A stretch of 6,794 nt of DNA, taken from the IMG/VR virus record IMGVR_UViG_2713897190_000004. One strand, given 5' to 3'. Made by a program: the position numbers and the translations under genes. The notes under the pieces were generated by a model. It was not told the origin of the DNA. It searched no databases and was given only the letters and a program-made list of their open reading frames with translations. Positions 1 through 6,794 of this stretch are shown here, one piece after another. Origin of the DNA: a virus. Lineage: Duplodnaviria; Heunggongvirae; Uroviricota; Caudoviricetes. Numbering within the stretch: position 1 is the stretch's first letter; the number at the start of each line of letters is the position of its first letter.

Positions 1-300
1 TGTTCTTCGAAGGCTGTTGGGGTACTGGCCGGGATATTTATCCTGTAGCATCTCCAGCAGAGTTGTTGGTGTCAGAGCCGGCCTCTCTTTCAACAGAGGA
101 ACAAGCATGCTGTCCCACACAGCTTCCAGAGGATCTTTGCGTGTGCGCCAGTGCCGAACACTGTTTTTTGCCCACTCTCCTTTTTCGATCCGACGACCAG
201 AACGGACTGAGATACCAGCCTTCATGGCCGAGATATGCTGAGTTATACCTTTCTTACGCTGAGTCATATAGTAACTGACCTGAGAAGTATTGAGCGTCAC
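1..300 (-). CDS. Transposase-like protein, N-terminal HTH part only; gene continues beyond the left window edge. Architecture resembles IS21-family IstA, but the IS family cannot be assigned.
   Basis: Minus-strand frame is open from position 1 up to a stop at 337..339. Candidate starts are ATG (rc of 265..267) or an upstream in-frame GTG (rc of 298..300) preceded by AGGA (rc of 307..310) at 6-nt spacing. Translation from the ATG is MTQRKKGITQHISAMKAGISVRSGRRIEKGEWAKNSVRHW..., a basic helix-turn-helix-like N-terminus typical of IS transposases. The supplied ORF track omits it because it runs off the window. Confidence 0.4.
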   Translation of the reverse strand, partial: MTLNTSQVSYYMTQRKKGITQHISAMKAGISVRSGRRIEKGEWAKNSVRHWRTRKDPLEAVWDSMLVPLLKERPALTPTTLLEMLQDKYPGQYPNSLRRT

Positions 301-385
301 GCCATTTCCTGTTGGATCATGTAAATGACACTCAGGTTACAAAACCGGCCAGAATAATCGGCGCCAGGCGGACTGAGTTATTGTC

Positions 386-596
386 GTCTCATACTCCGGT
401 TAACGATGAAACCATGCAGGAGATTAACACTCTGCTGATCGCCCTGGATAAAACATGGGATGACGACTTATTGCCGCTCTGTTCCCAGATATTTCGCCGC
501 GACATTCGCGCATCGTCAGAACTGACACAGGCCGAAGCAGTGAAAGCTCTTGGATTCCTGAAACAGAAAGCCACTGAGCAGAAGGTGGCAGCATGA
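386..596 (+). pseudogene. bet: 3' fragment of bet (Red-beta single-strand annealing protein); the N-terminal roughly 190 codons are missing.
   Basis: The translation ...[67 protein letters not shown] matches the C-terminus of lambda Bet as I recall it. Its stop overlaps the exo start (ATGA at 593..596), as in lambda. The same frame has a stop at 291..293, and residues encoded by 294..385 do not resemble Bet, so the gene is truncated or replaced at about 380..390. Confidence 0.75.
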
Positions 597-1273
597 CACC
601 GGACATTATCCTGCAGCGTACCGGGATCGACGTGAGAGCTGTCGAACAGGGGGATGATGCATGGCACAAATTACGGCTCGGCGTCATCACCGCTTCAGAA
701 GTTCACAACGTGATAGCAAAACCCCGCTCCGGAAAGAAATGGCCTGACATGAAAATGTCCTACTTCCACACCCTGCTTGCTGAGGTTTGCACCGGTGTGG
801 CTCCGGAAGTTAACGCTAAGGCGCTGGCTTGGGGAAAACAGTACGAGAACGACGCCAGAGCCCTGTTTGAGTTTACTTCCGGCGTGAATGTTACTGAATC
901 CCCGATCATCTATCGCGACGAAAGTATGCGCACCGCCTGCTCTCCCGATGGTTTATGCAGTGACGGCAACGGCCTTGAGCTGAAATGCCCGTTTACCTCC
1001 CGGGATTTCATGAAGTTCCGGCTCGGTGGTTTCGAGGCCATAAAATCGGCTTACATGGCCCAGGTGCAGTACAGCATGTGGGTGACGCGAAAAGATGCCT
1101 GGTACTTTGCCAACTATGACCCGCGTATGAAGCGTGAAGGACTGCATTATGTCGTGGTTGAGCGGGATGAAAAGTACATGGCGAGTTTTGACGAGATGGT
1201 GCCGGAGTTCATCGAAAAAATGGACGAGGCACTGGCTGAAATTAGTTTTGTATTTGGGGAGCAATGGCGATGA
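593..1273 (+). CDS. exo: Lambda exonuclease (Red-alpha, 5'-3' dsDNA exonuclease), full length, 226 aa.
   Basis: 226-aa [57 protein letters not shown]..., which is near-identical to lambda Exo as I recall it. SD-like AAGGTGG lies upstream, and the start overlaps the stop of the bet fragment. Confidence 0.95.
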
Positions 1274-1452
1274 CGCATCCTCACGATAATATCCGGGTAG
1301 GCGCGATCACTTTCGTCTACTCCGTTACAAAGCGAGGCTGGGTATTTCCCGGCCTTTCTGTTATCAGAAATCCACTGAAAGCACAGCGGCTGGCTGAGAA
1401 GATAAATAATAAACGGGAGGCGGTATGCACAAAGCATCTCCTGTTGAGTTAA
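1264..1452 (+). CDS. Small hypothetical protein of the lambda pL operon, orf60a-like.
   Basis: 62-aa ORF immediately after exo, with its ATG overlapping the exo stop region. Position and size match lambda orf60a. Function unknown. Confidence 0.7.
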
Positions 1453-1616
1453 GAACGAGTATTGAGATGGCACATAGCCTTGCTCAAATTGGAGTCAGGT
1501 TTGTGCCAATACCAGTAGAAACAGACGAAGAATTTCATACGTTAGCCACATCCCTTTCACAAAAGCTGGAAATGATGGTGGCGAAAGCAGAAGCAGATGA
1601 GAGAGACCAGGTATGA
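1425..1616 (+). CDS. Small hypothetical protein of the lambda pL operon, orf63-like.
   Basis: 63-aa ORF overlapping the previous gene by 28 nt, as the lambda orf60a/orf63 pair does. GGGAGG lies upstream of the ATG. Confidence 0.7.
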   Translation: MHKASPVELRTSIEMAHSLAQIGVRFVPIPVETDEEFHTLATSLSQKLEMMVAKAEADERDQV

Positions 1617-1626
1617 CAACCACTGA

Positions 1627-1908
1627 ATGCATTTTTCTGGCAGCGGGCTTCATATTCTGTGTGCTTATGCTTGCCGACATGGGGCTTGTTCAGTGACACC
1701 TCAGCAAGAAAACGCCCTTCGCAGCATTGCCCGTCAGGCTAATTCTGAAATCAAAAAAGCCAGACAGCAGTTTCCGGATAAAAACGTCGATGACATTTGC
1801 CGTAGCGTACTAAAGAAGCACCGCGAAACGGTAACGCTGATGGGATTCACACCGACTCATTTAAGCCTGGCGATCGGCATGTTAAACGGCGTCTTTAAGG
1901 AACGGTGA
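1627..1908 (+). CDS. Hypothetical protein in the orf61 position; start uncertain (ATG 1627 or GTG 1693).
   Basis: ORF open 1627..1908. An in-frame GTG at 1693 would give a 71-aa product, VTPQQENALRSIARQANSEIKKARQQFPDKNVDD.... Ends 3 nt before a possible small ORF at 1911. Confidence 0.55.
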   Translation: MHFSGSGLHILCAYACRHGACSVTPQQENALRSIARQANSEIKKARQQFPDKNVDDICRSVLKKHRETVTLMGFTPTHLSLAIGMLNGVFKER

Positions 1909-2006
1909 ACATGAAAAGCAAAATCATCAGGGAGCTACAGGCTCCTTTTTTATTATTCGCATTCACCCTCAAGCGTATTAACCAACAATTCAGGGATTAA
2001 TGAAAG

Positions 2007-2228
2007 ATGGCGGACATCATTGATTCAGCATCAGAAATTGAAGAATTACAGCGCAATACAGCAATAAAAATGCGTCGTCTGAACTACCAGACTATATCCG
2101 CCACTCATTGTTGTGAGTGTGGCGATCCCATAGATGAACGAAGACGCCTGGTCGTTCAGGGTTGTCGGACTTGTGCAAGTTGCCAGGAGGATCTGGAGCT
2201 TATCAGTAAACAGAGAGGTTCGAAGTGA
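2007..2228 (+). CDS. TraR/DksA-family C4 zinc-finger protein (lambda orf73-like); likely binds the RNA polymerase secondary channel.
   Basis: 73-aa ORF with the motif CCECGDPIDERRRLVVQGCRTCASC (CxxC-17-CxxC), the pattern seen in F-plasmid TraR and the DksA C-terminus. An SD-like AGGGA lies upstream. Confidence 0.85.
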   Translation: MADIIDSASEIEELQRNTAIKMRRLNYQTISATHCCECGDPIDERRRLVVQGCRTCASCQEDLELISKQRGSK

Positions 2229-2989
2229 GCGAAATTAACTATCAGGCACTGCGTGAAGCGGCAGAAAAAGCAACGTGTGGTGAGTGGTCGCTCGAATATG
2301 GAGAGAGCCGATTTGATGGTGATTATGCGCTAATTCATCGTGAAGTTGCTGGATATATTCCCATTTGCAGAATTGAAGGAGCGCATCCAGAAAGCGGTTT
2401 CGATGAAGATTTCCAAATGGAACAGCAGGCCAATGCTGAATTCATCGCCGCAGCCAATCCGGCTACTGTGCTGGCACTGCTGGATGAACGGGAAAGAAAC
2501 CAGCAATACATAAAACGCCGCGACCAGGAGAACGAGGATATTGCTCTTACTGTTGGGAAGCTGAGAGTTGAGCTTGAGGAGACAAAATCAAAACTCAACG
2601 AGCAGCGTGAGTATTACGAAGGTGTTATCTCGGATGGGGGTAAGCGTATTGCTGAACTGGAGAAAAGCGAAGAGCAACTCATTAACGAGCGTGACCATGC
2701 TGAATCTGCTTTAGCAGATATGTACTTTGCAGCAACCGGGGATGAGCCGGAGTGGAGCAACTGGTTCGGCTTTTCAGATGCTGTCGATGCCGTGGTTGAC
2801 AGAATTGCTGATTTAGAAGCTAAACAGCCATCACCAGTAGTACCGGAAGGACTGGTTAAAGCAGTGCGCTTCTATGAACAGGTTAAGCGTGAAAATCCAC
2901 CAGTCGAAACAGAGGCATGGAAAGACGCTATTGACTGGGTGCTCAAAGAGTCTTGTCAGGCTGTAAACATTGATACCAATGGAGATTGA
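2225..2989 (+). CDS. ea22: Ea22-like protein, 254 aa, with a coiled-coil-prone central region.
   Basis: GTG start overlaps the stop of the TraR-like gene (GTGA at 2225..2228), with GAGGT 6 nt upstream. The N-terminus MSEINYQALREAAE... and the central block LLDERERNQQYIKRRDQENEDIALTVGKLRVELEE..KSKLNEQREYYEGVISDG match lambda Ea22 as I recall it; the rest diverges. Confidence 0.75.
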   Translation: MSEINYQALREAAEKATCGEWSLEYGESRFDGDYALIHREVAGYIPICRIEGAHPESGFDEDFQMEQQANAEFIAAANPATVLALLDERERNQQYIKRRDQENEDIALTVGKLRVELEETKSKLNEQREYYEGVISDGGKRIAELEKSEEQLINERDHAESALADMYFAATGDEPEWSNWFGFSDAVDAVVDRIADLEAKQPSPVVPEGLVKAVRFYEQVKRENPPVETEAWKDAIDWVLKESCQAVNIDTNGD

Positions 2990-2990
2990 T

Positions 2991-3245
2991 ATGAGCACTT
3001 TTACCGACAAAGAACTGATTAAAGAAATCAAAGAGCGTATCAGCAGTTTGGATGTGCGAGACAATGTTGAGCGCCGGGCTTATGAAATTGCTCTGGCATC
3101 GCTGGAAGAGAATCCGGTGGCATGGCTGCATTCAGACAATGGCTTAGGTATTCCGGCAATAACGAGGAGTAAAAACATTGCTGACAGTTGGTTATCAAAG
3201 GGTTGGTATGTTCAGCCGCTATATATGCCAAGCCAGTGCCAGTAG
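2991..3245 (+). CDS. Hypothetical protein, 84 aa as read; probably the N-terminal piece of a frameshifted paralog of the 4004..4744 gene.
   Basis: ATG at 2991 with GGAG 6 nt upstream, 1 nt after the ea22-like stop. Its N-terminus MSTFTDKELIKEIKERISSL...RRAYEIALASLEENP parallels the N-terminus of the 4004 product (MTTITKERIELFIKNPL...MELARIALASLEREQ). Confidence 0.55.
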   Translation: MSTFTDKELIKEIKERISSLDVRDNVERRAYEIALASLEENPVAWLHSDNGLGIPAITRSKNIADSWLSKGWYVQPLYMPSQCQ

Positions 3246-3262
3246 TACCTGAAGAAAAACCA

Positions 3263-3796
3263 ATGCCTAACCCTCTTAGCATGTACGCGGTCGATGCTGT
3301 TGCCGCTATTGCAGAGGTGAGAGGCTGGAACGCCTGCCGCGCGGCTATGCTTCATGCCGGAAACTTTCGGGAAAACGCGAATTCGTCAACCAATAATTTT
3401 CGGGAAATTTCGGAAACGTCAACCAACTCTCCGGTAATTCCTGGTGAGGTGTTGTCCGCAATCCTGAAATTTGCCAGAGTTCGTGCTGATTTCGATGATT
3501 TTGACGGCGACAGGCGAGGTATCGGTGATTGTCTGGATGAGGCTGAGCAAGAGCTTATCGTTACCATTAACAAATATGCCAGTCAGTTGGCAGCAGAACC
3601 GATAGCGACTAATGACGTTCGAGAGCAGCAGACAGCCGTTCCGCCAGTTCCTGTAATACAGGCTGATGTCGCGCAAGCAATTGAAAATCTCAGGCAGAAG
3701 TTAGTGGAATGCAATCGCTATAACTACTGCGCAGATGCAGTTAAGGGCGTAGAGGATGCCTGCCACGCTGCCATGCTTCAGGGAAAAAGAGAGTGA
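3263..3796 (+). CDS. Hypothetical protein; probably the C-terminal piece of the same frameshifted gene. Start uncertain (frame open from 3185; ATG at 3263 or 3281).
   Basis: ORF in the frame of 3188..3796. No convincing SD precedes any candidate start, unlike every other gene in the operon. Contains NSPVIP, encoded by an 18-bp stretch identical to one in the 4004..4744 gene. Stop at 3794..3796 lies 1 nt before the next start. Confidence 0.5.
   Translation: MPNPLSMYAVDAVAAIAEVRGWNACRAAMLHAGNFRENANSSTNNFREISETSTNSPVIPGEVLSAILKFARVRADFDDFDGDRRGIGDCLDEAEQELIVTINKYASQLAAEPIATNDVREQQTAVPPVPVIQADVAQAIENLRQKLVECNRYNYCADAVKGVEDACHAAMLQGKRE
3362..3427 (+). repeat. Imperfect 33-bp (11-codon) tandem duplication inside the 3263..3796 coding region.
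   Basis: Two adjacent units, aactttcgggaaaacgcgaattcgtcaaccaat and aattttcgggaaatttcggaaacgtcaaccaac, encoding NFRENANSSTN and NFREISETSTN in frame. Confidence 0.6.
3424..3441 (+). repeat. 18-bp exact direct repeat (copy 1), caactctccggtaattcc, encoding NSPVIP.
   Basis: Identical 18-mer found again at 4411..4428 inside the paralogous gene. Confidence 0.8.
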
Positions 3797-3797
3797 T

Positions 3798-4007
3798 ATG
3801 GCTATTGCCGCAAGTTACACCATGCATCTCTATTGTGATTGTCGCCAGTGTACGGAAGGTGTATATCCAGTGCCAGACTTCGGTGAGTATATCGGTACGT
3901 CATGGTCTGGTTGTGCAAAAGAGGCCCGTAAAGACGGGTGGCGAATAAGCAAAGACAAAACACGTACTTTTGCGCCCGGGCATAAAGTTTTGAGGATTAA
4001 CACATGA
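3798..4007 (+). CDS. Small cysteine-rich protein, 69 aa, possible Zn-binding; function unknown.
   Basis: ATG at 3798 with AGAGAG upstream. Translation MAIAASYTMHLYCDCRQCTEGVYPVPDFGEYIGTSWSGCAKEARKDGWRISKDKTRTFAPGHKVLRINT has a C-x-C-x2-C cluster plus a distal Cys and His. Its stop overlaps the next start (ATGA at 4004..4007). Confidence 0.6.
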   Translation: MAIAASYTMHLYCDCRQCTEGVYPVPDFGEYIGTSWSGCAKEARKDGWRISKDKTRTFAPGHKVLRINT

Positions 4008-4744
4008 CCACTATTACCAAAGAACGTATTGAATTGTTCATTAAAAATCCGCTTGAAAACGGGCTTACTCGTGGCGAACAAATGGAACTAGCACGAATTG
4101 CACTGGCATCACTGGAACGCGAACAGATTCGCCACGAGCATGCCAAATGGTCTGACTCCACATTTGGCTGCGTTGGCCCCATTGGTCCACTGAAACACCT
4201 CTCAAAAGAGGCACTGGAAGCCGCAGCCGAACCAGACGATCTTAGCGAGTGGGCTGATATGCAGTTTCTGTTGTGGGATGCACAGCGCCGTGCTGGCATC
4301 AGCGATGCTGAAATTACCGTTGCTATGGAAGATAAATTGAAGATCAACATGGAGCGCCAGTGGCCTGAGCCAAAAGATGGTGAGCCTCGCTTGCACATTA
4401 AAGAACCCGGCAACTCTCCGGTAATTCCGGATGGTTTATCCACGGTATGCGCTGAGGCTTATCAGGTTGTAGGAGTTATGGCAGATGCGCTTGGTGTATT
4501 CGGTGATGCAGCAGTACAGAAAGTTCTGGATAACCTGTCACAGCAAAAACTTGTTCACAGAGATGTGCTGCCGTTCTCGCTTCCGGTAACTCCGGATGGT
4601 TGGGTTATGGTTCCTAAACAGGTAACGCCGGAAATCAGCAACGCGATAAACGTTGTGGGTCAACGCTGTACATGCGGAAATTGCTCTCAGCGGTTGTGGG
4701 ATTTATTACTCGACGCCACACAGCAAGGAGTTAACCGTGGCTAA
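4004..4744 (+). CDS. Hypothetical protein, 246 aa; intact paralog of the 2991..3796 locus.
   Basis: ATG at 4004 with GAGGA 7 nt upstream. Shares the IALASLE N-terminal motif and the NSPVIP motif with the upstream locus. C-terminus contains CTCGNC. Confidence 0.75.
   Translation: MTTITKERIELFIKNPLENGLTRGEQMELARIALASLEREQIRHEHAKWSDSTFGCVGPIGPLKHLSKEALEAAAEPDDLSEWADMQFLLWDAQRRAGISDAEITVAMEDKLKINMERQWPEPKDGEPRLHIKEPGNSPVIPDGLSTVCAEAYQVVGVMADALGVFGDAAVQKVLDNLSQQKLVHRDVLPFSLPVTPDGWVMVPKQVTPEISNAINVVGQRCTCGNCSQRLWDLLLDATQQGVNRG
4411..4428 (+). repeat. 18-bp exact direct repeat (copy 2), caactctccggtaattcc, encoding NSPVIP.
   Basis: Identical to 3424..3441. Flanking bases differ on both sides. Confidence 0.8.
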
Positions 4745-5021
4745 CCTGCAACTTGCCGTTAAAGGTGAATACTTCGATGCCATGATTCGCGGAGAGAAAA
4801 CGGAAGAGTATCGCCTGTGTAATGACTACTGGAAAAAGCGCCTCGTTAACCGTAAGCATGACCGCCTGATTATCACAAAGGGATATCCGAAGCGCGACGA
4901 TTCCAGCCGCAGAGTTGATGTTCCGTATGACGGATATGAAGTGAAGACAATCACACATCCGCACTTCGGTGATAAACCGGTAAAGGTATACGCGATAAAG
5001 GTAAATATCGGCACTGAATAA
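4737..5021 (+). CDS. ASCH/PUA-like domain protein (putative), 94 aa from the GTG start.
   Basis: GTG at 4737 preceded by AAGGAG (4725..4730) at 6-nt spacing, overlapping the stop of the previous gene. The N-terminal LAVKGEYFDAMIRGEKTEEYR resembles the G-x-K-T-x-E-x-R signature of ASCH-domain proteins (for example E. coli YqfB), from memory. Confidence 0.6.
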   Translation: MANLQLAVKGEYFDAMIRGEKTEEYRLCNDYWKKRLVNRKHDRLIITKGYPKRDDSSRRVDVPYDGYEVKTITHPHFGDKPVKVYAIKVNIGTE

Positions 5022-5046
5022 CAATCCGCACAACACAAGGTCAAGA

Positions 5047-5286
5047 ATGTTCAGAGTGATTTACCCTAACACCTGGTACGTCGACCACCACGGCACTCCC
5101 TGCAAAATCCTGCGTTCCACTCACAACAAAGTTCACTACATCCGAAAAGGCAGAACATGTATCGCCAGCATGTTCCGCTTTAATCATGACTTTGAACCTG
5201 TGAATAAAGCTGACGCAGATCGGATAGCTGAAGAGATCGAAACAGCAGAACACATTAAGAAGTTACGTGCCATACGCAGGAAATAG
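5047..5286 (+). CDS. Hypothetical protein, 79 aa, basic C-terminus.
   Basis: ATG at 5047 with AAGG 6 nt upstream. Last gene before the AT-rich spacer that precedes xis. No recognisable motif. Confidence 0.55.
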   Translation: MFRVIYPNTWYVDHHGTPCKILRSTHNKVHYIRKGRTCIASMFRFNHDFEPVNKADADRIAEEIETAEHIKKLRAIRRK

Positions 5287-5425
5287 AAAAATTGATAAAT
5301 TCAATACTGCATTTCTCAGCATTAAATTTATCTCTATGACCAGTCAAGAGATGTACCTGCCATGAGCTTAATATCATGTCAGATATATCGGTCACAAACT
5401 CCCTCAGCAGCTAAGAGGAGGACAA

Positions 5426-5662
5426 ATGTCTCGACTAATCACTTTACAGGACTGGGCTAAAGAAGAATTTGGGGACTTAGCACCAAGTGAGCGAGTTCTG
5501 AAAAAATACGCGCAAGGGAAAATGATGGCCCCACCCGCTATAAAAGTTGGTCGCTACTGGATGATTGACCGAAATTCCCGTTTTGTAGGAACGCTTGCAG
5601 AACCGCAACTCCCAATAAACGCAAACCCAAAACTCCAACGGATAATCGCTGATGGCTGCTAG
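5426..5662 (+). CDS. xis: Excisionase (lambda Xis-family winged-helix recombination directionality factor).
   Basis: 78-aa ORF with a strong SD (TAAGAGGAGG) upstream. Sequence ITLQDWAKEE...APPAIKVGRYWMI parallels lambda Xis (LTLQEWNARQ...FPPPVKDGREYLF). The 3' end overlaps the int start by 11 nt. Confidence 0.85.
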   Translation: MSRLITLQDWAKEEFGDLAPSERVLKKYAQGKMMAPPAIKVGRYWMIDRNSRFVGTLAEPQLPINANPKLQRIIADGC

Positions 5663-6794
5663 ACCCCGATCTCACAAAATCTCTATACCCAATTTATATT
5701 GCAAATTAGATAAGCGAACCGGAAAGGTATATTGGCAATACAAACATCCACTATCCGGTCGTTTTCATAGCTTAGGAACTGATGAGAATGAAGCAAAACA
5801 AGTTGCTACTGAAGCAAATACCATTATTGCTGAACAACGTACCCGACAAATATTAAGCGTCAATGAGCGTCTAGAAAGAATGAAAGGCAGGCGCTCAGAC
5901 ATTACGGTGACAGAATGGCTTGATAAATATATTTCTATCCAGGAGGACAGGCTGCAACATAATGAACTAAGACCCAACTCCTATCGGCAAAAAGGCAAAC
6001 CCATTCGTCTTTTCCGTGAGCATTGTGGAATGCAACACCTCAAGGATATTACCGCACTTGATATTGCCGAAATAATTGATGCTGTAAAGGCTGAAGGTCA
6101 TAACAGGATGGCGCAAGTCGTGAGAATGGTGTTGATCGACGTCTTCAAAGAAGCACAACACGCAGGACATGTTCCGCCAGGATTTAACCCAGCGCAGGCA
6201 ACAAAACAACCGCGAAATCGAGTAAACCGCCAAAGATTATCACTGCCCGAATGGCAGGCAATATTTGACAGCGTAAGCAGACGGCAGCCCTATTTAAAAT
6301 GCGGGATGCTACTTGCTCTTGTCACTGGACAACGTTTAGGCGATATCTGCAATTTGAAATTCTCTGATATCTGGGACGACATGTTGCACATTACTCAGGA
6401 AAAAACCGGTTCAAAACTTGCTATTCCGCTTAACCTGAAATGCGATGCTCTGAATATTACCCTTCGTGAAGTTATATCTCAGTGCAGGGATGCTGTTGTT
6501 AGTAAATATCTGGTCCATTACCGTCACACTACCTCTCAAGCAAACAGAGGAGACCAGGTGTCTGCAAATACTCTTACAACGGCTTTTAAAAAGGCCAGGG
6601 AAAAATGTGGCATAAAATGGGAGCCAGGAACTGCGCCCACATTTCATGAGCAGCGATCTCTGTCAGAACGGTTATATCGGGAACAGGGTCTGGATACGCA
6701 AAAGTTGTTAGGTCATAAATCCAGAAAAATGACCGACCGATACAATGATGATCGTGGTAAAGACTGGATTATCGTAGATATCAAAACAGCATAG
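5652..6794 (+). CDS. int: Tyrosine integrase, lambda Int family, full length 380 aa; divergent from lambda Int.
   Basis: Clear similarity to lambda and HK022 Int over the catalytic domain: LVTGQRLGDICNLKFSDI, KTGSKLAIPL, PTFHEQRSLSERLY, LLGHKSRKMTDRYNDDRGKDW. The catalytic R, K, H-x-x-R, H and Y positions are all present. The stop codon is the last 3 nt of the window. Confidence 0.95.
   Translation: MAARPRSHKISIPNLYCKLDKRTGKVYWQYKHPLSGRFHSLGTDENEAKQVATEANTIIAEQRTRQILSVNERLERMKGRRSDITVTEWLDKYISIQEDRLQHNELRPNSYRQKGKPIRLFREHCGMQHLKDITALDIAEIIDAVKAEGHNRMAQVVRMVLIDVFKEAQHAGHVPPGFNPAQATKQPRNRVNRQRLSLPEWQAIFDSVSRRQPYLKCGMLLALVTGQRLGDICNLKFSDIWDDMLHITQEKTGSKLAIPLNLKCDALNITLREVISQCRDAVVSKYLVHYRHTTSQANRGDQVSANTLTTAFKKAREKCGIKWEPGTAPTFHEQRSLSERLYREQGLDTQKLLGHKSRKMTDRYNDDRGKDWIIVDIKTA

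Follow-up and report, generated by a model that had tools for sequence, protein, structure and literature searches.

Probable insertion of ISEc10 at codon 195 of the Red recombination gene bet in an icd-integrated lambdoid prophage of Escherichia coli

The window, the whole 6794-nucleotide stretch of viral DNA analysed here (IMG/VR record IMGVR_UViG_2713897190_000004), starts inside an insertion sequence, continues through the 3' end of bet and an intact exo gene, and ends with the integration genes of a lambdoid prophage. The lambda exonuclease gene exo (593..1273, + strand, 226 aa) encodes a member of the YqaJ family (Pfam PF09588, E = 2.2e-30). Residues 1-226 of the product were aligned with PDB entries 6M9K_A and 1AVQ (E = 4e-154); 221 of 226 residues are identical to lambda Exo (5 substitutions), and the region containing the catalytic residues D119, E129 and K131 is unchanged. 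The exo ATG overlaps the bet stop codon (ATGA), and a Shine–Dalgarno-like AAGGTGG sits in the retained 3' end of bet.

The integration module consists of xis (5426..5662, + strand, 78 aa), encoding an excisionase (Pfam Exc, PF07825, 6.7e-06), and int (5652..6794, + strand, 380 aa), encoding a lambda-type tyrosine integrase with an arm-binding domain (Arm-DNA-bind_1, 1.8e-28; Phage_integrase, 7.8e-24). Both are full-length ORFs, and their DNA is 100% identical to that of genes which the annotation of 86 genomes gives as intact. An earlier preliminary description, made from the sequence of the window alone, had regarded exo, xis and int as intact, and their lengths and domains bear this out. The window ends at the int stop codon; in related contigs icd then follows. 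The other products are DUF1317 and DUF1382 proteins, a TraR/DksA zinc-finger protein, Ead/Ea22, a dATP/dGTP pyrophosphohydrolase-domain protein and a DUF4222 protein. Between ead and xis, in a b-region-like stretch, two ORFs (3188-3796, 202 aa, which overlaps neighbouring ORFs, and 4653-5021, 122 aa) gave no Pfam match.

Positions 1..393 (- strand) are the left, istA-proximal 393 bp of ISEc10, a 2410-bp IS21-family element that carries istA and istB and the remainder of which lies upstream of the window. The identity to the copy in NZ_CP023853 is 393/393. Positions 1..395 were used as a query, which gave 789 records with at least 80% query coverage and 100% matches to RefSeq loci annotated as 'IS21-like element ISEc10 family transposase' in the complete E. 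coli genomes listed. The minus-strand ORF at 1..300, previously noted as transposase-like, is istA: the first 100 codons of a gene of 499 aa when complete, with a GTG start at 298-300, running off the start of the window. RefSeq annotation of identical ISEc10 copies likewise starts istA at window position 300, with istB following. The 89-aa IstA fragment matched NCBIfam NF033546 (IS21 family transposase) with E = 4.6e-10, which falls short of the whole-protein cut-off since the fragment comprises only about 90 aa, and returned zero matches in a Pfam search. While the window holds only codons 1-100 of istA, two public contigs with the same junction (L032 and L033) encode the pair, a 499-aa IstA and a 251-aa IstB (PF01695).

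The left end of ISEc10 has the imperfect terminal inverted repeat typical of IS21 elements. Both ends of the element start with TAT(T/G)AGACG, and the 50-nt ends align at 34/50 positions; the left repeat region occupies 344..393 (- strand). The preliminary description had called for the element and its terminal repeat to be identified, and had expected the IS terminus near 340..390; the end was in fact located at 393. The boundary was set using four ISEc10 copies in different flanks (adjacent to glnP, in a prophage lom gene, adjacent to an Abi gene and near kpsF). With the target duplication accounted for, the flanks of these copies diverge past ...GTCTCATA, which makes window position 393 the last base of the IS. 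The four reference copies are flanked by duplications of CTCAGC, CTGCCG, CTTATGAG and CTGGC (one of 5 bp, two of 6 bp and one of 8 bp). In the window the corresponding short duplication would be the 6-bp CTCCGG at 394..399 (+ strand, bet nt 584-589), as deduced from an exact match to a predicted product described below. The duplications compared (L001, L013, L014, L015 and window 394-399) vary in length and start with CT at the istA-proximal end in all five cases, which suggests a target preference of ISEc10.

Downstream of the boundary lies the 3' remnant of bet (394..596, + strand), comprising codons 195-261 (67 codons) and the TGA. The preliminary description had recognized a C-terminal bet remnant of about 70 codons starting at about 386; the remnant is confirmed, with its start corrected to 394 and its length to 67 codons plus the stop. 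That description had also proposed alignment of the bet frame with intact bet. In an ungapped comparison, window position 394 corresponds to bet nt 584 and hence to the second position of codon 195, so the break falls at bet nt 583/584. The final A of the IS at 393 equals bet nt 583 by chance and restores codon Thr195. ACTC at 393-396 thus fits both the IS and bet, and it is the duplication analysis that puts the boundary between 393 and 394; a BLAST alignment started at 390 because of a one-base gap. A full-length bet with a divergent 5' part was considered and ruled out: identity to bet is 100% on one side of the IS terminus and vanishes on the other, with the switch at one base.

The remnant is identical to lambda Bet 195-261 at 66/67 residues and matched PDB entries 6M9K chain D and 8TFU_A (E = 1e-37 to 3e-38). 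It spans the same 67 residues as 6M9K chain D ('Recombination protein bet'), which is the C-terminal three-helix domain of Bet crystallized on lambda Exo (PMC6393309). The Exo/SSB-binding three-helix domain of Red-beta is thus retained. The N-terminal annealing and oligomerization domain (lambda Bet 1-177; PF03837) is not encoded by ORF 312-596, which gave no Pfam match, and bet nt 1-583 and gam are absent throughout the 6794-nt window. Since the annealing domain is missing from the window, the remnant is to be regarded as a gene fragment and not as a functional RecT-type member.

Six-frame ORF analysis confirmed two further points of the preliminary description: a TGA stop is present in the bet frame at 291..293, and residues upstream of the remnant are unrelated to Bet. 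In the in-frame ORF downstream of this stop (312..596) the final 67 residues are Bet-like and the initial 27 are not. The IS–bet chimeric ORFs (381..596, + strand) have possible starts at TTG 312, TTG 381 and ATG 414. Gene calls in public assemblies include the 71-aa ORF (TTG 381) and the 60-aa ORF (ATG 414); an exact look-up of the 94-aa ORF from TTG 312 returned no record. Look-up of the 71-aa ORF led to contigs carrying the window junction; the 60-aa ORF was found mostly in other truncated-bet contexts.

The prophage part of the window, positions 390..6794, matches at 100% identity a prophage of 86 complete genomes, among them ABU 83972, ATCC 25922 and clone D i2/i14, and 390..1300 is 99.9% identical to CFT073. 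The annotation of these relatives shows gam and a 786-bp bet as intact, and the bet remnant has 99.9% DNA identity to the intact bet of CFT073-type prophages. An exact look-up of Exo gave 13,293 blocks; among the contexts listed, all have an intact bet. The closest public contig with the junction, L031 (ENA ERZ27237982 k111_32051, 108.7 kb), departs from the window only at position 554 and has the gene order int, icd, rluE-like, NUDIX, mnmA-like. As icd follows the integrase in this contig, the prophage is one of the icd site.

Other insertion sequences were seen in the early-left region of this prophage in different strains. ISEc52 (IS3 family) lies in the DUF1382 gene of the ATCC 25922 and M16807 copies. 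RIVM_C040753 has an IS100-type IS21 element in the early-left region, and L019 has one in ead. IS3-family copies lie upstream of gam and in the DUF1382 gene of the same prophage in other strains. The early-left IS loci recorded in other strains are L002 4220-5389, one in NZ_CP134715, L017 646-1793, L018 3981-5194 and L019 5180-6681.

The junction between ISEc10 and bet was found on nine contigs from public ENA and Logan assemblies, and four of these loci (L031-L034; samples ERZ27237982, ERZ27273951, ERR10298846 and SRR22802419) were inspected. The exact window junction had 0 matches in GTDB representative genomes, JGI metagenomes and IMG/VR. Because the window starts inside the IS, it cannot by itself separate an insertion from a deletion. 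We therefore predicted the product of the other IS junction, namely the Bet N-terminus, the duplicated bases and the ISEc10 right end, for duplications of 3-9 bp, and looked up each product in a collection of 15 billion proteins. Of these products the collection contains just the one for 6 bp (CTCCGG), a protein of 201 aa in which Bet 1-196 is followed by VLDVN. It occurs on 37 contigs (NCBI, Logan and ENA) of up to 885 kb. The products predicted for duplications of 3, 4, 5, 7, 8 and 9 bp were absent from the same collection. Two junctions that overlap by exactly CTCCGG point to one transposition in which the target sequence was not lost. From the matching 6-bp overlap we infer that both junctions occur in one genome with one IS copy between them. 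Neither junction was found in any complete E. coli genome or PLSDB plasmid.

ISEc10 has thus probably transposed into bet of an icd-integrated lambdoid prophage in a CFT073 / ATCC 25922-like E. coli, bet being simply split. The element would have inserted after bet nt 583 (codon 195) with duplication of the 6-bp target CTCCGG and with istA pointing away from exo. The 3' part of bet (residues 195-261) would have been left beside exo, and the 5' part (Bet 1-196 with a five-residue, IS-encoded VLDVN tail) would lie beyond the far IS end, outside the window. In a simple insertion the right end of the IS is expected to be flanked by ...GACATCACTCCGG. New ISEc10-istB insertions near lpp have been selected in CFT073 in the laboratory (PMC7482066). 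The mobility of ISEc10 in the CFT073 lineage and the junctions overlapping by CTCCGG together favour a plain insertion.

The preliminary description had allowed for an IS insertion or an IS-mediated deletion that removed the 5' end of bet. The junction of an IS end with bet stands, and of the two routes the 6-bp reciprocal junction on 37 contigs favours insertion. Similarly, the window indeed holds no 5' part of bet, but the reciprocal junction overlapping by CTCCGG indicates that this part was split off and not lost. In an IS-mediated adjacent deletion or inversion, the IS end would have been joined to bet nt 584 intramolecularly, with the 5' part of bet, gam and further pL genes removed or inverted. 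Such an event would agree with the lack of gam and of the bet 5' end in the window, the region upstream of the IS lying outside it, and large deletions ending in bet are known in other E. coli prophages. It would not yield the matching reciprocal junction with a 6-bp overlap found in public data, and gam and bet are kept in all 86 near-identical complete prophages, so we consider it improbable; the overlap indicates ordinary transposition without loss of bet sequence. Still less credit is due to an assembly chimera, in which the IS and bet were joined by the assembler and the molecule never existed. The window does start within a repeat and the junction is in no finished genome, but the junction recurs on nine contigs from several ENA and Logan samples produced by different assemblers, falls exactly at the IS terminus next to a flank starting with the CT typical of ISEc10 targets, and has a reciprocal junction with a matching 6-bp duplication.

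What lies beyond the far end of the IS was considered separately. IS21-family elements are classic formers of cointegrates. L032 (Logan ERR10298846; 1-775) and L033 (SRR22802419) run from the bet remnant through the complete IS into traT of an F plasmid and not into the 5' part of bet. The far flank reads ...CCACCATC joined to TATTAG (also given as ...CCACCATC joined to TATTAGACG) and is 100% identical to plasmid traT regions. Two readings fit this link: a wrong join across the repeat during assembly, or a plasmid cointegrate formed by ISEc10 inside the prophage. In a cointegrate, two direct ISEc10 copies would flank an integrated F-type plasmid, so that the far end of the IS in the window would adjoin plasmid DNA in place of the bet 5' part, bet still being split with the 6-bp duplication. 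Replicon fusion of the IS21 type could have produced it, as could homologous recombination of a bet::ISEc10 copy with a traT::ISEc10 copy. The first base of L033 is a C, which is the traT flank base, where G would be expected from bet CTCCGG. Both contigs, on the other hand, are 3-4 kb short-read contigs through a 2.4-kb repeat, where wrong joins are frequent; the duplication starting with CT that 5/5 other ISEc10 insertions have is missing from the traT flank, no traT::ISEc10 junction was found among complete genomes, and no finished genome or PLSDB plasmid has such a structure. A cointegrate is therefore rather unlikely, and the preferred reading remains a single ISEc10 copy between the two parts of bet.

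The position of the insertion bears on the function of Red-beta. DNA binding, oligomerization and annealing reside in residues 1-177, which alone are enough for annealing; binding of Exo, and probably of SSB, falls to residues 178-261 (PMC9512822). Mutations in the interface between the C-terminal domain and Exo strongly reduce recombination in vivo (PMC6393309). A split at codon 195 parts the annealing domain from the Exo/SSB-binding domain, and Red recombination should therefore be lost. Judging from this domain biology, the Red pathway of the prophage should be non-functional despite intact exo, xis and int (PMC9512822, PMC6393309). The prophage should still be able to excise, since the insertion leaves xis and int unaffected.

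The IS also places 2.4 kb in antisense orientation between pL and exo, and two terminator-like hairpins are present on the + strand within the IS part of the window. An outward IS promoter driving the bet remnant and exo was considered and dropped: a consensus scan, which is weak evidence, revealed no sigma-70-like promoter in 1..700 and none directed towards exo. Expression of exo would then require N-modified polymerase to read through the IS.

The 60-aa Bet C-terminal ORF (from Met202) is called as a gene in 1109 blocks of the collection, and bet is truncated in 9/10 of the loci with this ORF that were read. In the truncated loci three partners lie upstream: the 5' end of a long gam frame, ninG on the opposite strand, and gam nt 187 (in a DLP12-type prophage). 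With all three, bet homology resumes at T590 (junction followed by TTAACGATG), with TT/TTA microhomology where the partner is known. The three T590 junction types were found in 21, 6 and 7 of 5426 complete genomes, and an IMG/VR search gave no junction types beyond the same three and no junction in which the left part is retained. In the DLP12-type prophage of L023 (4198-4204), bet is present up to ...GGTTAA (A593), where it meets the 3' end of int; the microhomology at this junction is TAA. The breakpoint loci read were L004-L012 (at about 9987-9991), L023 (4198-4204) and L024-L030; bet nt 590-593 correspond to window positions 400-403. Four apparently independent deletions in other E. coli lambdoid prophages thus end in the TTAA of bet nt 590-593, 6-10 nt from the ISEc10 insertion. 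With ISEc10 at nt 584 this makes five independent events within 10 bp, in the interdomain linker and overlapping a GTTAAC palindrome.

It is nevertheless doubtful that bet nt 584-593 (CTCCGG-TTAA) forms a genuine site-specific hot spot of rearrangement in E. coli lambdoid prophages. Finding such loci by way of the 60-aa ORF limits where a breakpoint can lie to some tens of bases, and leaves the single-base coincidence unaccounted for. The exo alleles at the T590 junctions differ at up to 23/880 nt, and the first ~160 nt to the right of the junction are invariant in all of them, which is compatible with a single ancestral deletion as well as with separate ones. Candidate causes of a hot spot are a lost element with a TTAA duplication and excision-linked deletions, a recurrent break at the bet TTAA site, and selection for a free-standing Bet C-terminal domain beside exo. 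If unrelated rearrangements do repeatedly strike the same bases of bet, a mechanistic cause or selection may act there. A third way of breaking bet was observed in L003 (9399-10183), where a full-length bet has lost 1 nt from a run of A (GTCGAAAATACC to GTCGAAATACC); the frameshift gives a 208-aa ORF with the RecT domain and the same 60-aa C-terminal ORF.

The disruption of prophage genes by insertion sequences is commonplace. ISEc10 in bet would be a further example of IS-driven prophage decay, in a lineage where ISEc10 moves, and predicts a prophage that is Red-defective yet excisable. The junction is also a marker of a strain lineage, since several public assemblies share it. All of the components are known entities at 98-100% identity, and only the insertion site is new.

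The locus was compared with four known systems. ISEc10 itself is unchanged: over the part present it is identical at 393/393 nt, with the same terminal sequence and a duplication within the 5-8 bp range of other copies, and in the collections searched it is novel only in its insertion site, bet codon 195 of an icd-site prophage. With the intact icd-adjacent lambdoid prophages (CFT073, ABU83972, ATCC 25922 and clone D) the window shares the order exo-DUF1317-DUF1382-...-xis-int, but CFT073-type prophages have an uninterrupted 786-bp bet whereas that of the window is broken by ISEc10. From the lambda Red module (gam-bet-exo) the window keeps Exo (221/226), Bet 195-261 (66/67) and the ATGA overlap, but has neither gam nor Bet 1-194, which the IS separates from the remnant. 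The fourth system is that of decayed lambdoid prophages with a truncated bet, attλ-site and DLP12-type remnants in APEC O78, O157:H16 and porcine ETEC. In these and in the window, the 60-aa Bet C-terminal ORF lies directly upstream of an intact 226-aa exo; the decayed prophages carry deletions with their right end at bet nt 590 and no IS, whereas the window carries an IS insertion 6 nt upstream.

Follow-up and report, generated by a model that had tools for sequence, protein, structure and literature searches.

The closest described relative of the gene analyzed here is orf73 of bacteriophage lambda, and its purified product competes with DksA for RNA polymerase (RNAP) (Gopalkrishnan et al., mBio 2022, PMC9239242). 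Lambda Orf73 inhibits the rrnB P1 promoter with an IC50 of about 50 nM without ppGpp and likewise inhibits rpsT P2; little or no activation was found at thrABC, argI, and rpoH P3, and the lambda lytic promoters that were tested were unaffected (PMC9239242). The substitutions D3N and D6N crippled its activity in vitro, and the protein complemented a dksA-null strain. After pL induction, the rRNA leader was reduced to 29% and rpsT mRNA to 45%, and host growth was slowed by the protein (PMC9239242). TraR of the F plasmid (PDB 5W1S, 6N57/6N58; Gopalkrishnan 2017; Chen 2019, PMC6970531) is also 73 aa long and has the same three-part architecture, which was divided by cryo-EM into an N-terminal helix (residues 2-27), a globular domain (residues 28-57), and a C-terminal helix (residues 58-73). 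Its globular domain is placed on the beta' rim helices, with Si3 contacts through E46, R49, and K50, and its C-terminal helix touches beta lobe-Si1 (PMC6970531). The TraR finger, C37-x2-C40-x17-C58-x2-C61, has the same spacing as that of the Orf73-type protein. TraR activates thrABC, argI, and the F tra promoters, whereas lambda Orf73 does so weakly or not at all, and the TraR gene is located on a conjugative plasmid, whereas orf73 is located on a phage, in the pL operon. DksA of E. coli (PDB 1TJL, 5VSW, 7KHI) has in common with these proteins the C4 finger family (PF01258), the RNAP secondary-channel site, the DxxDxA motif, and inhibition of rRNA promoters, but it is 151 aa long, its acidic motif is carried on a coiled-coil tip, and it is fully active only with ppGpp. 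E. coli YbiI (PDB 2KGO) and other short zinc-finger proteins of the DksA/TraR family share the finger, with the N-terminal DxxDxA helix lying outside the match.

The window, that is, the whole stretch of 6,794 nt that was analyzed, comes from a lambdoid prophage, of which it is the early-left accessory region, and over 390..6794 it matches Escherichia phage ev017 (NC_049948) at 100% identity. All phage genes are on the plus strand, in the order tail end of bet, exo (PF09588), orf60a (DUF1317), orf63 (DUF1382), a homologue of orf61, orf73, and an ea22-like gene, followed by small ORFs of unknown function, a PF04447 gene, a gene annotated as ASCH, xis, and int. The ASCH-domain label comes from the ev017 record, and a Pfam search of that ORF here matched nothing. 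The same order of exo, orf60a, orf63, orf61, orf73, and ea22 is found in the exo-xis block of lambda; the differences are in ea22, which encodes 182 aa in lambda and 254 aa in the window, and in the accessory genes between ea22 and xis. The exo-xis block of Stx phages was described in PMC8614690. The genes of this region referred to below are as follows.

2007..2228, plus strand: orf73 coding sequence for a TraR-family zinc-finger protein, 73 codons plus TGA (from the ORF listing, Pfam, and the identity to lambda Orf73).

2225..2989, plus strand: ea22-like gene encoding 254 aa (PF13935 Ead_Ea22, E=4e-40).

4004..4744, plus strand: gene with a dATP/dGTP pyrophosphohydrolase domain (PF04447).

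A first, sequence-only reading of the window had singled out orf73 as the only gene of the accessory stretch with a predictable molecular target, which does not hold, as the PF04447 gene also has one.

The orf73 reading frame starts with an ATG at 2007, the first possible start past the upstream stop, and encodes a product of 73 aa with the sequence MADIIDSASEIEELQRNTAIKMRRLNYQTISATHCCECGDPIDERRRLVVQGCRTCASCQEDLELISKQRGSK. In the ORF scan, nothing besides orf73 longer than 34 aa overlapped 2007..2228 on either strand. A chance ORF or a reading of the opposite strand was rejected on the ORF table, the conservation, and the pattern of synonymous and non-synonymous changes. The product is identical to lambda Orf73 at 71/73 residues (97%, gapless, E=7e-53), with H27Y and A29T as the differences, and in length, start, and stop the lambda gene (30392..30613, minus strand, NC_001416; 73 aa) agrees with the window gene. 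The coding DNA carries 8 synonymous and 2 non-synonymous changes relative to lambda, and a single base differs in the 98 nt upstream of orf73. The two proteins share the DxxDxA motif, the six cysteines, the RRR-L segment, and the C-terminus, and the two genes share the slot between orf61 and ea22 and an upstream spacer with a hairpin. Because protein, gene, and spacer DNA are all nearly identical to those of lambda, the window gene was called as the orthologue of lambda orf73 on sequence grounds. The sequence, motifs, predicted fold, orthology, and synteny were all established here.

Family membership was assigned with profile searches and alignments. The Pfam model zf-dskA_traR (PF01258) matched residues 33-64 with 35.7 bits against a gathering score of 24.9 (E=8.4e-9), and PHROG 54, 'DksA-like zinc-finger protein', matched residues 1-71 (E=1.5e-24). 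NCBIfam TIGR02419 (C4_traR_proteo) was matched over all of its profile (positions 1-64 of 64, E=1.6e-14) with 54.2 bits, a near miss of the 59.7 cut-off. Two narrower identities were rejected: plasmid TraR itself (27.7 bits against the cut-off of 108 of the NCBIfam conjugal TraR equivalog) and the chromosomal paralogue PRK11019 (36.5 bits against an equivalog cut-off of 96). The best sequence matches in the PDB were the F-plasmid TraR chains 5w1s_M and 6n57_M, aligned over residues 1 to 64 (E=4.5e-5), and BLASTP gave 34% identity to TraR. Compared with TraR, the window protein has an N-terminal helix shorter by two residues and two additional cysteines, and K50 and P45 are replaced by L48 and D43. 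The protein encoded at 2007..2228 thus belongs to the TraR family, and DksA is related to it only at the level of the superfamily. Where DksA has a coiled coil, it has one N-terminal helix, and, judging from TraR and lambda Orf73, it would act independently of ppGpp and at a lower concentration than DksA.

The functional residues of TraR and lambda Orf73 were then placed on the window protein. Conservation was scored on an alignment of 65 proteins, made up of the window protein and 64 near-full-length representatives (56-96% identity, 69-74 aa). The three segments that would face RNAP and the zinc finger are listed below.

2013..2030, plus strand: N-terminal DxxDxA motif, codons D3-I-I-D6-S-A8, aligned one to one with D3-E-A-D6-E-A8 of TraR.

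2109..2183, plus strand: C4 zinc-finger region C35-x2-C38-x17-C56-x2-C59 with the extra cysteines C36 and C53 (six-frame regex scan; Pfam match to residues 33-64).

2136..2150, plus strand: codons E44-R45-R46-R47-L48, equivalents of the rim-helix and beta' Si3 contacts (TraR alignment).

2175..2213, plus strand: predicted C-terminal helix, residues 57-69, with Q60 and E64, equivalent to Q62 and E66 of TraR (AlphaFold2 model; TraR alignment).

Both the 73-aa size and the CxxC-17-CxxC finger named in the sequence-only reading are as it gave them, and both equal those of F TraR; C35, C38, C56, and C59 correspond to C37, C40, C58, and C61, E44 to E46, and C36 and C53 to positions 38 and 55. The N-terminal acidic residues that it proposed to check are D3 and D6, in the TraR register. 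Within the DxxDxA motif, D3 is conserved in 64/65 proteins and D6 and A8 in 65/65, and the N-terminus MADIID is kept in 64/65. R46 and R47, equivalent to R48 and R49 of TraR, are kept in 64/65 and 63/65, and Q60 and E64 are invariant (65/65). The full set of residues invariant in all 65 proteins is D6, A8, E12, S31, C35, C56, Q60, and E64. The roles of TraR R48, R49, E46, and K50 were described in PMC9239242 and PMC6970531. The Si3-interface motif ExxRK of TraR (E46, R49, K50) is incomplete in the window protein, where E44 and R47 are present and L48 replaces K50; lysine occurs at position 48 in only 2/65 relatives, and the ExxRL deviation of lambda Orf73 was already pointed out in PMC8614690. 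L48 in place of K50 fits weak activation, because the K50A substitution in TraR halves activation with inhibition still normal (PMC6970531). The ExxRK motif bears on activation, not on membership of the TraR family.

The similarity to TraR (34% identity) and to lambda Orf73 (97%) is full-length, and the possibility raised with the first reading, that the likeness to TraR/DksA would be limited to the cysteine spacing, does not apply. A generic small zinc-finger protein, either DNA-binding or of unknown role like YbiI and without action on RNAP, was considered because of the Pfam match to residues 33-64 only, the TIGR02419 score under its cut-off, and the match to YbiI, which was the next PDB sequence match and covered only the finger (residues 31-65, E=1.5e-4). 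We know of no RNAP function established for YbiI. With DxxDxA in the same register as in TraR, TraR in complex with RNAP as the best structural match, and near-identity to a biochemically proven RNAP binder, a generic finger is scarcely credible, and orthology to lambda Orf73 effectively refutes it. The earlier assignment as a TraR/DksA-like RNAP modulator is upheld by PF01258, PHROG 54, the TraR alignment, Foldseek, and the identity to lambda Orf73.

The structure was predicted with AlphaFold2 using the 65-sequence alignment. The mean pLDDT was 80, with ten-residue blocks over residues 31-70 at 91-95 and low-confidence blocks at the N-terminal tip (57) and at the helix-domain junction (63). 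The elements of the model are a helix at residues 6-27, the zinc knuckle region, a short helix at 44-49, and a helix at 57-69 (block pLDDT 91-93), and no coiled coil was predicted. In a Foldseek search of the PDB, the top match was RNAP-bound TraR 6n57_M (probability 1.00, TM 0.57, 72 aligned columns, E=1.6e-3, rmsd 5.6 A), followed by 5w1s_M, YbiI, and then DksA in RNAP complexes. The DksA match was weaker (E=0.012, 22-23% identity) and covered the C-terminal half of DksA only. Models of free Orf73 in PMC8614690 differ from bound TraR in the inter-helix angles, and a conformational change on binding was suggested there. The rmsd of 5.6 A between our model and bound TraR is consistent with such a change, without proving it.

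From these comparisons, the gene at 2007..2228 is very probably the lambdoid prophage orf73 with a product that acts on host RNAP as lambda Orf73 does. The same mechanism was assigned because the residues implicated in lambda Orf73 are all present in the window protein; RNAP binding, promoter effects, and phenotype of the Y27/T29 allele are taken over by analogy. On prophage induction or infection, orf73 would be transcribed early in the leftward pL operon, as in lambda. By analogy with the TraR structures and the lambda Orf73 experiments, the N-terminal helix would enter the RNAP secondary channel and bring the D3-x-x-D6-x-A8 tip beside the active-site region, the Zn(Cys4) globular domain would be seated on the beta' rim helices through R46/R47, and the C-terminal helix would touch beta lobe-Si1 through E64. 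Following lambda Orf73, the conformation of RNAP would then be shifted without DNA binding and without ppGpp, promoters with short-lived open complexes (rRNA and ribosomal-protein promoters) would be inhibited, host growth would be slowed, and resources would be diverted to phage production. At amino-acid biosynthesis promoters, the window protein is expected to activate poorly, as lambda Orf73 does. RNAP binding by the lambda orf73 protein, which the sequence-only reading had given as reported, is experimentally shown, and mimicry of DksA/ppGpp, as it had also been put, is borne out for inhibition and fails for activation, which is weak if present at all at thrABC, argI, and rpoH P3 (PMC9239242).

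The phenotype that follows from action on RNAP is disputed. After mitomycin C induction, phage yield was 3-4 fold higher with intact lambda orf73 than with D3A/D6A or an in-frame deletion (PMC9239242). With the same secondary-channel target, the main role could instead be a bias toward lysogeny or a block of host replication initiation ('bin', assigned to the orf73-ea22-ea8.5-orf55 cluster). Deletions in lambda and Stx phages lowered host survival and lysogenization, which was read as a pro-lysogenic role (PMC8614690), and both an earlier study with reduced yield in the presence of Orf73 and earlier 'bin' work are acknowledged in PMC9239242. Lambda Orf73 also inhibits dnaA P2/P1 (IC50 about 0.4 and 1.7 uM), but the change in dnaA mRNA at single-copy Orf73 expression was weak, if any, and the mutations that cut the yield 3-4 fold were non-polar (D3A/D6A) or in-frame (PMC9239242). 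A main role in lysogeny or replication control is the less favored reading, though one with a real chance of being correct, and the lytic-yield and pro-lysogeny or 'bin' roles are mutually compatible.

Signals around the gene were read from the sequence and from terminator and fold predictions, as listed below.

1929..1953, plus strand: terminator-like hairpin (AGGGAGC/GGCUCCUU) with a U-run after it, located between orf61 and orf73, 60 nt ahead of orf73 (terminator scan).

1992..1996, plus strand: Shine-Dalgarno-like AGGGA, 10 nt before the ATG (read from the sequence).

2225..2228, plus strand: GTGA, in which the TGA stop of orf73 overlaps the GTG start of the ea22-like gene (2225..2989) (sequence and ORF table).

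The single upstream base that differs from lambda lies outside the AGGGA element, and lambda orf73 is translated according to ribosome profiling as cited in PMC9239242 and PMC8614690. The GTGA overlap is also present between orf73 and ea22 of lambda and suggests translational coupling of orf73 and the ea22-like gene. The hairpin is 100% identical to the lambda copy and appears in both the MFE and the centroid folds, and the overall folding of the region around it is no better than that of shuffled sequence (z = -1.06). Only the local stem-loop and the U-run are notable in this region. In the literature searched for the lambda tL3 terminator, no description of this hairpin was found, and the term was met in unrelated uses only. 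An Rfam scan of the whole window on both strands gave no RNA family. If functional, the hairpin would probably tie orf73 expression to N-antiterminated transcription from pL.

Expression of orf73 in this element is uncertain, as a copy of ISEc10 interrupts bet between pL and orf73. In the window, positions 1..~389 match the istA end of ISEc10 (IS21-family) at 99% identity, in an orientation antiparallel to the phage genes; the bet frame resumes at 390 with about 68 C-terminal codons left, a difference from lambda. Phage and genome matches to the remainder of the window all begin at 390, and the exact IS/bet junction was absent from the 5,426 complete E. coli genomes searched. These observations would fit a decaying prophage in which orf73 is intact but silent cargo, with the recombination module disabled by the insertion in bet, transcription from pL possibly blocked or reduced, and the protein without a role in this host. 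Against decay, the ORFs from exo to int, with orf73 among them, are all uninterrupted and match ev017 at 100% identity, and the insertion is therefore recent; the remainder of the prophage falls beyond the window. Also, terminators are read through by N-modified RNAP in lambdoid phages, so polarity is not a necessary consequence of a 2.5-kb IS. We consider silent cargo unlikely, and a gene that acts as lambda orf73 does remains the preferred reading.

The two substitutions that separate the window protein from lambda Orf73, which has H27/A29, are located at the junction of the helix and the globular domain, at about TraR residues 29 and 31. A scan of viral contigs returned alleles 97-100% identical only and was used for allele frequencies, not for deep conservation; among the closest viral contigs, Y27/T29 was found in 65/82 and the lambda form in 15/82. 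The identical protein is present in records of Stx1a-converting phages, and identical DNA is present in many RefSeq E. coli genomes, where it is annotated as 'TraR/DksA family transcriptional regulator'. Y27/T29 is thus a common natural allele. A functional shift relative to lambda Orf73, with weaker or stronger RNAP binding or another promoter spectrum, was considered, because among the 65 aligned representatives threonine at position 29 is found in the window protein alone, with alanine in 61/65, and because positions 27 and 29 fall where the TraR globular domain (28-57) begins, the domain that touches the beta' rim helices. However, both positions are outside the residues known to matter in TraR (PMC9239242, PMC6970531), and a deleterious allele is unlikely because Y27/T29 is so common. 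Such a shift is, on balance, quite improbable, and activity like that of lambda Orf73 is expected of this allele. Over 21 distinct DNA alleles, pN/pS was about 0.10 (19 synonymous and 7 non-synonymous variant sites), a value biased low by the choice of loci by protein identity.

The same scan of six frames that located the finger found no other stop-free CxxC-x17-CxxC (or x10-25) in the window, and no second TraR-like finger as in phage 933W was found; the CxxC-17-CxxC pattern occurred in only 2/500 shuffled windows. Among the 65 aligned proteins, the zinc cysteines C35, C38, C56, and C59 are conserved in 65, 63, 65, and 64, respectively, and the extra cysteines C53 and C36 in 64 and only 20. 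TraR has no cysteine at the position of C53 (V55); in the window protein, C53, C56, and C59 make up the series C-x2-C-x2-C. For the finger of DksA, a role as a thiol switch has been proposed. The near-invariant C53 might provide Orf73 with a thiol switch or with another set of metal ligands, by which its hold on RNAP would respond to oxidative stress, a speculative idea to which we give little weight. Work on the induction of such lysogens by hydrogen peroxide is cited in PMC8614690. The TraR-equivalent positions of the extra cysteines, 38 and 55, agree with those given by Gopalkrishnan et al. for lambda Orf73, and it was speculated by these authors that the extra cysteines disturb folding, which would explain the lack of activation (PMC9239242).

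The finding is already known, as the family, structure, target, and phenotype of the lambda orthologue are all published, and the first reading had likewise described it as established biology rather than novel. A large protein collection yielded 177 relatives; among the matches listed, identity went down to about 57%, and the named ones are TraR/DksA family regulators. The practical value is in annotation: orf73 is without annotation in the RefSeq records of lambda (NC_001416) and of ev017, the closest sequenced phage, though it is called in bacterial genomes by the NCBI pipeline. The gene was found in 432 phage records and, at a DNA identity of at least 80%, in 3,294/5,426 complete E. coli genomes (about 61%), in up to six places per genome. 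In the sampled prophages, the Y27/T29 allele outnumbers the laboratory form of lambda, on which the experiments were done. With up to six copies per genome, induction of multiple prophages could sum to a sizeable, ppGpp-independent shutdown of ribosome synthesis.

Two cysteines beyond the C4 finger are found in Orf73, the TraR-family protein of the window, and they differ in how widely they are kept. Across the 65 aligned relatives (56-96% identity), C53 is present in 64 and C36 in just 20. C53 combines with C56 and C59 into a C-x2-C-x2-C array, whereas F-plasmid TraR has valine at this position. The features discussed here, in window coordinates, are as follows.

1..~391, ISEc10 end, istA on the minus strand
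390..596, bet remnant
1334..1356, second terminator-like site, within orf60a
1627..1908, plus strand, orf61 homologue, an uninterrupted 93-aa ORF
1929..1953, plus strand, terminator-like stem-loop in the orf61-orf73 spacer
2112..2114, C36 codon of orf73
2163..2165, C53 codon of orf73
3756..4007, plus strand, cysteine-rich 83-aa ORF, phrog_926 (unknown function)
4004..4744, plus strand, 246-aa ORF with a dATP/dGTP pyrophosphohydrolase domain (PF04447, E=8e-42)

The RefSeq entries for lambda (NC_001416, 30392..30613, minus strand; 2693..2914 of the extracted lambda locus) and phage ev017 (NC_049948, about 3119..3340 of the extracted ev017 locus) annotate no orf73 CDS, and in bacterial genomes the gene is annotated by NCBI's pipeline. 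Translation of lambda orf73 is reported from ribosome profiling cited in PMC9239242 and PMC8614690. A protein 97% identical to the E. coli lambdoid Orf73 of the window is also encoded in MW057783.1, titled Campylobacter phage CJLB-4; this record appears to be a lambdoid sequence that carries the name of a Campylobacter phage through contamination or mislabelling, rather than a case of true host range.

The stem-loop in the spacer (AGGGAGC / GGCUCCUU), with a U-run after it, is 60 nt upstream of the orf73 start and is kept at 100% in lambda; no name for it was found in the literature searched. The site within orf60a is probably lambda tL3. Further upstream, the phage bet gene is broken by ISEc10, an IS21-family element whose istA-proximal end makes up the first ~389 bases of the window (99% identity) and which is positioned between pL and the exo-xis genes. 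About 68 C-terminal codons of bet are left, and these are joined to IS-derived sequence in an ORF at 312..596. None of 5,426 complete E. coli genomes contains the exact ISEc10/bet junction.

The 83-aa ORF overlaps the 3' end of the preceding 202-aa ORF and has no match in Pfam. It is not TraR-like; of its four cysteines, three are clustered as CDCRQC. The 246-aa ORF, labelled DUF550 in older annotation, is, going by its domain match, a second accessory gene whose biochemical activity can be predicted.

A match to phrog_303 (1-93 of 101) covers the full length of the window's orf61 homologue, and the lambda counterpart of this gene lies at about 30712..31024 of NC_001416. The A-run at 1753..1758 is A6 in the window vs A7 in the lambda reference. 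Because of this extra A in lambda, set against the intact 93-aa ORF of the window, the 61-aa lambda 'orf61' looks like a frameshifted, truncated version of a longer ancestral gene.

Follow-up and report, generated by a model that had tools for sequence, protein, structure and literature searches.

Sequence comparison points to a fixed one-nucleotide deletion that splits a modular exo-xis accessory gene of a lambdoid Escherichia coli prophage

The Ea22, EaA and DUF551 proteins of lambdoid phages are encoded in the exo-xis region, which here means the segment from ea22 to xis. The gene studied here lies in the same region and has in common with them the early pL unit, block-wise mosaicism and portable C-terminal domains (PMC10834534, PMC7093339). 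In contrast to these proteins, it has no Ead_Ea22 domain (PF13935), and the copy studied here also has no DUF551. Two proteins of CPS-53-type prophages are related to parts of it. Multicopy yfdT or yfdS, each together with yfdQR, suppresses the over-initiation of hda-185 (PMC4776307). The first ~42 aa of YfdT from K-12 (b2363, CPS-53-type) match the leader of our gene (MTTFTNKELIKEIKERISSLEVRDDIERRAYEIAL...), while the rest of YfdT is unrelated. The DUF551 protein WP_001377405.1 of strain AR434, encoded downstream of yfdS, has the leader and the following PVAW domain in common with our gene (~95% DNA identity) and an intact tract at the site described below, but it ends in a DUF551 domain. MazZ is a phage dATP/dGTP pyrophosphohydrolase (PMC10834534), and papers on nucleotide metabolism in Z-genome phages discuss its domain, DUF550.

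We analysed a stretch of 6,794 nt of viral DNA, referred to as the window. On sequence grounds it is very probable that positions 2991-3796 represent a single exo-xis accessory gene of a lambdoid E. coli prophage, which was split by a fixed one-nucleotide deletion of an ordinary, heritable kind. The lesion is not a repeat-unit slip, a reversible switch, programmed recoding or a sequencing error. The split itself is already known, as RefSeq marks the copy in strain CFT073 as a frameshifted pseudogene. The features of the locus are listed in Table 1.

Table 1. Features of the split gene and of the downstream gene (positions in the window)
Feature	Position	Strand	Description
ORF1	2991..3245	+	84 aa; N-terminal part of the split gene
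IALASLE junction motif	3086..3107	+	end of leader; counterpart at 4096-4117 in the downstream gene; 91% identity
Second frame	3185-3796	+	-1 frame relative to ORF1; last upstream stop at 3182-3184
Two-frame overlap	3185..3242	+	sole interval with both frames open; from stop positions
TATATAT tract	3220..3226	+	frameshift site; one A absent between 3226 and 3227
C-terminal part of the split gene	3227..3796	+	-1 frame; listed mechanically as a 202-aa TTG ORF from 3188
CCAGTGCC microhomology	3233..3240	+	in PVPVVP linker; left crossover of mosaic patch
Mosaic patch	3241 to ~3321	+	differs between the window and the HVH 109 prophage, which is otherwise identical
Candidate independently translated remnant (MPNPL...)	3263..3796	+	177 aa; ATG 17 nt past the ORF1 stop
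Imperfect 33-nt tandem duplication (NFRENANSSTN / NFREISETSTN)	3362..3426	+	linker preceding NSPVIP; from repeat search
NSPVIP linker motif, upstream-gene copy	3424..3441	+	module junction
Cys-rich 69-aa gene (phrog_926)	3798..4007	+	outside the split gene, between it and the downstream gene
Downstream mosaic gene	4004..4744	+	intact, 246 aa; PF04447, PHROG matches, repeats
Leader of downstream protein	aa 1-41	+	first module
DUF550/MazZ-type dATP/dGTP pyrophosphohydrolase domain (predicted)	aa 42-137, nt 4127-4414	+	PF04447
NSPVIP linker, downstream-gene copy	4411-4428	+	followed by a further module
LPVTPDGW linker	4582-4601	+	followed by the C-terminal module

The first-pass annotation had read the two overlapping frames as halves of one gene, and this was confirmed by the frames and by the homologs. 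Translation of ORF1 runs from ATG 2991 to TAG 3243 and gives a leader helical hairpin, a small PVAW...GWYVQPLY domain and an out-of-frame tail of six residues (MPSQCQ). The positions of the stop codons agreed with the proposal that both frames are open only across a short interval. Both parts lie within one ORF in thousands of homologs, which do not consistently occur as two separate genes. More than 100 homologs among the matches listed span 97-100% of the repaired product with a single ORF, and single-ORF homologs such as those of phage ASO78B and Stx1a phages align over 100% of the repaired product with 70-92% identity. In alignments, the part from 3227 on corresponds to the C-terminal portion of single ORFs of 259 to more than 400 aa, and it is 100% identical to its counterparts in two of them (P0003 and P0001), except for a patch in the middle. 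Most of the longer homologs (~400 aa) end in a C-terminal PF04448 (DUF551) domain, and the window gene stops short of it. A Pfam search with both halves gave no matches and hence no DUF551 domain, and an Rfam scan of the whole window was empty. By profile, ORF1 matched phrog_5117, phrog_660 and phrog_3323, and the remnant from 3263 matched phrog_14306 over its full length (E=3e-110). The grouping of ORF1 with the upstream 254-aa Ea22 in one protein cluster was treated as a clustering artefact. The first-pass annotation had also stated that the downstream piece lacks a Shine-Dalgarno (SD) sequence, unlike every other gene. The first part holds, as no SD-like sequence was present upstream of TTG 3188 or ATG 3281, and the sole SD-like element upstream of ATG 3263 is a weak GAAG. 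The second part does not, since orf61 (1627) and int (5652) also have no obvious SD.

We compared the frameshift site with its intact relatives. The sequence CTATATATG is located at 3219-3227 as described earlier, and removal of TA at 3220-3221 joins the frames to ...GWYVQPLYAKPVPVVPEEKP..., a product of 267 aa. While this arithmetic was correct, the slippage of a TA unit derived from it was not supported, because the window differs from the intact relatives by 1 nt. Where these relatives have CCGCTATATATAGCC (PLYIAKP), the window has CCGCTATATAT-GCC, one A short. DNA alignments with three of them (L002, L008 and the IMG/VR copy L038) likewise showed the window to be one A short of TATATATA. 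The tract is thus (TA)3T in the window and (TA)4 in the intact alleles. Among 94 IMG/VR copies the tract had 7 nt in 90 (89 ATATATA, one ATACATA) and 6 nt in 4 (ATATAT); no (TA)2 form, no 4-nt or 8-nt tract and no other length was found. All intact proteins with the PVAW...VQPLY domain read VQPLY(I/M/V)A(K/Q)P. Of 38 VQPLY-containing proteins, 16 had VQPLYIAKP and none had VQPLYAKP. The correct repair is therefore the addition of an A, giving PLYIAKP and 268 aa, and not the removal of TA. An ancestor with (TA)2 (PLYAKP), from which the window gained one TA unit, would fit the arithmetic of the 267-aa product. It is nevertheless hardly plausible, since this state was absent from the 38 proteins and the 94 DNA copies and the near-identical prophage of E. 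coli HVH 109 has TATATATA; no close relatives with CTATATGCC were found. Since all intact relatives have CTATATATAGCC (Leu-Tyr-Ile-Ala), the comparison indicates that a single A has gone from the window and that no TA was added. From these alignments the lesion is a fixed one-nucleotide deletion, with the A lost from CTATATATAGCC between 3226 and 3227.

The frameshifted allele was found in identical form in 90 complete E. coli genomes, including CFT073, ABU 83972 and ATCC 25922, and in the phages ev017 and PhiR57_1. It was present in these 90 genomes, in 4 contigs of IMG/VR and in 3 phage records, as well as on at least 1000 contigs. When 5,426 complete genomes were searched with the repaired query, the best match (99.5%) was the frameshifted allele itself, in 90 genomes, and no repaired allele was found. 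Each of the split products, in its exact form of 84 aa or 202/177 aa, was found on at least 1000 contigs, and the repaired proteins (+A or -TA form) were both absent from 15 billion sequences. The frameshifted copies were 99-100% identical to one another, the 6-nt tract was invariant within its lineage, and the lesion recurred in independent assemblies from several sources. A sequencing or assembly error in the window, which had been offered as one option, could be argued from the general possibility of single-base indels. However, the same base is missing in all the records counted above, among them 90 independently sequenced complete genomes, and the chance of such an error is negligible. 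The occurrence of the same allele in many independent records, together with the lack of any repaired protein, excluded sequencing error and also argued against phase variation. As a contingency switch, slippage of TA units would toggle between the split and the full-length gene; the lesion indeed sits in an alternating TA run, and removal of one unit restores the frame. Against this, the tract has just 3.5 units and is separated from the intact alleles by 1 nt and not by a whole unit. Neither a 4-nt or 8-nt tract in the IMG/VR copies nor a repaired allele in the complete genomes was seen, and no revertant of either kind was found in the genomes, phages and contigs surveyed. The contrast between no repaired proteins and split products on at least 1000 contigs points in the same direction. 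Dinucleotide phase switches known so far have many more repeat units. We consider such a switch, which had been a further option, to be very improbable.

Programmed recoding would allow some ribosomes to shift to the -1 frame within 3185-3242 and to produce the full-length protein. This could occur at the heptamer A_AAG_GGT (3197-3203), or by re-pairing of tRNA-Tyr from UAU 3222-3224 to UAU 3224-3226, and a peptide spanning the junction would read ...QPLYAKPVP... or ...SKGLVCSAAIYAKP.... The second frame is indeed the -1 frame, the heptamer is of the type X_XXY_YYZ and lies in the phase of ORF1 inside the overlap, and UAUAUAU permits perfect re-pairing of tRNA-Tyr two bases downstream. However, the two-frame layout is not conserved, as the homologs are single ORFs. 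The fold of 3204-3290 is not stable (z=+0.55; 142 of 200 shuffles fold as well), and a shift at the heptamer would swap the conserved WYVQPLY strand for LVCSAAIY. A-site slips of the GGG type and +2 shifts are inefficient. Recoding is therefore highly unlikely.

We also asked where the deletion lies relative to the domains of the protein. The AF2 model of ORF1 had a pLDDT of 80.8, with residues 1-79 folded and a tail of low confidence. The model of the intact ortholog (P0001) had a mean pLDDT of 47, with residues 80-172 below pLDDT 50; it served only to show where the N-domain is ordered and the linkers are disordered, and not for fold searches. According to these models, the break is exactly at the domain boundary, where the disordered PVPVVP linker starts, so that the 84-aa product would keep the whole N-terminal folded unit. 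Foldseek with the ORF1 model gave no meaningful match in the PDB (best E 0.44), and in BFVD its matches were limited to uncharacterised proteins of phages, a MazZ-domain protein matched in the leader only and weak similarities to DUF551. A sequence search of the PDB with the intact ortholog gave no matches. The linkers that join modules in exo-xis accessory genes are IALASLE, PVPVVP, AC(R/H)AAML and NSPV(I/T)PDGW. Exactly at the IALASLE motif, at least six unrelated leaders are joined to the same following domain in the homologs. In the ea22 of the window itself, a PVVPE linker is likewise present at 2826-2849. A scan of 2900-4800 with Tandem Repeats Finder gave nothing that scored 30 or above, and the 33-nt duplication of Table 1 comes from another repeat search only.

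The consequences of the deletion can be outlined from these data. Loss of one A from CTATATATAGCC would make translation from ATG 2991 stop at TAG 3243 and give an 84-aa protein consisting of the leader hairpin and the PVAW...GWYVQPLY domain, with the folded unit whole. The remaining ~185 codons, without a start or SD of their own, would be silent or weakly re-initiated at ATG 3263. We infer that expression of the C-terminal part is lost or reduced and that the function of the 84-aa piece is retained. Alternatively, the deletion could have made two useful polypeptides, the 84-aa N-domain and a 177-aa protein re-initiated at ATG 3263, and the split would be kept by selection. The 84-aa piece is similar to stand-alone forms of 86-93 aa that occur naturally, and intact proteins of 86-105 aa have exactly its architecture, some of which end in ...GWYVQPLHLAQPASKL (P0274-P0283) and others in ...PLYIAQPMPIQEPPQEVK (P0232-P0239). 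The break at a domain/linker boundary and the ATG 17 nt past the ORF1 stop also fit such a fission, as do the wide distribution of the allele, its presence in viable phages and its combination with several variants of the leader and with a further C-terminal module. The frameshift tail PLYMPSQCQ was found on several diverged leaders (P0126, P0134, P0259), and an ORF2 of the frameshift type was also seen with a different C-terminal module (P0144). This indicates persistence through recombination, which might not be expected for a purely deleterious lesion. On the other hand, there is no real SD at 3263 or 3281, and PGAP calls the locus a pseudogene. Clonal spread of a single prophage through ExPEC lineages that have been sequenced many times can account for the abundance, as the copies are 100% identical, and the frameshifted copies show no divergence in which constraint could become visible; since they are essentially identical, selection on either half cannot be measured. 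We regard fission as unlikely. If it were true, the split version would be the successful allele of a widespread ExPEC prophage and of viable phages. In a variant of this reading, rare re-pairing of tRNA-Tyr on UAUAUAU would in addition give a small amount of full-length product.

The intact 259-aa ortholog of E. coli HVH 109 (G770_01276, P0001) lies in the same type of prophage and has the same neighbours as in the window; the gene order there is Ea22, ortholog of the split gene, 83-aa gene, DUF550 gene, ASCH, DUF4222, xis, int and icd. The window and this prophage showed no mismatches over ~5.2 kb (1528-3240 and ~3322-6794), save the missing A and a patch of ~80 bp. The N-terminal 78 aa of the ortholog are identical to residues 1-78 of ORF1, and its C-terminal ~157 aa are also identical. 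It differs by the extra A (PLYIAKP, TATATATA) and by a middle module that reads DARPTLNNGIVGFDE instead of EEKPMPNPLSMYAVDAVAAIAEVR. The difference may have arisen either by patch and deletion in an HVH 109-like ancestor or by a conversion of ~100 bp from a CPS-53-type donor that repaired a frameshifted ancestor. A junction between the N-domain and the downstream module that exists solely in the frameshifted form was considered and dropped, as the IMG/VR copy L038 has an intact tract and the same downstream module; a junction-specific protein search returned mostly short proteins and no intact junction with the same downstream module. The CFT073 locus C_RS30805 (RefSeq NC_004431.1, 1402035-1402486) lies in the same prophage, has the same frameshift and is 100% identical in DNA over 2991-3796. 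PGAP labels it 'hypothetical protein; frameshifted; incomplete', and the pseudogene spans 2991-3442 only; its protein alignment stops at the NSPVIP motif (window position 3442). Unlike the window, the CFT073 prophage has ISEc10 inside ea22 and IS3 in xis; in the source of the window, ISEc10 adjoins a truncated bet.

The gene at 4004-4744 had been taken as a tandem paralog of the split gene. Residues 42-137 of its product match the full MazZ profile (DUF550, PF04447; E=8e-42; score 141.8 bits, gathering threshold 23; profile positions 1-96 of 97 covered), which makes the product a putative dATP/dGTP pyrophosphohydrolase. Unlike MazZ of Z-genome phages, the domain is set between a leader and further modules, and the window has no PurZ or DpoZ. 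A PDB sequence search with this protein gave no matches. The DNA similarities between the two genes that the first-pass annotation had listed were both found: an exact 18-nt repeat CAACTCTCCGGTAATTCC encodes NSPVIP in both genes (by our own arithmetic, chance alone would give ~3e-4 such repeats in 6.8 kb), and 19 of 22 positions match between 3087-3108 and 4097-4118. BLASTP of the repaired product against the downstream protein recovered only the ~48-aa leader (residues 1-48) and the NSPVIP region, each with E=0.13. Of the tandem paralogs, the homologous leader stood, but the genes are not adjacent, as the 69-aa gene lies between them, and there is no similarity beyond leader and NSPVIP; the reading as a paralogous pair was given up. 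Both leaders matched phrog_3323 (E=5.5e-10 and 1.1e-13), phrog_660 and phrog_60, and at the level of these profiles they are truly homologous. In other proteins, e.g., P0164 and P0173, the leader of the 4004 type is fused to PVAW/PVAY domains. Leader and NSPVIP are, however, junction motifs common to a large mosaic family, and they give no evidence of local duplication. The similarity of the two genes is limited to an exchangeable leader and the short linker motifs of module shuffling, and the downstream gene is best described as intact and of the same modular family, but carrying another cargo, the DUF550/MazZ-like domain.

Outside annotation, the significance of the split is slight. A single gene is the source of the 'hypothetical proteins' of 84, 202, 177 and 171 aa called on thousands of E. 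coli contigs, which are its fragments; even a PHROG family, phrog_14306, was seeded by them. The locus illustrates, cleanly and on a small scale, the assembly of exo-xis accessory genes from exchangeable modules at short conserved linkers, and a complete domain is left behind when a lesion falls on such a linker. If a function of the family is found, be it in replication initiation as for YfdT/YfdS or in the lysis-lysogeny decision as for Ea22, the CFT073/ATCC 25922 lineage would be a natural truncation mutant.

The locus belongs to a lambdoid prophage and lies in its pL-side accessory region, where all genes are on the plus strand. Escherichia phage PhiR57_1 showed 99.98% identity to window positions 390-6794. 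The segment 2991-3796 was 100% identical to the prophages of CFT073, ABU 83972, ATCC 25922 and clone D, and the same match was present in a further 85 or so complete E. coli genomes, in phage ev017 and in PhiR57_1. Bases 1 to ~393-400 are the terminal part of ISEc10 (IS21 family; 99-100% identity to ISEc10 copies), with istA annotated beneath the match. The ISEc10 end adjoins a C-terminal bet remnant (ORF 312-596), and bet is therefore disrupted in the source prophage. In this prophage as carried by CFT073, ISEc10 lies instead within ea22 and an IS3 within xis. The ASCH-domain gene encodes 94 aa; a mechanical ORF listing gave 4653-5021. Its start and the DUF550 stop codon overlap (GTGGCTAA), and the start is preceded by a good Shine-Dalgarno sequence, AAGGAG, an arrangement that is by its sequence typical of translational coupling.

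Genes of the region and linker motifs shared between them (window positions)
Feature	Position	Strand	Remark
exo	593-1273	+	
orf60a, orf63, orf61		+	after exo
orf73	2007-2228	+	TraR-like
Ea22	2225-2989	+	PF13935
split gene		+	after Ea22; locus in question
69-aa gene	3798-4007	+	
DUF550 gene	4004-4744	+	
ASCH gene	4737-5021	+	GTG start
DUF4222 gene		+	after ASCH gene
xis	5426	+	
int	5652-6794	+	
PVVPE	2826-2849 / 3231-3254		
IALASLE	3086-3107 / 4096-4117		
AC(R/H)AAML	3332-3354 / 3758-3780		
SPV(I/T)P(D)GW	3430-3449 / 4417-4436 / 4582-4601		

The first-pass annotation had proposed that the gene downstream of ea22 is split by a frameshift, and this was confirmed, since homologs carry both parts in a single ORF. 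What the first-pass annotation had stated about the sequence proved correct throughout. ORF1 spans 2991-3245, and the second frame (ORF2), which is -1 with respect to ORF1, stays open over 3185-3796. The two frames are open together only in the interval 3185-3242, and CTATATATG is present at 3219-3227. Relatives of the repaired product, the conceptual single-frame translation, number in the thousands; among the matches listed, 97-100% of it was covered by a single ORF at 70-92% identity. In the intact proteins of phage vB_EcoS_ASO78B and of Stx1a phages (~275-288 aa), a leader and a small domain continue into ...PVVPEEKPMPNPLSMYAVDAVAAIAEVRGWNACRAAML..., after which comes the C-terminal part, equivalent to 3233-3790 of the window. 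The closest relative, protein P0001 of E. coli HVH 109 (259 aa), is the product of an intact gene that lies beside icd in the same prophage, among the same neighbours.

All three intact comparators, namely AR434 (L002), HVH 109 (L008) and an IMG/VR contig (L038), have CCGCTATATATAGCCAAGCCAGTGCC, encoding P-L-Y-I-A-K-P-V-P, where the window has CCGCTATATAT-GCCAAGCCAGTGCC. We also scanned IMG/VR for the stretch between CCGCT and GCCAAG. Intact copies had ATATATA (89 copies) or ATACATA (1 copy), frameshifted copies had ATATAT (4 copies), and no tract lengths other than the 7 nt or 6 nt of these three states occurred in the scan. The event was therefore a one-base deletion between positions 3226 and 3227, in which a 7-nt tract lost one A. 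Deletion of one TA does join the frames to a 267-aa product, as had been computed, but the suggested slippage of a TA unit was not borne out: no TA unit was gained or lost. The true repaired product has 268 aa and includes Ile79. VQPLYIAKP occurred in 16 retrieved proteins and VQPLY(I/M/V)AQP in others, while VQPLYAKP occurred in none of those retrieved. The frameshift is real and had been correctly located: a mosaic accessory gene of the prophage has lost 1 nt, and the deletion is fixed. Public annotation already records it, the CFT073 copy being flagged 'frameshifted' by PGAP.

When the repaired tract was used as a query against 5,426 complete genomes, the best match (99.5% identity) was the frameshifted allele itself, in 90 genomes. 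The exact 84-aa, 202-aa and 177-aa products were each found on at least 1000 contigs, and the four frameshifted IMG/VR copies matched the window at 100% identity across the stretch available for each. The presence of one allele in so many complete genomes, and of its split products on so many contigs, ruled out a sequencing error. A phase-variable switch was not supported either, as no repaired allele occurred in the complete genomes and both the +A (268 aa) and the -TA (267 aa) products were absent among ~15 billion proteins. The tract lacks the defining features of a contingency locus: it has 3.5 TA units, is one base away from the tract of its relatives and does not vary in length within its lineage. 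Programmed recoding, in which ribosomes shift from the ORF1 frame into ORF2, would fit the -1 relation of the frames and an in-phase A_AAG_GGT heptamer at 3197-3203. However, homologs lack the two-frame layout, the downstream RNA fold was no better than that of shuffled sequence (z=+0.55), and frameshifting at the heptamer would cost the protein its conserved WYVQPLY strand. That tRNA-Tyr re-pairs two bases on (+2) along UAUAUAU is conceivable but improbable.

Compared to the HVH 109 prophage, the window had no mismatches over 1528-3240 and ~3322-6794. The sole differences there were the missing A and a replaced patch from 3241 to ~3321, which is identical to another allele (protein P0003, locus L009). 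The left crossover of the patch lies in CCAGTGCC (3233-3240), 6 nt past the deletion site. It is possible that an HVH 109-like ancestor acquired patch and deletion jointly or in quick succession. Alternatively, the rare HVH 109 allele could be the derivative, with a ~100 bp conversion from a CPS-53-type donor having replaced tract and middle module. In L038 an intact tract is naturally joined to the EEKP module, and the junction itself therefore does not need the frameshift. Among related contigs the frameshift allele was found in more than one sequence context, so the lesion persisted through later recombination. Protein P0144 is a fusion of a frameshift-type ORF2 (MVIKGLVCSAAIYAKP...) with a DUF551 module at the C-terminus, and P0126, P0134 and P0259 are ORF1 variants with diverged leaders and the same PLYMPSQCQ tail.

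The AF2 model of ORF1 (32-sequence alignment; pLDDT 80.8) showed helices at 6-19 and 25-39 followed by a beta-beta-alpha-beta unit at 44-77, with low confidence confined to the out-of-frame tail. Residues 80-172 of the intact ortholog were predicted to be disordered, and exactly two parts, leader and PVAW domain, make up natural intact proteins of 86-105 aa; one of these proteins, P0282, was on 81 contigs. We concluded that the 84-aa product is a complete domain, which may well still be functional. No credible Shine-Dalgarno sequence precedes the C-terminal part, as the first-pass annotation had noted, and at best this part could be re-initiated at ATG 3263, 17 nt beyond the stop. The ORF from this ATG matches phrog_14306 (177 positions) end to end; this family appears to derive from what the frameshift left of the gene's C-terminal part and not from a genuine full-length protein.

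The split gene and the 4004-4744 gene had been regarded as tandem paralogs. The underlying similarities were reproduced (18 nt repeated exactly, at 3424-3441 and at 4411-4428; 19/22 matches between 3087-3108 and 4097-4118), but the paralogous pair was not: BLASTP of the repaired product against the 246-aa protein matched residues 1-48 and the NSPVIP region (E=0.13 for each) and nothing else, and the 69-aa gene separates the two genes. The leaders of both genes are homologous at the profile level, as phrog_3323, phrog_660 and phrog_60 were matched from the same profile positions. In other proteins the 4004-type leader (MTTITKERIELFIKNPLENGLTRGEQMELARIALASLE) is fused to PVAW/PVAY domains, and the same PVAW domain carries at least six unrelated leaders, joined exactly at the IALASLE motif. 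Short linker motifs recur at the DNA level in three consecutive genes, ea22, the split gene and the DUF550 gene, and coincide with module boundaries or exchange points in homologs. From their sequence, they resemble connectors at which recombination shuffles domains among the accessory genes of the exo-xis region. Shared leaders and linkers thus make both genes members of one 'Lego-like' family with common connectors and not a locally duplicated pair; paralogy is confined to the exchangeable connectors. The SPVIPDG linker DNA TCCGGTAATTCCGGA (4417-4431) is a perfect palindrome with 5-bp arms and was for this reason picked up by the terminator scan. An imperfect 33-nt tandem duplication at 3362-3426 (NFRENANSSTN / NFREISETSTN), in the disordered linker before NSPVIP, is also present in intact homologs. 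The PGAP annotation of CFT073 presents the intact 246-aa DUF550 gene as two entries, a 'partial hypothetical protein' for the leader (L001, the CFT073 locus, 5014-5139; window counterpart 4004-4129) and a DUF550 protein that begins at an internal start (5113-5754). The division is an artefact of annotation that stems from the modular nature of the family, and no lesion.

No Pfam match was found for the split gene, the PDB yielded neither a sequence match nor a significant fold match, and a BFVD fold search returned only uncharacterised phage proteins. Three leads on its function are given by its leader, its location and its neighbour. The leader of ORF1 has its match at the N-terminus of K-12 YfdT, a protein involved in the multicopy suppression of replication over-initiation (PMC4776307). 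The gene is located in the exo-xis region; genes of this region modulate the choice between lysis and lysogeny (PMC7093339, PMC10834534). The neighbouring 4004 gene has, by sequence match, a DUF550/MazZ-type domain.

Follow-up and report, generated by a model that had tools for sequence, protein, structure and literature searches.

Variable early accessory genes ahead of xis in a phage-21-like Escherichia coli prophage

The interval 2991-5286 of the window, i.e. of the 6,794-nt stretch of virus DNA analysed here (IMG/VR record IMGVR_UViG_2713897190_000004), belongs in our assessment (probability of roughly 0.78) to the lambdoid exo-xis region, known in P22 as the 'ea' region, and makes up its distal, variable portion in a phage-21-like (Jouyvirus) prophage at icd. 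In this reading it holds non-essential accessory genes that assort independently of each other and are strung together as a mosaic, and not one system. As such it is ordinary, since the variable end of this early region in phage-21-like E. coli prophages has been catalogued before, and phage ev017 (NC_049948) already provides an annotated database entry of identical sequence. In general, the exo-xis region consists of a conserved block followed by variable genes, is expressed early from pL, is dispensable, and modulates lysogenization and induction (PMC8614690, PMC3824215, PMC10789677), the conserved orf60a-orf63-orf61-orf73-ea22 block and the variable genes having been defined in PMC8614690. 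For the interval studied here, early transcription from pL and dispensability are suggested by its position.

Position of the interval and assortment of its genes

The gene order is bet-exo-...-ea22-[ORF1-6]-xis-int with all genes on the + strand (Table 1), pL, N, ral, cIII, kil and gam lie upstream in matching prophages and in phage 21, and icd adjoins the prophage in matching genomes. Positions 2991-5286 are 100% identical to ev017 and PhiR57_1 (listed host ECOR13), both deposited as phages, and window positions 390-6794 are 100% identical to icd-integrated prophages of B2-type strains. With the lambdoid exo-xis/ea regions the window shares the location on the pL strand, with exo/ea22 on one side and xis on the other, the upstream block of orf60a (DUF1317), orf63 (DUF1382), an orf61-like gene, orf73 (TraR/DksA) and ea22, and the variable set of small genes ahead of xis. 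The sequence-only reading had placed the interval in the variable slot that separates ea22 from xis in lambdoid phages, with the genes on the pL strand and a content unlike that of λ, and all of this is borne out: the conserved block is present, the downstream content differs among phage 21, HK022, P22, 933W and the window, and λ carries ea8.5 and orf55 in the slot instead of the genes found here. 933W has homologues of ORF3 (L0067), EaA (L0065) and the ASCH protein (L0064), and P22 carries eaA, whereas the combination in the window is confined to a single lineage (ev017/PhiR57_1/B2-strain prophages). A scan of the whole window against Rfam (E<=1) gave no match.

Table 1. Features of the window
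Feature	Coordinates	Strand	Evidence
ISEc10 (IS21-family) end, inserted in bet	1..399	-	99-100% identity to ISEc10 istA ends, many E. coli genomes
Phage-21-type backbone: bet 3' part, exo, DUF1317 (orf60a-like), DUF1382 (orf63-like), orf61-like, TraR/DksA zinc finger (orf73-like)	393..2218	+	96.3% nt identity to phage 21; PGAP and phage 21 annotations; Pfam
2.5-kb block absent from phage 21 (ea22-like, ORF1/ORF2, ORF3, ORF4)	2219..4737	+	blastn of window vs phage 21 leaves exactly this gap
Ead/Ea22-like gene, 254 aa	2225..2989	+	Pfam PF13935, E 4e-40
ORF1, 84 aa, N-terminal fragment of frameshifted multi-module gene	2991..3245	+	phrog_5117/660/3323
Frameshift site, TATATAT-G; intact relatives TATATATAG (one A lost)	3220..3227	+	junction alignment across loci
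ORF2, rest of frameshifted gene; 177 aa from ATG 3263, without SD	3227..3796	+	phrog_14306, E 3e-110
ORF3, 69 aa, small Cys-rich protein	3798..4007	+	
ORF4, 246 aa, P22 EaA-like	4004..4744	+	78% identity to P22 EaA
ORF5, 94 aa, GTG start, small ASCH/PUA-like	4737..5021	+	phrog_625, E 5e-49; 89% identity to phage 21 gp37
ORF6, 79 aa, DUF4222	5047..5286	+	Pfam PF13973, E 6.4e-19, 67.7 bits vs cut-off 27; 92% identity to phage 21 gp36
xis (5426-5662) and int (5652-6794), phage-21 type, icd integration	5426..6794	+	Pfam Exc, phrog_629; 97.4% identity to phage 21

The ISEc10 end sits upstream of the interval within the same pL operon, and related prophages align to the window only from position 390 on; IS100 or ISEc52 is found in the prophage of sister genomes. 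As ISEc10 is inserted in bet, the region may be uncoupled from pL in the window's own genome, where its expression is uncertain.

Phage 21 has the same icd integration module, and its exo-TraR segment as well as its ASCH, DUF4222, xis and int genes are 96-97% identical to the window at the nt level, the alignment covering 393-2218 (96.3%) and 4738-6794 (97.4%). It lacks ea22, ORF1/ORF2, ORF3 and ORF4, i.e. positions 2219-4737, and its TraR stop directly abuts the start of the ASCH gene, so that this block is a real indel relative to the backbone. At 4737/4738, inside the interval, the insert meets the phage-21 backbone in a mosaic joint, and ORF5 (ASCH-like) and ORF6 (DUF4222) belong to the backbone and not to the insert.

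The full gene set is present in 88 of 5426 E. coli genomes, all of one lineage matching ev017 and PhiR57_1 over the interval, as compared with 4251 genomes that carry pieces of it, and complete coverage of the interval is seen in only 3 of 431 matching phage records. In IMG/VR the complete architecture occurs in 4/80 ORF3-anchored, 4/80 ORF5-anchored and 2/80 DUF550-anchored loci next to dozens of other orders, these frequencies being rough as each sample comprises the 80 closest matches per anchor, redundant contigs included. HK022, P22 and 933W hold different gene subsets in the same slot. A co-inherited cassette, as proposed earlier, thus finds no support in these counts or in the backbone joint, and the neighbourhood survey of related prophages largely found the genes occurring independently of each other. 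Low co-occurrence may nevertheless be compatible with pairwise cooperation in this particular phage.

Gene junctions and selection

The four junctions listed in the sequence-only reading are exact (TGA 2987-2989/ATG 2991, TGA 3794-3796/ATG 3798, ATGA 4004-4007, and GTG 4737 overlapping TAA 4742-4744). The gaps between stop and start codons in the interval amount to +1, (+17), +1, -4, -8 and +25 nt, a spacing that fits translational coupling. The interval is thus as compact as had been described, but this does not set it apart, since packing is equally dense throughout the pL operon of the window (bet/exo -4, exo/DUF1317 -10, DUF1317/DUF1382 -28, TraR/ea22 -4, xis/int -11). Shine-Dalgarno (SD) sequences, described as good almost throughout, are good for ORF1, ORF4 and ORF5 (anti-SD duplex energies of -6.4, -6.0 and -8.0, respectively), but ORF3 has a moderate (-5.1) and ORF6 a weak one (-3.3), and ORF2 lacks one at ATG 3263 (-1.0). 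Inside 2991-5286 a promoter scan gave no excess of promoter-like sites and a terminator scan weak terminator-like matches only. A hairpin at 5294-5332, between ORF6 and xis, was rejected, its stability being no greater than that of shuffles (z -1.2); the ORF6-xis intergenic region is near-identical to that of phage 21 (1 mismatch in 161 nt).

Similarity to other phages starts just upstream of start codons, i.e. at 2977 and 4726 for HK022, at 3785 for Stx phages and at 3990 for P22. We therefore suggest that, within an N-antiterminated pL delayed-early operon whose genes are joined by overlapping or abutting stop and start codons as everywhere in this operon, each module would carry along its own SD sequence and start codon, since the joints at which modules recombine are located 12-14 nt ahead of the start codons, and that coupled junctions would consequently survive module swaps.

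The ORFs behave as real genes, with dN/dS values of 0.04-0.27 against diverged copies where measurable (ORF1 0.20, ORF3 0.04, ORF4 N-terminal module 0.13, DUF550 0.10, ORF5 0.27, ORF6 0.21), and full-length variants of ORF3, the ORF4 N-terminal module, DUF550, ORF5 and ORF6 contain no stop codons at all, which points to purifying selection. The frameshift in ORF1/ORF2 (see below) and the IS insertions in the prophage (ISEc10; IS100 or ISEc52 in sister genomes) might be taken to indicate that the interval is decaying junk in a degenerating prophage with all ORFs non-functional. We regard this as very improbable, as the dN/dS values, the lack of stop codons, the identical stretch in the phage records PhiR57_1 and ev017, and the intact catalytic residues of DUF550 all argue against it. 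Where five or six genes had been counted, five is the appropriate number, since ORF1 and ORF2 constitute one frameshifted gene.

Gene products

By sequence comparison, ORF1 and ORF2 are a single multi-module gene that is split by a 1-nt deletion. PGAP annotates the ORF1 gene as 'frameshifted', and HK022_36 and IMG/VR relatives carry the ORF1 N-terminus and the start of ORF2 in one frame. In the junction alignment the deletion is present in 13 loci, whereas three loci (L105, L164 and L104) are intact and read ...QPLYIAKPVPVVPEE..., and the gene is frameshifted in every copy of the lineage. Insertion of a TA dinucleotide, deduced from HK022 alone, was replaced by the 1-nt deletion as mechanism of the frameshift after closer intact relatives had been aligned. 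ORF2 contains a WNACRAAML motif, a tandem 33-nt linker duplication (3362-3426; repeat family D3), an NSPVIP linker (3425) and the ORF2b module, and these modules recur within intact 279-538-aa proteins of other prophages. The paralog pair suspected earlier is reduced to an N-terminal module of ~48 aa that is common to ORF1 and ORF4; it shows 31% pairwise identity (E 0.23), both proteins match phrog_3323 (E 5.5e-10 for ORF1, E 1.1e-13 for ORF4), and the likeness is limited to this module.

The ea-slot proteins have a common N-terminal module of ~45 aa (MTTITKER...ELARIALASLE), interchangeable internal and C-terminal modules (DUF550, DUF551-like, ORF2b and others) and conserved NSPVIP[DG]GW linkers between the modules. 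One could speculate that these proteins, i.e. ORF1/ORF2, ORF4/EaA and the 279-538-aa relatives, are early phage effectors of one polymorphic family that shuffles its domains, with the linker DNA (AACTCTCCGGTAATTCC) as recombination joint, and that one or more of the modules, the DUF550 pyrophosphohydrolase being the most concrete case, counter nucleotide-based host defence; taken as a whole, we deem this decidedly unlikely.

ORF3 is a Cys-rich and probably zinc-binding protein, and it is a member of a widespread small-protein family. Its profile, built from 99 relatives, matched no family in Pfam, and a marginal match to a ZF-HD homeobox in the PDB (E 0.009) was dismissed as coincidence of a short A..GWRI motif.

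ORF4 has a DUF550 domain (nt 4127-4414) that matches Pfam PF04447 over profile positions 1-96 of 97 (E 8.2e-42; 141.8 bits, cut-off 23). It further contains the N-terminal module common with ORF1, two NSPVIP/LPVTPDGW linkers and, at the C-terminus, a short module with Cys. P22 EaA has a near-identical N-terminal module but another C-terminal one, as it ends in a DUF551-like domain. An alignment with homologues from P22, Klebsiella, Pseudomonas and Mycobacterium phages shows K68, E69, E72, E82, D85, R96, K111 and R118 to be invariant, i.e. the MazG-type acidic ExxE...ExxD residues and the putative phosphate-binding basic residues are in place and the catalytic set is intact. A search of the PDB with the ORF4 sequence gave no match. 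Within the DUF550 family, conversion of dATP/dGTP to dAMP/dGMP and PPi is known only for Acinetobacter phage SH-Ab 15497 (cited in PMC12884076, PMC8342488). ORF4 resembles these MazZ-type dATP/dGTP pyrophosphohydrolases of Z-genome phages in its full-length DUF550 domain and the MazG-type acidic residues, although its substrate is only predicted, and is a DUF550 (MazG-type) enzyme that most likely hydrolyses purine (d)NTPs to (d)NMP and PPi. Neither purZ nor datZ (Z-genome cluster) was found in the window or in the flanks of matching prophages, and lacking this context ORF4 has no link to 2-aminoadenine DNA.

ORF5 is probably a small ASCH/PUA-like protein that binds a nucleotide or nucleic acid. 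NCBI names its family ASCH, and in Foldseek its AF2 model (pLDDT 79), with what may be a small β-barrel-like fold, has ASCH (PUA-like) proteins as best PDB matches, namely 3iuw from E. faecalis (prob 0.97), 2z0t, 1xne and 5y6c/5gus, PH0355 and ZmASCH being among these proteins, but with E>=0.03 and TM values of 0.45-0.51. At the sequence level the match to Pfam ASCH (PF04266) stays below threshold (E 0.029; 15.5 bits, cut-off 21.2), even at E<0.1 this family is matched by no more than 12 of 24 relatives, and a PDB search with an ASCH profile gave no match. No residues were assignable to catalysis or ligand binding. ORF6, previously taken for a 79-aa orphan, belongs to DUF4222, which has 111 clusters in Enterobacterales. 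We found no functional study in the literature on DUF4222, ASCH in prophages or P22 EaA.

Anti-defence and the role of the region

An anti-defence or exclusion role had been proposed for the interval from its position, and no positive evidence for it emerged. ORF1-ORF6 gave no match in PADLOC at E<=0.1 and none in an NCBIfam scan, and Pfam, PHROGs and NCBIfam provided no anti-defence protein name for them. The sole PADLOC match, of ea22, outside the interval, to JetC (E 0.028), was attributed to a chance coiled-coil. That ORF1-ORF6 form a coherent anti-defence, superinfection-exclusion or host-takeover cassette working as a unit early after infection would agree with pL-early genes in a slot where anti-restriction genes occur, with a Lar-family restriction-alleviation pseudogene two genes upstream of an ASCH gene in the same slot of a STEC prophage, with Ral and Gam being encoded in the same operon, and with the tight gene coupling. 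However, the genes assort independently, the joint between backbone and insert falls inside the interval, ORF1/ORF2 is frameshifted in all copies of the lineage, PADLOC recognizes none of the proteins and the coupling is operon-wide and not specific to these genes, rendering such a cassette extremely improbable.

A single gene might act against host defence on its own, ORF4 being the most concrete candidate, by removing dGTP/dATP, (p)ppGpp or a signalling nucleotide, and ORF3 the second, as a zinc protein inhibiting a host factor. The phage MazG-like protein Atd1 depletes (p)ppGpp and protects against TIR-STING toxicity (bioRxiv 10.1101/2022.06.09.495361), the catalytic residues of ORF4 are intact and apparently under purifying selection, and ORF3 belongs to a widespread family of small proteins. 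Yet Atd1 is a different MazG-like protein, the sole DUF550 biochemistry is dATP/dGTP hydrolysis in Z-genome phages, and deoxyribosyltransferase genes neighbour DUF550 genes in Mycobacterium and Pseudomonas phages, i.e. DUF550 adjoins nucleotide-salvage genes, which suggests metabolism rather than counter-defence. We therefore consider a single-gene anti-defence factor unlikely.

There is hardly any probability that ORF4 (MazG-type) and ORF5 (ASCH/PUA-like) make up a two-gene nucleotide module, in which a PUA-like ligand binder and an NTP pyrophosphatase would echo PUA-MazG-HAD defence. The two genes are adjacent with frames overlapping by 8 nt, and in rare PUA-Cal-HAD variants Calcineurin-CE is replaced by a MazG-like effector (bioRxiv 10.64898/2026.01.15.699771). 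Nevertheless, the ASCH gene occurs in only 5/80 DUF550-anchored loci and DUF550 in 5/80 ASCH-anchored loci, and on these counts a functional DUF550-ASCH pair was rejected; moreover, phage 21 has ASCH without DUF550, P22 eaA is flanked by eaI and eaG with no ASCH gene annotated beside it, and the junction itself is the mosaic joint.

We thus return to a mosaic string of accessory genes, which would comprise an inactivated or split multi-module gene (ORF1/ORF2), the putative zinc protein ORF3, the EaA-like DUF550 protein ORF4, which would act on the nucleotide pool, the ASCH/PUA-like ORF5 and the DUF4222 protein ORF6. We infer the functions of these five genes from family membership and position, and none of the phenotypes studied for exo-xis regions is assigned to them. 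By analogy to the exo-xis regions of λ and Stx phages, these genes are most likely dispensable and would together modulate, early on, host physiology as well as the balance of lysis/lysogeny and of induction.

As a textbook case of mosaicism among lambdoid phages, in a region whose variability has been described before, the interval has little significance as such, the one intriguing feature being domain shuffling at the conserved "NSPVIP" linkers. Its value is that of a pointer to genes that are highly conserved, early-expressed as judged by position, and shared by thousands of prophages of E. coli, among them Stx phages. The EaA-type predicted purine-dNTP pyrophosphohydrolase and the putative zinc-protein family of ORF3 may be regarded as cheap and reasonable targets for functional studies of early host conditioning by temperate phages.

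Position and gene junctions of the interval

The interval 2991-5286 lies in the pL operon between an ea22-like gene and xis, as the sequence-only reading had correctly placed it, and pL transcription runs along the + strand of the window. Among other E. coli strains, ATCC 25922 and clone D i14 carry, next to icd, a prophage that is 100% identical to positions 390-6794. Two phages on deposit, ev017 (genus Jouyvirus; NC_049948) and PhiR57_1 (listed host E. coli ECOR13), are both 100% identical to 2991-5286. The ISEc10 insertion, located between pL and ORF1-ORF6, could be polar on the latter; in sister genomes the same prophage instead contains IS100 or ISEc52, elsewhere in its sequence. The pL operon also includes a strong hairpin that resembles an intrinsic terminator, with 8 bp followed by TTTTTTATTATT. 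Under N antitermination, transcription presumably passes through it.

Features of the window around ORF1-ORF6
Feature	Position	Strand	Remark
ISEc10 (IS21-family) end	1-399		interrupts bet in the window's own genome
bet (3' part), exo, DUF1317 (orf60a-like), DUF1382 (orf63-like), orf61-like, TraR/DksA zinc finger (orf73-like)		+	in this order upstream of the ea22-like gene
Terminator-like hairpin	1929-1957	+	between orf61-like and TraR/DksA genes
Ead/Ea22-like gene	2225-2989	+	directly before ORF1-ORF6
ORF1	2991-3245	+	
ORF2	3227-3796	+	candidate start ATG 3263
Tandem 33-nt duplication	3362-3426		inside ORF2
NSPVIP[DG] linker sites	3425-3441, 4412-4428, 4582-4601		
ORF3	3798-4007	+	69 aa
ORF4	4004-4744	+	246 aa
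ORF5	4737-5021	+	94 aa
ORF6	5047-5286	+	
ORF6-xis intergenic region	5287-5425		
AT-rich inverted repeat	5294-5332		39 nt, ORF6-xis intergenic
xis	5426-5662	+	after ORF1-ORF6
int	5652-6794	+	after xis

The ORFs of the interval are real genes under purifying selection. Compared with diverged full-length copies in the fetched loci, dN/dS is 0.20 for ORF1, 0.04 for ORF3, 0.13 for the N-terminal module of ORF4, 0.10 for its DUF550 domain, 0.27 for ORF5 and 0.21 for ORF6, and none of the diverged full-length variants used contains an internal stop codon. The stop/start junctions read from the sequence (TGA 2987-2989/ATG 2991, TGA 3794-3796/ATG 3798, ATGA 4004-4007, and GTG 4737 overlapping TAA 4742-4744) are all exact. 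Good Shine-Dalgarno (SD) sequences, ascribed earlier to almost all genes, precede ORF1, ORF4 and ORF5, but that of ORF3 is moderate, that of ORF6 weak, and ORF2 (ATG 3263) has none. Nor does tight packing set the interval apart, as the same packing occurs at junctions outside it (bet/exo -4, exo/DUF1317 -10, DUF1317/DUF1382 -28, TraR/ea22 -4, xis/int -11). Promoter-like sites show no excess within 2991-5286, and Rfam gave no match in the window.

Mosaic structure

Phage 21 matches the window with 96.3% identity over 393-2218 and 97.4% over 4738-6794 and lacks 2219-4737. Thus, ea22, ORF1/2, ORF3 and ORF4 are a block added to a phage-21 backbone, of which ORF5 (ASCH-like) and ORF6 (DUF4222) are part. 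The joint between backbone and block falls inside the interval, at the start codon of ORF5; in phage 21 the ASCH gene, i.e. the ORF5 family, starts immediately next to the TraR stop. Directly after TraR, the phage 21 gene has an ATG at the same start position, whereas the window and HK022 (locus L005) use GTG. At this junction (4726-4744; 4209-4228 in HK022) the ...VNRG* C-terminus of the preceding gene, the AGGAG SD and the GTG start are all conserved between the window and HK022, and despite this common end the genes upstream of ASCH are otherwise unrelated.

The genes had been taken for a cassette, but they assort independently, an outcome that the sequence-only reading itself had named as refuting the cassette idea. 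At least 80% of 2991-5286 is present in 88 of 5426 complete E. coli genomes and fragments of it in 4251, the full-length genome matches listed being 100% identical to the window, and the whole interval occurs in 3 of 431 matching phage records. In IMG/VR, where the 80 closest relatives were sampled per anchor, the full architecture was found in 4/80 ORF3-anchored, 4/80 ORF5-anchored and 2/80 DUF550-anchored loci, together with dozens of other arrangements. HK022, P22 and 933W each carry a different subset of genes in the matching slot. Judged by this distribution, the interval is neither an evolutionary nor a functional unit. Similarity to other phages starts 12-14 nt 5' of the start codons, for HK022 at 2977 and 4726, for Stx phages at 3785 and for P22 at 3990, so that every module brings its own ribosome-binding site along; this is why the coupled junctions persist through reassortment.

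The ORF6-xis intergenic region differs from phage 21 by one mismatch over 161 aligned nt, a higher conservation than that of the flanking genes, ASCH and DUF4222 (~93%); the stability of its inverted repeat does not exceed that of shuffled sequence (z -1.2).

A frameshifted gene and exchange of protein modules

Compared with its relatives, the ORF1/ORF2 pair is a single broken gene. In HK022 gp36 the N-terminus of ORF1 and the start of ORF2 lie within one 121-aa frame, and in the PGAP annotation 2991-3442 is a pseudogene marked as frameshifted. Closer relatives (comparison loci L105, L164 and L104) read CTATATATAGCC at the frameshift site, where the window has CTATATAT-GCC, and their products continue uninterrupted across it (...QPLYIAKPVPVVPEE...); the 1-nt deletion is present in 13/13 fetched copies of the window's lineage. 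The candidate start of ORF2, which is without an SD, lies 17 nt downstream of the ORF1 stop, and reinitiation there might still yield an ORF2 product. Elsewhere, the module in the later part of ORF2 (ORF2b) belongs to intact 279-538-aa proteins of other prophages, in which a similar N-terminal module is followed by a WNACRAAML motif, a GNFREN/NNFREI linker and an NSPVIP segment as in ORF1/ORF2. The tandem duplication in ORF2 (78% identical; encoding NFRENANSSTN / NFREISETSTN) is also found in intact relatives from other prophages.

The proteins of the ea slot share an N-terminal module, phrog_3323 being matched by both ORF1 and ORF4, and have a chain-like, modular build, with internal modules swapped and NSPVIP[DG] linkers conserved between them. 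In 249 fetched, partly redundant ea-region loci this motif is confined to the + strand (214 occurrences, against 0 on the - strand), and the 17-nt linker DNA AACTCTCCGGTAATTCC, present in the window at the first two sites, is found 81 times in the fetched loci. The linker sequence may therefore serve as a DNA-level joint for domain shuffling; recombination between the copies at 3425 and 4412 would remove everything from ORF2b up to and including the DUF550 domain.

Predicted products and role in the prophage

ORF3 corresponds to phrog_926, and its profile retrieved 305 representative clusters, whose proteins are without exception small and stand-alone; Pfam has no family for the profile or these relatives. 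Among them C13 is invariant, C18 usual, Cys at 57 or 59 and His/Cys at 62 common, and A43, G47, W48 and P60 near-invariant, the Cys/His pattern suggesting a zinc site. ORF6 is a DUF4222 protein, a family for which our literature search found no functional study. ORF5 carries the NCBI family name ASCH (642 clusters), although its match to Pfam ASCH is below threshold, and the best PDB matches of its AF2 model (pLDDT 79) are ASCH proteins, albeit with weak scores (probability up to 0.97, TM 0.45-0.51), so that we regard it with moderate confidence as ASCH-like.

ORF4 is a relative of P22 EaA (78% identity over the DUF550 domain) and matches the full PF04447 profile (E 8e-42). Its MazG-type residues E69, E72, E82 and D85 and the basic K68, R96, K111 and R118 are invariant as far as Mycobacterium and Pseudomonas phage homologues, and by these residues the predicted pyrophosphohydrolase active site is intact. 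RefSeq/PGAP records the gene (4004-4744; L001 9616-10356 and L002 7869-8609 in comparison loci) in two pieces, a short 'pseudogene' at 4004-4129 and a DUF550 CDS that is shorter and uses an internal start. As the reading frame is uninterrupted and runs collinearly with that of P22 EaA, this looks like an annotation artefact. The only biochemistry reported for the family (PMC12884076, PMC8342488) comes from an Acinetobacter phage with a Z-genome, where dATP/dGTP is converted to dAMP/dGMP and PPi; PurZ and DatZ are absent here. The distant homologues of Mycobacterium phage Balomoji (L245) and Pseudomonas phage MD8 (L246) directly adjoin nucleoside deoxyribosyltransferase-like genes, and in Balomoji a gene for a second nucleotide diphosphohydrolase is a neighbour as well. 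Such surroundings are those of nucleotide salvage and differ from the lambdoid ea slot.

The anti-defence role proposed from position found no positive support: PADLOC returned no matches for the ORFs, and Pfam, PHROGs and NCBIfam no homology to named anti-defence proteins. That a single gene acts in this way is conceivable, as an STEC prophage has a gene of the Lar family in this slot and the phage MazG-like enzyme Atd1 counters TIR-STING through (p)ppGpp depletion (bioRxiv 10.1101/2022.06.09.495361). A DUF550-ASCH pair (ORF4 with ORF5) resembling PUA-MazG defence modules is, however, contradicted by their co-occurrence in only 5/80 anchored IMG/VR loci in either direction.

The observation is accurate but ordinary. 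Each of the genes falls into a family already on record, and the identical sequence has been deposited before. Taken together, we assign a probability of roughly 0.78 to a mosaic of separately acting accessory genes, with most of this weight on the structural part. Like their neighbours, the genes would be transcribed together at an early stage, under N antitermination, and their translation would be coupled, ORF4 most likely trimming the purine (d)NTP pool and ORF5 most likely binding nucleotide or nucleic acid. Each would modulate the host on its own and be dispensable, the role established for the exo-xis regions of lambda and Phi24B, whose effects are on lysogenization, on induction and on the expression of host genes (PMC3824215, PMC10789677, PMC8614690).

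Follow-up and report, generated by a model that had tools for sequence, protein, structure and literature searches.

A small cysteine-containing protein of the exo-xis accessory block of a lambdoid prophage: a member of a widespread phage family with a putative metal site

What kind of protein is encoded by a 69-codon open reading frame (ORF) wedged between two larger genes of a lambdoid prophage, and what might that protein do? In phages, host-takeover and anti-defence functions reside mainly in small early accessory proteins, most of which are without names. We have analyzed one such gene, referred to here as the small ORF, in a stretch of 6,794 nucleotides (the window). The small ORF is a genuine, selected phage gene, and it belongs to an uncharacterised and widely spread family. 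On present evidence it is an ordinary object, in that its sequence and its predicted structure point to a conserved hypothetical small zinc protein from a structurally unmatched family. We hypothesize that this protein is an optional early accessory factor, stapled by a metal and binding a polyanionic partner through a basic face.

The small ORF and its genomic setting

Over the queried stretch, the window is 100% identical to a lambdoid prophage that lies beside icd in E. coli CFT073, ATCC 25922, ABU 83972, Combat2C1 and many others. Its gene order is exo, an orf60a-like DUF1317 gene, an orf63-like DUF1382 gene, a small hypothetical gene, a TraR/Orf73-like gene, an ea22-like gene, a frameshifted gene and the small ORF, followed 3' of the small ORF by genes for DUF550, ASCH and DUF4222 proteins, xis and int (Table 1). 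Within the exo-xis accessory block (early-left, pL), the small ORF belongs to the variable part. The exo-xis region is transcribed early from pL and carries the conserved genes orf60a, orf63, orf61, orf73 and ea22, while the genes 3' of ea22 form a set that varies in number and kind (PMC8614690). The region has been found to influence both the lysis-lysogeny decision and the induction of Stx prophages (PMC8614690). The small-ORF protein is not treated in Donaldson's modelling paper on this region, and no relevant ORF names turned up when the Phi24B exo-xis paper was searched by term.

The small ORF runs on the + strand from an ATG at 3798-3800 to a TGA at 4005-4007 and specifies the 69-aa product MAIAASYTMHLYCDCRQCTEGVYPVPDFGEYIGTSWSGCAKEARKDGWRISKDKTRTFAPGHKVLRINT, which is held in RefSeq, with the same coordinates, as WP_000951713.1 and is labelled 'hypothetical protein'. 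An 83-aa version from an in-frame ATG at 3756, taken from a mechanical ORF list, was also considered. It disagrees with the RefSeq/PGAP start at 3798 and with the N-termini of homologs, and it was rejected because homologs start at a conserved M-(A)-I-x-x-G/S-Y. The initial annotation had described a 69-aa ORF with a C-x-C-x2-C motif, a further Cys (C39), a C-terminal His (H62) and an overlap with the start of the next gene, all of which was confirmed from the sequence.

Table 1. Coordinates of the small ORF, its sequence features and selected neighboring genes in the window
Feature	Coordinates	Strand	Basis
Lambda-type exo	593-1273		
TraR/DksA (lambda Orf73-like) zinc finger gene	2007-2228		PF01258, E 8.4e-9
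ead/Ea22-like gene	2225-2989		
Upstream flank, frameshifted: leader, phrog_5117-like part and phrog_14306 part	2991-3796	+	PGAP 'frameshifted', PHROG
Gene junction AAAGAGAG-TGA-t-ATG: purine-rich SD-like stretch (3786-3793), upstream stop (3794-3796), start (3798-3800)	3786-3800	+	Read from sequence
Small ORF CDS (69 aa, 69 codons)	3798-4007	+	Sequence, ORF, PGAP annotation in identical prophages, phrog_926, homologs
Codons C13-D-C15-R-Q-C18, putative N-terminal ligand cluster (C13 3834-3836, C15 3840-3842, C18 3849-3851)	3834-3851	+	C13 68/69, C18 60/69; C15/C59 complementary
Codon C39, on predicted helix	3912-3914	+	Column C 35, T 13, A 12, V 6 of 69; predicted helix 36-45
Codons 41-56 (K-E-A-R-K-D-G-W-R-I-S-K-D-K-T-R), putative basic helix-hairpin face	3918-3965	+	Conservation, charge
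Codons 59-62 (A-P-G-H), putative C-terminal knuckle with H62 (3981-3983)	3972-3983	+	P60 65/69, H/C62 67/69
SD of next gene, GAGGA (3992-3996, within the 3'-terminal codons of the small ORF), and ATGA stop/start overlap (4004-4007)	3992-4007	+	
Downstream flank: leader, DUF550 (dATP/dGTP pyrophosphohydrolase, PF04447) core and C-terminal part	4004-4744	+	Pfam, E 8.2e-42

The start of the small ORF lies one base past the stop of the upstream gene (TGAtATG, 3794-3800), and such tight packing against its neighbors would permit translational coupling. The GAGGATTAACACATGACC junction (SD plus ATGA) at its 3' end is common to the close loci, and a near-identical AAGGAGAGTGATATG junction is found 5' of DUF550-type genes in loci that do not carry the small ORF. 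In addition, a copy of the 3786-3800 junction with three mismatches occurs at the boundary between ea22 and the next gene (2979-2993). The gene junctions of the accessory block have short SD-plus-stop/start strings in common, e.g. AAGGAGAGTGATATG and GAGGATTAACACATGA, and these shared strings may represent sites of cassette exchange. Neither a promoter-like site nor a + strand terminator-like site was detected in or adjoining the small ORF by the respective scans. Terminator-like sites that overlap or adjoin it were found on the opposite strand only, and the total number of sites was within ~1.5 sd of the expectation from shuffled sequence. An Rfam scan of the 6.8-kb window returned zero families.

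Family membership, conservation and distribution

The small-ORF protein matches the phrog_926 profile over its full length (residues 1-68 to profile positions 1-68 of 69; E 3.6e-36, 124 bits). phrog_926 is annotated as being of unknown function and comes without a Pfam or NCBIfam model or a structure, and membership is therefore uninformative on mechanism. A word-indexed search identified 45 close homologs in Escherichia, Salmonella, Shigella, Kosakonia and Pantoea, and an exhaustive profile search retrieved 328 clusters (50% identity level) at E<=1e-3, nearly all of them 60-85 aa in length. Conservation reaches down to ~30% identity with G47/W48 invariant and the putative ligand positions kept. 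The small ORF is under purifying selection, with a dN/dS of 0.18 relative to its copy in the Stx2 phage VT2-Sakai, where it is designated orf7.

Pfam, NCBIfam and PADLOC scans of the small ORF gave zero matches, and a Pfam scan of 69 relatives gave scattered chance matches only. All of the homologs that carry a name are called 'hypothetical protein', and none has a Pfam domain. A search of the literature for phrog_926, WP_000951713 or an accessory or counter-defence role of the family found no reports. Given its short length, its lack of a Pfam or NCBIfam family and the absence of its annotation from many Ackermannviridae records, the small ORF could be taken for a spurious ORF located between genes or in a recombination linker rather than for a gene. 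The probability of this is negligible, as it is contradicted by the full-length PHROG match, by the conservation among distant relatives, by the dN/dS value and by a confident AlphaFold2 (AF2) model.

The family is unusually widespread. Using tblastn, copies were found in 433 phage records, including lambdoid/Stx2 phages, Klebsiella phages, phage-plasmids, Ackermannviridae (many records of which carry the gene unannotated) and Drexlerviridae (Rogunavirus). At >=80% nucleotide identity, 666 of the 5426 complete E. coli genomes (12%) contain a copy, with up to six per genome. Plasmids account for 177 of the places in E. coli, and those inspected are phage-plasmids with an Ea22-like block of their own. 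The family thus extends across Shiga-toxin phages and phage-plasmids, and it is also present in large virulent phages that are considered for therapy.

Putative metal site and predicted fold

Among 13 close homologs, C13, C15, C18 and H62 are invariant. In an alignment of 69 diverse members, C13 and C18 are retained at the frequencies given in Table 1 and position 62 is H in 49 and C in 18. Less conserved are C15 (46/69), C39 (35/69) and C59 (26/69), with position 59 being A in 38 of the members. When 146 full-length members were compared, C15 and C59 were found to be complementary: 79 members have C15 only, 62 have C59 only, five have both and none has neither (Fisher p ~1e-35, uncorrected for relatedness). 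Exactly four Cys/His occupy positions 13, 15, 18, 59 and 62 in 122 of these 146 members. On a rough NJ tree that was built without those two columns, at least ~11 switches between C15 and C59 were counted, a number that is perhaps inflated by tree error given how noisy such trees are for sequences this short. The small-ORF protein has the 'C-x-C-x2-C ... A-P-G-H' form, and the other half of the family has the 'C-x4-C ... C-P-x-C/H' form.

This kind of swap would be expected of a four-ligand structural site whose fourth ligand can be supplied by one or the other of two residues that are neighbors in space. The alignments argue strongly that the small-ORF protein holds one tetrahedral metal site, formed by C13, C15, C18 and H62, and that Cys59 (in C-P-x-C/H) takes the place of Cys15 in the other half of the family. 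The metal is most likely Zn2+. C39 is probably a buried small residue on the helix and no ligand. The initial annotation had named a lack of conservation of the cysteines among homologs as an objection to its reading. The conservation observed supports a metal site, and the objection fails for four of the five residues because the ligands are conserved and C15 and C59 swap; it applies to C39.

An alternative is that the Cys/His residues bind iron or an Fe-S cluster, or that they form a redox-active CxxC, instead of a structural zinc site. The small-ORF copy has three Cys and one His, a ligand set that is also used by some [2Fe-2S] proteins, as well as a C15-x2-C18 pair, and its four-Cys relatives (C-x4-C ... 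C-P-x-C) presumably resemble rubredoxin-type knuckles. We nevertheless consider this alternative quite improbable, as the CDGSH spacing is absent, the free exchange of H and C at position 62 and the swapping of ligands between 15 and 59 are typical of structural Zn sites, and none of the nearby genes in the window encodes a redox partner. SWIM motifs follow the pattern C-x-C-x(n)-C-x-H and CDGSH motifs the pattern C-x-C-x2-(S/T)-x3-P-x-C-D-G-(S/A/T)-H. In the small-ORF protein, 43 residues lie between the third Cys and the His, no CDGSH string is present and no Pfam match was obtained.

An AF2 model computed from 69 sequences (pLDDT 85.5, pTM 0.67) consists of a beta-beta-alpha-beta-beta domain, and a run with 13 sequences agrees with it. 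The predicted elements are a strand (7-13), a short helix (16-19) with the ligand cluster, a second strand (28-33), a helix (36-45) and a short hairpin within 48-57 (48-49 and 56-57), after which comes the tail bearing H62. The model strongly suggests a single compact beta-beta-alpha-beta-beta domain that is stapled by the metal site; it looks like a small beta-grasp-like domain in which the metal would staple the C-terminal tail to the first strand. Together with this confident model, the ligand-swap pattern provides a clean definition of the family. A Foldseek search against the PDB gave no significant match to a solved structure, with a best E of only 0.41, and the matches in BFVD were members of the family plus a small number of actinophage proteins that are themselves uncharacterised. 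The beta-beta-alpha-beta-beta order is similar to that of the beta-grasp-like protein G B1 (GB1), with scores under any homology threshold. GB1 is without a metal site, whereas the small-ORF protein is predicted to have a long ligand-bearing loop between strands 1 and 2 and a tail that folds back to the metal.

The initial annotation had proposed that the protein might be a small zinc-ribbon factor that binds nucleic acids or interacts with proteins. A zinc ribbon is made of two beta-hairpin zinc knuckles, typically CxxC...CxxC, that contribute two ligands each. The fold predicted here is different, having one C-x-C-x2-C cluster and a lone His with a helix between them, and neither a zinc-ribbon family in Pfam nor a solved structure, whether zinc ribbon or rubredoxin-like, was matched. 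Because of the beta-beta-alpha-beta-beta model and the lack of a solved-structure match, we abandon the zinc-ribbon label.

Two local similarities to proteins of known structure were considered and rejected. A PDB sequence search with the close profile pointed to fibronectin type II (fn2) repeats (PF00040; MMP-2, MMP-9; E 0.0056-0.13), which were rejected because the similarity covers only ~20 residues and because fn2 domains are eukaryotic and disulfide-bonded. The broad profile pointed to ZF-HD homeodomains (PDB 1wh7/1wh5; E 0.034-0.072), which were rejected because only the helix and 'GWRI' align and because the corresponding region of the model is strand-helix-strand. Both similarities are local, extending over 20-40 residues around 'G-t-s-x-x-C-x-x-e-R-x-D-G-W-R-I', and neither fold agrees with the predicted structure. 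Among the profile-search matches was one fn2 repeat protein from a eukaryote (P0101).

Outside of the ligands, conservation is highest at Y7, L11, Y12, G33, A43 (67/69), G47 (69/69), W48 (68/69) and P60. K or R predominates at positions 41, 44, 45, 49, 52, 54 and 56 in the 69 members. The mean charge of the N-terminal part is -2.4 and that from the helix onward is +4.8, the latter part being positive in 96% of members. Helical periodicity would place W36, C39/A40 and A43 on the inner side and leave K41, R44 and K45 exposed, in a single positive face to which the basic residues of the hairpin would also contribute. Many functions are compatible with a face of net positive charge.

Gene neighbors and proposed role

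The flanking genes had been described as two paralogs, with the small ORF as part of a repeated module or as a partner of them. In the upstream flank, removal of one TA from TATATAT (3220-3226) restores a single 267-aa ORF. BLASTP of one flank against the other gave no significant similarity (E 0.08-0.3), either as is or after repair of the frameshift. Both flanks open with a homologous ~45-aa leader (M-[ST]-T-[FI]-T ... IALASLE) that matches phrog_3323 (E 6.8e-10 and 1.1e-13), phrog_660 and phrog_60, and an NSPVIP linker is present in both. The description as paralogs therefore holds for the N-terminal leader and the linker, but is not borne out by the pairwise comparison.

A close-locus search, which returned only relatives 94-100% identical, yielded 80 IMG/VR loci in which the upstream neighbor falls into nine unrelated clusters and the downstream neighbor is of the same leader plus DUF550 type in 75 of 78. 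When loci with a DUF550 core were examined instead, the small ORF was present in 13 of 80 and absent from 67, and the downstream gene with an identical leader occurred in 26 loci without the small ORF and 12 with it. There were zero loci with both window flanks and the small ORF missing; only the downstream flank recurs without it. More distant homologs have other neighbors. Those in Kosakonia/Pantoea prophages lie in the nin region, 3' of a DnaB-type replication gene, and those in Ackermannviridae lie at the end of an early cluster with a dCMP deaminase gene. In Drexlerviridae and metagenomic phages the homologs are found in arrays of small, unannotated, co-directional ORFs, and in phage-plasmids they are 5' of a DUF551 gene. 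Because the neighbors vary and DUF550 genes occur mostly without it, the small ORF is an optional, mobile cassette with no family-wide partner, and it is found in nin regions, phage-plasmids and virulent phages as well.

These observations bear on two readings that would tie the small ORF to its flanks. In one of them, the protein is a dedicated small subunit or regulator of the DUF550 (MazG-like) protein, kept at a fixed ratio to it through the ATGA overlap. The linkage to DUF550 in the close loci, the overlap itself and the placement of the downstream SD within the last codons of the small ORF fit such coupling, and some other family members lie near genes for a dCMP deaminase (Ackermannviridae), a nucleoside deoxyribosyltransferase and a dUTPase. 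However, the association runs in one direction (75/78 from the small ORF to DUF550 and 13/80 from DUF550 to the small ORF), with 26 of the 67 DUF550-core loci that lack the small ORF having the identical leader. Moreover, the pairing is absent in distant homologs: in Kosakonia, Pantoea, phage-plasmids, Drexlerviridae and metagenomic phages, what follows downstream is a DUF551 gene or small ORFs of an unrelated kind. The linkage among close relatives can be accounted for if a single cassette was inherited from a recent common ancestor. We regard a DUF550 subunit as unlikely. The other reading is that of a classical zinc-ribbon factor within a repeated module with, or partnering, the two paralogous flanks. 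Its Cys/His motif is real and conserved, and the small ORF is tightly packed between genes that share a homologous leader and the NSPVIP linker. Set against this are a predicted topology that is not two zinc-knuckle hairpins, the absence of a zinc-ribbon match in Pfam or the PDB, flanks that are dissimilar pairwise, the nine upstream clusters and the entirely different neighbors of distant homologs. This variable context largely refutes the zinc-ribbon module, which we consider very improbable.

The explanation that we favor, with a rough probability of 0.6, is that of a metal-stapled, optional early accessory protein whose basic face would bind a polyanionic partner. In this proposal, the family-conserved basic face (K41, R44, K45, the G47-W48 turn, R49, K52, K54 and R56) might be the working surface. 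Through it, contact might be made with a nucleic acid or with an acidic protein of the host at an early stage of infection or induction, and the small-ORF protein might act as a dispensable host-modulating or counter-defence factor and not as a subunit of its neighbors' products. As for the target, a nucleic acid is one possible candidate that falls short of being favored outright, a host or defence protein is an equally possible one, and a target of some other kind is nearly as plausible. If the target were found, a new function could be assigned to the poorly understood exo-xis region.

P0086, a family member found on 8 contigs, has an extra C-terminal domain of the Lar-like restriction-alleviation type fused to it (PF14354, E 4e-4, 21 bits vs a cut-off of 28.6), and its early cluster contains a second Lar-like gene, a Pnkp-like kinase/phosphatase, a T4 Rnl1-type RNA ligase, Pif1 and a dUTPase. 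Apart from this weak Lar-like tail, Pfam revealed no informative domain fusions in the longer members of the family. The fusion, together with the second Lar-like gene and the Pnkp/Rnl1 tRNA-repair pair, is consistent with a narrower reading in which the protein is a counter-defence (e.g. anti-restriction) factor that binds an immune protein of the host directly and so inhibits it. Such a role would also suit a small, single-domain protein whose gene occupies optional accessory positions among the early genes of both temperate and virulent phages. Conversely, the Lar match is a single case below the Pfam cut-off, zero family members carry a name of this kind, and the conserved face is basic, whereas most known nuclease-targeting inhibitors are acidic. 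Direct inhibition of an immune protein is thus a possibility that we hold only tentatively. A bolder proposal seems doubtful to us. In it, the family represents an undescribed zinc-clamped beta-grasp-like fold, which many unrelated tailed phages (lambdoid, phage-plasmid, Ackermannviridae, Drexlerviridae and metagenomic lineages) would share as an early effector directed at a single conserved target in bacteria, e.g. a component of nucleic-acid processing or of immunity. If this were true, the family would constitute a widespread and still unnamed host-takeover or counter-defence protein.

The metal-stapled accessory protein that we favor can be compared with other small zinc proteins of prophage early operons. 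Lar/RalR (PF14354) is likewise a small Cys-rich early accessory protein of prophages. Lar has two knuckles followed by a helix, whereas the predicted order in the small-ORF protein is cluster, strand 2, helix, hairpin and knuckle, and PF14354 gave no match at E<=0.1 for the small ORF or its 69 relatives. Lambda Ea8.5, which is also encoded in the exo-xis region, is a hybrid of a homeodomain and a zinc finger (PDB 2M7A; PMC8614690). The small-ORF protein would resemble it in being a small zinc-binding accessory protein with a gene that lies between ea22 and xis and is transcribed early from pL, but the Ea8.5 fold of homeodomain-like helices plus a zinc finger is not found in the model. Lambda Orf73 and TraR of the F plasmid are small (~70 aa) zinc proteins, the former being encoded in the same operon and represented in the window by the gene at 2007-2228. 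They have a C4 zinc finger and bind the secondary channel of RNA polymerase, which indicates that small Zn proteins of this block can bind a host machine (PMC9239242). TraR is marked by an acidic DxxDxA motif near its N-terminus together with a C4 zinc site (PMC8614690), whereas the small-ORF protein is without DxxDxA and its putative ligands are three Cys and one His; PF01258 (TraR/DksA) was not matched by the small ORF or by any of the 69 relatives. By analogy, the small-ORF protein may work in the manner of Ea8.5, Orf73/TraR and Lar. By every test applied, it is a member of none of these families, and its only membership is in phrog_926.

Flanking genes and their shared leader

Both genes that flank the small ORF begin with a leader, an N-terminal module of ~45 aa. 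Removal of one TA from a short TA-repeat run in the upstream gene yields a single 267-aa ORF, in which PHROG matches delimit the leader, a phrog_5117-like part and phrog_14306. The gene is labelled 'frameshifted' by PGAP, and the same frameshift is present in CFT073 and Combat2C1, i.e., in both of the identical prophage copies whose annotation was inspected.

The downstream DUF550 gene is divided by PGAP into a 126-nt 'pseudogene' and a separate DUF550 gene that starts near position 4103. Because the leader and DUF550 form an unbroken ORF in at least 38 IMG/VR loci, this division looks like an annotation artefact. PHROG matches place the same leader in the upstream gene and in many phrog_3323, phrog_660 and phrog_60 proteins; it is a shuffled N-terminal module.

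Coordinates of the features discussed (window positions unless a locus or accession is named)
Feature	Position	Description
TraR/DksA-type C4 zinc finger	2007-2228	73 aa; PF01258, E 8.4e-9
Upstream gene	2991-3796	frameshift within TATATAT run, 3220-3226
DUF550 gene	4004-4744	continuous 246-aa ORF, leader + DUF550
ASCH-domain gene	4653/4737-5021	overlaps end of DUF550 gene
DUF4222 gene	5047-5286	3' of ASCH gene; Pfam E 6.4e-19
Gene junctions	2979-2993, 3786-3800, 3990-4007	compared with loci L099-L178
Lar-like items, metagenomic phage L092	2613-2804 and 5001-5399	
Ackermannviridae ORF, examples		NC_049500.1, KR296692.1, NC_016073.1, KY942057.1 (locus L091, 3001-3207)
Plasmid copy, NZ_CP022228.3	89951-90160	locus L182, 3501-3710

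Gene junctions and double-length proteins

Short conserved strings, AAGGAGAGTGATATG, GAGGATTAACACATGA and TTAAGGACTAACAAATGA, were found at the gene junctions of the block, each combining a Shine-Dalgarno sequence with one gene's stop and the following gene's start. One and the same junction lies 5' of the small ORF in some phages and 5' of a DUF550-type gene in others. The junction strings may serve as recombination points for cassette shuffling.

Family members of approximately double length occur on some contigs (P0046, 134 aa; P0199, 132 aa; P0200, 134 aa). P0046 is the small protein duplicated head-to-tail, and the link between its halves is translated junction sequence, '...AVLKESDMAIAAS...'. 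P0199 and P0200, which are 87-97% identical to the small ORF product, resemble P0046 in length. The small-ORF cassette may duplicate in tandem.

Neighboring genes and other genomic settings

The lambda counterpart of the TraR/DksA-type protein is Orf73, and TraR homologs, Orf73 among them, are described in PMC9239242 as directly reprogramming host transcription. Two small zinc proteins that are unrelated to each other, the predicted one from the small ORF and the TraR/DksA-type one, are thus encoded in a single early operon of the window. Further downstream, PGAP starts the ASCH gene at the position equivalent to 4737, and the longer ORF from 4653 gives a weak Pfam match to ASCH (E 0.054).

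In the metagenomic phage, a family member is fused to a Lar-like domain and a separate Lar-like gene is also present, both within a single early cluster with genes for Pnkp-like, Rnl1-type RNA ligase, Pif1 helicase and dUTPase proteins.

Among the phage records searched, many Ackermannviridae genomes carry a homologous ORF where the annotation shows no feature at all. Its identity is 38-46%, and its position is constant, 3' of the genes for dCMP deaminase and a membrane protein. Of the 810 places at which the small ORF was found in E. coli, 177 lie on plasmids about 86-99 kb in size. In the one plasmid inspected, NZ_CP022228.3, the ORF sits in the plasmid's own DUF1382/Ea22-like accessory block, with DUF551 and 'eaa' genes next in line.

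Follow-up and report, generated by a model that had tools for sequence, protein, structure and literature searches.

The window, that is, the whole stretch of 6,794 nucleotides analysed here, belongs to a Caudoviricetes virus record (IMGVR_UViG_2713897190_000004), and its positions 4000-5700 matched the lambdoid Jouyvirus Escherichia phage ev017 with 100% identity. The gene order in the window is that of the leftward early operon of phage lambda together with its non-essential 'ea' region (Table 1). The gene studied here, which encodes a small ASCH-fold protein, lies between an EaA-like gene with a dATP/dGTP pyrophosphohydrolase domain and a DUF4222 gene. In a consensus scan, neither a promoter-like site nor a plus-strand terminator was found between the ASCH gene and its upstream neighbour. 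Because of the lambda-like gene order and the lack of a separating signal, we infer on good grounds that the gene belongs to the early operon, as the preliminary description of this DNA had it, and the gene would be co-transcribed with that leftward (pL-type) operon.

Some features of the surrounding genes were also recorded. As listed, the ORF at 3188-3796 has about 40-60 nt in common with its neighbours, and its start in RefSeq is later, at approximately 3281. The C-terminal half of the EaA-like protein contains Cys and has no domain assigned. On the minus strand of the gap between DUF4222 and xis, positions 5294-5332 carry a 16-pair AT-rich inverted repeat with a T-run after it, which was terminator-like in the consensus scan. 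Outside the window, at 7909-8061 of phage ev017, a fragment of isocitrate dehydrogenase lies just past int, with sitA/ABC-transporter genes further on, suggesting that ev017 integrates at icd, as phage 21 does, and carries host-derived cargo.

Table 1 Genes and sequence features of the window, with positions counted from its first nucleotide
Feature	Position	Strand	Remarks
End of RecT-like gene		+	First in the window gene order
exo	593-1273	+	
DUF1382	1425-1616	+	
DksA-type zinc finger	2007-2228	+	
Ead/Ea22-like gene	2225-2989	+	
Three consecutive ORFs	2970-3245, 3188-3796, 3756-4007	+	Without Pfam or PADLOC match
EaA-like gene	4004-4744	+	dATP/dGTP pyrophosphohydrolase (PF04447/DUF550) domain, residues 42-137, Pfam E 8e-42
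Shine-Dalgarno AAGGAG	4725-4730	+	6 nt 5' of the GTG start; read from the sequence
Overlap of ASCH start and upstream-gene end	4737-4744	+	8 nt; upstream stop TAA 4742-4744
CDS of ASCH-fold protein	4737-5021	+	94 residues; stop codon included
ASCH signature GxKxxExR	4791-4814	+	Codons 19-26, GEKTEEYR (G19, K21, E24, R26); conservation in 105 relatives
W32...R35 on helix 2	4830-4841	+	Codons 32-35; W32 100%, R35 91%; subfamily-specific
G-Y-P motif, end of strand 3	4881-4889	+	Codons 49-51; G49 97%, Y50 98%, P51 97%
HPHFG loop between strands 5 and 6	4956-4970	+	Codons 74-78; H74 92%, F77 93%, G78 90%
DUF4222	5047-5286	+	Followed by xis and int

The ASCH gene starts with a GTG codon at 4737, and its translation, VANLQLAVKGEYFDAMIRGEKTEEYRLCNDYWKKRLVNRKHDRLIITKGYPKRDDSSRRVDVPYDGYEVKTITHPHFGDKPVKVYAIKVNIGTE*, comprises 94 codons and the stop. 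The protein opens with VANLQLAVKGEYFDAMIRGEKTEEYRL and closes with KVNIGTE, and the segment quoted in the preliminary description, LAVKGEYFDAMIRGEKTEEYR, corresponds to residues 6-26. A GGAGG or AAGGAG sequence stands at equal spacing in the homologues of the gene. RefSeq holds exactly the same CDS under the name "ASCH domain-containing protein", both in ev017 (YP_009909598.1) and in E. coli CFT073 (WP_001304460.1), and the protein matched PHROG 625, a phage family with no assigned function, with an E-value of 5.3e-49, residues 1-93 being aligned with positions 1-93 of the 98 in the profile. Across 59 distinct close homologues, 369, 153, and 652 differences were counted at codon positions 1, 2, and 3, respectively, and every complete homologue ORF was unbroken, with 93 or 94 codons. 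The start with its ribosome-binding site, the RefSeq CDS, the PHROG 625 match, the codon-position bias, and the unbroken homologues bear out the ORF proposed earlier, which is clearly a genuine conserved coding gene and no chance ORF. It is highly improbable that the ORF is spurious or mis-started, with a 122-codon frame from TTG at 4653, or no protein at all, as the true product: that TTG is in frame and some database entries for the product are longer (108-138 aa), but the Shine-Dalgarno spacing fits the start at 4737, the short form is conserved across the family from residue 1-4 onwards, any 5' extension falls within the preceding gene, and the codon at the GTG position is GTG in 33 and ATG in 26 of the 59 homologues, the ATG at this very position therefore excluding the longer TTG start.

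The gene is widespread. DNA similar to it was present in 1587 of 5426 complete E. coli genomes (approximately 29%), at up to five sites in a single genome, and a protein-level search recovered its product from 332 phage records, with Stx1- and Stx2-converting phages, virulent Jersey-like Salmonella phages, Klebsiella and Erwinia phages, and P2-like Ralstonia phages among the carriers. When the family profile was searched against 1.8 billion cluster representatives, 1361 clusters (50% identity) were retrieved at E ≤ 1e-3 and 447 at E ≤ 1e-10.

The surroundings of the gene varied. In 80 related viral loci, which are relatives of 88-99% identity found with closer alignment, the flanking genes were mosaic, and the dATP/dGTP pyrophosphohydrolase gene was upstream in only five; the other upstream genes were DksA-like, a small unknown gene, or encoded Ea22/DUF551-type modular proteins. 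Many unrelated upstream genes in these loci (Ea22-like, DUF551-type, and DUF550-type) end in a shared ...(P)QEVNRG* tail, which corresponds to 4720-4744 of the window, contains the ribosome-binding site of the ASCH gene, and includes the 8-nt overlap with its start. The tail has the look of a conserved site of mosaic recombination at which translational coupling is preserved regardless of the upstream gene, and the overlap is likely both the coupling site and a conserved mosaic junction. In other phages, a homologue adjoined replication genes (primase/helicase) in a Jersey-like Salmonella phage, immediately preceded a large replication-region ORF in Ralstonia phage RSA1, and had a C5-methylase nearby in an Erwinia phage. 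In a Pectobacterium prophage (4001-4300 of the locus), the homologue was located away from int, in the nin region, where it occupied the O/P-Q interval with Dam, NinE, NinF, and NinG nearby. The ASCH gene moves between both early accessory regions of lambdoid phages.

No conserved gene partner was found in the 80 related loci and the other phages. A two-enzyme nucleotide pathway with the upstream pyrophosphohydrolase was considered and, in view of the mosaic flanks and the varied settings, therefore rejected. No fused domain above threshold was detected in the longer family members, and the PADLOC-DB defence models gave no family at E ≤ 0.01 for the ASCH protein or six neighbours. The database proteins P0121, P0122, and P0153 carry Ea22-like N-terminal parts fused in frame to a full ASCH domain via an 'RRRRLT' linker, and the fusions stem either from real deletions or from gene calls extended across the overlapping frame. 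A clade-specific prophage segment of E. coli O157:H7 clade 8 encodes an 'ASCH domain containing protein' directly beside an N-acetyltransferase (PMC8553066), and the pairing of an ASCH protein with an acetyltransferase has been reported as a setting of ac4C-type chemistry (bioRxiv 10.64898/2026.08.01.741249).

The preliminary description had called the product a putative ASCH/PUA-like domain protein and named a Pfam search as one way to check the call. The ASCH family (PF04266) was indeed the sole Pfam family matched, with an E-value of 0.029 over residues 6-48 only, but the score of 15.5 bits fell below the gathering cut-off of 21.2 bits. In a diverse alignment of 105 relatives, which were 38-76% identical to the window protein, 52 matched PF04266 at E ≤ 0.1 and one at E ≤ 5e-4, which is roughly the threshold level. 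The DUF3850 profile (PF12961) weakly matched 18 of the 105 relatives, with a best E-value of 8.5e-4, and gave no match for the window protein itself. NCBIfam likewise yielded no match for the ASCH-fold protein, and searches of the PDB by sequence, using the single protein and the profiles of 31 and 105 sequences, returned no ASCH protein and chance-level matches only. When the family profile was aligned by hhalign with YqfB, the N-terminal motif was in register at a non-significant probability below 1%; with EOLA1, the motif was again in register and residues 1-26 aligned without gaps, also without significance. The sequence evidence for ASCH membership is therefore graded here as weak, and the window protein is a divergent ASCH subfamily outside the curated Pfam boundary.

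In the ASCH superfamily of Iyer, Burroughs and Aravind (2006), according to its description in PMC6803910, a GxKxxExR signature in the alpha1-beta2 segment forms the ligand cavity. The window protein carries this signature in the alpha1-beta2 region as G19-E-K21-T-E-E24-Y-R26, and among the 105 relatives G19 was conserved in 92%, K21 in 100%, E24 in 99%, and R26 in 98%. G66 was a further subfamily-specific conserved position in the same alignment, beyond those listed in Table 1. The protein is basic, with a pI of 9.35 (family median 9.4).

An AlphaFold2 model built from 31 close relatives had a pLDDT of 82, and the model built from the 105-sequence alignment reached a pLDDT of 93.8 and a pTM of 0.82. 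The predicted topology was b1(3-8)-a1(10-17)-b2(23-27)-a2(30-36)-b3(43-48)-b4(59-63)-b5(67-72)-b6(82-88), that is, a PUA-like beta-barrel in which a single helix separates the first two strands and the GEKTEEYR motif sits between helix 10-17 and strand 23-27. The last four strands account for the beta-rich region that had been expected after the N-terminal segment. In structural comparison, solved ASCH domains matched the model best; Foldseek gave the same ranking with weak E-values (best 0.011), and YTH and EVE domains were also among the matches. Judging from the model, the fold is a PUA-like barrel of the ASCH type without a close solved relative, and the predicted structure speaks for ASCH more clearly than the sequence does. 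The earlier ASCH/PUA-like call is supported by fold and motif, and not at the curated threshold of Pfam.

We consider it probable that the gene product is a stand-alone, minimal ASCH-superfamily (PUA-like) protein of the phage-borne PHROG 625 subfamily with a nucleobase- or nucleotide-binding K21/E24/R26 pocket, a judgement that covers the identity and the pocket and carries no specific substrate with it. The nucleobase bound in this pocket would either be flipped out of an RNA or DNA strand or belong to a free nucleoside or nucleotide, and the bound moiety may then be hydrolysed there. We infer that some of the subfamily-specific conserved residues complete the predicted pocket, the candidates being the aromatics and the histidine Y12/F13, W32, Y50, H74, and F77. 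In YqfB and EOLA1, both characterised stand-alone ASCH proteins, a K/(T or E)/R pocket deacetylates N4-acetylcytidine (PMC9599836; bioRxiv 10.64898/2026.08.01.741249). Because this pocket performs amide hydrolysis and K21, E24, and R26 are near-invariant in the phage family, a small hydrolase or 'eraser' with an N-modified base as its substrate is ranked first among the activities, as a tentative choice by analogy. A simple role in ac4C salvage is unattractive, since the host E. coli has its own YqfB.

Close behind the hydrolase in likelihood, and equally tentative, is a reader or binder without catalytic activity. The barrel would then only bind RNA, single-stranded DNA, or a modified base, such as methylated adenine in DNA, and might act by occupancy, through masking, competing, or recruiting, without any chemistry. 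PUA-superfamily domains (YTH, EVE, SRA, and ASCH) widely serve as modification sensors (PMC12191111), and bacterial ASCH proteins of the TRIP4-like clade are tied to base-modification and restriction-modification contexts with modified adenines (bioRxiv 10.64898/2026.08.01.741249); the basic character of the phage protein and the YTH and EVE domains among the structural matches also favour a reader. However, the near-invariant K21, E24, and R26, which are catalytic in EOLA1 and YqfB, fit chemistry at least equally well, and reader domains are usually fused to effectors, whereas the phage ASCH protein stands alone and has no conserved partner.

That the barrel is PUA-like and not ASCH, being instead EVE-, YTH-, or DUF3850-like with an octapeptide that matches by convergence or chance, seems improbable to us. 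DUF3850, a PUA-like domain that is frequent among phages and prophages and often fused to ParB-CTPase folds, resembles the phage ASCH protein in being phage-associated, small, and PUA-like, but no ParB fusion was seen among the relatives of the latter. Slightly less probable still is that the phage protein, like the ASCH protein of Zymomonas mobilis (ZmASCH), is a ribonuclease specific for single strands, which would degrade host or phage RNA early in infection: ZmASCH has about 145 residues against 94, the small ASCH proteins are structurally more similar to the model than ZmASCH is, and no residue-level correspondence with its active site was established.

Within the ASCH assignment that we prefer, a more far-reaching proposal, which we regard as a long shot, is that PHROG 625 is a phage-specific ASCH enzyme that removes or hydrolyses an infection-relevant base modification or modified nucleotide, its K21/E24/R26 pocket being extended by the subfamily-invariant W32, Y50, and H74. 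Equally speculative candidate targets would be an acylated or alkylated base of host tRNA or rRNA, a DNA mark recognised by a modification-dependent defence, or an immune signal derived from a nucleotide. If this is true, lambdoid, Stx-converting, Jersey-like, and P2-like phages would carry a small enzyme of a new class, expressed early and serving counter-defence or host takeover.

The ASCH domain assignment is already public in RefSeq and nothing in the architecture is unusual, and the finding adds little beyond that public annotation. No experimental work on the PHROG 625-type ASCH subfamily was found in the literature. The activity of this protein, once known, would annotate thousands of prophage genes, and a phage protein with the pocket of nucleoside deacetylases, the sole characterised stand-alone ASCH proteins, is a cheap and well-defined target for an enzyme screen.

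Among known systems, small ASCH proteins with solved structures (Enterococcus faecalis NP_814290.1, 3iuw; Pyrococcus PH0355, 2z0t; and PF0470, 1xne) share only 16-23% identity with the phage protein, without a sequence-level match, and no mechanism transfers from the likeness because their functions are also not established. YqfB (PDB 9kyf and 9kyh), which the preliminary description had offered as an example, is an N4-acetylcytidine amidohydrolase whose catalytic residues are Lys21, Thr24, Arg26, and Glu74 (PMC9599836). Of these residues, K21 and R26 are kept in the phage protein, but Thr24 is replaced in the phage family by the 99%-conserved Glu, and no equivalent of Glu74 could be assigned in the phage protein, which does not show the YqfB-type residue set. 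YqfB is also a chromosomal housekeeping gene in E. coli, whereas the phage ASCH gene is a mobile accessory. Position 24 is Thr or Ser in the YqfB clade, whereas Glu24 is absolutely conserved in, and diagnostic of, the TRIP4-like clade (bioRxiv 10.64898/2026.08.01.741249); with Glu at this position, YqfB is thus the wrong sub-type as an exemplar, and the phage pocket is of the EOLA1/TRIP4 type. In human EOLA1, a deacetylase of free N4-acetylcytidine, K21, E24, and R26 form the catalytic pocket (bioRxiv 10.64898/2026.08.01.741249), and EOLA1 and the TRIP4-like clade (PDB 5y7d, 6kir, and 9kyk) share with the phage protein the same pocket residues in the same numbering, G19, K21, E24, and R26, including the conserved Glu that precedes the motif Arg by two residues.
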